From: an uncultured Clostridia bacterium
GTDB taxonomy: Bacteria; Bacillota; Clostridia; Oscillospirales; CAG-272
Assembly: GCA_904501985.1 (NCBI GenBank)
Contig: CAJGCT010000002.1
Location: forward strand, 3,596 to 67,595
DNA length: 64,000 nt
Direction of reading: 5' to 3'
The notes beneath the pieces are model-generated. The model was not told the origin of the DNA. It ran no database searches and was given only the letters and a program-made list of their open reading frames with translations. Made by a program: the position numbers and the translations under genes. This document shows, piece after piece, positions 1-64,000 of this stretch (within the stretch, counting starts at the first letter, position 1; each line of letters begins with the position of its first letter).

Positions 1-97
1 TGGATGGTGCGACAGCCTTGTACATTTTCTCCTGGAGCGAGAATTTTTCTTCGGGTGTCAGCCGAAGTGTAAGCGTTTCTGTTTGTGTTCTGCCCAA
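1..97 (-). CDS. 5' part of a small ribbon-helix-helix / MobC-like mobilisation accessory protein (continues off the left edge)
   Basis: The reverse strand reads AAAGAGG-N8-TTG, then LGRTQTETLTLRLTPEEKFSLQEKMYKAVAPS. The 'LRLTPEEKxxL' N-terminus resembles MobC/RHH relaxosome accessory proteins. Only 32 codons are visible and the start is TTG. Confidence 0.3.
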   Translation of the reverse strand, partial: MGRTQTETLTLRLTPEEKFSLQEKMYKAVAPS

Positions 98-151
98 TTA
101 AATTACCTCTTTCTTCAATGATATCGGAATATATTTTTTCGTTTCTTTTGG

Positions 152-183
152 CTTACCTTTTCTTTTCGCAAAGAAAAGGTAAG
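152..183. repeat. Perfect 14-bp-stem inverted repeat (CTTACCTTTTCTTT-tcgc-AAAGAAAAGGTAAG)
   Basis: Read directly. No T-run follows on either strand, so it is not a classical terminator. It lies just upstream of the MobC-like start. Confidence 0.8.
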
Positions 184-420
184 TGGGAGCGGCTTAGCCG
201 CCGGGCTTCTGCCCGATTATGTTCCAGCGTGAGCGCAGGGCAGTGCGAGGTGGCGGCGCCATTTTGGCGCTGGACGTCCACGCGCTATGCTTGCCCCAGA
301 CGAGACGTCGGGGAAATGAACAAAATGATATCTAAACTACGCGCGGGGCTATTCTTTGTTTCATGTGGCGCAATATTTGATGTTTGATGTCATATACTCT
401 CATTTCGTTGTGTATTTGAT

Positions 421-449
421 ATTATACTATAACAATTTTGGATTGTCAA
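421..449 (-). promoter_or_regulatory. Leftward sigma-A-type promoter (TTGACA-17-TATAAT on the minus strand)
   Basis: -35 is the complement of 444-449 and -10 is the complement of 421-426, with an exact 17-nt spacer. Confidence 0.45.
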
Positions 450-479
450 TAGTTTTCTATAATATTTTTGGAGTTTGGC

Positions 480-508
480 TTGACAAATACAACTTTATAT
501 GATAAAAT
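480..508 (+). promoter_or_regulatory. Rightward promoter of the repressor operon (TTGACA-17-TAAAAT)
   Basis: -35 at 480-485 and -10 at 503-508. It is back-to-back with the leftward promoter, 30 bp away. Confidence 0.45.
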
Positions 509-541
509 AGACGTGTAATACAAAATCGGAGGTATATCCGC

Positions 542-1255
542 ATGAGTACGATCGGTACGCGAATCAAGGAGTATCGCTTGCAAAAAGGAATGACACAGCA
601 GGACATTGCCGATGCCCTCGGCGAGAGCTCTGGCAGAGTTATATACAACTGGGAGAAAGGAATCGGCCGCCCCGATTGCGATAAGCTCGCTCGACTTTGT
701 GATCTGCTCGGTGTATCTGCCGATGAGCTGATTGGATGCAAATCTATGACGCAGCATCCCACCGCTGCAGAGTGGAGCACGATACAAAAATACCGTGCTC
801 TCGATGAACACGGTAAAGATGTTGTTGATTATCTGATCGACAGTGAATACAAGCGTGTGACCGTTGCTTCTCGAAAGCCTAAGGCTCGTATGCTGAAGAT
901 CGACTTTTTCAATTATCCGGCATCCGCAGGAACGGGCAACTTTCTTGAAACGGAAACTCCAGAACAGATATTTGTTAAGGAATCTGCAGAAGCAGAAGTC
1001 GCCGATTATGTTATTCCGATCACGGGCAACAGTATGGAGCCTACCTATCACGGCGGTGACAGAGTGTTCGTTGAAAAATGCGATTCTGTCGATATCGGCG
1101 AGATTGGTATCTTCGTTGTCAATGGTGACGCTTATATCAAGGAGCTTGGCGACAAGTGTTTGATTTCTCATAATGAGAAGTATAAGCCGATTCGACTCGA
1201 CGAGAACGACAGCGTTTATTGTTGCGGACGAGTGATTGGAATTGTGGAAGGATAA
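542..1255 (+). CDS. XRE-family HTH repressor with a C-terminal S24 (LexA/CI-like) self-cleaving peptidase domain
   Basis: N-terminal HTH (IKEYRLQKGMTQQDIADALG). C-terminal S24 signature GNSMEP (Ser) ... AYIKEL (Lys). RBS GGAGG lies upstream. Confidence 0.85.
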   Translation: MSTIGTRIKEYRLQKGMTQQDIADALGESSGRVIYNWEKGIGRPDCDKLARLCDLLGVSADELIGCKSMTQHPTAAEWSTIQKYRALDEHGKDVVDYLIDSEYKRVTVASRKPKARMLKIDFFNYPASAGTGNFLETETPEQIFVKESAEAEVADYVIPITGNSMEPTYHGGDRVFVEKCDSVDIGEIGIFVVNGDAYIKELGDKCLISHNEKYKPIRLDENDSVYCCGRVIGIVEG

Positions 1256-1281
1256 TTGAGTTTTTGGAAACGGAGAAGCAT

Positions 1282-2082
1282 ATGCAACATTCCGGTGATA
1301 TCAATCAACTGTTTGAAAGTGTTGGATTCAGTAATGAATATCTAAATGACACTGTAACTTTTTATAATGAATATTTTGATAATGATTCAGAGATGAATGT
1401 ATTCTTTGAAGAGGTCTTTGCCGATGAGAGTAGATTGAATTATTCGCCACGAAGAATGATGAATAGAGTACGATATTTGGTTTCGCTTGCCCAAGACATT
1501 GACAGTATAAGGCATGAATCTGATGCACTAAAAGTGGTGTTTTTTCAATCCTGCATTGAGGGGTTACATAAATTAAGTAAATCGAAAGCACTACATAATC
1601 ATTTTTTTCTCGATAATTCTACTGAAACAGATGGAGAATATATCAAAAATCATTTCGAAATATTTAATATTGCCCCTCTAAAAAATGACGGAGAACTGGA
1701 TGGCGAAGTGTCAGAAATTTATAATAGCGACATGACATTGGTTCTATTTGCAGAAGTCTTGAAGGAAACAAGAAATATTGTTTTACATGAAGGCGATTTT
1801 TGGTCTGTACAATTATTCAATGCAAGAGAAGATTGCGGACTTCTATCATCAATTCAATCCAGTAAGAAATATATCAAGGATGAAATAAAAAACTCATATC
1901 TACAGTACTGCGATGAAGAAACACGAACTTATTTCGAGAAACATGATACACTTATAAAATTCTTGAATTCCTCCGGTGACTTGCTATATTCATTTAATAC
2001 TACATTAGATTTTCAAAAGTTTACCGCTATTTTTGTCAGAACATGCATTAACTTTATTAGAAATTTCATAAGCACCAATTAA
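1282..2082 (+). CDS. Hypothetical protein, AT-rich, with an RNxxxHxxxxW (HEPN/Abi2-like) motif; candidate abortive-infection or exclusion protein
   Basis: The ORF track frame starts at 1219. ATG 1282 is preferred because GGAG lies 6 nt upstream and the start is 26 nt after the repressor stop. Motif TRNIVLHEGDFW is encoded at 1768-1803. Composition is visibly much more AT-rich than the neighbours. Confidence 0.6.
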   Translation: MQHSGDINQLFESVGFSNEYLNDTVTFYNEYFDNDSEMNVFFEEVFADESRLNYSPRRMMNRVRYLVSLAQDIDSIRHESDALKVVFFQSCIEGLHKLSKSKALHNHFFLDNSTETDGEYIKNHFEIFNIAPLKNDGELDGEVSEIYNSDMTLVLFAEVLKETRNIVLHEGDFWSVQLFNAREDCGLLSSIQSSKKYIKDEIKNSYLQYCDEETRTYFEKHDTLIKFLNSSGDLLYSFNTTLDFQKFTAIFVRTCINFIRNFISTN

Positions 2083-2109
2083 AATATTTGCAGGAAAGGA
2101 GTTGACCCG

Positions 2110-3930
2110 ATGCGAGGCGTAATCTACGCGCGATATTCCTCAGACAACCAACGAGAGGAGTCAATCGAAGGACAGATCCGCGAAAACACAGCGTTTGCCG
2201 ATAAAAATGGCATCGAGATTGTGGGCACATACATAGACAGAGCGCTCTCTGCCAAGACCGACAATCGCCCCGAGTTTCAGCGAATGATCAAAGACAGCGC
2301 GAAGAAGAATTTCGATGTTGTAATTGTGTGGAAACTCGACCGTTTCTCCCGTAACCGTTACGATTCCGCAAAATATAAACTGATGCTGAAAAAGAACGGT
2401 GTTCGTGTGGTATCCGCAACTGAAGTAATTGCGGAAGGATCGATAGGCATCATAGTTGAATCGCTGCTTGAAGGCATGGCGGAATACTACTCTGCCGACC
2501 TTGCCGAGAAGGTATCGCGAGGTATGACCGAGAATGCGCTCAAATGTCGATTCAACGGTGGTACAATCCCTTTCGGTTATATGATTGACGAGGATCAGAA
2601 TTATCAAATCAATCCAGCACAGGCTCCGCTTGTTATCGAGATGTTTCGCAGATACGCAGGCGGAGAGTCGATCACCGAGATTATTGAAGACTTGAATGCT
2701 CGTGGCATCCGCACCTCCAAAGGTAATCGATTCAATAAAAACTCCCTTGCGCGCATCTTCTCTAACCGCAAATATATCGGCGAATACAGCTACAATGATG
2801 TGGTGTTCCACGATGCAATCCCTGTTATTGTTTCCAAGGATATATTCGATAGGGTTTCCGTTCGAATGGCGCAGAACAAGCACGCTACAGGTAAGGCGAA
2901 AGCACCGGAACGTTATTTGCTGACAACCAAGCTGTTCTGCGGAAGCTGCAATTCGATGTTTGTGGGTGACAGCGCAAATAAGCCAAACGGCGTAATTTAT
3001 CGCTATTATAAATGTGCCAGTGCAAAGCGTCATGAATGTGACCGCAAGGCAATTCGCAAGGAATGGATCGAAGATCTCGTAATCCAGAAGATCACCTCCT
3101 GGCTGCAGGATGATAAAATGATCAGCGATATGGCGGATGATGTAATGGCGCTCCTGAATGAGGGCAACGAGATGCTTCCGGCACTTGAGGCGCAGCTAAA
3201 GGATGTGCAGTCTTCTATTGCCAACATTATGAAGGCCATTGAAAAAGGTGTAGTCACTCGAACTACAAAATCTCGCCTTGAGGAATTGGAAGCAGAGGAA
3301 GAGAAAATTACGAAAAGCATCAAGATAGAAGAATCAAAAATTCCAACAATCACAAAGGATTTCATCCTCTTTACGCTTAACAAATTCCGTACTCTGGACT
3401 TGAAAGTTGAGAAAAACAAGGAACGGCTCATCGACGGACTCGTCAAGGCGATATTTGTATACGACGATTACATAAAAGTGCTTCTCACCTTTGACGATTC
3501 ACCGATAACAATCCCAACATCCGATGAAATTGAATATATGTCTAATAGTTCGGACATTCAATCGTTCGCTTCACCAAAACAAAAACCATCCCTCGTGGAT
3601 GGTTTTTTGTTTTGTGTTACTCCGCGCGCGGAAGTGAACCCCGTAAATTGCCGGCGCAGTGTAGTTCACACGATACGAAATGCAATTTACCGCGCAAGCC
3701 TCGCTTGCGCGTGGCGATATCCCGTACGGGTCACCAAAACAAAAACCATCCCTCGTGGATGGTTTTTGTTTTCCTCTTACACACCGGCAAGATATTCCTC
3801 CGCAAAGTGCACCGCGGTAGCACCGTCCGCGACAGCCGTAACAATCTGCCTGAGTGCCTTTGTGCGAATATCTCCTATGGCATATACACCATCAATATTC
3901 GTGCGCGTCGTTTCGTCCGCTATAATGTAG
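2110..3930 (+). CDS. Large serine recombinase (resolvase N-domain plus recombinase/zinc-ribbon/coiled-coil region) with an anomalous ~119-aa read-through tail
   Basis: N-terminus MRGVIYARYSSDNQREESIEGQ...VIVWKLDRFSRN carries the catalytic Ser motif. A Cys cluster is present (CGSCNSMF...YYKCAS). From about aa 488 the frame runs through a hairpin repeat, a GC-rich spacer and antisense trxB before the first stop. Confidence 0.9.
   Translation: MRGVIYARYSSDNQREESIEGQIRENTAFADKNGIEIVGTYIDRALSAKTDNRPEFQRMIKDSAKKNFDVVIVWKLDRFSRNRYDSAKYKLMLKKNGVRVVSATEVIAEGSIGIIVESLLEGMAEYYSADLAEKVSRGMTENALKCRFNGGTIPFGYMIDEDQNYQINPAQAPLVIEMFRRYAGGESITEIIEDLNARGIRTSKGNRFNKNSLARIFSNRKYIGEYSYNDVVFHDAIPVIVSKDIFDRVSVRMAQNKHATGKAKAPERYLLTTKLFCGSCNSMFVGDSANKPNGVIYRYYKCASAKRHECDRKAIRKEWIEDLVIQKITSWLQDDKMISDMADDVMALLNEGNEMLPALEAQLKDVQSSIANIMKAIEKGVVTRTTKSRLEELEAEEEKITKSIKIEESKIPTITKDFILFTLNKFRTLDLKVEKNKERLIDGLVKAIFVYDDYIKVLLTFDDSPITIPTSDEIEYMSNSSDIQSFASPKQKPSLVDGFLFCVTPRAEVNPVNCRRSVVHTIRNAIYRASLACAWRYPVRVTKTKTIPRGWFLFSSYTPARYSSAKCTAVAPSATAVTICLSAFVRISPMAYTPSIFVRVVSSAIM
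3571..3613. repeat. Direct repeat copy 1 (43 nt) containing the hairpin AAAAACCATCC-ctcgt-GGATGGTTTTT
   Basis: Identical to 3731-3772 except for one extra T in the T-run. Confidence 0.9.
3731..3772 (-). terminator. Direct repeat copy 2; rho-independent (bidirectional) terminator immediately after the trxB stop
   Basis: The hairpin at 3741-3767 is flanked by A- and T-runs. The trxB stop codon ends at 3777. Confidence 0.75.
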
Positions 3931-4697
3931 CCTGCGTCATCTAACGCCACCTCGCCGCGGTACAGCTCAGACGCAGGCTTGCGGCCTATGCTGACAAAAA
4001 CGCCGTCAACCTCCAAGCTTGTTTCATCCCCGCTTTTCAGATTCTTTATTTTAACACCGCGAAGCCTTTCTTCAGCGTCAAAACAGGCAACCGTGCTGTC
4101 CCAGATAAATTTCACGTTTTCAGCCCTCATAAGCGGCTCATGATATATTTTTGTGGCGCGAAGTGTGTCCCTGCGGTGGATAACGTAAACAGTTTTGGCA
4201 AGATTCGAAAGATAAAGTGCATCCGATGCCGCGCTGTTTCCGCCGCCAACCACCGCCACCACCTTATCCTTGTAAAATCTGCCGTCGCAGTGGGCGCAGT
4301 AGTGCACTCCGCGACCTGTCAATCTATCCTCAGCCTCCACAGAAAGTCTCCGCGGATCAGCACCGCCGCCAATCATTACAGTGCGTGCGTGTATATCACC
4401 GTCGGCGGTGATAAGCCGCTTTATTTTGCCGGAAAGCTCCGCGCCTATAATTTCAGCATACTGCGTTTTTGCACCGAATCGCTCTGCCCCTGCCTGCATC
4501 TTCATTCCGAGTGTAAAACCGTCTACACCTTCATCAAATCCCGGGTAGTTGTCGATAACACCCGTAATCGTCATTTGCCCTCCGGCTGCCATTTTTTCCA
4601 CAACAAGCGTATCAAGACCTGCACGCGCCGCATAAAGTGCCGCCGTATATCCTGCCGGTCCTCCGCCTATTATTACTGTATCATATATATGTGCCAT
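3777..4697 (-). CDS. trxB: Thioredoxin-disulfide reductase
   Basis: GGGPAGYTAALYAARAG FAD motif, redox-active CAHC in HYCAHCDG, and VVGGGNSA NADPH motif. Confidence 0.93.
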   Translation of the reverse strand: MAHIYDTVIIGGGPAGYTAALYAARAGLDTLVVEKMAAGGQMTITGVIDNYPGFDEGVDGFTLGMKMQAGAERFGAKTQYAEIIGAELSGKIKRLITADGDIHARTVMIGGGADPRRLSVEAEDRLTGRGVHYCAHCDGRFYKDKVVAVVGGGNSAASDALYLSNLAKTVYVIHRRDTLRATKIYHEPLMRAENVKFIWDSTVACFDAEERLRGVKIKNLKSGDETSLEVDGVFVSIGRKPASELYRGEVALDDAGYIIADETTRTNIDGVYAIGDIRTKALRQIVTAVADGATAVHFAEEYLAGV

Positions 4698-4760
4698 TGT
4701 AATTCTCCCTTAGTTTTTTACTTTACATCTATATTCTACCTCATTTTTTCCGTAATTTCC

Positions 4761-4773
4761 GTGACTGTGTCAC
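4761..4773. promoter_or_regulatory. Palindrome GTGAC-TGT-GTCAC; candidate Crp/Fnr-family operator in the trxB promoter
   Basis: It lies 22 nt upstream of a TAGAAT -10 hexamer (complement of 4733-4738) and 64 nt upstream of the trxB start. The same motif at the same spacing is seen at trxA. Confidence 0.55.
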
Positions 4774-4819
4774 AAAAAGGCTGAATTTGCGCGCTTTTAT
4801 TCAAAAAATCACGGAATTA

Positions 4820-4848
4820 TTGACACATAGGCACAGACATGGTAAAAT
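4820..4848 (+). promoter_or_regulatory. Promoter of the Crp/Fnr-family gene (TTGACA-17-TAAAAT)
   Basis: -35 at 4820-4825 and -10 at 4843-4848. Confidence 0.5.
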
Positions 4849-4878
4849 AAACTTATAATTTGACGTTATGAGAAGGAT

Positions 4879-5562
4879 ATGATGAAAATAAACAACGAAC
4901 AGCTTATAAATCTTTTTAAAAACACATTTCCATTTTGGGAACAAATGAGTCCTGCTGACCAAGAAATGTTTCTTCGTTCATCTCACAGCTTCACATTCGA
5001 AAAAGGCACAAACATACACGACGGAAACGAATGCACAGGCGTGATACTTGTGAGAAGCGGCTCACTGCGGATATATCTTCTTTCCGATGAAGGCAAGGAG
5101 ATTACCCTCTACCGACTGTTTCCGGGCGATATGTGTATACTGTCAGCATCCTGCGTACTTAATACGATCACATTTGACGTGTTCATTGACGCAGAGGAAA
5201 ATAGCGAATGTGTGGTTGTGGGCGGCTGTGCCTTTGAAGATCTGACACGCCGTATGCCCGAAGCTAAGATATTTGCCCTTGAAGCTGCTCTCAGCCGCTT
5301 TTCCGATGTTATGTGGGTAATGCAGCAGATACTCTTTATGAGCCTTGATAGGCGGCTTGCTATCTTTTTGCTTGATGAAATTGCCAAAAACGGTGGCGAT
5401 ACCGTAAAACTGACTCACGAGCAGATCGCAAAATACATGGGATCTGCCCGTGAGGCTATATCGAGAATGCTTAAATATTTCGCCGCAGAGGGCATTATAT
5501 CCTATTCGCGCGGCGGTATCAATATTCTCGACAAGAAGAGACTTCGCGAATTAACCCTCTAA
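4879..5562 (+). CDS. Crp/Fnr-family transcriptional regulator (cNMP-binding-like domain plus C-terminal HTH)
   Basis: Beta-roll region (GVILVRSGSLRIYLLSDEGKEITLYRLFPGDM) and C-terminal HTH (LTHEQIAKYMGSAREAISRMLKYF). Confidence 0.85.
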   Translation: MMKINNEQLINLFKNTFPFWEQMSPADQEMFLRSSHSFTFEKGTNIHDGNECTGVILVRSGSLRIYLLSDEGKEITLYRLFPGDMCILSASCVLNTITFDVFIDAEENSECVVVGGCAFEDLTRRMPEAKIFALEAALSRFSDVMWVMQQILFMSLDRRLAIFLLDEIAKNGGDTVKLTHEQIAKYMGSAREAISRMLKYFAAEGIISYSRGGINILDKKRLRELTL

Positions 5563-5859
5563 AAGCGACAGTATCTGAGCCTTGGGACGTGCGCCCGTAG
5601 CCTGATTAACAATCTTTCCCTCTTTCATCACAACAAGCGTTGGGATGCTGAATACGCCGAATTCGCCTGCAAGCTCCTGCTCCAAGTCAACGTTTACCTT
5701 TCCCACTACGATATCATCGCGCTCCTCGGCGATCTCGTCAATAATGGGAGAAACCATACGGCAGGGGCCGCACCATTCCGCATAGAAATCAATGAGAACA
5801 GGTTTCTCGCTATTTTTCAAAAGCTCTATATTTTCTTTGTTTATGTTTATAACCGACAT
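5551..5859 (-). CDS. trxA: Thioredoxin
   Basis: WCGPC active site. The start was moved to MSVININ (ATG complement of 5857-5859) because the longer ORF-track start lacks support. The 3' end overlaps the convergent crp-like gene by 12 nt. Confidence 0.9.
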   Translation of the reverse strand: MSVININKENIELLKNSEKPVLIDFYAEWCGPCRMVSPIIDEIAEERDDIVVGKVNVDLEQELAGEFGVFSIPTLVVMKEGKIVNQATGARPKAQILSLLEG

Positions 5860-5923
5860 TTTGTCACATTCCTTTCGTTTTTGATTTGCACCTATATTAT
5901 ACCCTGTATACATTATATTTTCC

Positions 5924-5936
5924 GTGACTTAGTCAC
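5924..5936. promoter_or_regulatory. Palindrome GTGAC-TTA-GTCAC; candidate Crp/Fnr-family operator in the trxA promoter
   Basis: It lies 22 nt upstream of a TATAAT -10 hexamer (complement of 5896-5901) and 65 nt upstream of the trxA start. The flank TTTCCGTGAC is shared with the trxB box. Confidence 0.55.
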
Positions 5937-5940
5937 ATTC

Positions 5941-5970
5941 ACCGCCGCCGAATGACGGCGGTCTTTTTTT
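5941..5970 (+). terminator. Plus-strand rho-independent terminator-like hairpin (ACCGCCG-N8-CGGCGGT plus T7)
   Basis: Read directly. It is the first plus-strand terminator after the crp-like gene and lies beyond the antisense trxA gene. Confidence 0.5.
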
Positions 5971-5973
5971 CAC

Positions 5974-6002
5974 TTGCACTTCGGCGCAATTTATGCTATA
6001 AT
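5974..6002 (+). promoter_or_regulatory. sbcDC promoter (TTGCAC-17-TATAAT)
   Basis: -35 at 5974-5979 and -10 at 5997-6002. Confidence 0.45.
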
Positions 6003-6040
6003 AAAGTATACAAACGATTTCCTTAGTCAGTGAGGCAACT

Positions 6041-7183
6041 ATGAAATTTTTCCATCTGTCCGATCTTCATCTCGGGAAGCGGCTCTTTGAGTTTTCGCTT
6101 ATCGAAGATCAATTATACATACTTGACATGATACTTGAAGCCGCGGACACACACCGTCCCGATGCTGTGGTCATTGCAGGAGATATATACGACAAATCCG
6201 TGCCCACCGCAGAGGCGGTAACACTGTTTGACGGATTTCTTTCAAAACTGCGTCAAAAGAACATCAAAGTGTTAGTAATAAGCGGCAATCACGACTCCCC
6301 GGAAAGAATGGCATTCGCATCAGGACTTCTCAGTGAAGCTGAAATATATGTATCCCCTGTGTGGGACGGAAATGTGACTCCCATTCGTCTTTTTGACTCA
6401 TACGGCGAGGTGAATTTCTATCTTCTCCCATTCATAAAGCCCTCGCACGTGAGAAAATGCTTTCCCGACGCCCCATGCGACTCATATACCGATGCCGTGC
6501 GCATTGCGGTAGAACAAATGGGAATAGATAAGGGACTTCGGAATGTGCTTGTAACTCACCAGTTTATCACAGGCGCATCCCGCTCGGATTCTGAGGAGCT
6601 GAATGTGGGCGGCTCGGATAATGTTGATGTATCTGTGCTCGACGGATTCGATTATGTGGCTCTCGGTCACATACATACGCCCCAGAAAATCACACGTGAC
6701 ACCGTACGCTACTGCGGAACGCCGCTTAAATATTCTTTCTCCGAAGCGGCGCACGAAAAATCCGTTGCCGTAGTTGACATGGGCGAAAAAGGGGATGTGA
6801 AAATAAGTACCCTGCCCCTTGTGCCAAAGCGCGACCTTCGCGAGCTTCGCGGAAGCTACGATTCTCTGACTCTTAAAAAAAATTACGAAAACACCGCGTG
6901 CGGTGACTATCTTCACATCACGCTTACCGATGAGGACGATATTCCGGATGCCATATCAAAGCTCCGTGTCATATACCCGAATCTTATGAAGCTTGATTAC
7001 GATAATCGCCGCACACGTGCAGTAGGTGTGGCAAGTACGGATGCACCGGACGAAAAGCGCACTCCGTTTGAGCTTTTTTCACACTTTTTTGAAAAACAGA
7101 ACGACCGTCCTATGAGTGACGAACAGCAAGCATATATAGAGGAACTTTTTGAAAAGCTCGGTGAAAAGGAGCATAAAAAATGA
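6041..7183 (+). CDS. sbcD: Exonuclease SbcCD, nuclease subunit D (Mre11-type phosphoesterase)
   Basis: MKFFHLSDLHLGK, GDIYD, GNHD and GHIH metallophosphoesterase motifs. Confidence 0.92.
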   Translation: MKFFHLSDLHLGKRLFEFSLIEDQLYILDMILEAADTHRPDAVVIAGDIYDKSVPTAEAVTLFDGFLSKLRQKNIKVLVISGNHDSPERMAFASGLLSEAEIYVSPVWDGNVTPIRLFDSYGEVNFYLLPFIKPSHVRKCFPDAPCDSYTDAVRIAVEQMGIDKGLRNVLVTHQFITGASRSDSEELNVGGSDNVDVSVLDGFDYVALGHIHTPQKITRDTVRYCGTPLKYSFSEAAHEKSVAVVDMGEKGDVKISTLPLVPKRDLRELRGSYDSLTLKKNYENTACGDYLHITLTDEDDIPDAISKLRVIYPNLMKLDYDNRRTRAVGVASTDAPDEKRTPFELFSHFFEKQNDRPMSDEQQAYIEELFEKLGEKEHKK

Positions 7184-9936
7184 GACCTTTAAAACTCACA
7201 ATGCGTGCGTTCGGGCCTTATGCCGATACCGTAACGCTTGATATGGACCGTCTCGGAAAGGACGGACTTTACCTTATCTGCGGCGACACAGGAGCCGGAA
7301 AAACCACGATTTTTGATGCGATCACCTTTGCATTGTACGGAGAAGCAAGCGGCTCTCACCGCGATGCCGCTCAGCTTCGCTCAAAATATGCCGCGTCCGA
7401 TACACCTACCGAGGTGGTGCTTGTCTTTGACTATTCGGGTGATATTTATACTGTGCGCCGCAGTCCCGAATATAAGCGCGAATCAAAGCGCGGCGGCGGT
7501 ATGACAACAAGCCGCGCAGAAGCGGAGCTTATATGCCCTGACGGTACTATTGTTACCAAAATAAAAGAGGTTGATGAGGCTATCCGCACTCTTATGGGAG
7601 TTGACAAAACACAGTTTTGCCAAATAGCCATGATAGCGCAGGGAGATTTCCGTGAGCTTCTGTTTGCCGCCACAGATACCCGTATCAAAATATTCCGCAA
7701 GCTTTTCGGAACAGGTCTGTACAAGGAGCTCCAGGAGGAGTTGAAATCCGCCGCCGCTTCTGCACACCGCGAATATGAGATGCTGTCGTTTGGTGCAAAG
7801 CAGTATCTTGACAGTATATATGCGGACGATTCATTTTCCGATGAACTTGAAGCGGCACGTTCCGGCAAGCTTACCTCAGAAGAAACCTTGGTGCTTGCCG
7901 AAAAAATTATATCCGCCGACAAATCAGAACATACTGCTTTGTCTGAGCGAATGACCGTGATTGAGCGCGAATTATCGGAGCTTGCAAAATCTCTTGGCAA
8001 AGCACAGGAAATTGAGAAAAACAAAAATGCTCTTGAGGATGCCAAGACTCAGCTTATCGCCCGCAGTGCCGCCCTTGATTCCTTGACCGAGGCACTCAAA
8101 CAGGAGAGTGCACGTGCGCCGGAGCGCGACCGTCTCCATGAGCATATCACCCTTACAAAAGGAAATCTGCCAAGATACGATGAGCTTGAAGAACTTCGTG
8201 GGCAGCAGGCAAACGAAATGCGTGGGGTATCCGAAAGTTCATCGGCACTCGCCGATATACTCAGTCAGCATGAGAAAAGCAAAGCTGAACTGCGTATTCT
8301 TTCAGGTGAGGCTGAGGAGCTGTCCCATACGGGTGAAGCCATAGAGCGGCTGGAAGCTGAAAAGCGTGAGCTTTCAGCTCGCAGGCAGGCACTCACCGGA
8401 TTATCACACGAGATTAGTATGTATGGCGCGATGACAAAACAGCGTGATGCCGTAAAAGCGGAATACATACTGATATCCACTCACGCTGAGCAGATGCAGG
8501 CGACCCTTAATAAGCTTAACAAGGCATTTCTTGATGACAGAGCAGGTGTGTTGGCAGAGACGCTCTCCGATGGCTCTCCGTGTCCCGTATGCGGCTCCTG
8601 CCACCATCCGAATCCGGCAAAGAAAGCTCTTCGCGCCCCCACCGAGGAAGAGCTGAAGCAAGCCGCCGAAATAAGCGAAAAAACCATGGCACAAGCCATG
8701 GAGAAAAGTGCGGATGCCGAAAGGCTTATCGGCAAGTGTGATGAAAAATACTCCGCTATACTGAGACTTTCCGCAGAGCTTTTAGGAGCAGAATATGATG
8801 ATATTGAAAACGAATGCAAAAAGCAGACGGATATATGCGACGCTTCAATATCAAAAGTAAGCACCGAGCTTTCCGCCGAACAAAAGCGAATCACAAGGCG
8901 TAGTGAGCTTGCTGTAATTATTCCTAAGCTGACAGCTGAAATTGAAGCGCTTGATACCAAATCACGAAAGCTCAGCGACGAGGTTAATGCCGCCAAAAGC
9001 CGTCTTGGAAATATTGACGAGTCCATAAAAAAGCTGACATCCCTGTTGGAATTTAACAGCCGTCTCTCGGCACAGGAGTGCATTGAAGCCGAAACCGCCG
9101 AGCTTTCAAAGTACCGCGCCGCACTTGAAGATGCCATAACGCGTCACAATGATTGCAAAGCAGAAGTAAGTGGTCTCGGTGAAACCATCTCACTATTGGA
9201 ATCGAGGCTCAAAGATGCCTCTGAAATCGACACCTGTGCGCTTACAGATAAGCACAATACTTTGACAGATGAAAAGCGACTGCTAAGTGAGCGGATTACA
9301 GCCCTTCAGGTACGCATTGAAGCCAACGTATCGGCTCTCACAAAATATCGCTCTGCCGCATACAAGCTTGCATCCGCCGAAAAACAGCTTATATCTCTGC
9401 GAGCTCTTTCCAACACCGCAAACGGCAATATAAGCGGCAGAGAAAAAATAATGCTTGAGACATATGTGCAAATGACTTTCTTTGACCGTATCATATCAAG
9501 AGCCAACACCAGATTTATGCTGATGTCCGGCGGACAGTATGAATTAAAGCGCAGAATAGTTCCTGAGAACAACCGCTCTCAAAGCGGCTTGGAGCTTGAT
9601 GTTGTGGACCACTACAACGGAACGGAGCGGAGCGTTTCCACGCTGTCCGGCGGAGAAGCATTTAAAGCCTCGCTGTCACTTGCACTTGGTTTATCGGATG
9701 AGATACAGTCATCCTCAGGCGGTATCAGACTTGATACCATGTTCGTTGACGAGGGATTCGGCTCTCTTGACGAAAATTCTCTTGCGCAGTCGATCGACAC
9801 TCTCATAAAGCTATCCGACGAATGCCGCCTTGTGGGCATTATATCCCATGTATCCGAGCTTAAAGAGCGGATCGACCGGCGTATTATTGTTACCAAGGAC
9901 CGCACAGGCGGAAGCCGCGCGGAAATTGTAGTGTAA
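7180..9936 (+). CDS. sbcC: Exonuclease SbcCD, ATPase subunit C (Rad50-type SMC-like)
   Basis: Walker A GDTGAGKTT, long coiled coil, zinc hook CPVCGS, signature LSGGE and Walker B FVDEGFG. The start overlaps the sbcD stop. Confidence 0.92.
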   Translation: MRPLKLTMRAFGPYADTVTLDMDRLGKDGLYLICGDTGAGKTTIFDAITFALYGEASGSHRDAAQLRSKYAASDTPTEVVLVFDYSGDIYTVRRSPEYKRESKRGGGMTTSRAEAELICPDGTIVTKIKEVDEAIRTLMGVDKTQFCQIAMIAQGDFRELLFAATDTRIKIFRKLFGTGLYKELQEELKSAAASAHREYEMLSFGAKQYLDSIYADDSFSDELEAARSGKLTSEETLVLAEKIISADKSEHTALSERMTVIERELSELAKSLGKAQEIEKNKNALEDAKTQLIARSAALDSLTEALKQESARAPERDRLHEHITLTKGNLPRYDELEELRGQQANEMRGVSESSSALADILSQHEKSKAELRILSGEAEELSHTGEAIERLEAEKRELSARRQALTGLSHEISMYGAMTKQRDAVKAEYILISTHAEQMQATLNKLNKAFLDDRAGVLAETLSDGSPCPVCGSCHHPNPAKKALRAPTEEELKQAAEISEKTMAQAMEKSADAERLIGKCDEKYSAILRLSAELLGAEYDDIENECKKQTDICDASISKVSTELSAEQKRITRRSELAVIIPKLTAEIEALDTKSRKLSDEVNAAKSRLGNIDESIKKLTSLLEFNSRLSAQECIEAETAELSKYRAALEDAITRHNDCKAEVSGLGETISLLESRLKDASEIDTCALTDKHNTLTDEKRLLSERITALQVRIEANVSALTKYRSAAYKLASAEKQLISLRALSNTANGNISGREKIMLETYVQMTFFDRIISRANTRFMLMSGGQYELKRRIVPENNRSQSGLELDVVDHYNGTERSVSTLSGGEAFKASLSLALGLSDEIQSSSGGIRLDTMFVDEGFGSLDENSLAQSIDTLIKLSDECRLVGIISHVSELKERIDRRIIVTKDRTGGSRAEIVV

Positions 9937-9950
9937 TAAGCGTTCTACGC

Positions 9951-9987
9951 AAAAAACAAGGTCAACCGTTTTGATTGACCTTGTTTT
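9951..9987. terminator. Bidirectional terminator between sbcC and the PPIase gene
   Basis: AAAAACAAGGTCAA-N9-TTGACCTTGTTTTT. Confidence 0.8.
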
Positions 9988-9998
9988 TGATTTGGTTA

Positions 9999-11075
9999 TT
10001 ACTCTGCCACGGAAGCATCAAGTCCGTCTACAAGATTTCCGTTGTCAATAATAAACTGAGGAAGAATTTCCTGATACAGCATAAACTGCTTTATATAGGG
10101 CTTGCCGTACTGTTCTACCTGCTCTGTATAACCTGCGGCTTCAATATCCGCGTCGATAACAGTAATGCCTTCGATTTCCGCAATAGCCTGTGCCGCAAGA
10201 TAAAGCTTAGCATCCGCAATATACGTCTCCTTGCCGGCTTCAATATATGCATCCTTTGAATCATAACCCATAAGGGACATATACTCATCTAAGGTATATC
10301 CGTAATTTGCCGCCTCGGTTTCGTAATATGACATCTCGTAATTTATAAGATAATCCACAACGCTCTGAGGAACCTCCTCACAAACAGCCTCAGCAAGAAG
10401 GTCAGTGAAGAAATAGAACTTGTCCATGTTTACGCGCCACTCTTTGATATCCTCAATAAGAGCCTCGGCACTCTCAAATCCATAGTCAGCCGCCATTTCA
10501 TCGGTAAGCTCAGCTTCAATGTATTCGCCGCGTATATAGTTGATAGTCACATCAAACACAGCCTCTTTGCCGTTAAGGTCTTCTCTGCCGTAATCTTCCG
10601 GATAAGTTACCGTAACGCTGAAAGTCTCACCCGGAGTATGTCCGATAAGCTGCTCTAAAAATCCCTCAACATACTCAGTTACACCGATAGTTACTTCCGT
10701 GCCGAGTCCGCCGGTGTTGGCACCGTCGAACTGTACACCGTCAATCTTTCCAACATAGTCGATATTGAGTGTGTCTCCGTCTTCCACCGCACGGTCCTTT
10801 ATCTGCTCATAGTAGCTGTAGGATGAGGTGATACCCGAAATTTCTTTCTCCACCTCCTCATCGGATGCAACAGGAATACCGCTGTCAATGTCAACACCCT
10901 TGTATTCAGGGAGAGTCACAATATCAGATGCTTTAATTCCCTCAAAGAATCCGTTCTCGTCAAGACCGTTGCTGTAATTGTAGACAGAGCCTGCATTTGA
11001 ATTTCCGCAGGCAGTAACGGATGCCGCAAGCAGTAATGCAAGCGCTGCGGCTGTAATTTTGTTAGCTGCTTTCAT
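9999..11075 (-). CDS. Lipoprotein with a trigger-factor-like FKBP-type peptidyl-prolyl isomerase domain
   Basis: Lipobox signal peptide (LLLAASVTAC) and FKBP-like core (GDTLNIDYVGKIDGVQFDGANTGG). Confidence 0.75.
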   Translation of the reverse strand: MKAANKITAAALALLLAASVTACGNSNAGSVYNYSNGLDENGFFEGIKASDIVTLPEYKGVDIDSGIPVASDEEVEKEISGITSSYSYYEQIKDRAVEDGDTLNIDYVGKIDGVQFDGANTGGLGTEVTIGVTEYVEGFLEQLIGHTPGETFSVTVTYPEDYGREDLNGKEAVFDVTINYIRGEYIEAELTDEMAADYGFESAEALIEDIKEWRVNMDKFYFFTDLLAEAVCEEVPQSVVDYLINYEMSYYETEAANYGYTLDEYMSLMGYDSKDAYIEAGKETYIADAKLYLAAQAIAEIEGITVIDADIEAAGYTEQVEQYGKPYIKQFMLYQEILPQFIIDNGNLVDGLDASVAE

Positions 11076-11127
11076 TTTTTTACTCCATTCTTATCTAAAA
11101 TTCTTATATTTCCCACCCAAAGTCTTA

Positions 11128-12021
11128 TTAAGACTCCGGATAATAGGGCTTACAAAGGTGTGAGGGAATGCCTCGATCAAACAGTGCTCTCTGCGCCGAT
11201 TGGGCAAGGCTTTCTGTCTCGAAAATACCGAAAACCGACGGTCCGCTTCCGCTCATCATAGCACGCAGTGCACCGGTCGACGACAGTATGTCCTTTATTT
11301 CACGTGCCTCGGCGTGATGTGGAAGCACCGCAGATTCAAATATATTGGTCATTCCATTGGCGATAGCCGGAAGCTCACCGGTTTCAATAAGTGCCGCAAA
11401 TTCGCCTGCATCCACACTGCGAGCGGAAAAATCATACATTTCGTCAAGCTTTTTATATGCGGCGGGCGTTGAAATGCCCTCACCGCGGCAGGCGATAACG
11501 ATATGACAGTCGGGAAGCGGTGCACAGGGCAAAAATACGTCGCCGATGCCCTTTGTAATGCTTATGCCCTGCATTATGCAGAATGGCACGTCCGCACCGA
11601 TCTTTCGCGCAAGCGCACACAGCTCACTTTTTGAAAAAACACCGTTATACAACTCATTAAGTGCCGCAAGCGTCGCCGCGGCATCGGAGCTTCCGCCCCC
11701 AAGTCCTGCCGCCATTGGTATATGTTTATCAATGCTTATAGACAGATCGTACATCTTCACATCTGCCGCTTCAAAAAAGAGCTTCGCGGCACGGTAACAT
11801 AAATTCCGCTCATCACGGGGCACATCGGGAACGGAGCACTCAACAGATATGTTCTGTCCCGTGCCCTCTTTAATCACAAATGTAAGCTCGTCAAAAAGCG
11901 ATACCGTCTGCATAACGCTTTCAATATCATGATACCCGTCAGGGCGGCGTGCACTCACTTCAAGGAACAGATTTATCTTGGCAGGTGCCTTTTTAATTAT
12001 CCTTGTCATAATTATGACCAT
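11128..12021 (-). CDS. ispE: 4-(cytidine 5'-diphospho)-2-C-methyl-D-erythritol kinase
   Basis: KAPAKINLFLEV N-terminus and GHMP kinase motif PMAAGLGGGSSDAA. The true start may be the internal MTRII (12009). Confidence 0.9.
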   Translation of the reverse strand: MVIIMTRIIKKAPAKINLFLEVSARRPDGYHDIESVMQTVSLFDELTFVIKEGTGQNISVECSVPDVPRDERNLCYRAAKLFFEAADVKMYDLSISIDKHIPMAAGLGGGSSDAAATLAALNELYNGVFSKSELCALARKIGADVPFCIMQGISITKGIGDVFLPCAPLPDCHIVIACRGEGISTPAAYKKLDEMYDFSARSVDAGEFAALIETGELPAIANGMTNIFESAVLPHHAEAREIKDILSSTGALRAMMSGSGPSVFGIFETESLAQSAQRALFDRGIPSHLCKPYYPES

Positions 12022-12160
12022 GACTTTCGCGAAGCGAAAGTTTCCTTTCTAAGCGATGCAAAGCATCGCATGGAGTTCGGGGCTGGTTTGCGAAGCAAAA
12101 CATTGCCGGGACGGCGATGTAAGCCACAAAACACAGTCTGAAAAATTTATTTTTCAGACT
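12022..12160. repeat. Array of short hairpins plus a terminator downstream of the DUF362 gene
   Basis: ACTTTCGCgaaGCGAAAGT, GCGATGCaaaGCATCGC, GTTTGCgaaGCAAAAC, then CAGTCTGAAAAAT-tta-TTTTTCAGACT. Confidence 0.6.
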
Positions 12161-13348
12161 TCATCCGCCGATCAGCTTTATGATCGGATTTTTCCTTATT
12201 TTTACCGCCTTGATGGGACAAAGCTCCTGACAGCAGTAACACCTTATGCAGTCATCGTTTATAATGACTGCTTTCTTTTTTCCTTTCTTATCCGTCTTAA
12301 GCACAACTGTATGCCGCGGACAGCTTCTTACACACTCGCCGCATCCAACGCAGACTCCGTTATCTACAACAGGCTTTGGCTGAAGCCACGCATTGAGTCT
12401 GCCGCCGAACATACTCGGAAGCCTTGCAAGAAGCGAGCTTGCGCCTTTACGCTTTGCGGTATCCGGCTTTAAGAAATCATCCACCACGAAGCTGTCAAGC
12501 GGTTCTGCGGACATAAGATTAACCTCATCCGCCCCCATGGGACAGTAACCGCGCCGCACACCCTCATCAAGCATAATAACGCCATCGGTTTTGATAACAG
12601 ACGCGCCGATAATGTCAACCACAAAGGGATTCACACCCGATATAAGGCAGTCAAGCCGTCTGGGATTGCCGCCTGTAGGTCCGTTGCCCTCCATGGCTAA
12701 AATACCGTCAAGCACATTGAATGTGGGCTTGTTTTCAAGTATCATCTCACAGAGATCTGCAAGCATAGAACCAAAATCGTTATAATCGGGGAATCTTGCG
12801 TGCATCTCAAATTTTGTAACGCCCGGAACAGTGCCGAAATAGTTCTTCACCGCACCGCTGTAGCCTGTCAGAGAGTGACTTTTCAGCTTGGCAAGGTTGA
12901 CAATAACATCCGCTTCAAGTATTGGCGTGATGATGTCAAACATCTTTGATGTTTTGCCGCTCGGTGCATCCTTCGGACGCGATCCTGTGTCATAATTGAG
13001 GCTGACGCCGTATCGCTCTGCTACATCCAAAATGCCGCATCCGCGGTATGTGGCTTTCAGCGTCTCTTTCGTATAAAGACCACCCGGACTTTCTGCGATT
13101 ATTATATCCGCCGCACGCTCCTTTAATATGCGTATCATGGCTTCAAGCACCACGGGATGGGTCGTTGCCGCCACTTCCGGTGCTTTTTTCATAACCATAT
13201 TTGGCTTTATCACAACGCGCTTTGAATCAAACATATTTTCTACACCAAGCCGTGCAAGCTGTGAGCGTATCGTCTTCTCAATAGCGTCGACATCATATCC
13301 CACCACACGGTCAAGTGCCGCCGGGGAATTCAAATCTATATTTCTCAT
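12161..13348 (-). CDS. DUF362-family protein with a C-terminal 2x[4Fe-4S] ferredoxin-type domain
   Basis: DUF362-like N-terminal region (VVIKPNMV...THP) and CVGCGECVRSCP / CIRCYCCQELCP motifs. Confidence 0.75.
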   Translation of the reverse strand: MRNIDLNSPAALDRVVGYDVDAIEKTIRSQLARLGVENMFDSKRVVIKPNMVMKKAPEVAATTHPVVLEAMIRILKERAADIIIAESPGGLYTKETLKATYRGCGILDVAERYGVSLNYDTGSRPKDAPSGKTSKMFDIITPILEADVIVNLAKLKSHSLTGYSGAVKNYFGTVPGVTKFEMHARFPDYNDFGSMLADLCEMILENKPTFNVLDGILAMEGNGPTGGNPRRLDCLISGVNPFVVDIIGASVIKTDGVIMLDEGVRRGYCPMGADEVNLMSAEPLDSFVVDDFLKPDTAKRKGASSLLARLPSMFGGRLNAWLQPKPVVDNGVCVGCGECVRSCPRHTVVLKTDKKGKKKAVIINDDCIRCYCCQELCPIKAVKIRKNPIIKLIGG

Positions 13349-13354
13349 AATAGG

Positions 13355-14620
13355 CTATTTTCTAACACAAACAGATGTAAAATCACGTACAAATTCCGGA
13401 TAGGATTTCCCGATACAGCTCATGTCGTCAACAATAACATCTCCCGTACATCCCACAGATGCCGCCGCTGCTGCCATAGCTATTCTATGGTCATTTTCCG
13501 AGCACACTACGCCGCCGGCAAGTGAGCTTTTTCCTGTAATTACAAGTCCGTCCTCTGTCTCACTTACGTCAGCACCGATGGCTCTCAGCATATTGGCGGT
13601 TGAAGCAATTCTGTCGCTTTCCTTTATGCGAAGACGCCCTGCGTTGTAGATACGTGTCGTCCCCTCTGCAAAAGCCGCCATTACGGCAAGCGCAGGCACA
13701 AGATCAGGTATATCCGCGGCATCTATGTCCGAAGCCGTAAGCTTTTCGCCCTTTGCAACGGTTACGTCGCCGCCGTTCCATTCAACACGCGCTCCAAAGC
13801 GGCTCACGATATCAAAAAGTGCAAAATCGCCCTGCTTTGTATCACGCCTGATACCGCTCATTGTAACTCTTCCGCCGATTGCCGCCGCCACAGCAAAAAA
13901 TGCCGCCTGTGAGCAGTCGCCCTCCACATATATGTCACGAGGCTTAAGCTTTCCGCCTCTTACAAGATAGCCGAAGTCGGTTTCGGTAATATCCGCACCA
14001 AATTCGGTGAGCATATCAACAGTAAGATCGACATAAGGCTTGCTTTCAAGCCGCGTGGTGATCACTATACCGCTCTCACCCAAGATCGCAGACAGTGCAT
14101 AGAGAAGTCCCGTGACAAACTGCGATGAAATATCGCCGGGAAGCGAATATTCTCCGGCAGAAATTTGTCCCGAAACCTCAAGGGGGAGAAAATCTCCGTC
14201 AGATGTATAGGTAAGGTGCGCCCCATTTGCTTCAAGCATAGGCTTGTATATATCAGTGGGGCGTTTTGGAAGTCTGCCCTCACCAACAAATGTTGCCTTG
14301 ACATCAAGTGCCGCCGCAAGCGGAATGAAAAAACGTAGAGTTGACGCCGATTCACCGCAGTTCACGTTCCCGGCGCAAATACCGCCCACACAGGGTCTGT
14401 CAACATAAAACGTATGCTGTGCCTCATCATAGGTAAGCTCAGCTCCAAATGCGCGAAGCGCATCCGCTGTTGCGGCAATATCATTTGAGATATCAACGCC
14501 GCGCACAGTGGAATTGCCAGCCAGAGCCGCACACATAAGCGCACGGTGTGATTGACTTTTCGATGACGGTATACGAAGCCTTCCGTCAATAACAGAAGGG
14601 GAAAATATCATATTTTTCAA
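13355..14620 (-). CDS. aroA: 3-phosphoshikimate 1-carboxyvinyltransferase (EPSP synthase)
   Basis: LRIPSSKSQSHRALMCAALA and typical EPSP synthase length and motifs. Confidence 0.92.
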   Translation of the reverse strand: MKNMIFSPSVIDGRLRIPSSKSQSHRALMCAALAGNSTVRGVDISNDIAATADALRAFGAELTYDEAQHTFYVDRPCVGGICAGNVNCGESASTLRFFIPLAAALDVKATFVGEGRLPKRPTDIYKPMLEANGAHLTYTSDGDFLPLEVSGQISAGEYSLPGDISSQFVTGLLYALSAILGESGIVITTRLESKPYVDLTVDMLTEFGADITETDFGYLVRGGKLKPRDIYVEGDCSQAAFFAVAAAIGGRVTMSGIRRDTKQGDFALFDIVSRFGARVEWNGGDVTVAKGEKLTASDIDAADIPDLVPALAVMAAFAEGTTRIYNAGRLRIKESDRIASTANMLRAIGADVSETEDGLVITGKSSLAGGVVCSENDHRIAMAAAAASVGCTGDVIVDDMSCIGKSYPEFVRDFTSVCVRK

Positions 14621-14677
14621 GATTTAATTACCCCGTTGGTATAAATTTTCGAAAATGATGGATTCACAGTCACTTTT

Positions 14678-15727
14678 TTAAAATATCTTCATTATTTCAT
14701 CAAGCCCTGAAAGCGATACATTTCTTATCACCGCTTTGCCGAGTTTTTCAAGAAGTATAAACTTTACCGAATCGGCAGTGCGTTTTTTGTCGGAGCGGAC
14801 GATCTTCATGAGCTCCTCTGCCGGATAATCCATCACAGTTGGAAGCGACCATTTTTCAAGTACATCGCGGATTCTTGATTCATACCCGCCATCGTATCCA
14901 AGCGTCGCACCGATCCGTGCCGCATACAGCATTCCGATACCGACCGATTCACCGTGAGAGAACCGCTCAAATCCGCCAAGCTTCTCCACCGCATGTCCCA
15001 CGGTATGACCGTAATTAAGTATAGCGCGGATCCCCTGCTCAAACTCGTCTTCCTCAACCACGCTCGCCTTTATCTTCATACAGCGGTATATGAGCTCCGA
15101 GCGGGATATAGTTTTGTTTTCGATTCCAATGAAAAGCTCTTCATCGGCAATGCATCCGTATTTTATAGCCTCGCCCATTCCGTCGTCCATATAACGCTTA
15201 GGAAGTGTATCAAGGAAACGGCTGTCCGCAATCACCGCCGCAGGCTGATGGAAAGCCCCCACAAGATTCTTTCCGATGGAAAGATCAACGCCGGTCTTAC
15301 CTCCGATTGATGAATCTATCTGCGAGAGGAGCGTGGTGGGTATTTGCAGTACCGCAACGCCGCGAAGGTACGTTGCCGCCGCAAACCCTGCCATATCTCC
15401 GCACACACCGCCTCCGAGAGCGATAACAAGCGACTTTCTCGTAAGACTCGCCGACGCAAACGACGTGTACATATCGGAAACGGTCTCAAGACGTTTGCTA
15501 AGCTCGCCTGCCGGGAAAATATGCTCACCGGCAAGCTCTGCGCCGCACTTTGAAAGCCCCGTTTTAATATGCTCGCCCCAGAGCGAGTACACATTGCTGT
15601 CAGAGACGAGGAACACTCTGTCATATGCTGCTCCGGCAAGCACTTCACAAAGAGCCTCCGACAAAATATCCTCGCCCGAATATATATTGTAACTGCCGCC
15701 TGAATGGGCGACTTTTATTTGTTTCAT
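14678..15727 (-). CDS. aroB: 3-dehydroquinate synthase
   Basis: GGGVCGDMAGFAAATYLRGV...IPTTLLSQIDSSIGGKTG. Confidence 0.92.
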   Translation of the reverse strand: MKQIKVAHSGGSYNIYSGEDILSEALCEVLAGAAYDRVFLVSDSNVYSLWGEHIKTGLSKCGAELAGEHIFPAGELSKRLETVSDMYTSFASASLTRKSLVIALGGGVCGDMAGFAAATYLRGVAVLQIPTTLLSQIDSSIGGKTGVDLSIGKNLVGAFHQPAAVIADSRFLDTLPKRYMDDGMGEAIKYGCIADEELFIGIENKTISRSELIYRCMKIKASVVEEDEFEQGIRAILNYGHTVGHAVEKLGGFERFSHGESVGIGMLYAARIGATLGYDGGYESRIRDVLEKWSLPTVMDYPAEELMKIVRSDKKRTADSVKFILLEKLGKAVIRNVSLSGLDEIMKIF

Positions 15728-15969
15728 GATAGTGTACCTCTTGAATATTTAACCATACACTAATAATATATCACAAATCCCGCCAATTTGCAATGATACA
15801 GGCGGTAAATTTTAAGTTTTTTCATAAATTCCGGTATATTTAAGCCAAAAGAGAAGCTATATTTGAAAAATATGTTAAATGTTTTCGTTACTTTCGGAAA
15901 CCACTTGACAACACATCGTTTTTTGAAGTATAATTTTAATGAGTAATAATAACTAATGGAGGAACTGAG

Positions 15970-17382
15970 TTGAAAATAGACTGGAATCGCAAATATACAA
16001 CCATTGCGATATATGCGGTAGTCACAGCATTTGCAATAATGCTGCTGTTCACGCTGTTTGTAAATTTTGACGGTGTTTCATCATTCTTTTCCGCACTTAA
16101 CGGAATAATGATGCCGTTTTACATCGGACTTGCCGTAGCATACATCGCAAATCCCATAATGAAGATGGCGGAAAAGCATATTTTTCGCTTTAAGGTCACA
16201 TCAAACCGCAGGTTTAATCTGAAACGCGGACTTTCCATAACGCTGGCACTGATCGTTCTGCTGATAATCCTGACCATACTCGTTCTATTGATTATACCGC
16301 AGGTCATACTGAGTCTCACCGACCTGGCATCAAAAATGAGCGGTTATATAGACAGCACTGTGGCATGGCTTGATGAATTTCTGCCGGACACTATATTTGA
16401 CAGTGCAAATCTCACCCTTGAGAATTTCTTTAATTCCCTCGTAAATTATTTTACCAATTCTTCCATCGGTGCAGAGCTTTCCGATATTTCCGCACAGCTT
16501 GATCTTATTTCCGATAACCTTGACACGCTTATCGCCAATTCGTTTACAATAATCAAGGATTATGTCCCCGTAGTATTCGATGCCTTTGCAGGCATGGCAA
16601 ACGGTGTGTTCAATGTAATTCTCGGAATATTCTTCGCAATATATACACTGTCCTCCAAGGAGAAGCTTATTGCACAGGTAAAAAAGGTTATCCGCGCATT
16701 CAGCACAGAGCAGCTGTATAACAGTATCCTTGAATTCGGAAACTTCACCAACAAAACCTTCGGTTCATATCTTATCGGTAAGATCCTTGACTCCTTCGTT
16801 GTGGGAATCATTATGTTCATCGCCTGTGCAATAGCACGCATACCTTATGCGCCTCTTGTAAGCGTTCTTGTGGCGATCACCAACATCATCCCCATCATCG
16901 GTCCTTTTATAGGGGCGATTCCGGGCGTTCTCATAATCTTCATCGTCGATCCTTCAAAGGTGCTTATTTTCATCATCATCAACATCCTGCTTCAGCAGAT
17001 AGACGGAAATATTATCGTTCCGAAGATTCTTGGCGAAACCACAGGTCTCAGCTCCCTTTGGGTGCTCTTCTCCATCACAGTGATGGGCGGACTTTGGGGT
17101 CTTACGGGAATGTTTATAAGTGTTCCGATCTTCGCTGTACTGTATATGCTCTTTAAGCTCTACATTGAAAAGCGTCTTCGTCAAAAAGAGCTTCCTACTG
17201 AGACTTTCGAATATTATACCGACCGCGAAAACCGTGCATTCCAGAATCACGATGACTACAATCACTCCTTTGCGGCACACATAAAGGCTTCGGCTGACAG
17301 TCTCGCAAAGCAGTCACCTATCGGTAAATTCTCCGAAAAGCTAAAAAAGAAAAAGCAGGACAAAAATAATAAAGATCAATAA
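15970..17382 (+). CDS. AI-2E family transporter (PerM/UPF0118)
   Basis: Multi-pass membrane protein with the IIPIIGPFIGAIPG...QQIDGNIIVPKILGE motif. TTG start after GGAGG. Confidence 0.85.
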   Translation: MKIDWNRKYTTIAIYAVVTAFAIMLLFTLFVNFDGVSSFFSALNGIMMPFYIGLAVAYIANPIMKMAEKHIFRFKVTSNRRFNLKRGLSITLALIVLLIILTILVLLIIPQVILSLTDLASKMSGYIDSTVAWLDEFLPDTIFDSANLTLENFFNSLVNYFTNSSIGAELSDISAQLDLISDNLDTLIANSFTIIKDYVPVVFDAFAGMANGVFNVILGIFFAIYTLSSKEKLIAQVKKVIRAFSTEQLYNSILEFGNFTNKTFGSYLIGKILDSFVVGIIMFIACAIARIPYAPLVSVLVAITNIIPIIGPFIGAIPGVLIIFIVDPSKVLIFIIINILLQQIDGNIIVPKILGETTGLSSLWVLFSITVMGGLWGLTGMFISVPIFAVLYMLFKLYIEKRLRQKELPTETFEYYTDRENRAFQNHDDYNHSFAAHIKASADSLAKQSPIGKFSEKLKKKKQDKNNKDQ

Positions 17383-17385
17383 CGC

Positions 17386-17421
17386 AAACGCTCCCGAGCA
17401 AAAATGCTCGGGAGCGTTTTT
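17386..17421 (+). terminator. Terminator of the AI-2E transporter gene
   Basis: AAACGCTCCCGAGC-N6-GCTCGGGAGCGTTTTT. Confidence 0.85.
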
Positions 17422-17443
17422 CTGTATTGTGTGGATCAGAACA

Positions 17444-17473
17444 TAAAAAAAGCCGTGCTGTGCACGGCTTTTC
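17444..17473 (-). terminator. Terminator after ftsZ
   Basis: AAAAAAAGCCGTGC-tgt-GCACGGCTTTT. Confidence 0.8.
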
Positions 17474-17484
17474 TGCATATTCAA

Positions 17485-18618
17485 TTATCTGCCCTTGTTG
17501 TTGCGGAGAATACCGAGTATCTCGCCGAAATCGTCATCGGAGATAACATCGCCATTTTCCTGCTTAGCACCTTCTTCGGATGCACCATTTGACTTGGTTT
17601 CAGCCGAAGCAGTTCCTGCTGCAGCATTTGCCTGAGTTTCAACAGTAGTCTGCATACTCTTGGGAGCACTGTCAAAGCCTGTAGCGATAACGGTAATGCG
17701 CATTTCATCCTCAAGGGAGGGATCGAATGCCACACCGAAGATAACATTGGCATCAACGTGTGCTTCATCCTTGACCATACTAGAAGCAGTATCAACATCT
17801 TCAAGGGTCATATCAGCAGAACCGGTAATGGAGAGGATTATGCCGCGTGCACCTGCGATAGATGTTTCAAGCAGCGGGCTGGAGATTGCAGCCTTTGCTG
17901 CAAGAGCCGCCTTTTCCTTACCTGTAGCACTGCCCACACCCATATGAGCGTAGCCGGCATTGGTCATGATAGCGGTAACGTCTGCAAAGTCGAGGTTAAT
18001 GAAGCCGTCAACCGCGATAAGCTCTGCAACGCTCTGTACACCGTGACGAAGAACGTCATCGGCAACCTCAAATGCGTTTACGAGGGTTATTCTTGTATCG
18101 GATACCTGCTTAAGTCTTTCGTTGGGAACAATAATGAGGGAGTCAACTACCTCAATAAGATTCTTGATGCCTGCCTCTGCCTGAGCCATACGAACCTTGC
18201 CCTCGAAAGCGAAAGGCTTGGTTACAACACCGACAGTAAGTATGCCCATGTCTCTTGCGGTCTTTGCTACGATAGGAGCGGCACCTGTACCTGTACCGCC
18301 GCCCATACCTGCGGTAACAAATACCATCTGAGTGCCCTCAAGCATCTTCTTGATTTCCTCTATGGATTCCTCGGCAGCTCTTGCACCGATTTCAGGATTA
18401 GCACCTGCTCCGCGACCCTTGGTGATCTTCTCACCGATGTCGATCTTGGTAACGGCGTTGGATCTTGAGAGAGCCTGTCTGTCGGTATTGATAGCGACAA
18501 ACTCCACGCCGCGCATATTAGCGGCAATCATGCGGTTAACAGCGTTGTTTCCGCCGCCGCCCACGCCGATTACTTTTATATTCACATTTCCAAAGTTATT
18601 GTCGAGTTCGAAAGCCAT
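17485..18618 (-). CDS. ftsZ: Cell division GTPase FtsZ
   Basis: [13 protein letters not shown] and [10 protein letters not shown] tubulin signature, plus a C-terminal conserved peptide [12 protein letters not shown]. Confidence 0.97.
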
Positions 18619-18772
18619 TTTTCAGTATCCTCCTAATTTTTCTATGTCCGATTATCGAAATTCTTCGATATAAAACTCATCATATAATAATATAATAATA
18701 TTAAATTGCAATTTTTGCAATAGGTTTTAAAAAAGTTTAATATTTTTTTACGTTTAATGCACAATTTACGCG

Positions 18773-19648
18773 TTACCGTTTGTCAAACTCGATTATAAGG
18801 TTAGGATTTTTTATAACCGGGCACTGTGCAGGATCGTTGGCATCAATGGTAGCAGGTACTCCATCGGAGAACACTTCGCTTTCAAGCATTCCCGCAACTG
18901 CGGTAAGCTTTGTATTAAGCTCGTCCCCGTTGCCGAGATCCACAAGATAAATATCCTTCGCAACAAGCGCTAAATTGAATCTGTCCCGAAGATCAAATGC
19001 CGTGGTGCTTCGAAACAGGGGACTTGATTCAAGAGCATCAATGTACGCGCTGACATACCGTGCGGACACCTCAGCGGCAAATTCAACCTTATATCCTACC
19101 ATCGCGCTGTTCACTTCCGGAAGCAGCAGTCGAATAAGCCCCTCATCCTCAAGTGTCGACATATCAAATACACGCTCAAGCACACGAAGCTCGTCCGAAA
19201 GCACGAAATACTCACCGTACAGCTCACACACGTACCTTGGCTCATCCTCGGTAACCTTTATCACCAACGTATGAGGCAGCTTCCTTACGATACGTGCCTG
19301 CTCTATATACGCAAGCCGTCCGCGAAGTCCGTCAAGATCGGAATTTGATATTTCATAAAGGCTGAGCCCTTCTTCAATGTCCGTAACCGCAAGAATATCT
19401 TCTTTTGAATATCTGGACGTTCCCACGATCTCTATTTCTTTAACCCGAAAGAACACCGCAAGACATATTATAACAAATACGGCACTGAGCAGTCCGAATA
19501 TCAGAAAATATGTAAATCTTGAAAAGTGTTTTCGCGTCCGATTGTGCCTTTGGAATTTCTGAAGGCTTTCCTTGCTTTTTATTCTGGCAAGCTCATTATC
19601 GTCACCGGTAAAGAATCGGCTCTCCCGGCGGTCGCTCGAATGGCTCAT
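18773..19648 (-). CDS. ftsQ: Cell division protein FtsQ/DivIB (TM plus POTRA)
   Basis: Single TM helix followed by a POTRA-like segment (VKEIEIVGTSRYSKEDIL), at the expected position in the dcw cluster. Confidence 0.8.
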   Translation of the reverse strand: MSHSSDRRESRFFTGDDNELARIKSKESLQKFQRHNRTRKHFSRFTYFLIFGLLSAVFVIICLAVFFRVKEIEIVGTSRYSKEDILAVTDIEEGLSLYEISNSDLDGLRGRLAYIEQARIVRKLPHTLVIKVTEDEPRYVCELYGEYFVLSDELRVLERVFDMSTLEDEGLIRLLLPEVNSAMVGYKVEFAAEVSARYVSAYIDALESSPLFRSTTAFDLRDRFNLALVAKDIYLVDLGNGDELNTKLTAVAGMLESEVFSDGVPATIDANDPAQCPVIKNPNLIIEFDKR

Positions 19649-19819
19649 ACGCTTACCCTCCGTGAGTTATGTCCTTTCCGACGATTTTAAGATATCAGCC
19701 CGCGCAAAAGCACAAGGCAAAATACCGCCTTTGTAATATTATATCATAGTCAACTGTAAAAAGTCAAGTAATTTACGACGATTTGTGCGATTATTTGCAG
19801 ATTTTTTCATGCAATTCGG

Positions 19820-20941
19820 TTATTTTTTGCCTGCGAGGGAAATAAGATCAAAATATATGCTTCGGTTGGCATCCGGCAGGGCAAACTTTGATATATTTAA
19901 AGACATATCAGCACGTTTCTTGGGATTTGCAAGCAGTTCTGCCATTGTGTTTGTGAGTTTATCACCCACAAGCTCGTTTTCGCAGAATACATAAGCCGCA
20001 TTGGCATCTGCCAGCACCTTGGCATTTTTGTATTGGTGATTGTCCGCAACGTGAGGTGACGGAATCAGAACACAGCATTTATTAAGTGCCGCCAGCTCCG
20101 AAAGGGTCATTGCACCGGCACGACTGACCACAATATCCGCCGCCGCCATAAGCTCCGGCATATTGTAGATGTATTCCCGTATCTGAATATTCTCGTATTT
20201 ATCAAGACCGTACTCTTTAGCCTTGAGCATTGCGGCTTCATGCTCAATTGCGCCTGTAGCGTGAATATGAAGAAGCTCAGGGTGATCCTTGGTATAGCTT
20301 CTCATAAATTCAAGCATCTCGTCGTTTACCTTTTCAGCACCCATGCTTCCGCCATATGACAGGATAAGGTGCTTGTATTTTCCATCAATTCCAAGCGCAC
20401 GTCTCGCCTCTGAATATTTCAGCGAGGAAAACTCAGGCTTTATGGGATTTCCCACCCTGACGGTCTTATGGCTGTACGCATCTCCGAGAGCCACAGCGGT
20501 AGCTTCAAAATTCACGTAGATACGGTCAACATACCGCGCAAGCATCTTAACCGCCACTCCGGGGATAGCGTTGGATTCATGCACCGCGGTAGGAATACCC
20601 ATGGAAGACGCGGCTTTAAGGAGCGGCCAGCACACATATCCGCCCGTTCCTACAACAATATCCGGCTTGAACTCCCGAAGAAGCTTTTTTGCTTTCATGG
20701 GAGAGGTAAAGGCAAGCCACGCGGATTTAATATTGTAAGGGGTCAGCTTCCGCTTGAATCCCTGCACCTCAACATGGTGAAGCTTATATCCTTCCTTTGG
20801 CACAAGCTTGTTTTCAATACCGCGGGATGTTCCTACAAATTCTATCTGTGAGCCCGGAAGATTTTCCCGTATGCTGTTGGCGATGGCAATTGCGGGATTC
20901 ACATGACCGCCTGTACCGCCGCCTGTCATTAAAACTTTCAC
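19820..20941 (-). CDS. murG: UDP-N-acetylglucosamine--N-acetylmuramyl-(pentapeptide) pyrophosphoryl-undecaprenol GlcNAc transferase
   Basis: MKVLMTGGGTGGHVNPAIAIA. Confidence 0.95.
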   Translation of the reverse strand: MKVLMTGGGTGGHVNPAIAIANSIRENLPGSQIEFVGTSRGIENKLVPKEGYKLHHVEVQGFKRKLTPYNIKSAWLAFTSPMKAKKLLREFKPDIVVGTGGYVCWPLLKAASSMGIPTAVHESNAIPGVAVKMLARYVDRIYVNFEATAVALGDAYSHKTVRVGNPIKPEFSSLKYSEARRALGIDGKYKHLILSYGGSMGAEKVNDEMLEFMRSYTKDHPELLHIHATGAIEHEAAMLKAKEYGLDKYENIQIREYIYNMPELMAAADIVVSRAGAMTLSELAALNKCCVLIPSPHVADNHQYKNAKVLADANAAYVFCENELVGDKLTNTMAELLANPKKRADMSLNISKFALPDANRSIYFDLISLAGKK

Positions 20942-20971
20942 TGTATAATCCTCTTTTGCTTGATTTTAAGC

Positions 20972-22423
20972 TTATTTTTGCTGTTTTGAGAAACGTGAAA
21001 TGGACAAAACAATTCCCATTTCAACCATAAGCACGCAGAGTGATGAGCCGCCGTATGAGAAAAACGGCAGTGAAATGCCTGTGTTGGGAATGGAATTGGT
21101 TACAACCGCGATGTTAAGAAGTGCCTGAAGTACAACCTTTCCAACAATACCAACAACCACAAGGGATGAATATATGTCCGGAGCCTTCATAGCTATAAGA
21201 AATCCGCGCCAAGCGAACAGGACGAACAGTACAACCACCGCAACGGCACCGATAAAGCCCAGCTCCTCACATACTATTGTAAAAATGAAGTCGTTCTGGG
21301 GCTGTGATACGAACAGATGCTTCTGATAGCTCTCACCAAGTCCCTCTCCGAACAGTCCGCCTGAGCCGATAGCATACAGTCCCTGCAAAGTCTGATATCC
21401 TGCACCTCTCGGATCATTTTCGGGATGAAGCCAAATGTCTATACGGCGTTTGGTATACGGAGTCACCACGCTGATGATTCCAAGCAGTGCAACGCCGACG
21501 CCGCCCATTCCGATAAGCAGACGAAGGGGTGTACCGCTTGCAAAAATGATTATGATTCCTATCATAAACATAATAATAGTACCGGAAAGGTGCTTCTCAA
21601 TAATAACAAGAACACACGCTATGGCAGTAATTGCAAGAGGTACAAATGTGCCGAAGAACGATGCTCTTATGAGATTCGATTTGTCTGTTGCACGTTCATA
21701 ATATCTGTCGCAAAACCATGCAAGCATCAAAACAAGTCCAAGCTTCATAAACTCAGAGGGCTGAATATCGGTGAATCCCAAGTCTATCCAACGTTTAGCG
21801 CCGTTTCGCTCAGCACCGATTATAGGCACAAGGCACAGTAAGAAGAAGCACACGATGTAAAACGGCACAGAAAAACGCTTATACCATTCAGGCTTGAACC
21901 ATGCTGCTGCCGCCATACCGATAAATCCAACCACGATGAATATAAACTGCCTGAATATTATGTAATAGCTGTCATCGTATTTGTTTTTGGAGTACACGTA
22001 GCTTGCCGAATACACCATGATAGTACCGAAAGCAAGAAGTATCAGAACCAGCACCAAAAATACATAGTCTATACTTCCCTGCTCGCGCACGATATTTCGC
22101 TTTTCAAGAACAGTACGGTCCACCGCAAAGGTCTTTTTAAGCCATACAACCGTGCTGTTTTCCTGCTTTCTCACGGCAGGCGCGGTGGTTCTTGCAGGCT
22201 GCACTGATGTTTGGCGTACAGGCGCACTGCGTCTGGCTGTACCGCCGTTTTGACTGATCGTGCGGCGTGCCTGCATATTTGTGTGGCCTTGCGCGCCGCT
22301 TGCTCTCGGCGCACTGCCCGGCTTGTTTCCTTGACGACCGCTGTCGGCTGATCCGTTTTCACGCCGTGAGCCGCCGTTATTTCTGTTATAATAATTCCGC
22401 TTGTCGTCGTGCAAACAGATCAC
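20972..22423 (-). CDS. ftsW: SEDS-family peptidoglycan glycosyltransferase FtsW/SpoVE with a ~115-aa Arg/Gly/Ser-rich N-terminal extension
   Basis: Polytopic SEDS core (LPFFSYGGSS) and dcw context. Confidence 0.9.
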   Translation of the reverse strand: MICLHDDKRNYYNRNNGGSRRENGSADSGRQGNKPGSAPRASGAQGHTNMQARRTISQNGGTARRSAPVRQTSVQPARTTAPAVRKQENSTVVWLKKTFAVDRTVLEKRNIVREQGSIDYVFLVLVLILLAFGTIMVYSASYVYSKNKYDDSYYIIFRQFIFIVVGFIGMAAAAWFKPEWYKRFSVPFYIVCFFLLCLVPIIGAERNGAKRWIDLGFTDIQPSEFMKLGLVLMLAWFCDRYYERATDKSNLIRASFFGTFVPLAITAIACVLVIIEKHLSGTIIMFMIGIIIIFASGTPLRLLIGMGGVGVALLGIISVVTPYTKRRIDIWLHPENDPRGAGYQTLQGLYAIGSGGLFGEGLGESYQKHLFVSQPQNDFIFTIVCEELGFIGAVAVVVLFVLFAWRGFLIAMKAPDIYSSLVVVGIVGKVVLQALLNIAVVTNSIPNTGISLPFFSYGGSSLCVLMVEMGIVLSISRFSKQQK

Positions 22424-22444
22424 CTCCGATAATCAGATGTTTGT

Positions 22445-23437
22445 TTAAATTCCGAAATATGCCACAGCTCCTGCAATGAGTGTAACAAGAGAGGACACAC
22501 CCACTATCTTAAGCTCCGACCATCCGCATTTTTCAAAGTGATGATGGATGGGTGCCATCTTGAATATGCGCTTTTTTGTCAGCTTGTAGCATCCAACCTG
22601 CAAAATAACGGACAGCGTTTCAAGAATATAGATTATGCCCACGATAATAACGATAAGTGGGTTATCTATCATATACGCCATGCCTATAACGAACGCGCCA
22701 AGGAAAAGCGAGCCTGTGTCTCCCATAAAAACACGTGCAGGATAGAAGTTGTAAACGAGGAAGCCGAGGCAGGCTCCCATGGCAATACCCGATGCCGCAA
22801 CCGTAGGAAGTGCCTCTATGGCAAATCCTGCCACCGCGAAGAACGCTCCCACCGCAAGAGTAACGCTTGCGGCAAGTCCGTCGATGCCGTCAGTGAGATT
22901 TACCGCATTGACAATTCCCGTAATAAGCAATATCGATAAAATATAGTAAAATATTCCAAGCTCTGCTGTAATATCGGTAAACGGTATGCGTACCCCGGTT
23001 GTAATGTTTCCGGTAAGCTTCAGTGCCGCCAGAAGCAGTCCTGCCGACACAAGCTGAAGTAAATATTTCTGAGATGCCGTAAGTCCTTCGTTTCGGTGGT
23101 TTTTAAATTTGGTAAGATCGTCAACCACGCCGATAGCACCGTTCATTACAGCAAAAATCATGACTATAATCAGCTTCTCGAGTCCTGCATCATTCTCGGT
23201 AACACGCATAGCCACAGCCAAAGCAACAAAAGCAATAACAGAGGCTATTATAAAGCTTATTCCGCCCATTGTAGGCGTGCCTTCCTTGCTTTTATGCCAT
23301 CTTGGACCGATATCCAGTATCTGCTGACCCATTTTCATGCTTTTAAGCTTGGGAATAAGTATTCTAGCCAAAAATGCCGTCAAAATAAACGTTCCGAGTA
23401 TGGCAGGAATAAAATATGCAATCATCGTTGTCTTCAT
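22445..23437 (-). CDS. mraY: Phospho-N-acetylmuramoyl-pentapeptide transferase
   Basis: VVDDLTKF and NAVNLTDGIDGLA motifs. Confidence 0.95.
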   Translation of the reverse strand: MKTTMIAYFIPAILGTFILTAFLARILIPKLKSMKMGQQILDIGPRWHKSKEGTPTMGGISFIIASVIAFVALAVAMRVTENDAGLEKLIIVMIFAVMNGAIGVVDDLTKFKNHRNEGLTASQKYLLQLVSAGLLLAALKLTGNITTGVRIPFTDITAELGIFYYILSILLITGIVNAVNLTDGIDGLAASVTLAVGAFFAVAGFAIEALPTVAASGIAMGACLGFLVYNFYPARVFMGDTGSLFLGAFVIGMAYMIDNPLIVIIVGIIYILETLSVILQVGCYKLTKKRIFKMAPIHHHFEKCGWSELKIVGVSSLVTLIAGAVAYFGI

Positions 23438-23453
23438 AGCCTAAACCTCACAG

Positions 23454-24881
23454 TCATTTATCAGCATCAATAAGAGCCTTAAGCTCCTCTATAACCCGTT
23501 CAAGCTGTACCGCGCGGCTTGCCTTAAAGAGAACCGCATCACCTTTTGACACAAGCTCATATACCGTCTTTGCCGCCGCCAAGGGATTATCTGTATTTGT
23601 ATTTACGCTGATATTCTCCGCTTTAAGTCCCTGATTGATAGCACCAAGGGCGATATTCTCCGCTTCTCTTCCGAAAGTCACAAGATTCGATATGTGCCTT
23701 GACGCCACAAGCGCACCGACCTCCATGTGAAGCTGTTTTGAATAATCGCCAAGCTCACGCATATCGCCAAGCACCGCCACACTGCGGCATTTGTTTTTCT
23801 CAGCAAGACGGGCAAGTACCTCCACCGCCGCTTTCATGGACTCAGGCCCTGCATTATAGCAGTCCTCGATTATCGTGATCCCGCCGTACTCGTAGATATT
23901 CTGTCGCATTCCCGTGTTATGGAAGGACATAAGTCCGCGCTTGATCTCATCATCGTCCATTCCGAGAAGGATTCCCACAACGAATGCATAGGTGGCATCG
24001 TAAACATTGTGGCGTCCGATGCACGGTATCTTCACATTGGTTACAACACGTCTGCCTGCCACAAGGTCAAACTCGGTGCTATTTTCATACTCGCGGATAT
24101 TCAGTGCCCGGTAATCCGCCTGTGGATTCTGGAGAGACACAAAGATAAGATTCTGTGAAAGCTTACCCTTCTGCGCAAACAGCATCGGCTCATCGGCGTT
24201 GAGGATCACATATCCGTTCTCAGGCACACCCTCCGCTATTTCAAGCTTGGCTTTGCAGATGTTCTCCCTTGAACCGAGATTTTCTATATGGGAGTTTCCG
24301 ATATTGGTAATAAGGGCGATATCGGGCTTCGCAATTGCTGTCATACGTGATATTTCACCAAGTCCGCTCATTCCCATTTCAAGAACACACACCTGCGCCG
24401 TCTCCGGCATATCAAGCACAGATAACGGCATACCGATCTCATTATTAAAATTGCCGGCAGTTTTATGTGCAAGATACTTCGCACCGGCTACGGCATACAC
24501 AAACTCTTTGGTAGTTGTTTTGCCCACACTTCCCGTAACGGCAACGGTGCGCGGATGTATGCGCTCCTTGTAAGCACCGGCAATCATTCCCAGTGCTTCT
24601 ATTGAATCGCGCACTACAAGTATTCGCTTTGCGTCATCCTCGTTAGTACCGTCGGGAATACGCTCTGCAATTACTGCTGCCGCACCTTTTGACAAAGCCT
24701 GACAAATGAAATCATGTCCGTCGAATCGCTCACCCTTCAGCGCAACAAAAAGCGCACCCGACTCAGCTTCTCTTGAATCGGTAACGATGGATGTTATATC
24801 GTCGGACAGCGAGCATTTTGCACCGACTATGTGCGCAAGCTCCGCCGTATTAAAAATTGCTTTTTTATACTTTATTCCCAT
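23454..24881 (-). CDS. murF: UDP-N-acetylmuramoyl-tripeptide--D-alanyl-D-alanine ligase
   Basis: Mur ligase motif VTGSVGKTTTKE and dcw position after murE. Confidence 0.93.
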   Translation of the reverse strand: MGIKYKKAIFNTAELAHIVGAKCSLSDDITSIVTDSREAESGALFVALKGERFDGHDFICQALSKGAAAVIAERIPDGTNEDDAKRILVVRDSIEALGMIAGAYKERIHPRTVAVTGSVGKTTTKEFVYAVAGAKYLAHKTAGNFNNEIGMPLSVLDMPETAQVCVLEMGMSGLGEISRMTAIAKPDIALITNIGNSHIENLGSRENICKAKLEIAEGVPENGYVILNADEPMLFAQKGKLSQNLIFVSLQNPQADYRALNIREYENSTEFDLVAGRRVVTNVKIPCIGRHNVYDATYAFVVGILLGMDDDEIKRGLMSFHNTGMRQNIYEYGGITIIEDCYNAGPESMKAAVEVLARLAEKNKCRSVAVLGDMRELGDYSKQLHMEVGALVASRHISNLVTFGREAENIALGAINQGLKAENISVNTNTDNPLAAAKTVYELVSKGDAVLFKASRAVQLERVIEELKALIDADK

Positions 24882-24904
24882 TTTGTCAGTTCCTTTCTGT
24901 TATG

Positions 24905-26425
24905 TCACGGCATTTGGCTGTCCTGCATTCGCCGAATAGTGCGGTGAATTATTTCCGATTCGGAAAAAGGATGCTTTCCGTCGGCATCTATTAGATAATC
25001 CTCATGACCCTTGCCGGCAAGAAGAATAAGATCGCCCGGTCTATGGTTCAGGATAACGTGCTCGATTGCCTTTTCGCGTTTTTCTATTACCTTGCACTCA
25101 GCACCGTCAGCCGCGCCTCTCAGGATATCGCATATTATGGCTCTCGGATTCTCAGTGCGGCTGTTGTCGCCTGTAATTACCGTTAAGTTAGCCATTGTCG
25201 TGGCAACTCTGCCCATTATGGGACGCTTCGAGCGGTCTCTGTCGCCGCCGCAGCCGAAAACCACCACAAGACGTCCACGCGGCTTCTTCAGCGCCAGCAT
25301 ACAGCGAAGTACATTTTCAAGTGCGTCCGGAGTGTGCGCGTAATCAATGAAGATTTCAAAATCGCATCCGTCGTAAAGTGCTACACGCTCCATACGACCC
25401 GGCACCTGCGGACAGCCTGCAAGTGCTTCTCTGATAACATCAGACTTTATGGCAAACAGTCTTGCTGTGCCTGCCGCCGCAAGGGTATTTGAAACACAAA
25501 AAGCTCCTGCTATAGGACAGCTTACGGTGCAGTACTCATTTTTGTCATGAAATGTGTAGGATATTCCGTCTGCCGACTCAGTGGCTGCACCTGAAGCATA
25601 GTAGTGTGCCTGTGCACCCTCTGCAGAGTAAGTGACATACGGTATGTCAAGCTCTCCCAAAAGTCTCTGCCCAAAGCGGTCATCAACGTTGATAAGTGCC
25701 GTGCCGCAAAGCTCAAAAAGCCGCTTTTTGGCAAGATAATACGATTCCATATCTCCGTGATAGTCGAGATGATCCTGCGTCAGTCCTGTGAATATTCCCA
25801 CAGCGAATCTGATGGGGTCAAGCCTGTACTGCGAAAGTGAATGGGACGACGCTTCCATAAACACTACCTCAACTCCTGCGTCAGCCATTCTTGCAAGCAT
25901 GGGATACAGCTTTTCCGGTGCAGGTGTGGTCATGGAATTAACATTTGATTCTGCGCTGTCAGAAAGAATTACGGGTTCGTCACCAACAAGACAGCGCACC
26001 GTTCCGATAACGCCCGTCATGTACCCGGCTCGCTTAAATATTTCTCTGAGGAAATATGTTGTAGAAGTTTTTCCGTTTGTACCCGTCACAGCCGCAAATA
26101 TCATGCGCTCTGTGGGGCGTCCGCAGTATTCGTTCCACATATGCGCACAGGCAAGGCGCGTATTATCAACGGTTATGTACGGTATTTCCGGATGTGCCGC
26201 AAGATAGGGTGTAACACGCTCGCATACTATAAGCGAAGCACCGTGATCTACCGCAGTACAGATAAAATCGTGTCCGTCTACCTTACCGCCTGCAATGCAG
26301 ATAAAAGTGTCCCCGCCTGTACATTCAAGTGAGTTCGTGCGGAGCATTCCGCACTCCATATCAAAATTTTCAAGATTTGTTCCCGTAATGCCTACATTAC
26401 GTGTGAGATACAAAAGATTTGCCAT
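24905..26425 (-). CDS. murE: UDP-N-acetylmuramoyl-L-alanyl-D-glutamate--2,6-diaminopimelate (or L-Lys) ligase
   Basis: VTGTNGKTSTTYF. The start was set at MANLLY because AGGGGGA lies 8 nt upstream (the ORF track starts 7 codons earlier). Confidence 0.93.
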   Translation of the reverse strand: MANLLYLTRNVGITGTNLENFDMECGMLRTNSLECTGGDTFICIAGGKVDGHDFICTAVDHGASLIVCERVTPYLAAHPEIPYITVDNTRLACAHMWNEYCGRPTERMIFAAVTGTNGKTSTTYFLREIFKRAGYMTGVIGTVRCLVGDEPVILSDSAESNVNSMTTPAPEKLYPMLARMADAGVEVVFMEASSHSLSQYRLDPIRFAVGIFTGLTQDHLDYHGDMESYYLAKKRLFELCGTALINVDDRFGQRLLGELDIPYVTYSAEGAQAHYYASGAATESADGISYTFHDKNEYCTVSCPIAGAFCVSNTLAAAGTARLFAIKSDVIREALAGCPQVPGRMERVALYDGCDFEIFIDYAHTPDALENVLRCMLALKKPRGRLVVVFGCGGDRDRSKRPIMGRVATTMANLTVITGDNSRTENPRAIICDILRGAADGAECKVIEKREKAIEHVILNHRPGDLILLAGKGHEDYLIDADGKHPFSESEIIHRTIRRMQDSQMP

Positions 26426-26493
26426 TATTATCTTCCCCCTTAGCATTATACCTTTAATATGATATTTACGCCAAGGGGAAGATATTTATGACA

Positions 26494-28824
26494 TCAGTCA
26501 GTACCGTCCATGTAACGGAATTCTACAGTTACTATAGTACCGGGAGGCACCTGTGTGCCGGCCTCCGGAGTCTGCGCGATAACAACAGCTCCGCCGCCAA
26601 CATCGTAGTTTGTAGCACCGACTACCTTTATGTTAAGGTCAGCATTTATTATAGCTCTGTTTGTCATGGTAGCATTCTGACCCATTACATCCGGAACGGT
26701 AATGGTATCCGACGGCTCAGCCTCGCCTGTATAGAGATATACACAGCCGTTTTCAAGAGAAAGTCTGCTTCCGCCCTCCGGAACCTGAGCGGTAACTACG
26801 CCCTTACCGCCGCCTATTATTTCAAATTTAAGCTTTCTGTTTGTAATATAAAGTGTAGCATCCTCAACGGAAAGTCCTGCGAGATTTGTAATGCCCACAT
26901 CAATCTTTGCAAGCTCCTCATCCGTGTATTGAGGCTCGTATCCAAGATACGGCAGAGCTACCGAAAGGAAGTTGGATATGTACGGTGCCGCAACAATACT
27001 TCCAAAGGAGCCGCCCGAGGAAGGCTCGTCGACGATAATGATGACCGCTATCTGCGGATCGTCCGCAGGAGCATATGCCACAGTGGAACCTATTCGGTAA
27101 GGACGCTCGCTGGTTACCCATTCGTCGTTTACAGTAACAACATTTCCCTCGGCATCGTAATAAACATACTTATCCTGCTTCTGAGAAGTACCGGTCTTTG
27201 CCGCAACGCTGTAGCCTTTTGTGTATGCATTCTTTGCACCGCCGTCCGTTGCCACACCCTCCGCAAGGATTCCCGTTATGGTCTCACAGGTATCTTTTGA
27301 GAATACCTGCACTTTTTCGGCAGTTTCGTATGAGTAGATAACATTTCCGTCGTTGTCCACCATTTCTTTGAGGACATGGGGAGTTACAAGATATCCGCCG
27401 TTTGCCACGGTGCAGATAGCTGTAAGCTGCTGCAAAGGTGTTGCTTTAAAGGTCTGACCGAAGGAATAAACCGCAAGCTCAACATTACCCATGTTTTTCA
27501 TGGCATGATAGCTTCCGTATGCCTCTCCGGTGAGATCAACTCCCGTGCGAGTTGTATATCCGAGAGCCTCAAAATATTTGTAAAATGTCTCCCTGCCTAT
27601 CTTTTCGATAGTATTCATCATAAGGGGGTTGCAGGACTGCTGGAGACCTCTTGCAAAGGTAACCGCACCGTGACCTGCAAGGCGGTGACAGCTTATAGGC
27701 TTTCCATAGCCCTCAACAAAATAGTGTCCGCGGCAATAGAAGGGATCGTCTATATTCACAACGCCCTCCTCTATTGCAATAGCCGAGGTGATTATTTTGA
27801 AGGTAGAACCCGGCTCGTAGGGTTCATTCACTATCTTATTGTTCCACATACGGTAGATAAGGTCTGTGCGGAGCTTGTTATACTCGTCCGTCCCCTGTGT
27901 CAGACCGCTCGTGTTAAGTTCAGAAAGATATTCCTCGGCAAGGGTATAGGGATCGTTGCAGTCATACCCGGGAACTACCGCGCCTGCAAGTATTCCGCCC
28001 GTGTTAACGTCCATTACAATTCCGCATACACGGTTTGTAGCTTTAGACGATTCATATGCCGCCATAAGCTGATTTTCAAGCTCATATTGCAGACGCATAT
28101 CTATTGTTGTTACCATGTTTGCGCCGTTTTCGGCACCCACATAACTCTCGTACTTAAAGGGCATCTCCTGATGTATCGCATTTTTAGCGGTAATGTATTT
28201 ACCGGATGTTCCCTTAAGATAGTCGTTATAGGTGGCCTCAACGCCGTAAACACCGTCTCCGTCGGAATTAGTGAAGCCGATAAGATGGCTTGCAAGGTTT
28301 CCGTAGCAATAATATCTCTTAGACTCCGCAGAAAGGTTCAGAAGCCCCGTAAAGCCTTTTTCTTTAATGAACTGCCTCAGTATATCGGCAGTCTGCGGAT
28401 CAACATTTTTCTTTATGGTCTCGTCCTTTCGCTCAATACGTTTTGAGCGAGTCATAACCTCGTCATAGTCAACGCCAAGCACTTCTACAAGCTTCTCGGC
28501 AATCTCTCTTGCCGCCTGACCTGATACATAGTCGTTATCCGGCTCTTCCTCAAATGCAGCAATGGCATTGGGAGAAATAAAAACACGGTATACTGTGGTA
28601 TTGGTAACCAGCAGATTCATATTGGTGTCGAATATTTTACCGCGTTCTGCCGTTGTTGTAACTTCGCTTGTAAGCTGATCTATAACTATAGCCTGGTACT
28701 TGTCATTGTCAACTATCTGCAGTCCAAACAGGCGCAGGACAAGAAACACCCATCCTGCAAGGATCACAGCCGCAAAAACAAGAGTGCGTTTAAACATCAC
28801 GCTTTTCTGTGATAAAAAGGGCAT
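26494..28824 (-). CDS. Class B penicillin-binding protein (FtsI/PBP2B/SpoVD-type) with two C-terminal PASTA domains
   Basis: Transpeptidase motifs STFK and KTGT, with PASTA-like repeats at the C-terminus. The start was set at MPFLSQ (GGGAGG 6 nt upstream). Confidence 0.92.
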   Translation of the reverse strand: MPFLSQKSVMFKRTLVFAAVILAGWVFLVLRLFGLQIVDNDKYQAIVIDQLTSEVTTTAERGKIFDTNMNLLVTNTTVYRVFISPNAIAAFEEEPDNDYVSGQAAREIAEKLVEVLGVDYDEVMTRSKRIERKDETIKKNVDPQTADILRQFIKEKGFTGLLNLSAESKRYYCYGNLASHLIGFTNSDGDGVYGVEATYNDYLKGTSGKYITAKNAIHQEMPFKYESYVGAENGANMVTTIDMRLQYELENQLMAAYESSKATNRVCGIVMDVNTGGILAGAVVPGYDCNDPYTLAEEYLSELNTSGLTQGTDEYNKLRTDLIYRMWNNKIVNEPYEPGSTFKIITSAIAIEEGVVNIDDPFYCRGHYFVEGYGKPISCHRLAGHGAVTFARGLQQSCNPLMMNTIEKIGRETFYKYFEALGYTTRTGVDLTGEAYGSYHAMKNMGNVELAVYSFGQTFKATPLQQLTAICTVANGGYLVTPHVLKEMVDNDGNVIYSYETAEKVQVFSKDTCETITGILAEGVATDGGAKNAYTKGYSVAAKTGTSQKQDKYVYYDAEGNVVTVNDEWVTSERPYRIGSTVAYAPADDPQIAVIIIVDEPSSGGSFGSIVAAPYISNFLSVALPYLGYEPQYTDEELAKIDVGITNLAGLSVEDATLYITNRKLKFEIIGGGKGVVTAQVPEGGSRLSLENGCVYLYTGEAEPSDTITVPDVMGQNATMTNRAIINADLNIKVVGATNYDVGGGAVVIAQTPEAGTQVPPGTIVTVEFRYMDGTD

Positions 28825-28947
28825 CTGTAACCTCCCAAGTAATGGCAAATTACGGAGAGTAAGCGACTTTTTCTGTGCCCACTCTCCGAGGTTGTTCAAA
28901 AACTATTACAATAATACTGCGCGGTGCTCAAAATAATACCTTTGGCA

Positions 28948-29748
28948 TTACATTCCGAAGAATCCGCGTATACGTTCAACAAATGCACCGCCAAGACCCA
29001 TTATACCGTCAAAAAAGCTTTCGCCGGTGTCTTCATGCTCCTCAACGATCTCAATTTTATCTTCTTTATGTACGGTAAGATAATAGCGATCCACCTGATC
29101 CTTTTTGACCATTCCAAGGTCTTCCTTTGCCATTTTCTCCACAACGCGAAGATCGTCTCTGGTCTCAAGAAGCAGACGAAGCTCATTTTCTTCGGACACC
29201 ATGGAATTGTACTGACGCTCAAGCGCAGAGTTTTCAGCGGTTATCTCGCTTATCTGCACCGATGTGGTAACTATCGCCATAATAAGCACCGTAAAGCAAA
29301 GCGCAATAAGCACAATGGAAGCCGGGAAAGAATACTTTTTCTCGGCAGCAATCGTATGTATTGCAACTATTGATTTCTTTCTTATTTTCTCCGCCTTTTT
29401 AACCTGTTCCTTTACAGTGGCAGATGCCTTTTTGCGGATATCCGCAGTGCTCTTTGAATCAGTGCGGCTTTTCGCGCCGGAAGCAGGTGCATTTTTGTAA
29501 CGCGCAGTACCGCCGCCGTATCCTGTCGCACCGCGACGTGATGCGGCTGTATTATTCATTCTGCGTGCTCCGCCCTTAACTCCGGTACGATTAAGCGATG
29601 CTGTAGCCTCCATATTGGCGGCAGACGCAGGGCGGTTATTGCCAACAAGGGTGTCCCACGAATATTCGGTGTATGACGGATGGGTAGTGACTCGGCTATC
29701 CGATGCCGTTTGTGTATTCTTTTTCTTCTTGAATGCCGCTTCGGTCAT
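28948..29748 (-). CDS. ftsL: FtsL/septum-formation-initiator-like protein with a long Arg/Gly/Ala-rich cytoplasmic N-terminus
   Basis: Single TM helix (IVLIALCFTVLIMAIVTTSV) followed by a coiled coil (ENSALERQYNSMVSEENELRLL), positioned between rsmH and pbp. Confidence 0.75.
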   Translation of the reverse strand: MTEAAFKKKKNTQTASDSRVTTHPSYTEYSWDTLVGNNRPASAANMEATASLNRTGVKGGARRMNNTAASRRGATGYGGGTARYKNAPASGAKSRTDSKSTADIRKKASATVKEQVKKAEKIRKKSIVAIHTIAAEKKYSFPASIVLIALCFTVLIMAIVTTSVQISEITAENSALERQYNSMVSEENELRLLLETRDDLRVVEKMAKEDLGMVKKDQVDRYYLTVHKEDKIEIVEEHEDTGESFFDGIMGLGGAFVERIRGFFGM

Positions 29749-29783
29749 CGCAAAATTCCTCCGTGTCCGTTGTTTTTAGTAAC

Positions 29784-30734
29784 TTATATCTTCTCCGCAA
29801 TTCTCAGCTTCGCACTGTGAGAACGGGAATTTTCCGAAAGCTCCTTCTCCGACGGGAGAATCGGCTTGTGATTTATCTGTTTTATTCTCGGCTTTTTGCC
29901 GCATACGCACACCGGAAAATCCTTCGGGCAGGTACATCCCTTGGAATTTTCGGCAAATGTCTGCTTTACAATGCGGTCCTCCAGCGAATGGAAGGTTATC
30001 ACCGACAGCCTGCCGCCCTCTTTAAGCGAATATATAAGCGAATTAAGTGTTGGCTCTATTATAGACAGCTCCGAATTTACTTCAATACGCACTGCCTGAA
30101 AAACGCGCTTTGCAGGATGTGATCCTGCTTCCCTTGCTTTCATGGGAATTGAGGATTTTATGATATCAACAAGCTCAAGCGTGGTCTCAACAGGCTTCTC
30201 TTCTCTGACGGCACAAATCTTCGACGCAATACGTCCGGAAAACTTTTCCTCGCCGTAGTCGAAAAATATCTTTTTAAGCTGTGATTCGGAATATGTGTTT
30301 ATAACCTCGTGAGCCGTAAGAGCCGCCTCCGGATTCATACGCATATCAAGAGGCGCATCATGCATATATGAGAAACCGCGGCATGGTGTATCAAGCTGAT
30401 AAGAAGATACGCCAAGGTCAATCACAGCCCCGTCGATTTTGGGAATTTCAAGCCCTGCAAGCACCTCGCCCACATTGCTGAAATTATCATGCACGAATAT
30501 GACTCTGTCACTGTAAGGAGCAAGCCGCATCTTCGATGCCTCTATTGCCGCGCTGTCCTGATCTATTGCTATAAGCTTTCCGCCTTCGGTAAGCTTTGAA
30601 GCAATGGCTTCGGAATGTCCGCCTCCGCCGAGAGTACAGTCAACATATACCCCATCAGGTTTTATGTTAAGACCGTCCACCGATTCCGAAAGAAGCACCG
30701 AGTAGTGTGAAAACCCGACAGTATTCTCCATCAA
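29784..30734 (-). CDS. rsmH: 16S rRNA (cytosine1402-N4)-methyltransferase
   Basis: HYSVLLSESVDGL...DCTLGGGGHSEAI. Confidence 0.95.
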   Translation of the reverse strand: MMENTVGFSHYSVLLSESVDGLNIKPDGVYVDCTLGGGGHSEAIASKLTEGGKLIAIDQDSAAIEASKMRLAPYSDRVIFVHDNFSNVGEVLAGLEIPKIDGAVIDLGVSSYQLDTPCRGFSYMHDAPLDMRMNPEAALTAHEVINTYSESQLKKIFFDYGEEKFSGRIASKICAVREEKPVETTLELVDIIKSSIPMKAREAGSHPAKRVFQAVRIEVNSELSIIEPTLNSLIYSLKEGGRLSVITFHSLEDRIVKQTFAENSKGCTCPKDFPVCVCGKKPRIKQINHKPILPSEKELSENSRSHSAKLRIAEKI

Positions 30735-31159
30735 AGTCCAAGCTCCTTCATCTGTGCTTCAATTTCCGCCGCATCATCACCGGACTTCATGGACTCCCAA
30801 CGCTCGGCAGCCCAAAGCTCCGCATGATCCCCCACACCGAGAAACGCCGCATCCTTTTCAAGATGTGCATATTCGCGAAGTCCCTGCGGCAATGTAATGC
30901 GTCCGTGGGCATCAGGAGTAACCTCCGATGCGAAAGTATACAAAAAGCGTTTGATCGCTTTTGTCTGGGATGTGGGAAGCTCGGCAAGCTTATCGGAAAA
31001 ACGCTGCCACTCATCAAGATGGTACAGCGACAGACATCCGTCAACACTTCGTGAAAGCACAAAGGTTTCGCCAAGTCCTTCTCGCAGCTTCGCCGGAACG
31101 AACACACGGAACTTCGCGTCAATTGTATGTAAATATTCACCTGTCAGCACCCGATCCAC
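30731..31159 (-). CDS. mraZ: Transcriptional regulator MraZ
   Basis: GEYLHTIDAKFRVFVPAKLRE duplicated SpoVT/AbrB-like halves. GTG start. Confidence 0.93.
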   Translation of the reverse strand: MDRVLTGEYLHTIDAKFRVFVPAKLREGLGETFVLSRSVDGCLSLYHLDEWQRFSDKLAELPTSQTKAIKRFLYTFASEVTPDAHGRITLPQGLREYAHLEKDAAFLGVGDHAELWAAERWESMKSGDDAAEIEAQMKELGL

Positions 31160-31188
31160 CCCACTTTCGTCGAATTATTGGGAAAATG

Positions 31189-31214
31189 CACCACTTCGCA
31201 CCATTTTTCACCAC
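31189..31214 (-). promoter_or_regulatory. Three TGGTG direct repeats at ~10-bp phasing in the mraZ leader (MraZ-operator-like)
   Basis: Minus strand: aGTGGTGaaaaaTGGTGCgaaGTGGTGc, immediately downstream of the -10. Confidence 0.45.
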
Positions 31215-31218
31215 TAAT

Positions 31219-31247
31219 ATTATAATACATCCCGCGAAAATTTTCAA
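31219..31247 (-). promoter_or_regulatory. dcw/mraZ promoter (TTGAAA-17-TATAAT on the minus strand)
   Basis: -35 is the complement of 31242-31247 and -10 is the complement of 31219-31224. Confidence 0.5.
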
Positions 31248-31359
31248 TAGTTTTCGCGAGATTTTTTTTGCTAATATGCAAATTTTTTTGAATATTTTTC
31301 ACATTTTATTCCATACATCGCCTATATCTACGCTGTATTTACATTTCTGTGAAAATATG

Positions 31360-31851
31360 TCAATTTTTCTTGGCGTATTCGGCGATAATTTCAGCTACAC
31401 CGCACGGTACACAGCGTGAGTAATCACAGCCGTAACGGATAAGCTCGCGCACCATTGTTGAGCTTATGTGCATATACTCCGACTTGGTCGGAATAATCAC
31501 AGTATCAAGCTCCGGAATCAAAGAGCGATTTATAAGAGCAAGAGACTGCTCGTATTCAAAATCAGAGCTTCCGCGCGCTCCTTTGACTATTGTGCCGATG
31601 CCGTGCTCCTTTGCATAGTCTGCAAGAAGTCCTCCGCAGGAATCAACACGAACATTTTTTATATCGGCAAAAGCGGCTCTAAGCATACAGAGTCGCTGTT
31701 CGGCATCGAAAAATCCGCTCTTTGATGAATTTACAAACGCCGTAACATAAACCTCGTCAAACATCTGTGCCGCGCGCACAACAAGATCGTAGTGACCCAT
31801 TGTAGGCGGGTCAAAGCTTCCGGGGACGAGTGCACGTTTTGGATTCAGCAT
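31360..31851 (-). CDS. coaD: Phosphopantetheine adenylyltransferase
   Basis: PGSFDPPTMGHYDLV. ATG 31851 is preferred over the upstream TTG 31860. Confidence 0.92.
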   Translation of the reverse strand: MLNPKRALVPGSFDPPTMGHYDLVVRAAQMFDEVYVTAFVNSSKSGFFDAEQRLCMLRAAFADIKNVRVDSCGGLLADYAKEHGIGTIVKGARGSSDFEYEQSLALINRSLIPELDTVIIPTKSEYMHISSTMVRELIRYGCDYSRCVPCGVAEIIAEYAKKN

Positions 31852-31856
31852 AATAA

Positions 31857-32417
31857 TCAATCCTTTCTCGAAAGCACTGTTATATAAACTCTTCCGTATC
31901 TGTTCTGCTTTTCGATATTGTACTTGTCAGCAAGAGCCGCGTTCCCACAGAATACATCGTCGGTTTCGTCCTCGCAGATTATCCACGCGCCATCGGAAAG
32001 GATATCGTATTCCGCAATACGCTCAAGAGATGCCTTCAGCATACCGCTTCCGTATGGCGGATCAAGAAAAACAAAATCGTACTTGTATTTTCCGTTGGCT
32101 GAGCGAAGAAAATCCGCAAAATCTCCGGTTACTACTCGACAACGCTCAAAAAGGTGGGTTTTCTGTGCGTTTTTCTTAATAATTTCTACCGCCTTGGCAG
32201 AATTGTCCACAAGATGTGCCTTCTCTGCACCGCGGCTCAGAGCTTCAAGTCCCATCTGACCGCTTCCGGCAAAAAGATCCAGCACAAATGCGTCTGTAAG
32301 GTCAAACTGTATCATGCTGAATATTGCTTCCTTTACGCGCTCCGCTGTGGGACGGGTCTTGTCCCCCTCAAGGGTTTCAAGCCTTATTCCGCGTGCGCTT
32401 CCCGTTATGATCCTCAT
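31857..32417 (-). CDS. rsmD: 16S rRNA (guanine966-N2)-methyltransferase
   Basis: MRIITGSARGIRL...RPTAERVKEAIFSMI, DLFAGSG, DPPY. Confidence 0.92.
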   Translation of the reverse strand: MRIITGSARGIRLETLEGDKTRPTAERVKEAIFSMIQFDLTDAFVLDLFAGSGQMGLEALSRGAEKAHLVDNSAKAVEIIKKNAQKTHLFERCRVVTGDFADFLRSANGKYKYDFVFLDPPYGSGMLKASLERIAEYDILSDGAWIICEDETDDVFCGNAALADKYNIEKQNRYGRVYITVLSRKD

Positions 32418-34291
32418 ATATTTTTCTCCTTAGTATCTGACTGTTTACTGTAATATTCGATTATAGCATCCGCATTTGCCGAACTGATACCTGACACGCG
32501 CATAAGCTCGGTTTTGTCCGCCTTTTTAATTGCCGCGATGCTCTTAAAGTGAGAAAGCAGGCTCTTCGCCTTTATTTTACCGATTCCCTCTATATTTTCA
32601 AGGGTCGAATGCTTAAGAGTTTTGGATTTTGCGTTTTCCATACGTGTGATGGTGTACCGGTGAACTTCCTCCTGAAGCTTATAAACAAATTGGAACACCG
32701 CCTGCTCTCTGGCAATACTGAGTTCACTTACATCATCGGTCAGTGCCCGTGTTTTATGAAATTCATCCTTCACCATGCCGTACACGGGAATCTCGCACCC
32801 AAGCTCCTGCATAAGCTCTCTTACCACAGAAACGTGTCCCTTGCCGCCGTCAAGCAGTATAAGATCGGGGGGCGCGCCGAAGGATTCATCGGTAAGATGC
32901 GAAAGGCGTCTTTCCAGCGCCTCACGCATAGCACCGTAGTCGTCTATTCCGTCGGTAGATTTTATTTTAAATGTCCGATAATCGGATTTTTTCAATTTTC
33001 CGTTTTCCGCCACTATCATTCCGGCGGTTATATTGTCCTTACCGAAGTTTGAGATATCATACGCCTCGATTCTTTCGGGAACGACTTCAAGTTTCAGCAT
33101 GGAAGCAAGCTTTATAAGCACCTTATTATCTTTCTCGGACTGAGCCTTGTAAAGCAGTGCCTGCTGCTTTGCGTTGTCGTATACCATCTCGCAAAGCCTG
33201 CGTCGGTCCCCTCTCTCCGGAGTACGAATATCCGGCTTATATCCAACGCGCATACGAATCATCTCACTAAGTGCTTCAAGCTCCTCATCCGGAAGTACAA
33301 AATCAAGTATTATATCGTGCGGCACATATTCACGGATATTGTAAAGCTCCGACAAAAACGCCGACATATTTTCCTCGTCGATGATCTGCTCAGCAGGAAA
33401 CAGGAAATGATCGTTATCCGTAATACTTCCGCCACGTATATAGAATACGGATATGCAGGAGCAAACCTCGTCGGTATACAGCGCGATAACATCCTCTTCC
33501 ATATCGGGAGAGCCGACAACCTTCTGCCTCTGCCACAGCTTTGACAGTGCCTCTATGCGGTCACGGTAACGGGCGGCAGCTTCAAACATCAGATTTTCCG
33601 ATGCATATTCCATTTTTTCGCGCAGAGACTGCTCACACTCACGAAAAGATCCGCGAAGGAAGCTGTTTACTTCTTTGAATATGGCTTTATATTCATCGCT
33701 TGAAACATCTCCCGTGCAGGGTGCACAGCATATTCCGATATGCTTGTTGAGGCAGGGTCTGCCCTTGCCTATATCGCGCGGAAATTCCTTATTGCAGGAA
33801 GCTATCCCAAATGATTTCTGAACAGTGCCCAGTATATTGTAAACCGCCGATATGCCTGAATAAGGACCGTAATATTTCGCGCCGTCGGAAAGGCGTCTGC
33901 GCGTTACCGACAGCTTCGGATACTCGTCGTTTACGGTCAGTTTAAGATACGGGTAGGTTTTGGAATCCTTCAGCTTTATGTTGTACTTAGGTGCATACTG
34001 CTTTATGAGGCTGTTTTCAAGAGACAGTGCTTCTATTTCGGTATCCGTAAGAATATAATCAAAGCTGTGCACGCAAAGAAGCATACGCTTTGTCTTTTCA
34101 TTATGGTGTGCAGACTCATGAAAATACTGCGATACTCTGTTTTTAAGCGACCTGGATTTTCCCACATATACAACCTTGCCGCCCTTGTCGCGCATAATGT
34201 ATACACCCGGACGCTGGGGCAGGCTGTTTGCTTTTTCAAGCAGCCCGGCACGACGGCTGGTATTGCCGTTTTCAACTCCGAATGTTTCCAT
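32414..34291 (-). CDS. uvrC: Excinuclease ABC subunit C
   Basis: GIY-YIG N-terminus (GVYIMRDKGGKVVYVGKSRSLKNRVSQYF), UvrBC and endonuclease V-like regions, and a C-terminal HhH. Confidence 0.95.
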   Translation of the reverse strand: METFGVENGNTSRRAGLLEKANSLPQRPGVYIMRDKGGKVVYVGKSRSLKNRVSQYFHESAHHNEKTKRMLLCVHSFDYILTDTEIEALSLENSLIKQYAPKYNIKLKDSKTYPYLKLTVNDEYPKLSVTRRRLSDGAKYYGPYSGISAVYNILGTVQKSFGIASCNKEFPRDIGKGRPCLNKHIGICCAPCTGDVSSDEYKAIFKEVNSFLRGSFRECEQSLREKMEYASENLMFEAAARYRDRIEALSKLWQRQKVVGSPDMEEDVIALYTDEVCSCISVFYIRGGSITDNDHFLFPAEQIIDEENMSAFLSELYNIREYVPHDIILDFVLPDEELEALSEMIRMRVGYKPDIRTPERGDRRRLCEMVYDNAKQQALLYKAQSEKDNKVLIKLASMLKLEVVPERIEAYDISNFGKDNITAGMIVAENGKLKKSDYRTFKIKSTDGIDDYGAMREALERRLSHLTDESFGAPPDLILLDGGKGHVSVVRELMQELGCEIPVYGMVKDEFHKTRALTDDVSELSIAREQAVFQFVYKLQEEVHRYTITRMENAKSKTLKHSTLENIEGIGKIKAKSLLSHFKSIAAIKKADKTELMRVSGISSANADAIIEYYSKQSDTKEKNI

Positions 34292-34438
34292 AAACTACCT
34301 CACATATCGCTAGTATCTCTTAATTAAAGCAAAGACGAGTCACCGCACAAAAAGCACACCGCGACCCGTCAAAACTATTAAATCTCAGCAAGTGTCCGTA
34401 TGTACGGCAACCCTGCATAATAAATCCGACAGATCGGA

Positions 34439-34702
34439 TTATTCGCCAAAGCCGGTGTCGATGAGCTCGCACAGACCGTCAAGTGCATCGTTCTCGTCGT
34501 TTCCGTCAGCAATAAGAGTGATAGTCATCCCCTTGGTAATACCAAGAGAAAGAACGCCGAGAAGGCTCTTTGCATTAACGCGTCTGTCTTCCTTCTCCAC
34601 CCAGATAGAGCTTTGGAATGAGTTGGCTTTCTGAATAAAAAATGTAGCAGGTCTTGCGTGGAGACCCACATTGTTGCGGATGGTCACGTTACGGGATATC
34701 AT
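34439..34702 (-). CDS. ptsH: Phosphocarrier protein HPr
   Basis: GLHARPA (His15) and NAKSLLGVLSLG (Ser46). Confidence 0.93.
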   Translation of the reverse strand: MISRNVTIRNNVGLHARPATFFIQKANSFQSSIWVEKEDRRVNAKSLLGVLSLGITKGMTITLIADGNDENDALDGLCELIDTGFGE

Positions 34703-34933
34703 AATAAGTTCGCTCCTAACATTAGATTTGTATATTTCGGTACAAAAAGTTTAAATTCAATCTACGCACGGCACCAAACCTGTACTCCGGCACACGGGCG
34801 GTAAATCATATCAAAGATACGCTGATTATAGTATATCAAATTTTTCAAATAAAATCAATAGTCCTTTTGCATATAAATTGTCAAACTATAGTTCACTTTA
34901 TCTGTTAAATTAGGAGCTTTTAACAAAAAAACA

Positions 34934-34964
34934 CCGTATAATGGGATATTTTTCCATTATACGG
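34934..34964. terminator. Terminator after the murJ/ligase/DUF4330 operon
   Basis: CCGTATAATGG-N9-CCATTATACGG flanked by A- and T-runs. Confidence 0.75.
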
Positions 34965-34971
34965 CACTTTT

Positions 34972-35508
34972 TCATTCTGTGGGATTTATTCTTTCGATAT
35001 CCGTAACCGTTATGCTCACCGTTATGTTTTTACTTTCAACAGTGATTTTCGATCCCGGTGCAATATATGTTGTGCCTCCAAGCAGAAATCCCTCACTGCT
35101 GAAAACTCCCGATGAAAGTATTTTTCCGCGAACATCAATGCGGCTGCTCTTTGTGGGATCGTCCGGGTCTGTGGGCGAATAGGATTTTATGAGAGTGCCG
35201 TCCGCACCGGCGATATACATCTCCGCAGGAAGGTCGTAGGGCTTCTCCTCAAGAGTTCCGAAATAGCATTTATGAGTATCGCTGTAGAACACATCGCCTG
35301 CATTGAAATAATTATAAGAATCGCTGTTTATGTCCTGTACCAAAAATGAAATGCGTGCAGGCTCCACACTGCTGCTTGTTATCACCTTCTCAACAATACC
35401 CATTCGAAGTGCGATACCTATTACAGCACCAAGTACGACCACAACTATCAATAAATCAATGATGTTAGGTCTGAGCTTTTTCGTTTTCTTTATGCTGCTA
35501 TCATTCAT
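34972..35508 (-). CDS. Membrane-anchored DUF4330-like protein (paralogue 2)
   Basis: N-terminal anchor (RPNIIDLLIVVVVLGAVIGIAL) plus a beta-rich ectodomain. It overlaps the upstream paralogue by 4 nt. Confidence 0.65.
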   Translation of the reverse strand: MNDSSIKKTKKLRPNIIDLLIVVVVLGAVIGIALRMGIVEKVITSSSVEPARISFLVQDINSDSYNYFNAGDVFYSDTHKCYFGTLEEKPYDLPAEMYIAGADGTLIKSYSPTDPDDPTKSSRIDVRGKILSSGVFSSEGFLLGGTTYIAPGSKITVESKNITVSITVTDIERINPTE

Positions 35509-36002
35509 GACTGACCCTCCGTTTCAGATAATTCCGTGCAGTATCCGACACCCGTATAATTTGGAAGTCTTACGTACATTGTAGTGCCTACCGAGATATC
35601 GTATCCGCCGTCAAGCACATATCTTCCGTCTGCCCCGACAGTTGCCTCCGCCGCAACACTCAGACGAACATTTGAATGCTCCGGATGTACGCTTGACACA
35701 AGTGCGCCGGCGGAAAAATCGTTTCCGTTGTATATTGCAGGCTCCACAGCATAATCAATCACCTCACCGAGATGATATTTGGCAACCGAGTCCACAACGC
35801 CCTCTCCAACGGCAAAATTATCCGCAAATTCGTTTCTTATTGTCCGAAATTCAACAACATATTCTATTTTGACCGTTTGATTTATAGTTTCTGTTCCCCC
35901 CATTGAGAAGAACATAACTGCGGCAACAATAATCACCGCTATAACTATTATAATTGCGGCATCCACCGCATTAAATCTGTGTTTTTTCACTGTAGTTCCC
36001 AT
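35505..36002 (-). CDS. Membrane-anchored DUF4330-like protein (paralogue 1)
   Basis: N-terminal anchor (RFNAVDAAIIIVIAVIIVAAVMFF) with the same architecture as the downstream gene. Confidence 0.65.
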   Translation of the reverse strand: MGTTVKKHRFNAVDAAIIIVIAVIIVAAVMFFSMGGTETINQTVKIEYVVEFRTIRNEFADNFAVGEGVVDSVAKYHLGEVIDYAVEPAIYNGNDFSAGALVSSVHPEHSNVRLSVAAEATVGADGRYVLDGGYDISVGTTMYVRLPNYTGVGYCTELSETEGQS

Positions 36003-36018
36003 ATTTTCCTCCGCTTTA

Positions 36019-37923
36019 TCAATATATATCTTCCGCCGCTGTGGAATTCAGCGTTTTTCTGATTGCAGCACCAAGTCCCAGCATAAGCCAGAACATCAAA
36101 AACACACGGTAATTGTACCATATATAGTCCGTCATTCCCTGTGCAAGCACTGCAAGCATACCGCAGAACACAGCATTTGAAAAGTATTTGTCCGAACGGC
36201 TCTCATTCACGTGCAGTGTCAGACTGCTTTGGATATATATGAATATCGCCGCCACGAAAACTATAAGTCCCACCGCACCAAGCTCAACAAGTATCTGCAA
36301 ATAAAGATTGTGCGAATGGGGAGCTGTCTCAATTCCCGACAGCGCGTAGAGCGGGTAGACAAGCCTGAACGAGTCATTGCCGATTCCGATTCCGCACTGC
36401 CAATAATCCTGCACCATGTTGATAACTCCACGCCAGATATTAACGCGGTATGATGTTGAGCTGTCACCAAGATTTCCTATACTCAAAAACCGCTGTGTGA
36501 TGCTCGCAGGAAGCACAAAGGGAAGGAACGGTATTCCGAGTGAGCAGAAAAGCAGTCCTGTCAGCGTATTTCGGCTGTACATAAGCATAAATATGAGAAT
36601 GCCTATTATAAACCCAAGCCACGCACCGCGCGACCATGTATAGATAAGACAGCCTGCCGCAGAGAGTCCGGCTATGGCAGCCGCAAGCCTTGCCTTGGGT
36701 GTTTTTGATACAACAAATGCGGCAAGCATCAGCGGAATCACCATTATGAGATATTCGGCAAGAACATTGGGATTTTCGAATGTTGATACCACACGGCCCT
36801 CTATTTCACTGAACATATCGGAATCCTGCCATGTCTTCTCCACTGATCCGAAAAAGTTCTGATACAGACCGTACAGGGATACAAGGGTACATGAACTTAC
36901 TGCACCGACAATACACCGTATGACCCAATCGCGGGTACGGATAAGATTTACCGTTAGAAAGTAACCAAGCATGAAGGCAACATATACAAGCATGGGCTTG
37001 ATACTTGCGCTTGATGCCGCAACAAATCCCCCGCCTATCATAAGCAGCATAAAGATCAGCACGACCCCATCCATAAGATCAAGTTTGATCGAACGCCGCC
37101 CACACATTGCTTTAAGCAAGAAGCAGAATGAGATATAGAATACCGCGCCCACAAGAGCCATTGTAGGTGCAAACGGAAGCACGCAGATAACGGCAAGGAC
37201 ACCGAATTCGGGTTTAATAAACACAATATAGGCGGCTATCAAACCGAGAATCCCGATAAGCAGTACAAGAGGATGGGCAAAGAAGGACATCACTCCGAAA
37301 ACAAGACCGGCTATAAAAGCTACGTTAAATTTTCCCTCTTTCTCCTCACGTCCCTCAAAAGTCTCCTGACGTATTCCGGCGAGCTTAAAAAGCACCAACC
37401 TCGCCGATGGACTTGTAAGCAGTGCGCCTGCAAGATTCTGCCTTGATGCTATCATCATTACCGACATAATAAGCATTATTGTAAGCGTAAGTATTACACT
37501 AATATCAACTCCGCTCCCGGAGTCAAGACGAAAGGTTTTAAAAAGATATACCACCGCACTGTAAAGTGCCGCCGAAAACATAAAGATACCGTAGGATTTC
37601 ATGGAGCTTGACAGCATTCCGTCAAGCGTTCTTCTGACAAAATCAAGTATCGTACTGTTTTCAATTCCGCGCGCTATATATCTCTTTGCCGGCGTAATGA
37701 GCCTGTCACCAAGAGCCAGTCGCCGCATTCCGCAAACCGCGGCACTGTCCGTCACCGCCTTATTTTCCCTGTCATATGAAGAAAACAATCCGCCGATAAG
37801 GCCAAGTGACAGCTTTCTGTATATCCACGAGGATGCCCGTCCAAGAAGTGACAGTATAAGCGATGATTTAATGATACCAACGCCGGAGTCATTTTCTGTC
37901 GACTCTGTGTTTTTTCTTATCAA
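36019..37923 (-). CDS. O-antigen ligase/polymerase-like (Wzy_C) polytopic membrane protein
   Basis: More than 10 TM helices and a Wzy_C-like loop (IYTWSRGAWLGFIIG). Confidence 0.75.
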   Translation of the reverse strand: MIRKNTESTENDSGVGIIKSSLILSLLGRASSWIYRKLSLGLIGGLFSSYDRENKAVTDSAAVCGMRRLALGDRLITPAKRYIARGIENSTILDFVRRTLDGMLSSSMKSYGIFMFSAALYSAVVYLFKTFRLDSGSGVDISVILTLTIMLIMSVMMIASRQNLAGALLTSPSARLVLFKLAGIRQETFEGREEKEGKFNVAFIAGLVFGVMSFFAHPLVLLIGILGLIAAYIVFIKPEFGVLAVICVLPFAPTMALVGAVFYISFCFLLKAMCGRRSIKLDLMDGVVLIFMLLMIGGGFVAASSASIKPMLVYVAFMLGYFLTVNLIRTRDWVIRCIVGAVSSCTLVSLYGLYQNFFGSVEKTWQDSDMFSEIEGRVVSTFENPNVLAEYLIMVIPLMLAAFVVSKTPKARLAAAIAGLSAAGCLIYTWSRGAWLGFIIGILIFMLMYSRNTLTGLLFCSLGIPFLPFVLPASITQRFLSIGNLGDSSTSYRVNIWRGVINMVQDYWQCGIGIGNDSFRLVYPLYALSGIETAPHSHNLYLQILVELGAVGLIVFVAAIFIYIQSSLTLHVNESRSDKYFSNAVFCGMLAVLAQGMTDYIWYNYRVFLMFWLMLGLGAAIRKTLNSTAAEDIY

Positions 37924-37943
37924 AAGTATACCTCCCTCTGAAA

Positions 37944-39539
37944 TTATTCCGAAATTTTTATCTTAGCAAGCTTTGCAAACAAAAGATATGCAATAACTGC
38001 CGGTGCAAAGCTTACAGCCGCCTTGATTGCATTTACCGCAAAGGAAGCTTCAAACGGTGTGCTTGCAAGAAGCCGTCGCATTACAAAAGTTACTGCGAAC
38101 ACAAGCACTCCGCCGCATATTATTTTTACCGCATTTACAGCAAGTCTTGCCGAGAGAACACCGTCAAGCCGCTTTGATGCAAAAATGAGAAGAATTATTG
38201 CCGAGGCAGCCTGTCCTGCCGCATTTGCAGCACCAACCGCACCGATATCAAGAAGCTTAAAGTTCACAAGCAGTGCGCCGACTGCGAAATTTGCCCCAAT
38301 TCCGCCGAGTGCCGCATACATAGGAATCCGCGGCATATTTTTGGAATAGAACACGCGTGAGAACAGCTCTGTAACACAGAAGAACGGCATAGCAGGCAGT
38401 ATAAACCCAAGAGCACGCGCCGTATTTGCGGCATCAGTCGGTGTAAATTCTCCGCGCATATAAACAATGGCTGTTCCCTCGCCACGAAGTACAGTTGCCG
38501 CCGCCATAAAGGGGATAACTATAAACAGTGCTGACGTGATTCCTCCACGTACAGTTTCTCCGAATTCATGTGTTTCACCGGATGCAGACAGCTTTGATAT
38601 TTTCGGGAAAGTATAGTTGCATATACTGTAAGTAAGCGTTCCGGCGATTATTATATAAATATTGTTTGCATAGTCAAAAACAGTAGTAGCTCCGGCAACA
38701 CCACTCTGTGCCGCAACCTGTGCCGCAAAATACTGTCCGATAAGCACACCTGCCGGTGCAAGCCACGAGCCTATCATAATGGGCGGTGCCATTTTAAGTG
38801 CGCGTATCAGGGCAGGATTCTTTAAATCAAAGAGCAGTCTGTAGCGAAATCCCTTGCGGTGAAGCGGCACAATCAGTGTAAGTAACTGTATGAGCCACGA
38901 CAAAAGATAAGCCACGGCAAGACCGTATATGCCTTTTTCTCCAAGTGGCTCATTGAATACAGCAAGATACAGCACAACACCTGCGTTTGACACGGCGCTG
39001 ATAAGTGCAGGAGCAATAAACGAGCCTTTTGACTGAAGCACGCCCACAAGCGTATATGCCGCTCCCGTGAACATAACAAGCGGAAACATTATACGCGTAA
39101 GCGTGACTGCAAGTGCTACTGTCTGCGCATCAAGTCCCCGTGTAATAAGGGAGATAAACGGCTCGGCGAATATGATTCCCACTGCCGCCAACACGCCGCA
39201 TAGAACAACTATGAAATTTACAAATATGCAGGCAAAAGCATCTGCCTCTTTCGTGGACGAGCCATCCGCATCACGTTCCTTGAAGCTGTTATACACAGGT
39301 ATGAAGCATCCAAGCACTGCCGCCGCAAGAAACATATCAAAGAAAGCAAGCGGAAGCTTTGATGCGGCAGTAAAAGCATTTGCCGCCGAGGATGTTCCGT
39401 AGGCATTCGCCTGAAGAACACCGCGAAGCATACCGAGAAGCTTTGCTATGACCGTAGCTCCCATCATGACCGCTACGGTTTTGACGGCACGTCCGCCTGT
39501 TTTGTTCCCTTTATCTGCCATTTTTAAGCTCTTCCTCAT
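37944..39539 (-). CDS. murJ: Lipid II flippase MurJ (MviN family)
   Basis: MOP-superfamily 14-TM protein with an N-terminus (MMGATVIAKLLGMLRGVL) typical of MurJ. Confidence 0.88.
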   Translation of the reverse strand: MRKSLKMADKGNKTGGRAVKTVAVMMGATVIAKLLGMLRGVLQANAYGTSSAANAFTAASKLPLAFFDMFLAAAVLGCFIPVYNSFKERDADGSSTKEADAFACIFVNFIVVLCGVLAAVGIIFAEPFISLITRGLDAQTVALAVTLTRIMFPLVMFTGAAYTLVGVLQSKGSFIAPALISAVSNAGVVLYLAVFNEPLGEKGIYGLAVAYLLSWLIQLLTLIVPLHRKGFRYRLLFDLKNPALIRALKMAPPIMIGSWLAPAGVLIGQYFAAQVAAQSGVAGATTVFDYANNIYIIIAGTLTYSICNYTFPKISKLSASGETHEFGETVRGGITSALFIVIPFMAAATVLRGEGTAIVYMRGEFTPTDAANTARALGFILPAMPFFCVTELFSRVFYSKNMPRIPMYAALGGIGANFAVGALLVNFKLLDIGAVGAANAAGQAASAIILLIFASKRLDGVLSARLAVNAVKIICGGVLVFAVTFVMRRLLASTPFEASFAVNAIKAAVSFAPAVIAYLLFAKLAKIKISE

Positions 39540-40275
39540 CGCTGTTTGTTTTCTCGATTCCCACTTCTGTGCCCTGCAAAAGCTCGGGACGGCACTCCAT
39601 GGTTTTCTTTATTGCCGCCTCACGCCGCCATTTTTCAATATTGGCATGATGTCCGGAAAGAAGCACATCCGGCACAAGTCTGCCGCGAAAATCATAGGGA
39701 CGTGTATACTGCGGATATTCAAGCATTCCCGATGCGATACTCTCACCGCGCCAGCAATCCTCATTTGTAAGCACGCCGTCAAGCATACGGGAAACGCAGT
39801 CCACAAGCACGCAGGCAGGAAGCTCTCCGCCTGTGAGAACATAGTCCCCGATGGAAATTTCCTCGTCAACGATTTCCTCAATTATACGCTCGTCAACGCC
39901 CTCATAATGTCCGCAGAGGATAATGAGGTTATCGTATTTTGTAAGCTCAAAGGCACGCTTCTGCGTCAGCACCTTGCCTCGCGGCGACATATAGATAACA
40001 CGGCGTTTTGCAGGTCTGCCGAGGGCTTCGTCAGACTCACGCTGAGCTTCCACAACAGATTTAAAACATCCGTATATAGGCACTGCACTCATAAGCATTC
40101 CCATTCCGCCGCCATAGGGCGTATCATCCACACGGCGGTGCTTATTCTCGGAAAAATCCCGTATATTGTGAGTATGTACCTCCACAAGTCCGCCGTCCTG
40201 TGCTCTGCCGATTATGCTCGATGAAAGCACAGTATCCACCACGTCGGGGAAAAGGGTCATAATGTCAAATCTCAT
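39511..40275 (-). CDS. trmD: tRNA (guanine37-N1)-methyltransferase
   Basis: MRFDIMTLFPD start chosen (the ORF track begins 34 codons earlier). GDYVLTGGELPA SPOUT knot motif. Confidence 0.93.
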   Translation of the reverse strand: MRFDIMTLFPDVVDTVLSSSIIGRAQDGGLVEVHTHNIRDFSENKHRRVDDTPYGGGMGMLMSAVPIYGCFKSVVEAQRESDEALGRPAKRRVIYMSPRGKVLTQKRAFELTKYDNLIILCGHYEGVDERIIEEIVDEEISIGDYVLTGGELPACVLVDCVSRMLDGVLTNEDCWRGESIASGMLEYPQYTRPYDFRGRLVPDVLLSGHHANIEKWRREAAIKKTMECRPELLQGTEVGIEKTNSDEEELKNGR

Positions 40276-40801
40276 CTTCGCTCTCCGCATCCTCGAACAT
40301 TCCGGGAATGGGACGGAGAAATACTCTGCCGTCGTCAATATGTCCGATAAATTCTTCAACCGCCGGAACAAGCACATCTCTGCCGTCCTCTGTTTTTACA
40401 GAAAAGAGGTCGGATGCGGGACTTTCGATAAGCTCGGAAAGCATACCGAGGCGTTTTCCGTTACGCTCATCAAAAACAGGGAGACCGATGATGTCCGCAA
40501 TAAATACACGGTCATCATCAATGGGAATATCCTCACGGTCCGCATACACCACGCGGTTTTTAAGAAGCTCTGCCGCCTCTAATGAATCTATTCCGTAAAA
40601 ATACACAAGTGCGCATCCCTTGTGTACAGATGCCTTTGTTACTTCAAGGGACAGATATTCGTCCCTTTTTTTATAGTAGAGCGTTTTTATTTGGCACAAC
40701 ACCTCCGGGGTATCGCACCACGATTCTATTTTGCAGGCACCGCGCACACCGTGTGTGTTTATGATTTTACCGCATTCAAGGTATTTTTCTTTATCTGCCA
40801 T
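40265..40801 (-). CDS. rimM: 16S rRNA processing protein RimM
   Basis: GKIINTHGVRGACKI N-terminal beta-barrel and a PRC barrel. It lies upstream of trmD. Confidence 0.92.
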   Translation of the reverse strand: MADKEKYLECGKIINTHGVRGACKIESWCDTPEVLCQIKTLYYKKRDEYLSLEVTKASVHKGCALVYFYGIDSLEAAELLKNRVVYADREDIPIDDDRVFIADIIGLPVFDERNGKRLGMLSELIESPASDLFSVKTEDGRDVLVPAVEEFIGHIDDGRVFLRPIPGMFEDAESEDEI

Positions 40802-40914
40802 GCTATTACCTCAAAAATAATCTTAATTATAGATATTGTAACACATTTTTCCTCCGTATTCAAGGAAAATCGCAAATTTAATTAAATATATACAAAAAAT
40901 GTTGTATCATACCT

Positions 40915-40943
40915 TGAAAATCGCGTGTTAAAATGGTATAATT
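40915..40943 (+). promoter_or_regulatory. glxK promoter (TTGAAA-17-TATAAT)
   Basis: -35 at 40915-40920 and -10 at 40938-40943. Confidence 0.45.
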
Positions 40944-40974
40944 ATAAAAAATATAAAATTCACAGGAGTTTATT

Positions 40975-42111
40975 ATGAATATAGCTATTGCCATAGATTC
41001 TTTTAAAGGGAGCTTGTCCTCACCTGAAGCAGGAAATGCCACAGCAGACGGAATACGCAAAGTCTTCCCTAATGCTGTTTGCCATATATCTCCTCTTGCC
41101 GATGGAGGTGAGGGAACTGCCGAAGCACTTGCGGCAGCACTTGGCGGAACGCTTCGTACTGTCCGCGCCCACGATGCGCTCATGCGTGAGACCGACTGCA
41201 CATATTTTGTGGCAGGGAACACAGCCATAATCGAAATGGCGGCAGCGGCAGGTCTTCCGCAGCTTGCAAAGGAGGAGCGCAATCCGCTTAACACCACAAC
41301 ATACGGCGTTGGTGAAATTATAGCGGATGCTGTAAGCCTCGGATGCCGCGATCTGATAATAGGCATTGGCGGAAGCGCAACAAACGACGGCGGAACAGGT
41401 ATGCTCTCCGCTCTCGGATTTGGATTTTTGGATAAAGACGGCAAAAAAATCCCACTTGGCGCAAGGGGTCTTGCGAACCTCTCCGGGATTGAGGATAGCG
41501 ATATTATAAACGGACTTCGGGAGTGCCGCGTGCGTGTAGCCTGCGATGTGAAAAATCCACTTTGCGGAGAGCTTGGATGCAGTGCCGTTTTCGGTCCGCA
41601 GAAGGGTGCAGACGAGGAAATGATCCGCAATATGGACGGCTGGCTTTGCAGATTTGCTGAACTTACAAAGGAAAAGTATCCACAGGCAAACAAGGACTAT
41701 CCCGGCTGCGGTGCGGCAGGAGGAATGGGCTTTGCCCTCCGGGAATTTCTCGGCGGAGAGCTTATTTCCGGCATAACGCTTGTACTTGATGCGGTGGGAC
41801 TTGAAGAACATATAAAACAGGCTGATATCGTTGTTACCGGCGAGGGACGGCTTGACTCCCAAAGCGCCATGGGCAAAGCGCCTACAGGTGTTGCCGCGCT
41901 TGCAAAAAAGCACGGTAAGCCGTGCATAGCCTTTGCCGGTGCAGTCACACGGGATGCCTCCGCCTGCAACAGTGCCGGAATTGATGCATTCTTCCCCATT
42001 CGCAGAAGCATTTGCACATTAGAGGAAGCAATGGATACAAAAAACGCCCGCCGCGACCTTACGGACACGGCGGAGCAGGTATTCAGGCTCATAAAGGCTT
42101 TCAAAGGATAA
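40975..42111 (+). CDS. glxK: Glycerate kinase
   Basis: MNIAIAIDSFKGSLSS...PLADGGEGT. Confidence 0.9.
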   Translation: MNIAIAIDSFKGSLSSPEAGNATADGIRKVFPNAVCHISPLADGGEGTAEALAAALGGTLRTVRAHDALMRETDCTYFVAGNTAIIEMAAAAGLPQLAKEERNPLNTTTYGVGEIIADAVSLGCRDLIIGIGGSATNDGGTGMLSALGFGFLDKDGKKIPLGARGLANLSGIEDSDIINGLRECRVRVACDVKNPLCGELGCSAVFGPQKGADEEMIRNMDGWLCRFAELTKEKYPQANKDYPGCGAAGGMGFALREFLGGELISGITLVLDAVGLEEHIKQADIVVTGEGRLDSQSAMGKAPTGVAALAKKHGKPCIAFAGAVTRDASACNSAGIDAFFPIRRSICTLEEAMDTKNARRDLTDTAEQVFRLIKAFKG

Positions 42112-42117
42112 CTCCCC

Positions 42118-42531
42118 TCAGCTCTTACGGTCAAATTTAGTTTTGCACACGGGACAGGTAATAGTAATCGTTCCCCTGCCCTTCGGAACACGCAGATTGT
42201 TTTTGCAGTTCGGGCAGGAGAAATATCTGTGTGTCTTTATGTCTTTCATGCGGTTATACTGAAGCTTGAACCACTTCTTAACGGGCTTCCACACACGGGT
42301 AAACTTATCGTTTTCGTGGCGTCTTGCAGAAATGTTGCGTGAAAGCATCCTGAATACAGCCCATCCAAGAAGTGCATAGGAAAGAAGCCAGAGTATATAT
42401 GATGCAATATCCGATGCCTCTTTTGTAAGAGAAGAAGCAAGCGAAAACGCCATTGATAATATTATTATACCGTATCCGAGAGGGTCAACGCCGTAGCGAC
42501 CCCAGAAAAACCTCATTATTTTCTCTTTCAT
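42118..42531 (-). CDS. Small membrane protein with a C-terminal zinc ribbon
   Basis: Two TM helices, then CPNC...CPVC. Confidence 0.7.
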   Translation of the reverse strand: MKEKIMRFFWGRYGVDPLGYGIIILSMAFSLASSLTKEASDIASYILWLLSYALLGWAVFRMLSRNISARRHENDKFTRVWKPVKKWFKLQYNRMKDIKTHRYFSCPNCKNNLRVPKGRGTITITCPVCKTKFDRKS

Positions 42532-42710
42532 TGCACATTTCCTCCGAAATTCAGAATATATTATAGATTATACGCCAAATTTCACGGCGATTCAATTACA
42601 ATTCTTCAACAAACCGTAAAAATTTCATTAAAGCGTCAAAAGGCTTGCAATTTTTTGAAATATGAGCTATAATAGTTACTGAAAGTTATTTTTGAAAGGA
42701 GTTTTGCACG

Positions 42711-43568
42711 ATGATCCATGATGATACGCAGGACAAGCCGCAGTCCGGATGCACTCATGACTGCTCTACCTGCTCTTCAAACTGTGCGTCACGCGAGAAG
42801 CAGAGTCTTCTTGAAAAGCCGCACGAATTATCAAACATAAAAAAAGTCATCGGTATCGTCAGCGGCAAGGGCGGCGTGGGCAAGTCCATCGTTACCTCCA
42901 TGCTGTCGGTGCTCATGAGCCGTCGCGGTCACAACACCGCTATTCTTGATGCTGACATTACAGGCCCGTCCATCCCCAAAGCATTTGGCGTAAAGGGCGA
43001 GGTAATGGGCGACGGAACAGGAGGTATTTTCCCTCTTGCGTCCAAGACCGGAATCAAGATGATGAGCGTCAACCTTCTTCTTCCTGAGGAGACCACCCCT
43101 GTTGTATGGAGAGGTCCCGTTATTGCAGGAACCGTTAAGCAGTTCTGGACAGACGTTATCTGGGACGATGTTGACTTCATGTTCGTGGATATGCCTCCGG
43201 GAACAGGTGACGTTCCGCTGACAGTGTTCCAATCAATTCCCCTTGACGGAATCATTATCGTAACAAGCCCTCAGGAGCTTGTTTCCATGATCGTGGCAAA
43301 AGCTGCAAACATGGCAAAGATGATGAACATTCCCGTGCTCGGCATTGTAGAAAATATGTCCTACTTCAAATGCCCTGACTGCGGCAAGGATTACAACATC
43401 TACGGTGAGAGCCACATTGCAGAGGTTGCTGAAAAGTTCGGCTACGATGTTCTTGCCAAGATGCCTATTGACCCACGCCTTGCGGCACTCTGCGACAAGG
43501 GTATGCTTGAGCTTATGGAGAATGACTATCTCGACAAGGCAGCGGACAAGATTGAGGGTTTAATCTGA
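42711..43568 (+). CDS. Mrp/NBP35/ApbC-family Fe-S cluster carrier ATPase
   Basis: Deviant Walker A SGKGGVGKS, CPDCG motif and an N-terminal Cys-rich stretch. Confidence 0.9.
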   Translation: MIHDDTQDKPQSGCTHDCSTCSSNCASREKQSLLEKPHELSNIKKVIGIVSGKGGVGKSIVTSMLSVLMSRRGHNTAILDADITGPSIPKAFGVKGEVMGDGTGGIFPLASKTGIKMMSVNLLLPEETTPVVWRGPVIAGTVKQFWTDVIWDDVDFMFVDMPPGTGDVPLTVFQSIPLDGIIIVTSPQELVSMIVAKAANMAKMMNIPVLGIVENMSYFKCPDCGKDYNIYGESHIAEVAEKFGYDVLAKMPIDPRLAALCDKGMLELMENDYLDKAADKIEGLI

Positions 43569-43621
43569 TATCGAAAACCTCGCTTATCTAAAAATTTGAT
43601 AATCAACATTTAAAACACAAG

Positions 43622-43659
43622 AGGCTTTATCCCAAAAACACAGGGATAAAGCCTTTTTG
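43622..43659 (+). terminator. Terminator after mrp
   Basis: AGGCTTTATCCC-N9-GGGATAAAGCCTTTTT. Confidence 0.85.
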
Positions 43660-43692
43660 CAGTTTATCTTATACATTGCGGTTGCGTTTACA

Positions 43693-43899
43693 TCAGGATT
43701 TTCCATAATACTCAACAAACAAATCATTTGGAGTACATTCAAGAATATCACAAATTGCTTTCAGATTTTCAAATTTTATGCTGGCTGTTTGATTGTTGAC
43801 AATCCTGTTGAAGTTTTGATAGCTGAGTCCTAATTGAATATATAGCCAATATTTGGTTTTTCCCTTTTCTTTTAATATATCCAAGATTCTGAGCGTCAT
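43693..43899 (-). CDS. Small XRE-family HTH transcriptional regulator (68 aa)
   Basis: KYWLYIQLGLSYQNFNRIVNNQ HTH and a C-terminal CTPNDLF typical of short Cro/CI-like regulators. Confidence 0.8.
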   Translation of the reverse strand: MTLRILDILKEKGKTKYWLYIQLGLSYQNFNRIVNNQTASIKFENLKAICDILECTPNDLFVEYYGKS

Positions 43900-43947
43900 T
43901 ATATCACCTCCGCATTATATAATGTCATTATTATATACTAAAAAAGG

Positions 43948-43976
43948 CTTGACAAATAGACTTGCGCGTGATATAA
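43948..43976 (+). promoter_or_regulatory. Promoter of the zinc-ribbon gene (TTGACA-17-TATAAT), flanked by 12-bp palindromes
   Basis: -35 at 43948-43953 and -10 at 43971-43976. Palindromes are CATTATATAATG (43912-43923) and AATGTATACATT (43990-44001). Confidence 0.5.
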
Positions 43977-44036
43977 TGTATTCATTATCTAATGTATACA
44001 TTGGATAAAACAAAAAAATCATAGGAGGTACAGAAT

Positions 44037-44348
44037 ATGAAATTCTGTCAACATTGCGGAAAAGAAATAATGGAGAATGCTATGATCTGCGTAAATTGCG
44101 GATGTGCAGTTCAGGAATCAAATCAGACGATTATATCTCCAAACGATCAGGTAAGTGTAGGACTTGTGATATTATCAGTCTTAATCCCTTTATTCGGTAT
44201 TATTTATTGGCCGGTCAAGCACAAAGAAACACCTCGCAAAGCAAAAGCCTGCGGAATTGCCGGAATAATTTCATGGGTTGTCGGAATAATTTTTTCAACT
44301 GTCTTTTGGTCTACCTTTTCCGCTATTTTAATGGGTATAGGATATTAA
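44037..44348 (+). CDS. Zinc-ribbon membrane protein (103 aa)
   Basis: CQHCG...CVNCG followed by two TM helices. Confidence 0.7.
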   Translation: MKFCQHCGKEIMENAMICVNCGCAVQESNQTIISPNDQVSVGLVILSVLIPLFGIIYWPVKHKETPRKAKACGIAGIISWVVGIIFSTVFWSTFSAILMGIGY

Positions 44349-44396
44349 AGACAAACGTTAGTATTTATTAAAATCAAATACATACAAAAAACAAGA

Positions 44397-44436
44397 GCAC
44401 ACTCTATTTTGCAACGCATTTAAAAATAGAGTGTGC
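44397..44436. terminator. Bidirectional terminator (14-bp stem)
   Basis: GCACACTCTATTTT-N12-AAAATAGAGTGTGC. Confidence 0.75.
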
Positions 44437-44468
44437 CTATTATATTTCAATGGTTAAACATATTTTCT

Positions 44469-45035
44469 CTAAATTCCAAGCGAAACGCCGTTAATAAGGT
44501 CGTCAAAGCAGTTTGACACAAACCGCTCATCCGTGCGATAACCCTCAATGTGTATATATCTGATACGGCTGTAGTTGTAGCTTGACAGCGGTCGGTTGTA
44601 GGCATCGTCGCTGTGTGCAGACACAAGATATGTTCTGCGCCCGTATCCCGTAACGATCAGGGTGTGATAGTAGTCACCGTCACGCCGTCCAAGCTGTATT
44701 ACGTCCCCAAGGGACAGTATCTGACCGCGGACCTCACGTCCAAACGGTCCAAGACCGTCACCCACTCCCGGCTCCTCAGCATTTGCGGTAATGAAATTAT
44801 AGAAAAACTCCACTCCCGTCCACCCTGCGGCGCGCTCATCCGATGAGATATAGTACCACCCAAAATCAGGAGTGAAATTCATCTGACAGCATCCGGCAAG
44901 TATACACTGCGACACAAAGCTGGTACAGTTTCCTCCACGTCCTGTAAAATCGAAAAACAGCGGATTTCGTGAAAACGCCCACCGTCTTGCATATGCAACC
45001 GCTCTCGCGCGGTTATATTCCCGAATTTCCGGCAT
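44469..45035 (-). CDS. Putative amidase-domain (Amidase_6-like) protein
   Basis: YNRARAVAYARRWAF...GGNCTSFVSQCILAG. The start was set at MPEIRE (GGAGG 7 nt upstream). Confidence 0.7.
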   Translation of the reverse strand: MPEIREYNRARAVAYARRWAFSRNPLFFDFTGRGGNCTSFVSQCILAGCCQMNFTPDFGWYYISSDERAAGWTGVEFFYNFITANAEEPGVGDGLGPFGREVRGQILSLGDVIQLGRRDGDYYHTLIVTGYGRRTYLVSAHSDDAYNRPLSSYNYSRIRYIHIEGYRTDERFVSNCFDDLINGVSLGI

Positions 45036-45155
45036 ATATGTACCTCCGTTAGTTACTGTTACAGTATATGCCGATACTAAAAATGTGTTTCTTAGCAAAA
45101 CCGAGTCAATAAAAATAAAAATCGGGTCTCCGCCAAAAGCAGAGGCCCTTTAATA

Positions 45156-45935
45156 TTAAACAATACTGACCTCAACACCAAGGTCGCGAACAGTGCTCAC
45201 ATCATCATCCGATGCTTTGGAATCGGTTACAAGATGTATACCTGCTGTGCATTCGCTTACGCGCGTAAAACCAACGTGTCCAAGCTTTGTGTAATCCGCC
45301 GCAATAATTGTGTGACCTGCTGATGCTATCATCATCCTGTCAATTATTGCCTCCTCGGAATGATACGTGGTGATGCCATCGCGGCTCACGCTGTCAACCG
45401 ACAGTATGGCAAAATCCGCCTTATATCGGCTGAGCTGCTCCTGGGCATCGCCGCCGTAGGTGAATCCGTACTTGGGATTTATCTCACCGCCGAGAAGTAT
45501 CACCCTGAATGTGGGAAAATCCGCCAAGGTGTTCGCCACCGATATAGAGTTTGTAACGATATTAAGGTTTTGACGTGACTTAAGCTCTGCGGCTATGCAC
45601 TGTGTTGTGGAGCCGGAATTGATAAAGAGCGTAGCACCGTCAAAAATCATGGCTGACACGGCCTTGGCTATAGCTTTCTTCTCAGAATAGTTATCTCTTA
45701 ACCTAAGTGCGGTATCATCCACTGTAATATCAGCGGTAATTGCGGATAAAATCGCTCCGCCTGACATACGCACAAGATAGCCGTCTTCTTCAAGCGCCGC
45801 AAGATCATTTCGTATGGTCACAGGAGTCGCACCAAGCTCACGGCTAAGTGCCGATACATAAACTTTACCGTCGCGTCGAAGCATATCGAGTATCTTACTC
45901 CTACGCACATCTATTTTAAGATTGCTGCCTGCCAT
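45156..45935 (-). CDS. DeoR-family transcriptional regulator
   Basis: N-terminal wHTH (RRSKILDMLRRDGKVYVSALSRELGATPVTIRNDL) plus a DeoR C-terminal sensor domain. Confidence 0.88.
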   Translation of the reverse strand: MAGSNLKIDVRRSKILDMLRRDGKVYVSALSRELGATPVTIRNDLAALEEDGYLVRMSGGAILSAITADITVDDTALRLRDNYSEKKAIAKAVSAMIFDGATLFINSGSTTQCIAAELKSRQNLNIVTNSISVANTLADFPTFRVILLGGEINPKYGFTYGGDAQEQLSRYKADFAILSVDSVSRDGITTYHSEEAIIDRMMIASAGHTIIAADYTKLGHVGFTRVSECTAGIHLVTDSKASDDDVSTVRDLGVEVSIV

Positions 45936-45949
45936 GATTCCTCCGAAAA

Positions 45950-46555
45950 TTAAAGAGATTTTTTGTTAAGTCTTTCACCCACAGCTCCGCCCGGGTGGAT
46001 AAGTGCAAACTGCTCACTCTTATAGCCGGTCTCCTCGATAACAGCCGCCTGAAGCGCATGGAACAGCATACAAAGAGCGGTGGTGCTGGTAGTACCCTGC
46101 ATATTGTATTTATCCGTCTCGCGGTTAACATACTGCTTTATGACAACCTCTGCGCCAAGTGCAAGGGGGGATTCAAGATTTTCGGTAACAGCTATAATAT
46201 GAACACCTTTAGTCTGACAAATTTCCATTATAGGGAGCAGCTCCTTAGTCTTTCCGCCTCTGGAAGCAAGCACCATAACGTCGCCCCTCTGGAGAAAGCC
46301 TGTTGCGCCGTGTACCGCCTCAGCCGGAGAAATAAATCTAGCCGGACGCTCAATACAGCACATAAGGTGCGCAAAATGCTGGCAGATAATGCCTGAATGT
46401 CCGCATCCTGCCGCGCCTATACGCGGAGCGTTTGAAAGAAGCTCTACCGCCCTTGAAAACTGCTCCTCATCAAAATATTCCTTCATCGTTACTATGCACT
46501 CAGCTTCAATGTCATAGGCAGCCTTAGCCGCCGCAAGCGCGTTTTCGTTTATCAT
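45950..46555 (-). CDS. SIS-domain sugar-phosphate isomerase (6-phospho-3-hexuloisomerase-like)
   Basis: A single SIS domain of about 200 aa (RIGAAGCGHSGIICQHFAHL). Confidence 0.75.
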   Translation of the reverse strand: MINENALAAAKAAYDIEAECIVTMKEYFDEEQFSRAVELLSNAPRIGAAGCGHSGIICQHFAHLMCCIERPARFISPAEAVHGATGFLQRGDVMVLASRGGKTKELLPIMEICQTKGVHIIAVTENLESPLALGAEVVIKQYVNRETDKYNMQGTTSTTALCMLFHALQAAVIEETGYKSEQFALIHPGGAVGERLNKKSL

Positions 46556-46566
46556 CTCTGTATCCT

Positions 46567-46999
46567 CCGTTTTTTATGTGGTTTAGGGGTTATGAGTGCA
46601 GATTTGTTTACATATGGGAGTTACGCGCTTTTTTGAAAAAAAGCTGTGCAAAAAACTTTATATAGGGAATGGCAACGCTATATACTTTGTATATTGGTAA
46701 TCGTTTCATCTGCTTTGGCGCGCCTGCTCCATGGCCCCGCACCATTACGCAGGCTAATTTTGCGAAAACCGTTTGAGATATGGAACAGTCGTCCAAGTAA
46801 ACAGTACCGTCCCCTACGAAGACTTACCGCCAACCAAGCCGCCGTAATGGTGCGGGGCCATGAAGGCGGCGCGAACAGTGCGCTCAAACGCCCTGCAATC
46901 ATATCGGTTATAATACATATTTTTTGTATAAAGTTTTTGCGGAGCTTTTTTCAAAAAGCGACCGTAATTCTTCATACAAACAAATCTGCACTCATACCC
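46567..46999. mobile_element. 433-bp foldback (MITE-like) element flanked by the 11-bp direct repeat CTCTGTATCCT
   Basis: Outer inverted repeats are 46585-46662 versus 46927-47001 (about 75 nt, imperfect). The inner perfect 20-bp inverted repeat CATGGCCCCGCACCATTACG is at 46730-46749 versus 46843-46862. The direct repeat is at 46556-46566 and 47000-47010. Confidence 0.6.
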
Positions 47000-47131
47000 C
47001 TCTGTATCCTTATCATAAATGATAACCTTTTTCGAGATAATTTTCAATTCGCAAAATAGCCAAATTTATGGGCGCAATATGTGCAAATCACTAACCTTTT
47101 CGAAAATTATAATAAATTTGAGAAAATCATA

Positions 47132-47160
47132 TTGACTAAAAGGAAAATATAGTGTATAAT
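47132..47160 (+). promoter_or_regulatory. Promoter of the TIM-like/YjbQ operon (TTGACT-17-TATAAT with TG extension)
   Basis: -35 at 47132-47137 and -10 at 47155-47160. Confidence 0.5.
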
Positions 47161-47197
47161 CAACTTGTAATTTTGAAAATAAGGAGTGTGTGCTCTA

Positions 47198-47899
47198 ATG
47201 GCAAAAAAGTGTAAAATCACAACACCGTTTTTCGAGATAGGTCCTAAATCCTACCTCTATGGCGATGATATTCTGGAGCTTGCAAAAGCCGCAGATGCCG
47301 CTTCCGAAAAATACGGTGTAAGCATCATCTTTACTACTCCCGTGGTGGATATACGCCGCGTTAAGGAAGCAACAAAGAACATTTTTGTTTTCGCTCCCCA
47401 TATGGATCCCATCGTTCCGGGACGCGGACTTGCGGACATTCTCCCCGAATCCCTCGTTGCCGCAGGCGCAGACGGCGTAATGCTCAATCACTGCGAAAAG
47501 CCACTTGAGTTCGATGTTCTGGCAAAAACAATTGAGCGTGCAGACGAAGTTGGCCTTACCACTATCGTGTGCGCAGATTCCTCTGCCGAGGCGGCAAAAA
47601 TCGCCACCCTTAAGCCCGATATTATAGTAGCTGAGCCGTCCGAGCTTATCGGAACAGGAGTCAGCGTAGGTCCGGAATATGTAGAAGCGGCAACCCGTTC
47701 CGTTAAGGACGTTGATCCGGAAATTCTCGTGCTTACTGCCGCAGGTATCGCAAACGGCGAGGATGTATACAACACCATCATCGCAGGTGCGGATGCCACC
47801 GGTTCTTCCTCCGGCGTAGCAAAAGCGGCTGACCGCGCAGCTATGGTGGATGAAATGATCTCGGCAGTTCGCCGTGCATACGACGAAAGACACAAATAA
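47198..47899 (+). CDS. Triosephosphate-isomerase-family (archaeal-type TIM barrel) protein
   Basis: NHCE and AEPSELIGTG match the archaeal-type TIM catalytic His/Glu contexts. ATG 47198 lies downstream of AAGGAG. Confidence 0.7.
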   Translation: MAKKCKITTPFFEIGPKSYLYGDDILELAKAADAASEKYGVSIIFTTPVVDIRRVKEATKNIFVFAPHMDPIVPGRGLADILPESLVAAGADGVMLNHCEKPLEFDVLAKTIERADEVGLTTIVCADSSAEAAKIATLKPDIIVAEPSELIGTGVSVGPEYVEAATRSVKDVDPEILVLTAAGIANGEDVYNTIIAGADATGSSSGVAKAADRAAMVDEMISAVRRAYDERHK

Positions 47900-47975
47900 A
47901 AATTTATATGCGCAAGGTGCGCATACGCATTCTGCGCTGTGATTTTAAAATTATTATTTTTGGAGGATTTTCAAA

Positions 47976-48596
47976 ATGGAATTCAAAGTATTTCAGAAAG
48001 AGCTTGAGCTTCAGTCCCGCGGCTGGATCCCCACCTTCCACGATGTTTCCAAGGAAATAATCGAGATCGTACAGGCTTCCGGCATCAAGAACGGTACTGT
48101 TTGTATCGCTTCTCACCACACCACCTGCTCTGTAATGATCCAGGAGTGCTCTCACGACATCGACTCCTTCGACCTTGAGTATCTCCAGCACGACCTTCTT
48201 GACATCATGCGCAAGATGATCCCCGACTTTGCTGATGAGGGCGACTACCGTCATCCCGGACCGATCCATGCAAAGTTCGGCAGATACGTAAACGAGCCCG
48301 GCAACTTCACCTCCATGAACACCGACGGTCATCTGCGTTCCGTCTTCTTCGGCCGCAGCGAGACCATGACCATCAAGGACGGCAAGCTGGATGGCGGCGA
48401 GTTCGCTCACATCTATTTCGTCGACTGGGACCATGTTCGTGCACGCCGTCGTCAGCTCAACGTTACCGTTATGGGTACAACCGATGATGTAGGCGATCGC
48501 AAGTGGAACAACGGCGAAGTTATCAACACACTTCCCAAGTTCACCGATGAGGAAAAGGCTTACGACGTACACTACGATCTCCAGCTTAAGAGATAA
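47976..48596 (+). CDS. YjbQ/UPF0047-family protein with a C-terminal extension
   Basis: IASHHTTCSVMIQE...NTDGHLRSVFFGRSETMTIKDGKL. Confidence 0.75.
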   Translation: MEFKVFQKELELQSRGWIPTFHDVSKEIIEIVQASGIKNGTVCIASHHTTCSVMIQECSHDIDSFDLEYLQHDLLDIMRKMIPDFADEGDYRHPGPIHAKFGRYVNEPGNFTSMNTDGHLRSVFFGRSETMTIKDGKLDGGEFAHIYFVDWDHVRARRRQLNVTVMGTTDDVGDRKWNNGEVINTLPKFTDEEKAYDVHYDLQLKR

Positions 48597-48612
48597 GTAC
48601 ATAAAATAACGT

Positions 48613-48643
48613 GATCGGCAGTCAAACGACTGCCGATCTTTTT
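48613..48643 (+). terminator. Terminator after the yjbQ-like gene
   Basis: GATCGGCAGTC-aaac-GACTGCCGATCTTTTT. Confidence 0.85.
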
Positions 48644-48766
48644 CGTCCGCAAATTATCGCGGTGATTAATTTGCATATAGGCTATTGCAATCACCGCTGT
48701 TACGTGATATAATTAAAGCATCTGCCATTTTATCATGTGCTGACGTCGGAAAGGAATGTGATTATT

Positions 48767-49855
48767 ATGATAAAAAAGCTTACTTTAATCATGTCTGTGG
48801 TGTGTGCTATACCGATTATTTGTGCCTGCTCATTCAGCACCTCTCCATCACTGCCACAAGCTCCATATCTGACATTACCACAGGAAATGACAACAGCCGC
48901 CCCTGATATATCTGCCACACCTGCGGAAAGCGAAACGGAACCGCCGCCTGAGCCTGTCACAATCACAATGTCATTCATCGGCGACTGTATGCTGGCAACA
49001 GACCGCGGCGGAGAATATGAGGGGTCTTTCAATCTGCTCGCCAAAGAGGTTGGCCCGTCATACTTCTTTGAAAACTTCACAGAGCTTTTCGAATCCGACG
49101 ATTGGACTGTTGCGAATCTTGAAAACGTATTCACGGACAATCCCGATGCAAAAACCAGAAACAAGGGGTACACTCCTGCATATTGGTATAAGTCTACCAC
49201 CGCCAACACCGCAATTCTGAATGAGGGAAGCATTGAAATTGTTTCCCTTGCCAACAATCACTCCGAGGATTACGGAAAAATCGGATATGACGATACCAGA
49301 GCCGCTCTTGAAGCCGCAGATGTCATGTGGGGGGACAACGAAAGCATCATCACCCTTGAAAAAGAGGGGTTCACTGTTGCTCTTTACTGCACCACATTTT
49401 ATTACACCGGCTATGACCGCATAATCAGCGATAAAATGGCAAAGGTTGATGCAGATTACAAGATCGTGTATTTTCACGGTGGCACAGAACGTGTACACGA
49501 GCCGGATGAATGGAAAGCCGCAGGCGCACGCCGCATGATAGACAACGGAATTGATCTTGTTATAGGCGGTCATCCTCATGTGCTTCAGCCAATTGAGATT
49601 TATAAAGGGAAAACCATAGTTCATTCACTTGGAAACTTCGTTTTCGGCGGCTCACGCAGTGAGGAAAACCGTACCATTGTCTACCGCATCACCCTTACTG
49701 CTACCGAGGGAGAAATTACCGATATTTCAGATGAGATCATTCCCTGCTACGTTTATACCGATCTCTATAAGCCGGGAATAATTACGGATGAAGCTCAAAT
49801 AGCGGCACTCCACGCATTTTTGGCAGGCGAGACGGCTTCGCCCATGGGAGAATGA
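48767..49855 (+). CDS. CapA-family (PGA_cap metallophosphatase-like) lipoprotein
   Basis: Lipobox (IPIICAC), then FIGDCML, ANNHSEDYG, FHGGTE and GGHPHVLQP. Confidence 0.8.
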   Translation: MIKKLTLIMSVVCAIPIICACSFSTSPSLPQAPYLTLPQEMTTAAPDISATPAESETEPPPEPVTITMSFIGDCMLATDRGGEYEGSFNLLAKEVGPSYFFENFTELFESDDWTVANLENVFTDNPDAKTRNKGYTPAYWYKSTTANTAILNEGSIEIVSLANNHSEDYGKIGYDDTRAALEAADVMWGDNESIITLEKEGFTVALYCTTFYYTGYDRIISDKMAKVDADYKIVYFHGGTERVHEPDEWKAAGARRMIDNGIDLVIGGHPHVLQPIEIYKGKTIVHSLGNFVFGGSRSEENRTIVYRITLTATEGEITDISDEIIPCYVYTDLYKPGIITDEAQIAALHAFLAGETASPMGE

Positions 49856-50757
49856 CCATGGACGGCTGCAAACTTTGCCCGCGTGAATGTAATGTTGACC
49901 GAAGCTGTACCAAAGGCTTTTGCGGTCAGTCAGATGCCATAAGAGTTGCCCGTGCCGCGCCCCATATGTGGGAAGAACCGTGTATATCCGGAAAAAACGG
50001 CTCCGGTACGGTATTCTTCTGCGGATGCACGCTAAAATGTGCATACTGTCAAAATTCCGCTATTTCGAGAGGAAATGCTGCCGATCACGGAATTGATATT
50101 GACCCACACCGCCTTGCGGAGATTTTCATACGCCTCCAAGACACGGGAGTGCACAACATAAACCTTGTCACACCAACAATGTTCGCCCCCGGAATTGCCA
50201 AGTCAATAGACATTGCAAAAACCATGGGGCTTACGCTTCCCATCGTCTACAATACCAGCGGATATGAAAATCCTACCGCACTTTGCAACATAGCGGACAA
50301 AATAAATATATATCTTCCCGATTTTAAGTATATTTCTCCCGAACTTTCCGAAAAATACTCCGGTGCCGCCGATTATCCCATTCATGCCAAAGCATCTTTA
50401 AGAATGATGGCAAAGCATATCGGAGAGGCAAAATTCGATTCCGACGGAATGATGACAAGAGGTGTAATAATACGCCATCTGCTTCTGCCGGGACAGCTTT
50501 CGGAATCTAAAAAGGTGCTCGACTATCTGTTTTCCGAGTACGAAAACACCGTATACTACAGTCTCATGAGCCAATACACGCCAATGCCCACTCTTGACTC
50601 GGAAAAATATCCTGAACTTGACCGCCGCGTGACAACCTACGAATATAACAAACTCATAGAACACGCTGTAAATTTAGGTATCAAAAACGGCTTTGTGCAG
50701 GACGGCACTGCCGCAAAGGAAAGCTTTATTCCGTCATTTAACGGTGAGGGAATATAG
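49852..50757 (+). CDS. Radical SAM protein (PflA-like activase family)
   Basis: CxxxCxxC in FFCGCTLKCAYCQN plus an N-terminal Cys cluster. The start overlaps the capA stop. Confidence 0.8.
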   Translation: MTMDGCKLCPRECNVDRSCTKGFCGQSDAIRVARAAPHMWEEPCISGKNGSGTVFFCGCTLKCAYCQNSAISRGNAADHGIDIDPHRLAEIFIRLQDTGVHNINLVTPTMFAPGIAKSIDIAKTMGLTLPIVYNTSGYENPTALCNIADKINIYLPDFKYISPELSEKYSGAADYPIHAKASLRMMAKHIGEAKFDSDGMMTRGVIIRHLLLPGQLSESKKVLDYLFSEYENTVYYSLMSQYTPMPTLDSEKYPELDRRVTTYEYNKLIEHAVNLGIKNGFVQDGTAAKESFIPSFNGEGI

Positions 50758-50777
50758 CAAACGAAGTACAACGACGC

Positions 50778-50817
50778 AAAAAGACTGCTGCATTTGATGC
50801 AGCAGTCTTTTGTTTTT
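50778..50817. terminator. Bidirectional terminator
   Basis: AAAAGACTGCTGCA-tttga-TGCAGCAGTCTTTT. Confidence 0.85.
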
Positions 50818-50823
50818 GCTTGT

Positions 50824-52437
50824 TTACTTTGTCATTATTACGCCTTCGTCCCAAAGCTTGTACTGAGATACGGGCACATCGTATACCGATACCGCTATGT
50901 GGCAGTTTTCACGGGCTGTGAAGCCTGTCATGCCGGCATATCCGATAACATCGCCCTTGTTTACTGTATCTCCTACTTTTACAGCGGTGGAGTTAAGGTG
51001 GCAGTACCAGCTCTTAAGTCCGAGACCGTGGTCGATTACTACCATATATCCGGGAAGATCAAGATAACCCACATATACGACCTTACCGTTGTTCATTGCC
51101 ATAATATTCTCGTTAAGCTTTACGATATAATCGCATCCCGGATGACGGTATGTCTCGCCGGTGCCGGAAATAGTGCAGTAACGTCCGAAACCGATCTTAA
51201 CATTACCGCCTGCAGTTCCCTCATGGAAGGTGCCCTCCCAAAGAGGAGTAGACTCGGTAACAGCTATGATGGGAGCCATAGTATCGTTGAAATTCTTAAT
51301 AGTAGTCTCGGTTCTTGTCTGATTTGCTACGGTAGCACTGATATCAAGGAAAGAATTTCCGAATTTCTTTTCTGTGATATCAAGGTTCATCTCCTGCGTT
51401 ACCTCACCGTAGGTGCAGGTGAATTTCACTTCGTTTCCTTCAAATTCCATAGGAACGGGAACAAGCGCGCGAGTATATCTGCCGTCCTCAAAGAAGGTGG
51501 GTGTGAATCCTATATCAGGCTCACTTGTAAATGTGATAGCTCTGGGATCATCTACGTTTTTCGCGGAAATAACTACAAACTCACCGGGCTCGATCTCGGT
51601 CTTTCCAAGGTAGAATACCGCAGGAAGCAGTATCTTTGCCTTAAACTTGTATACTGCCGAGCCGTAGCAGGCTTCGGTATCACTTTCGTACCACTTAGCC
51701 TCAACAAGAACGTCAATAGTGCGTCCCTCAAGATCTGCGTTGGCTATATTATCGTAGCTGTCGCTGTATACAATATTATCGCCGTCTTTTATGGTAACGT
51801 TGCAGAAGTCGGGACGGTTGTCAAAGGAAAGTGCAAATGCGCCCTTCATCTGATAAACGATCTCTGTAGGCTCTTCAACAACAATATCGTCAAGGGCTAC
51901 ATAATCTCCGCTGTAGGTCTGATATACCCAATCACCCTCGGTGGGATTTATGGTCCGCTCGGACACTGTCATCTGCGGGAAAGAGGTGGTATCATACAGT
52001 GCGCGTGCATATTTTGTGGAGAGAAACGCCTCGGCATCGGATTCGCTTATATGGTATGCCGTTCCGTTGGCATCAACAAAATATGCTTCCCCTGCGTTTT
52101 CGTTAAAGTAGTATTTATACACCTGGGTGCGGTCATAGCTGTAATACTTGAACTCAAAATAGTCAGCACCAAGGAGAGGATCGGGAAGCGACGGCTGTTC
52201 GATGGCGCGATCGTTTATCTTAACAAATCCGGCGATATCCACAGCCTGCGCGGGATTATCTGCCATAAGCGAATACACATTTCCGCCAACATCAGTTATT
52301 TCAAGCTTTGTTATGGTTTTTTCATCAACAGGCGCGAACTGTGCGCCGATATAGCTTCCAATGGCAATATAAGTAGGAATAAATATTGCCGCCACAATAG
52401 CCACAAGCGTGAGCATATTTTTAGTAGGCTTATTCAT
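50824..52437 (-). CDS. M23-family (LytM-type) metallopeptidase with an N-terminal membrane anchor
   Basis: HPGCD (HxxxD) and VIDHGLGLKSWYCHL motifs in the C-terminal domain. Confidence 0.88.
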   Translation of the reverse strand: MNKPTKNMLTLVAIVAAIFIPTYIAIGSYIGAQFAPVDEKTITKLEITDVGGNVYSLMADNPAQAVDIAGFVKINDRAIEQPSLPDPLLGADYFEFKYYSYDRTQVYKYYFNENAGEAYFVDANGTAYHISESDAEAFLSTKYARALYDTTSFPQMTVSERTINPTEGDWVYQTYSGDYVALDDIVVEEPTEIVYQMKGAFALSFDNRPDFCNVTIKDGDNIVYSDSYDNIANADLEGRTIDVLVEAKWYESDTEACYGSAVYKFKAKILLPAVFYLGKTEIEPGEFVVISAKNVDDPRAITFTSEPDIGFTPTFFEDGRYTRALVPVPMEFEGNEVKFTCTYGEVTQEMNLDITEKKFGNSFLDISATVANQTRTETTIKNFNDTMAPIIAVTESTPLWEGTFHEGTAGGNVKIGFGRYCTISGTGETYRHPGCDYIVKLNENIMAMNNGKVVYVGYLDLPGYMVVIDHGLGLKSWYCHLNSTAVKVGDTVNKGDVIGYAGMTGFTARENCHIAVSVYDVPVSQYKLWDEGVIMTK

Positions 52438-52600
52438 TTATCTGTCCCCTTTTTAGGTATAGTTATACTTATAATGATATTATACAATATTTTTTTCCCA
52501 AGGTCAAGCATATTCTGAAATTTTATTTAAAATATTCAAGAAGCGTGAGCACAGTCCCATAAGGACACGCCCACGCTTCTTATTTATGTTACGTTAAATA

Positions 52601-53785
52601 TCAATTAAACAGCTTTTTGATACGTTCAGCCGCTTCTCTTGTGCGCTCACGGTCGCCAAACGCGGTCAAGCGGAAGAATCCCTCTCCCATAGCACCAAAT
52701 CCGGCACCGGGTGTACCCACTACATTTGCTTTTGTAAGAAGCAGGTCGAAAAATTCCCATGATCCCATGCCATTCGGGCATTTAAGCCAGATATAGGGAG
52801 AATTTACGCCGCCGGTATACCAAATTCCAAGCTCATCAAGAGCCGCGGTGATGATTTTTGCATTTTCTCTGTAGTAGGAGAGATTTTCTGCGATCTGCGC
52901 GCGTCCCTCAGGCGTAAACACAGCCGCCGCCGCAAGCTGTACAGGGTAGGAAACGCCGTTAAACTTGGTGGTCTGGCGACGAAGCCACATTTTGTTAAGG
53001 CTCATACCGTCAGCCTCAAGCTCCATAGGAACAACAGTCCATCCGCAGCGTGTACCCGTAAATCCTGCGGTCTTGGAGAAGGAGCAGAATTCAATAGCAC
53101 AGTTTCTTGCACCCTCAATTTCATAAATTGAGCGAACAAGCTCCTTTGAAATTACAAATGACTCATAAGCCGCATCAAAGAGGATTATTGCGCCCTTTTT
53201 GGTGGCATAATCTACCCATTCTTTAAGCTGTGCATGATTGTACGCCGCACCTGTGGGATTGTTGGGGGAGCAGAGGTAAATTATATCTGCATCAACGGAA
53301 TCATCGGGCATGGGAAGAAAATTATTTTCCGCAGTACCGTTCATGTACACAATATTTCTTCCGTCCATGATATTGGTATCAACATACACGGGATACACAG
53401 GATCGGGCACAAGCACAGTGTTGTCCTTTGCGAAAATGTCAAGTATGTTTCCAAGATCGCTCTTTGCGCCGTCGGAGATGAATATCTCGTCTGCATCAAG
53501 CACAACGCCGTCCTCGGCTTTATAATAATCCTTGATGGCATCCTTTAAAAAGCCGTAGCCCTGCTCCGGACCGTAGCCTTTGAAGGATTCTTTCGTGCCC
53601 ATCTCATCTGCGGCTTTATGAAAGGCATCAACCACGGCTGTGCAGAGCGGAAGCGTAACATCACCGATTCCAAGGCGTATGATATCGGCATCGGGATTCT
53701 TCTCCTTGTATGCCGCGGTCTTTTTTGCAATATCTGAGAAGAGATAGCTTGCTTTAAGGTTTTTATAATTGGAATTGATCTTCAT
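52601..53785 (-). CDS. dapL: LL-diaminopimelate aminotransferase
   Basis: [22 protein letters not shown]... and the PLP-Lys region FSKTAGFTG. The start was set at MKINS. Confidence 0.88.
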
Positions 53786-53898
53786 AAATATGTCTCCCTT
53801 TGGAAAATTTCGTGATTTCTTATATTGTAGCATACTAAAGCAGAAAATTCAATGTATATTTTATTAACAAGCGGAATTTTTTATGAGAAAATAACAGT

Positions 53899-54194
53899 AA
53901 CCCTATGCGAAACCGCTTCGCGGTGTCGCAGCCAAGAATGCTCCGCATTCTTGCGGTGCATCTCCTCAACCTGTCCCTTCCTTGAAACAACAAAAACGAG
54001 GGACAAGCCCTCGTTTTTGTCGTTTGGAGCAAGCGACGGGAATCGTGAACCCTATGCGAAACCGCTTCGCGGTGTCGCAGCCAAGAATGCTCCGCATTCT
54101 TGCGGTGCATCTTCTCAACCTGTCCCTTTCTTGAAACAACAAAAACGAGGGACAAGCCCTCGTTTTTGTCGTTTGGAGCAAGCGACGGGAATCG
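53899..54194. repeat. Tandem direct repeat, 2 x ~149 bp (53899-54045 and 54048-54194), each unit ending with the last 21 nt of tRNA-Gly
   Basis: The units differ by 2 substitutions. Each contains two short hairpins and the terminator AAAACGAGGG-acaag-CCCTCGTTTT. The junction is AATCG-tg-AACCC. Confidence 0.9.
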
Positions 54195-54247
54195 AACCCG
54201 CACAGTCAGCTTGGGAAGCTGAAGTTCTGCCACTAAACTACGCCTGC
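54174..54247 (-). tRNA. tRNA-Gly (anticodon CCC), CCA encoded
   Basis: Manual cloverleaf: GCAGGCG-TA-GTTT-AGTGGCA-GAAC-T-TCAGC-TTCCCAA-GCTGA-CTGT-GCGGG-TTCGATT-CCCGT-CGCTTGC-T-CCA (74 nt). Confidence 0.9.
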
Positions 54248-54485
54248 TTATTACAATAAATATTATATACCAACCTTGGCGGTTTGTCAAGCGAATACGG
54301 TTATTTTTTGATGTTATGGCATATTGCCGCAAGTTTACGCATATCCGTACTTTCACGCCCTCTGAAGCTCTGTAATAAAATGTCATGGGAGACAATTATA
54401 ATTATTATTTGCTGCTATGTTTAAAACTCCCACTCCGGGTAAAAAATAAAGATGTAAAATAAAAAAGCATGGAGAGTGAATTTGC

Positions 54486-54839
54486 ATGACTGTCAAACGC
54501 GGAGATATTTATTATGCCGACCTCAGTCCTGTAGTAGGCTCGGAGCAAGGCGGACTGCGCCCGGTTCTAATCGTTCAGAATGATGTCGGCAACAAATACA
54601 GTCCTACGGTCATCGCCGCAGCTATAACGTCTCAAATAGGAAAAAATCGTATGCCAACTCATATTGAGGTTCTTGCCGACCGATTCGGTCTTGCCAAGGA
54701 TTCGGTAATTCTGCTTGAGCAGATACGCACCATTGACAAACAGCGTCTTAAAGAAAAAATGGGACACCTTGACGATAACATTATGAAGAAGGTCAATGAT
54801 GCAATCGGTGTCAGTTTTGGGCTTGAAACAATAATGTAA
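54486..54839 (+). CDS. mazF: MazF/EndoA (PemK-family) type II toxin endoribonuclease
   Basis: [33 protein letters not shown]...IAAAITSQ is closely similar in pattern to Bacillus EndoA. The Arg25/Thr48 equivalents are present. Confidence 0.9.
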
Positions 54840-54931
54840 CGGCTACATACCCGATCATTCGCATACGGGTATAGATCGTTTTTTCTTAAGATATCGCACT
54901 ATACAAAATACGTTACAGCTATGGTTTTATA

Positions 54932-54970
54932 CAGCCGAGGCTCGCATAATGAGCCTCGGCTGATTGTTTT
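54932..54970 (+). terminator. Terminator downstream of mazF
   Basis: CAGCCGAGGCTC-N7-GAGCCTCGGCTG plus a T-rich tail. A weaker hairpin with T6 lies at 54847-54885. Confidence 0.75.
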
Positions 54971-55055
54971 GTGAACATTTGGCGAAGTATATTGCAATGT
55001 TCATATTTTCCGTGCTATAATGTAGGTGTAAAAGCTTATACGGAGGAGTTTACCC

Positions 55056-55730
55056 ATGTATAAAATACTTACCGTTGACGATGAAGAAATGATAAGAAAG
55101 CTTATACGCAAATACGCCGAATTTGAGGGACATGAGGTGACCGAAGCGGCAGATGGGATGCAGGCAGTCACACTCTGCCGTGAGCATGACTTTGATATCA
55201 TCATCATGGATATTATGATGCCTGAGCTCGACGGCTTTTCCGCCTGCCGTGAGATACGCCGTACAAAAAATACTCCTATTATAATGTTATCCGCAAGAGG
55301 CGAGGAATATGACAAAATAAACGGCTTTGGTCTTGGCATTGACGACTATGTTGTAAAACCATTCTCTCCAAGAGAGCTTATGCTTCGGGTCGAAGCGGTG
55401 CTTAAGCGCTCCGGCGCGGCATCGGTACAGAAAAATGAGGTAGTTGAAATCGACGGACTGAAAGCTGACATCACTGCACGGATCGTCTATGTTGATGGTG
55501 AGCGAGTAGATATGTCTCCAAAGGAGTATGATCTGTTCTTTTATATGCTGAAAAACCGGAATATCGCCCTCACCAGAGAAAAGCTTATAACCGAGGTCTG
55601 GGGATACGATTTTTACGGAGACGACCGCACGCTTGACACGCACATCAAGCTTCTTCGCAAAAGTCTTGGCAACTACGCCGGACTTATTGTAACACTTCGG
55701 GGGGTAGGTTACCGTTTTGAATCAAAATAG
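55056..55730 (+). CDS. OmpR/PhoB-family response regulator
   Basis: Receiver domain (DDEE...DIIIMDIMMPELDG) plus a winged-helix C-terminus (LRGVGYRF). Confidence 0.92.
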   Translation: MYKILTVDDEEMIRKLIRKYAEFEGHEVTEAADGMQAVTLCREHDFDIIIMDIMMPELDGFSACREIRRTKNTPIIMLSARGEEYDKINGFGLGIDDYVVKPFSPRELMLRVEAVLKRSGAASVQKNEVVEIDGLKADITARIVYVDGERVDMSPKEYDLFFYMLKNRNIALTREKLITEVWGYDFYGDDRTLDTHIKLLRKSLGNYAGLIVTLRGVGYRFESK

Positions 55731-57210
55731 AAAAACACCGGCACGTGAAATCAGCGTAAAATGGAAATTTTTCGGCTGTATGATGCTGTTTTTGCTTCTT
55801 TTGTTAGGGCTTCTGTGGCTGTTTCAGGTAGCTTTTTTCGGGAAGATATATAAAGCGGTCAGAATAGCCGAGATCAAATCCTCTGCGACAGACCTCTGTG
55901 ATCAAATTGACGCTTCAACAGTTGAGCTTCAAACACTTGCGATTCGCACGGCAAAAGAAAAACAGGTATGTGTGCTGATTTTCGATGAATTTGGAAATAT
56001 TATATCCTCAGAGGATGCATTGTCAGACTGCAGCATCCACACCATGTCTGCCAGAAACATTTACACTCTGTACACTACGGCAAAACGAGACGGCGGGCAA
56101 AAGCTTTCAAAATTTCAGCTTGACGCTTTCAGAAATCTGAAACCGGAGAGCCTTCTGACACCGCAAGCCCCGGTAAAAGATCAAAACGACGATAATTCCG
56201 CAGAAAGCATTATTTATACTAAAATTGTACATTCGGACAATCGCGGACAGGATATAGTTGTGATGCTTAATACAACGATTTCGCCCGTGGCATCCACTGT
56301 CCGCACACTTCAAAGCGAGCTTATAATTATAAGCGTAATAATGACACTGCTTGCGGCATTTCTCTCATTTCTGCTGGCACGCCGCATATCAAGGCCAATC
56401 GAAAAAATAAGTAAAAGTGCAGGTGAGCTTGCACTGGGTGTGTATGATGCCGACTTTACCGCCGGCGGATACCGTGAGATAGCCGAGCTGTCACAAACGC
56501 TGTCATATGCCGCCTCAGAGCTGTCAAAGGTGGAAAAACTTCAGCGTGAGCTTATTGCAAACATCTCCCATGACCTGCGCACACCGCTTACCATGATTAC
56601 AGGCTATGCTGAAATGATGCGTGATATTCCGGGTGAGAACACCGCAGAAAATGTTCAGGTCATAATTGACGAAGCAAACCGATTAAGTTCACTTGTCAAC
56701 GACGTTCTTGATATTTCGAGGCTTCAGTCCGGAACGCAGGAGCTTGACATTGGTGAGTTTAATATTACCGAAACGGTACGCGAAGTAATAGGGCGTTTTT
56801 CAAAGTTCTCCGAGCAAAACGGCGTTTCCATCGAATTTTCAAGCGACTGCGAAATAATCGTTCGCGCAGACCGCACACGCATACTTCAGGTGATCTATAA
56901 TTTCATCGGAAATGCTGTGACACATTGCGGCGATGATAAAACCGTACTTGTAAAGCAGACACTTATCCGATACGATAACGGCAGCACCAAGGCGCGCATT
57001 GACGTGACCGACCACGGCGAGGGTATCCCCGAAGAACTGCTTCCCTGCATTTGGGAGCGTTACTACAAGTTAGACAAGCTCCATAGGCGCGCCGCATCCG
57101 GCTCAGGCTTGGGGCTTTCAATAGCCAAGCAGATACTTGATCTTCACAATGCCCGATACGGTGTAGAAAGCCGTGTAGGTGAAGGATCTACATTTTGGTT
57201 TGAGCTGTAA
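55717..57210 (+). CDS. Sensor histidine kinase (two TM helices, HAMP, HisKA, HATPase_c)
   Basis: H-box SHDLRTPLT plus N, G1 and G2 boxes (GSGLGLSI). It overlaps the response regulator stop. Confidence 0.9.
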   Translation: MNQNRKTPAREISVKWKFFGCMMLFLLLLLGLLWLFQVAFFGKIYKAVRIAEIKSSATDLCDQIDASTVELQTLAIRTAKEKQVCVLIFDEFGNIISSEDALSDCSIHTMSARNIYTLYTTAKRDGGQKLSKFQLDAFRNLKPESLLTPQAPVKDQNDDNSAESIIYTKIVHSDNRGQDIVVMLNTTISPVASTVRTLQSELIIISVIMTLLAAFLSFLLARRISRPIEKISKSAGELALGVYDADFTAGGYREIAELSQTLSYAASELSKVEKLQRELIANISHDLRTPLTMITGYAEMMRDIPGENTAENVQVIIDEANRLSSLVNDVLDISRLQSGTQELDIGEFNITETVREVIGRFSKFSEQNGVSIEFSSDCEIIVRADRTRILQVIYNFIGNAVTHCGDDKTVLVKQTLIRYDNGSTKARIDVTDHGEGIPEELLPCIWERYYKLDKLHRRAASGSGLGLSIAKQILDLHNARYGVESRVGEGSTFWFEL

Positions 57211-57213
57211 CAA

Positions 57214-57257
57214 AGATGCTCCCGAAAGACAGTGCTTTCGGGAGCATCTGATTTTAT
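57214..57257 (+). terminator. Terminator after the two-component operon
   Basis: AGATGCTCCCGAAAG-N6-CTTTCGGGAGCATCT plus a T-rich tail. Confidence 0.85.
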
Positions 57258-57349
57258 TTGCTGCTGTTTCCCCAAATGGAATCAAGGGCGCGTAATTCAT
57301 CAAAATTACATTATTACTAAATAGAATATAGTTATCCTTAATTTAAATC

Positions 57350-57378
57350 TTGAAATTTATAATCGGCTGTGATATAAT
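57350..57378 (+). promoter_or_regulatory. rnf operon promoter (TTGAAA-17-TATAAT)
   Basis: -35 at 57350-57355 and -10 at 57373-57378. Confidence 0.5.
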
Positions 57379-57461
57379 ATAGAAGTCGAATTATGTTTAT
57401 CTTCAGAGCGGCGCTCTGTATATTGTGTCTGTCGACATATTTCATCAATAGAGAAAGGTAT

Positions 57462-58787
57462 ATGAGTATGGCTTTCCATCTTCGCGGAATACACCCTCCG
57501 CACAGAAAAAATACATTAAAACAGCCAACGGTCAGAATGGATGCTCCCACATCTGTGACAATTCCCATGGCAATGCACATCGGAGCACCTGCTATCCCCA
57601 CGGTCAAGGTCGGGGATTCTGTTATGGTTGGCACAAAAATCGGTGAGGCAAGCGGAAAAATATCGTCAAACGTTTATTCAAGCGTATCCGGCAAGGTAAC
57701 AAAGCTTGCGGAATATTTGCCGCCCTACGGTAATGCCACTACAGCAGTAGTTATCGAGTCCGATGCAAAAATGACGGTTGATCCTGCGATATGCCCCCCC
57801 TCTGTTAACAGCAGAGACGAGTTTATTGCCGCAATTCGCGAAAGCGGCATTGTGGGTCTTGGCGGTGCAGGCTTTCCCACCCATGTAAAGCTGGATGTGG
57901 CACCCGAGCGTATTGAATATCTCATTATCAACGGTGCGGAATGCGAGCCGTATGTTACCAGCGATACAGTAACAATGCTGACACGTGCCGACGATATGGC
58001 ATACGCTCTCTGTCAGCTTAACCGCCATCTTGGAATAAACAATGTGATTATAGGCATAGAAAACAACAAAAAAGAGGCAATCTCTGCTATGAATACCATG
58101 GCGGCTTCCATATCCGAATGCACTGTAAACGTAAAGTCACTCCCCTCCGTATACCCTCAGGGCGGAGAAAAGGTGCTGATCTATCATACCACAGGCCGCA
58201 AGGTGCCTGCCGGAAAGTTGCCTATTGATGTTGGCTGTATTGTGCTTAACTGCACAACTCTTGCGGCAATCGGAGCTTATCTGCGCACCGGAATGCCGCT
58301 GGTTGAAAAATGTGTGACAGTAGACGGCGGTGCAGTAAAAAATCCGCAGAATATAATTGCACCTATCGGTACTCTGATTGAGGATTTGTTCTCATTCTGC
58401 GGTGGTCTGAGGGCACAGCCTGCCAAGATAATCTACGGCGGTCCTATGATGGGTGTGACAGTGCCTGATACCAATTACCCGGTGCTGAAGAACACTAACG
58501 CTATCCTCGCCCTGACAGAAAAAGAAGCAAAGCTTCCAAAGCCCACTGCCTGCATCCGCTGCGGAACTTGCACCAACACCTGTCCTTTTGGCTTGGCTCC
58601 TGCTTCTATTGCCGCCGCGTATGAAAAGAAAGACACAGAAGCTCTAAAGGCCCTGTCGGTTGAAACCTGTATGGAATGCGGATGCTGCAGCTTTGTCTGC
58701 CCTGCCAACCGTCCCTTGGTTCAGATGAACAAGCTGTCCAAGCAGTTATTGAAAGAAGAACAAAAGAAGGAGGTTCCAAAATCATGA
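57462..58787 (+). CDS. rnfC: Rnf complex subunit C
   Basis: GLGGAGFPTHVKL, INGAECEPYVTSD and two CxxCxxCxxxCP motifs. The start was set at MSMAF after GAGAAAGG. Confidence 0.93.
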   Translation: MSMAFHLRGIHPPHRKNTLKQPTVRMDAPTSVTIPMAMHIGAPAIPTVKVGDSVMVGTKIGEASGKISSNVYSSVSGKVTKLAEYLPPYGNATTAVVIESDAKMTVDPAICPPSVNSRDEFIAAIRESGIVGLGGAGFPTHVKLDVAPERIEYLIINGAECEPYVTSDTVTMLTRADDMAYALCQLNRHLGINNVIIGIENNKKEAISAMNTMAASISECTVNVKSLPSVYPQGGEKVLIYHTTGRKVPAGKLPIDVGCIVLNCTTLAAIGAYLRTGMPLVEKCVTVDGGAVKNPQNIIAPIGTLIEDLFSFCGGLRAQPAKIIYGGPMMGVTVPDTNYPVLKNTNAILALTEKEAKLPKPTACIRCGTCTNTCPFGLAPASIAAAYEKKDTEALKALSVETCMECGCCSFVCPANRPLVQMNKLSKQLLKEEQKKEVPKS

Positions 58788-59701
58788 ATTCTTTAACAAA
58801 AGTAATGATTTCTCCTCATATCCACAGCGGCAGATCCACCGCCGGTATTATGCGAGATGTACTGATCTCATTACTCCCTGCAACTGTGGCAGGAGCTGTA
58901 ATTTTCGGCTGGCGTGCTTTACTTCCCATAGTAGTTTGTGTAGCCTGCTGTGTTGCTTTCGAAGCACTGTTCAATATTATCACCAAAAAAGATCAGACGG
59001 TTGGCGATCTGTCCGCCGCCGTTACCGGATTACTGCTCGCACTGAATCTGCCCGCAAATATTCCGCTTTGGCAGTGTGTCATTGGCTCTTTGTTTGCTAT
59101 AATTGTTGTAAAGTGTCTGTTTGGCGGAATTGGCGGCAATCTGGTAAACCCGGCTATCACGGCAAGAGTATTTATGCTGATAGCCTTTGAATCGTTGGCT
59201 GTATCGGCATTTCCTATAGATACAGTAGCAAGTGCAACCCCTCTTGTGGCTGATAAGATGCCCTCTCTGCTTACTTTGTTCATGGGCAATTACGGCGGTG
59301 CAATTGGAGAGACCTGCACTGCCGCCCTGCTGCTCGGCGGTATTTATCTCCTGGTGCGCAGAGTAATTACTTGGCACATCCCTACGTTATTCATAGGCAC
59401 TGTATTTGTTTTCTCATTCTTCATGGAAGGATTCGATGCCATCACTGCACTCAGCCTTACACTGGCCGGCGGCGTATTTCTCGGTGCTATCTTTATGGCT
59501 ACCGACTATGTCACATCTCCCTCTACCTCATGGGGCAAGGTCCTGTTTGGTCTTGGTGCCGGGTTACTTACCTGCCTGATTCGCTATTTTGGCATTTATC
59601 CCGCTGGAGTTTCCTTTGCGATTTTGTTTATGAACATACTTACTCCGTATATAGATCAGTGGACCAAATATAAAGTATTTGCAGTGGGGGGAAAACGATA
59701 A
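58784..59701 (+). CDS. rnfD: Rnf complex subunit D
   Basis: Polytopic NqrB/RnfD family with the FMN-attachment context ATDYVTSP. ATGA overlap with rnfC. Confidence 0.92.
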   Translation: MNSLTKVMISPHIHSGRSTAGIMRDVLISLLPATVAGAVIFGWRALLPIVVCVACCVAFEALFNIITKKDQTVGDLSAAVTGLLLALNLPANIPLWQCVIGSLFAIIVVKCLFGGIGGNLVNPAITARVFMLIAFESLAVSAFPIDTVASATPLVADKMPSLLTLFMGNYGGAIGETCTAALLLGGIYLLVRRVITWHIPTLFIGTVFVFSFFMEGFDAITALSLTLAGGVFLGAIFMATDYVTSPSTSWGKVLFGLGAGLLTCLIRYFGIYPAGVSFAILFMNILTPYIDQWTKYKVFAVGGKR

Positions 59702-60876
59702 TGAAAAAAAACATAAAAAATCTCTCCGTATTTGTTTGCATCTGCACGGTAATTACATTGCTTCTCGCGCTCACCAACTCATTTACCGCTCCCATTATTC
59801 TGAAAAATCAAAATGACTCTGCAAATCAGGCACTTCTTGAAGTAATGCCAAACGGAAACGGCTTTGAGGCAATTTCAACCGCAGATTACACACTACCTGC
59901 AACAGTCTCCGAGGTTTATAAGGAAACGACCGGACTTGGATATGTAGTGAAGCTTGTCACAGCCGGTTACGGAAGCGACATGGTAATCATGTGCGGAGTT
60001 TCAGGGGATGGCGTTGTAACCGGTGCGGTTTGCATTTCCTCTAACGAAACCCTTGGCAAAGAAAAGACCTACGGCGAAAACTTTTCAAACAAGGACGCCG
60101 CCGGTGTAGATACAGTTGATACCATCAGCGGAGCTACCAAAACAACCGCCGCATACAAAGGTGCTGTCAAGGATGCGCTGAATACCGCTATTATTCTCGG
60201 AGGCGGCTCTGTAGATATTCGCACCGAGGAAGAAATCCTCGCGGATAATCTGTCGGCGGCTCTTCCGGCAGGCGAAGGGGAATTTGAAAAGCTGTTCCTT
60301 GTGGAACTTATCGAAAATGTTGATGCCGTTTATGCCGCCGAAAACGGGACAGGATATGTTTTCATCGTTGGCGAACAGTTTATAGGCGTTTTGGCTGACG
60401 GTACAGTTATCAGCGAGGGCGTGGAAAACACTGCCGCTATTACTGATGCGGTTGCAACAATCGCGGCTTCCTCTCTTGAAGAAATTGATCTGTCCGCTTA
60501 TCCTGACCTTGCAAAAACAGTTATTTTCGCGGCAAAAACAGCTTCGGGCAACTATGTAGTTGAAACCAAGGGCGCCGGCTACGGCATCAAGGGCGGCAAT
60601 GAGTATCATCCTGCATCTGGCGAATACATCGTTGTACGCGTTTCTATGACGGCTGACGGTCAAATCATCGACTGTATCACCGTTTCCGAAGGCGAAACAG
60701 ACGGTCTTGGCGACGCCTGCGCAGACGAGGACTTCTACGGTCAGTTTGTGGGAAAGACAGAAGATAATTACACCGAGATAGATGCTATTAGCGGTGCAAC
60801 CTTAACTACAGACGGCTACAAGCAGGCTATTGAACGTGCCTTTATGGCAGTAGAAATTTTGAAAGGAGGGGAATGA
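59701..60876 (+). CDS. rnfG: Rnf complex subunit G, double-length with two FMN_bind modules
   Basis: N-terminal anchor plus two flavinylation-type motifs: DTISGAT (60118-60138) and DAISGAT (60781-60801). Confidence 0.85.
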   Translation: MKKNIKNLSVFVCICTVITLLLALTNSFTAPIILKNQNDSANQALLEVMPNGNGFEAISTADYTLPATVSEVYKETTGLGYVVKLVTAGYGSDMVIMCGVSGDGVVTGAVCISSNETLGKEKTYGENFSNKDAAGVDTVDTISGATKTTAAYKGAVKDALNTAIILGGGSVDIRTEEEILADNLSAALPAGEGEFEKLFLVELIENVDAVYAAENGTGYVFIVGEQFIGVLADGTVISEGVENTAAITDAVATIAASSLEEIDLSAYPDLAKTVIFAAKTASGNYVVETKGAGYGIKGGNEYHPASGEYIVVRVSMTADGQIIDCITVSEGETDGLGDACADEDFYGQFVGKTEDNYTEIDAISGATLTTDGYKQAIERAFMAVEILKGGE

Positions 60877-61571
60877 TTATGAACAGGAAAAGTTCGCTTT
60901 CCGTTTTAACAAACGGAATCCTTAAGGAAAACCCCACTTTGGTGCTCATCCTCGGCACCTGCCCGACTTTGGCAACCACAACAACTGTTACGGGAGCCTT
61001 GGGCATGGGTCTTGCGGCACTAGTAGTTCTTCTCTGCTCCAATATTTTCATTTCACTGCTTCGAAGGATCATTCCCGAAACAATGCGTATTCCCTGCTAT
61101 ATAGTAATTATTGCAGGATTCGTTACTATCGTTAAAATGCTGGTACAGGCATTCTTCCCCGGACTTTACGAAACGCTTGGTGTGTACCTTGACCTGATCA
61201 CGGTAAACTGCATTATTTTAGGCCGCGCCGAAATGTTTGCAGGCAAGAATACCGTTGTTTCTTCCGCACTTGACGGAATCGGCATGGGACTTGGCTTCAC
61301 ACTTGCTCTCGGAGCTATGGCTACCATCCGAGAGGTTTTCGGAGCCGCATCATTTGCCGGAATTGCCATTCCGTTTATGGAAGAATACAAGATTGCATTT
61401 TTGGCAAAGGCTCCCGGCGGACTGCTTGTGTACGGACTTCTCATTGCGCTGGTGTACGCCGCAACCCACGGAAAAGCTCCTGCAAAAACCTCTTTCTCCT
61501 GTAGTAGCTGTCCTAACGCTTGTATATGCAATAAAAATGAACCCTGTACAGAGAAAGGAGCTGAAAATTGA
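60873..61571 (+). CDS. rnfE: Rnf complex subunit E with a Cys-rich C-terminal tail
   Basis: NqrD/RnfE family (LGTCPTLATTT). The tail is SFSCSSCPNACICNKNEPCTEKGAEN. Confidence 0.9.
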   Translation: MIMNRKSSLSVLTNGILKENPTLVLILGTCPTLATTTTVTGALGMGLAALVVLLCSNIFISLLRRIIPETMRIPCYIVIIAGFVTIVKMLVQAFFPGLYETLGVYLDLITVNCIILGRAEMFAGKNTVVSSALDGIGMGLGFTLALGAMATIREVFGAASFAGIAIPFMEEYKIAFLAKAPGGLLVYGLLIALVYAATHGKAPAKTSFSCSSCPNACICNKNEPCTEKGAEN

Positions 61572-62170
61572 TGGAAGAATTCAAGCTTCTTATTGTAATT
61601 CTGCTTTCCGCTGTTTTTGTGGACAACTACGTGCTCTGCCGTTTCCTAGGCATCTGCCCCTTTTTGGGCGTATCCAAAAAATTTGATCAGGCATCGGGCA
61701 TGGGTATTGCCGTAACCGTCGTCATGCTGCTGGCAACAGCAGTAACCTGGCCTATTCAGCATTTCGTACTTAATACGCTGAATATGGGATATTTGCAGAA
61801 TATTGTTTTCATTCTGATCATCGCCACACTTGTACAGATTTTAGAAATGCTTTTAAAGAAGCTCTCCCCCTCTCTGTATAAAGGTCTTGGCGTGTATCTG
61901 CCGCTTATCACCACCAACTGTGCGGTTCTCGGCGTTACCATAAACAATATTATTGACGGATATTCCTTTATAGAGTCTATGGCAAGTACACTCGGATGCG
62001 GTCTTGGATTTTTGCTGGCAATGGTACTGTTCTCAGGACTTCGTTCACGCATCAATGAAGCAAACATTCCCACCCCCTTCCGCGGACTTGCAGTTACCCT
62101 TATTGCCGCCTCATTTATATCCTTGGCATTCATGGGCTTTGGCGGCATTGTGGAAAATATTTTTGGTTAA
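61571..62170 (+). CDS. rnfA: Rnf complex subunit A
   Basis: NqrE/RnfA family (FVDNYVLCRFLGICPFLGVS). ATG 61571 overlaps the rnfE stop by 1 nt. Confidence 0.92.
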   Translation: MEEFKLLIVILLSAVFVDNYVLCRFLGICPFLGVSKKFDQASGMGIAVTVVMLLATAVTWPIQHFVLNTLNMGYLQNIVFILIIATLVQILEMLLKKLSPSLYKGLGVYLPLITTNCAVLGVTINNIIDGYSFIESMASTLGCGLGFLLAMVLFSGLRSRINEANIPTPFRGLAVTLIAASFISLAFMGFGGIVENIFG

Positions 62171-62185
62171 TGTGAGGGACTGTTT

Positions 62186-63019
62186 ATGGAAATTTTAATT
62201 GCATTTCTTTTTATGCTTGCCATCGCTTTGGCGGCAGGTCTCTTACTGTTAGTTTTCTCTCATCTTTTTGCGGTAAACAAAAACCCATTGGAGAAAACCA
62301 TCAGAGAATGCTTACCGGGTGTCAACTGCGGTGCTTGCGGATACAAGGGCTGTGATGACTACGCCGCCGCTTTAGCGGAAAATACCGCAAAGCCCAATTT
62401 ATGCATTCCCGGTGCACAAAAGGTCGCCGATCAGATCAGCGATATACTCGGTATTGAAAAAACACAGGTTGAAGATGTAGTCGCATTTGTAGCATGCAAC
62501 GGTCACTGCGGTGCTACATATCCTATTGCACAGTATGAGGGCGTTCAGACCTGCCACGCCGCATCAATGCTTTATGGCGGAACAAATGCCTGCCGCTTCG
62601 GCTGCCTTGGTCTTGGAGACTGCGCGGCTGTGTGTCCCTCCAAGGCTATCTGCATAGCAGACGGTATCGCACGGGTAGATACCTCCAAATGTGTGGGCTG
62701 TGGTATGTGTACGCACACCTGTCCCAAGCAAATTATCACCATGCTTCCGCAGGAGGCGGCTGTTGCGGTGATGTGCGGCAATAAGCAAAAAGGTGCTGAT
62801 GCCCGCAAGGCTTGTAAAAACGCTTGTATTGGCTGTAAAAAGTGTGAAAAGGCGTGCCCTAATGGAGCTATCGCGGTTACGGATAATTTGGCTGTAATTG
62901 ACTATAATAAGTGTACAGGCTGTGGACTCTGCGCAGACGACTGCCCCACCGGCTGTCTTAAGAAAGTTTATTTCCCGGATCTTCCGGAAAATTATGATCC
63001 CCACGCACTTGTTAAATGA
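62186..63019 (+). CDS. rnfB: Rnf complex subunit B (polyferredoxin)
   Basis: N-terminal anchor, CGACGYKGCDDYA and several CxxCxxCxxxCP motifs. Confidence 0.92.
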   Translation: MEILIAFLFMLAIALAAGLLLLVFSHLFAVNKNPLEKTIRECLPGVNCGACGYKGCDDYAAALAENTAKPNLCIPGAQKVADQISDILGIEKTQVEDVVAFVACNGHCGATYPIAQYEGVQTCHAASMLYGGTNACRFGCLGLGDCAAVCPSKAICIADGIARVDTSKCVGCGMCTHTCPKQIITMLPQEAAVAVMCGNKQKGADARKACKNACIGCKKCEKACPNGAIAVTDNLAVIDYNKCTGCGLCADDCPTGCLKKVYFPDLPENYDPHALVK

Positions 63020-63020
63020 T

Positions 63021-63422
63021 ATGAAAAGAGAAAAAAGCACCTCCAAATTTCACCTGCGAAACGATATATTTTTCATAGCCGTACTACTCTTAATATCTAT
63101 GTTAGGAGCACTGTATTTGTTCGTATTTCGCAGCAGCGGTGACACGGTTAAGATCACCGTTGACGGGAAGCTGTACGGCACATATTCCTTATCACAGAAT
63201 ATTACCGAAGATATTAAAAGCGGTGAAAACAGCAATCAGTTAAACAGGCTGATAATCAGCGACGGGAAAGCATACATGGAAACCGCATCCTGTCCGGATG
63301 GAATCTGTGTTGCTCACCGCCCTATCTTCCGAAACGGTGAAAGTATCGTGTGTCTGCCTAACCGTGTTGTGATTACCGTAATTACCGATAACAGCACAGA
63401 CTCCCCCGATATTGTGGCGTAG
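63021..63422 (+). CDS. NusG domain II-containing membrane-anchored protein
   Basis: TM helix, then VKITVDGKLYGTYSL...CPDGICV...IVCLPNRVVI. ATG 63021 was chosen (the ORF track starts inside rnfB). Confidence 0.75.
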   Translation: MKREKSTSKFHLRNDIFFIAVLLLISMLGALYLFVFRSSGDTVKITVDGKLYGTYSLSQNITEDIKSGENSNQLNRLIISDGKAYMETASCPDGICVAHRPIFRNGESIVCLPNRVVITVITDNSTDSPDIVA

Positions 63423-63436
63423 AGAGGTTGGTTATT

Positions 63437-63937
63437 ATGGGAAAATCCAAAAAAATTGCCTTTCTTGGCTTGTGTACCGCACTTGCTCTGATACTCGCCT
63501 ATGCAGAAGTCATGATGCAGCCTTTGTTTCCGTCTATACCGGGAATTAAAATGGGACTGCCTAATGTTATCATCGTGTTTTTGCTTTACAGGCAAGGGCC
63601 TGCCTTTACCGCGGGAGTATCTTTAGCGCGAATTTTGCTTGTAAGCATACTTTTCGGCAACGCAATGACATTTTTGTACAGTCTGGCAGGAGCTGTTCTC
63701 AGTCTGCTTGTTATGATACTTCTCCGCCGATTTAATTTGATGTCTGCGGTAGGAGTCAGCGTTGCCGGAGGTGTCACTCACAATCTGGGACAAATTTTGA
63801 TGGCAATGGTGTTACTTGAAACGGCAGAACTGGGCTATTATATGGTTGTACTGACCGTCACAGGCATTATTGCAGGCATTCTGGTAGGACTTTGCGGATC
63901 TTTTCTTATAAAAAAGATACCGAAAAAATTGTTTTGA
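63437..63937 (+). CDS. Gx transporter family protein (heptaprenyl-diphosphate-synthase-component-I-like membrane protein)
   Basis: Five TM helices of a small membrane protein, at the typical position after a NusG_II gene. GAGAGG lies 9 nt upstream of ATG 63437. Confidence 0.7.
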   Translation: MGKSKKIAFLGLCTALALILAYAEVMMQPLFPSIPGIKMGLPNVIIVFLLYRQGPAFTAGVSLARILLVSILFGNAMTFLYSLAGAVLSLLVMILLRRFNLMSAVGVSVAGGVTHNLGQILMAMVLLETAELGYYMVVLTVTGIIAGILVGLCGSFLIKKIPKKLF

Positions 63938-63969
63938 TAAAGATTGTGAAACAAATAACAGAAAATCCA

Positions 63970-63998
63970 TTGACAGATAAGCAATTATGTGGTACAAT
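63970..63998 (+). promoter_or_regulatory. Promoter for a gene beyond the right edge (TTGACA-17-TACAAT, TG-extended)
   Basis: -35 at 63970-63975 and -10 at 63993-63998. Confidence 0.4.
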
Positions 63999-64000
63999 AC

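Follow-up and report, generated by a model that had tools for sequence, protein, structure and literature searches.

An invariant Arg-x4-His motif in a hitherto unannotated protein family of type I restriction-modification operons and small integrative elements, predicted to comprise HEPN-type RNases

Introduction

Few effectors of bacterial immunity are as common as the HEPN RNases, which include Cas13, Csm6, AbiD/F, PrrC and the HepT toxins. The HEPN domain is a four-helix up-down bundle, and its RNase activity is independent of metal, usually with a composite active site formed in a dimer. HepT (DUF86), found in HEPN-MNT toxin-antitoxin pairs, has a motif of the type RNxxxHEY/G. In the lambda cI-rexA-rexB arrangement, exclusion genes are co-transcribed with the repressor of the prophage.

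The hallmark of HEPN proteins is the sequence Rx4-6H, with a polar residue (N, D or H) following the arginine (Anantharaman et al. 2013, PMC3710099). Helix 3 terminates in this motif and leads into a loop, helix 2 carries a conserved acidic residue, and the stretch between helices 2 and 3 often contains inserts (PMC3710099). Some HEPN families are non-catalytic, and such families lose the Rx4-6H motif (PMC3710099). HEPN genes inside restriction-modification (R-M) operons, often accompanied by Fic/DOC toxins, are a documented pattern of which PrrC is the worked example (PMC3710099). The R-M complex holds this RNase in a latent state, so that it provides a second line of defence (PMC3710099); the anticodon nuclease stays latent through its R-M partner until the R-M system is attacked. 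The Abi_2 proteins (AbiD, AbiD1 and AbiF; PF07751) are a further group. C. difficile AbiF acts as a toxin, and mutation of the R/H pair abolishes its activity (PMC12373285).

We have analyzed a gene of 266 codons in a stretch of 64,000 nucleotides from an uncultured Clostridia bacterium (contig CAJGCT010000002.1), which we call the window. A first-pass annotation made from the sequence alone had described an AT-rich orphan gene that might encode a HEPN-type defense RNase, lying in an SOS-type repressor operon. Here we describe the operon, the family to which the protein belongs, the genes that surround its relatives, and its relationship to the known systems.

Results

The gene and its operon

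The gene lies on the forward strand at 1282..2082, with an ATG start at 1282 and a TAA stop at 2080-2082. The automatic ORF call was TTG at 1219; the start at 1282 (MQ...) is common to all close homologues. The ATG is 6 nt downstream of a GGAG ribosome-binding site (1272..1275, + strand), and both the start codon and the ribosome-binding site are conserved in homologues. The stop codon of the preceding gene (1253-1255) is separated from the ATG by 26 nt, and 27 nt separate the end of the gene from the start of the next. The ORF, the 26-nt gap and the GGAG site are all as the first-pass annotation had described them, and so are the two flanking genes. Upstream (542..1255, + strand) is a LexA/CI-like repressor of 237 aa with HTH_3 and Peptidase_S24 domains (Pfam E = 7e-13 and 2e-17), and the downstream gene (2110..3633, + strand) encodes a large serine recombinase, in which Pfam identifies the domains Resolvase, Recombinase and Zn_ribbon_recom. 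The latter coordinates cover the core of about 500 aa that aligns with relatives, and the recombinase ORF extends to 3930 in this window.

The repressor is 77-92% identical across all the loci that have this trio of genes. Reading its sequence, we find GNSMEP and AYIKEL, which supply the catalytic Ser-Lys dyad, and a candidate cleavage site between PASAG and TG, in the pattern of LexA/CI-type S24 proteins. The repressor is predicted to be capable of autocleavage.

Two divergent promoter-like sites precede the repressor gene. The leftward one (421..449, − strand) has the sigma-70-like sequence TTGACA-17-TATAAT (12/12). Its hexamers do not vary among four related elements, and within the window it has no gene downstream. 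The rightward site (480..508, + strand) is TTGACA-17-TAAAAT (11/12) with a TG extension and is also conserved, and it probably drives the repressor, the HEPN-like gene and the recombinase. A direct repeat of 24 nt, present at 419-442 and again at 449-472, brackets the leftward promoter and stops shortly before the rightward one; the two copies are candidate operators. The mean column identity of the region 395-545 across the four elements is 86%, which is above that of the genes. On the + strand we found no terminator-like site from the promoter at 480-508 as far as 3581, including the spaces between the three genes. The only such site downstream of the operon is a bidirectional hairpin (3581..3607) in the 3′-terminal part of the recombinase gene. 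Since no terminator-like site precedes this hairpin, the repressor, the 266-aa gene and the recombinase probably form one transcript, in keeping with the earlier suggestion that the gene is co-transcribed with the repressor.

The base composition of the gene differs from that of its surroundings, with G+C = 0.320 and GC3 = 0.273, compared with G+C = 0.475 for the repressor, 0.455 for the recombinase and 0.463 for the window overall. The contrast had been estimated by eye as about one third against about one half, and is 32% against 46-48% in the neighbors. It had also been taken as a sign of separate acquisition, and this we reject. A contrast of 0.31-0.33 against 0.45-0.48 is repeated in all four trio loci, it persists in those where synonymous sites are saturated, and more distant members of the family that are embedded in R-M operons (described below) are likewise lower in G+C than hsdM and hsdR. 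Because it is common to every relative, the low G+C is an old trait of the family and not a mark of recent arrival. The gene is under purifying selection, with dN/dS = 0.088 in comparison with a relative of 91% identity. The same comparison gives similar values of 0.077 for the repressor and 0.083 for the recombinase.

A family with two invariant residues

Single-sequence scans of the 266-aa protein against Pfam, PADLOC, PHROGs and NCBIfam gave no match, in agreement with the first-pass annotation, in which no family was recognized. A tblastn search of GenBank phages and PLSDB plasmids gave no match either. A word-indexed search returned 12 relatives, and searching the word-indexed protein database with a profile yielded only five more. 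An exhaustive HMMER search covering 1.84 billion representatives, with clustering at 50% identity, recovered 143 clusters of relatives with E ≤ 1e-3, of which 64 had E ≤ 1e-10. The gene is therefore not an orphan. None of the relatives has a family assignment above threshold in Pfam, NCBIfam, PADLOC or PHROGs. The protein thus belongs to a previously unannotated family, the members of which are mostly 200-290 aa in length.

We aligned 103 full-length members, giving a mean column identity of 20%. In this alignment, which was pre-filtered for the motif, the only invariant columns are R164 and H169. When the filter was checked, R-x4-H was present in 114 of 115 true full-length members; the sole deviant, P0038, reads RNGLVQEG, with Q replacing H at the aligned position. 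At position 165, 75 members have N and 18 have D (together 93/103), and the family consensus is R-[ND]-x3-H-[ED]-G-x-[YF]-W. In the protein of the window the motif is R164-N-I-V-L-H169-E-G-D-F-W174 (1771..1803, + strand). It lies within the segment TRNIVLHEGDFW, comprising residues 163-174 and nt 1768-1803, to which the first-pass annotation had drawn attention. Five further columns are conserved at more than 90%, these being G171, E93, M59, F27 and F247. E93 (codon 1558..1560, + strand) is part of a CIE motif and forms E-x3-K in the window protein. The position is E in 97 of the 103 members and D in five, and E93 may correspond to the acidic residue that is conserved in helix 2 of HEPN proteins.

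The presence of such a motif in one sequence proves nothing, because 64% of shuffled versions of the 266-aa protein contain Rx4-6H, and 16% contain R[NDH]x3-5H. The significance of the motif lies solely in its conservation across the family.

The host element

The window begins 541 nt upstream of the repressor, and the left part of the element therefore falls outside it. The right end is near 3745 (3733..3750), where similarity to a related element (locus L011) stops after GTCACCAAAACAA. Past this point are the trxB terminator and a set of housekeeping genes, i.e. trxB, a Crp-family regulator, thioredoxin and sbcCD. The complete layout can be seen in locus L012, where an AraC-type host gene is followed by TnpV, DUF6809, Fic, repressor, family member and recombinase genes, and then by host genes once more. 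That element is about 6 kb in length and is bounded on both sides by host genes. Locus L001 contains this core together with adjoining NikA/MobC mobilization genes. From its gene content, the host element looks like a small (about 6 kb) TnpV/serine-recombinase integrative or mobilizable element, and not an evident prophage. Phage structural genes are absent from every related locus of the window's clade, and we have rejected the prophage reading.

Gene neighborhoods of the relatives

The loci of the relatives were retrieved using a 13-member alignment, and their recovery is biased towards two clades. The order S24 repressor, family member, serine recombinase is kept in every relative of at least 59% identity (59-91%) for which flanks are available. 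Among relatives of about 30% identity there are 13 loci, from genomes and metagenomes, where hsdM and hsdS of a type I R-M operon flank the gene. Its start and stop codons overlap those neighbors, and the next genes, before hsdR, encode a KAP NTPase, TIR or AAA_21 protein. In these 13 loci no recombinase or repressor adjoins the family member. The gene in the window is not adjacent to any R-M genes.

Other members occupy further settings. They are found between a Fic gene and hsdM, after NikA/MobC genes, and between FtsK/SfsA and TnsA genes. In a phage contig from IMG/VR a member lies between a gene for a ParB-methylase and one for an HTH-domain protein, followed by a tyrosine integrase. Some members adjoin unknown partner genes. 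The contexts are therefore type I R-M operons, mobile elements and phage, with no housekeeping contexts among them. We found no small antitoxin or immunity partner conserved across the clades; the adjoining gene varies between the S24 repressor, hsdM, and ORFs of 62, 150 and 289 aa. The genome loci examined are from metagenome-assembled genomes of the class Clostridia, and several of these derive from the gut or faeces.

Relationship to AbiD and AbiF

The motif had been likened to that of the Abi_2 proteins, and there are general similarities between the two families. Like members of the new family, Abi_2 proteins are of single-domain size (about 270-300 aa) and have RNxxxH at roughly two thirds of their length, and both families occur on prophages, plasmids and mobile elements and inside R-M operons (PMC3710099 Table 1). 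We scanned each of the 103 members against three libraries. In Pfam, Abi_2 was matched by three members with E about 1e-3 (best 0.0015), below the gathering score, and at E ≤ 0.01 there was no other HEPN-clan model and no DUF86. PADLOC gave AbiD in six members, with Cas13a and Cas13d once each, and two AbiD matches that we inspected both cover the region of the motif. In PHROGs, phrog_2158 ('abortive infection resistance protein') was matched by nine members. The Abi families (Abi_2, AbiD and the abortive-infection PHROG) are the only weak matches that recur in more than one member across the three libraries, and there is no confident match to an unrelated family.

Profiles were compared with hhalign, using an Abi_2 alignment seeded with AbiF of the C. 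difficile phage phiC2. The full-length comparison gave a probability of 32% over 52 columns, and nothing elsewhere aligns. A sub-profile of residues 105-182, a region that was picked after the full-length alignment, gave 82.1% probability with E = 1e-5 over 49 columns, compared with 0.6% or less for reversed and column-shuffled controls. The alignment pairs the S-x2-DK-x-YI helix and F-x6-RN-x3-HEG of the new family with DK-x2-I and L-x2-iRN-x-CAH-x-G of Abi_2. Global hhalign against Abi_2 was meaningless and was discarded. HMM cross-searches with Abi_2 were modestly above shuffled sequences (best 3e-5 against 7.6e-4).

Outside this segment the two families differ. The Abi_2 hallmarks NYYR, ExxxR-T and P-W have no counterpart in the new family, and no alignment is obtained for the N- and C-terminal two thirds. 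AbiF systems have an upstream abiF RNA antitoxin (RF03085), whereas in the new family there is a 26-nt gap, or a start codon that overlaps hsdM. An Rfam search of positions 1-6000 at E ≤ 0.1, and of 1-1300 at E ≤ 1, found neither abiF RNA nor any other RNA. It is probable that the catalytic segment is distantly homologous to that of Abi_2. Judged by sequence, however, the new family is not a member of Abi_2, because it does not reach the Pfam threshold and lacks both the other hallmark residues and the abiF RNA motif.

The predicted structure

An AlphaFold2 (AF2) model calculated with 13 sequences had pLDDT = 77. A second, using the 103 sequences, had pLDDT = 93.9 and pTM = 0.91. The protein had been expected to be all-helical, but besides 12 helices the model contains three longer beta segments (residues 125-133, 187-193 and 234-240). 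The helices 55-76 and 81-99, the latter containing E93, are followed by an insert (100-152) and the helix 153-170. R164 and H169 lie at the C-terminal end of this helix, with coil immediately following. After the motif comes a second insert with beta strands, and then a long, conserved C-terminal helix (244-265). The family has the HEPN combination of Rx4-6H and a polar residue (R and H in 103/103, N or D at 165 in 93/103), and in the model the motif closes a core helix and leads into a loop. The order of elements in the model fits the HEPN topology.

Comparison with known structures gave no neighbor. Foldseek with the pLDDT-94 model returned no structural neighbor and no HEPN protein from the PDB (best E = 1.2, TM ≤ 0.22), and no neighbor from BFVD (best E = 0.29). 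The pLDDT-77 model had no match in the PDB. The solved Abi_2 structure 8vz6, an AbiF-like 'Abi family protein' that is present in the PDB sequence set, was not returned by Foldseek, so it has no such link to the model. Searches of PDB sequences with phmmer and profiles, using either the full length or the motif segment, found no HEPN protein, and matches to AUGMIN, BRIC1 and cytochrome bc1 subunit 6 were due to chance only. Having a confident model but no structural neighbors, the family is a sensible choice for structure determination.

Discussion

The gene of the window is real, and it encodes a member of a family that has gone without annotation. We predict that it is an RNase of HEPN type, resembling AbiD/F. 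We consider it probable that the family comprises new HEPN-type RNase effectors used in defense, with a segment distantly like that of AbiD/F. In one clade the effector would be guarded by an R-M system, while the copy in the window would be under the control of an S24 repressor. A role in anti-phage defense is the most likely because relatives are located in type I R-M operons. The suggestion of a HEPN-type defense RNase in the first-pass annotation is thus sustained by the invariant arginine and histidine, by the R-M, mobile-element and phage contexts, and by the lack of any confident match to an unrelated family. It did not receive the same support from structural comparison, where the Foldseek search for a four-helix HEPN core found no HEPN structure.

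How might such a protein work? The catalytic center would be a HEPN-type Arg-x4-His dyad of R164 and H169, probably assisted by N165 and E93. The activity would most likely be metal-independent endoribonucleolytic cleavage by a homodimer. Its likely role would be as the toxic effector of a phage-defense or abortive-infection response. In one clade the gene is translationally coupled between hsdM and hsdS, in an arrangement like that of PrrC. In the window, where the gene shares an operon with a putatively autocleavable S24 repressor and a serine recombinase behind the promoter at 480-508, the level of the 266-aa protein would be low and limited by the repressor while the element is integrated. 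Cleavage of the repressor following DNA damage or phage attack would then raise it, placing the gene under a form of SOS control.

The PrrC/RloC proteins are an instructive comparison. The prrC gene is located in the PrrI R-M operon, like the hsdM-hsdS-hsdR clade of the new family, although the copy in the window is not in an R-M operon, and both groups are associated with Fic/DOC genes. However, PrrC and RloC have an N-terminal ABC ATPase, while the new proteins are much smaller and have no ATPase domain detectable by Pfam, and no sequence similarity can be detected between them. The 266-aa protein has the same type of motif as HepT, but HepT has an MNT nucleotidyltransferase partner, and there is none in any neighborhood of the new family that we examined. 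Like lambda rexAB, the gene is directly downstream of the repressor of its element and probably in the same transcript, and so should be expressed in the integrated state. The Rex proteins are unrelated, however, and the present operon extends into the recombinase gene and belongs to a small integrative element rather than a phage.

The alternative that survives best is that these are defense or conflict effectors with a new fold. The Arg and His would still be catalytic but in a non-HEPN manner, acting for example on DNA, nucleotides or a protein substrate, and the likeness to Abi_2 would be no more than a short convergent motif. The pLDDT-94 model has no neighbor in either the PDB or BFVD, the similarity to Abi_2 is confined to about 50 columns, and the beta segments and the long conserved N- and C-terminal regions resemble nothing known. 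Yet the motif follows the HEPN rules of both sequence and secondary structure, with R, N/D and H at a helix end and an acidic residue upstream. Moreover the Abi_2 alignment also spans the preceding DKxYI helix and is clearly above the controls, and wherever a single member gave a weak match, it was to a HEPN protein (Abi_2, AbiD, Cas13a or Cas13d). We regard a new fold of this kind as rather unlikely.

A different possibility is that the protein serves the life cycle of the element, being produced when the repressor is cleaved. In the ICEBs1 immR-immA-int operon, ImmA is an anti-repressor, and some serine integrases have large recombination directionality factors (RDFs); the 266-aa protein might be an ImmA-like anti-repressor or an RDF. 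This would suit the strict conservation of the order repressor, family member, recombinase in the window's clade, and derepression would be expected to raise the 266-aa protein and the recombinase together. But the same family, with the same invariant Arg and His, is found between hsdM and hsdS in 13 loci lacking recombinase or repressor, and members in other contexts also lack both. The protein contains no HExxH motif, and an ImmA-type protease is not needed because the repressor has its own S24 autoprotease domain. In addition the elements carry TnpV, a separate accessory protein of this type of transposon. A function of this kind therefore seems improbable.

It is still less probable that the protein is a non-catalytic HEPN-like regulator that binds RNA or a ligand in the manner of MtlR. 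Non-catalytic HEPN families do exist (PMC3710099), and the absence of a visible antitoxin partner is easier to explain for a protein that is not toxic. But such families lose Rx4-6H, whereas here the motif is the sole invariant feature. Lastly, a spurious ORF in an AT-rich spacer, as the low G+C and the lack of database annotation might have implied, is refuted by dN/dS = 0.088, the 143 homologous clusters, the confident AF2 model, and the conserved start and ribosome-binding site.

Returning to the HEPN-type RNase that we favor, a more ambitious proposal would be that the family represents a structurally new class of defense nuclease. This would have a fold with no neighbor among solved or predicted viral structures, built on an AbiD/F-like Arg-His segment, and would require neither an ATPase domain nor an RNA or protein antitoxin, its activity being set by an R-M complex or by an SOS-cleavable repressor. 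We put this forward as a speculative possibility, with the odds against it. If it is correct, the R-M clade would be a minimal PrrC-like guard of restriction, and the integrative element of the window an SOS-triggered abortive-infection device. As Pfam, NCBIfam, PADLOC and PHROGs all miss the family, it is invisible to current annotators of defense systems. The strict placement between hsdM and hsdS, seen in many operons, offers a simple two-part system in which to study how a restriction complex might restrain an RNase. The version found in the window suggests a second trigger for an effector of this kind, namely a LexA-like repressor.

Conserved and variable segments upstream of the repressor operon

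Comparison of the element in the window with three related elements (loci L001, L011 and L012) reveals a cargo slot of variable content, located upstream of the repressor promoter. In L012 the slot (5802-6692) contains a Fic/DOC gene, and that of L001 (835-3090) has an HTH_3 gene encoding 397 amino acids together with two small leftward genes. Both L011 and the window (340-449) lack any content at this position. The emptiness of the slot in the window therefore leaves a perfect leftward promoter (449-421) with no gene to serve there.

The window also has a G+C-rich, non-coding block (202-315). This is 84-88% identical to the corresponding sequences of L001 and L012, exceeding the conservation of the flanking genes (69-75%) in the same comparison. 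Several hairpins are predicted within the block, with one compensatory pair, and a search of Rfam gave no match to it. The block is a candidate for either the oriT of the element or a non-coding RNA.

The right end of the element

A direct repeat of 58 nt is found at the right end, with copies that are 86% identical and that each contain a hairpin. The 3' end of the serine recombinase gene forms the first copy (3563-3620), and the host gene trxB (3777-4697, minus strand) has the second (3723-3780) as its terminator. The window ceases to resemble L011 at approximately 3745. The element therefore bears a look-alike of its insertion site beside its own right end, which may reflect target choice by the serine recombinase.

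The recombinase ORF of the window extends to 3930 and encodes 606 amino acids, compared with 502-521 in its relatives. The additional section (3608-3930) enters trxB in the antisense direction. The greater length results from a difference of two nucleotides from L011 directly past the hairpin (TTTTGTG in place of TTT--TG). This may be a genuine C-terminal extension, or else an assembly error. Residues 1 to ~500 align with the relatives with no break in frame.

Family members in other contexts

In the clade of family protein P0276, a conserved gene of 289 amino acids overlaps the stop codon of the family member (L021 2255-3124, and also L022-L025). It has no match in Pfam. The surroundings also include a DUF6061 gene on the upstream side and, nearby, an IS110 transposase. 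The family member and the 289-amino acid protein may constitute a two-gene system. P0038 is the sole full-length family member without the catalytic histidine (RNGLVQEG), and is possibly an inactivated or regulatory copy.

Two loci contain decayed copies. In L014 (2831-3253) just residues 121-266 of the gene remain, followed by an intact recombinase, and in L020 (1836-2131) both the gene and the recombinase are reduced to their C-terminal ends. The module is therefore able to erode in place.

Other family members are found in type I R-M operons, where the gene content between hsdS and hsdR varies (L015 9944-12240, L016 9903-11820, L018 9891-11498 and L019 9848-11779). These genes encode a KAP NTPase, a TIR_2 protein and an AAA_21 ATPase, plus proteins of 258, 151, 174 and 643 amino acids with no match in Pfam. 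They may be additional, undescribed defence genes. TnpV- and DUF6809-like genes are present upstream of R-M operons with a family member in L015 (4953-5680), L018 (342-4105), L033 (2711-3372) and L034 (301-860), with serine recombinases also in L018. Such operons may therefore themselves be cargo of a mobile element of the same kind as that in the window.
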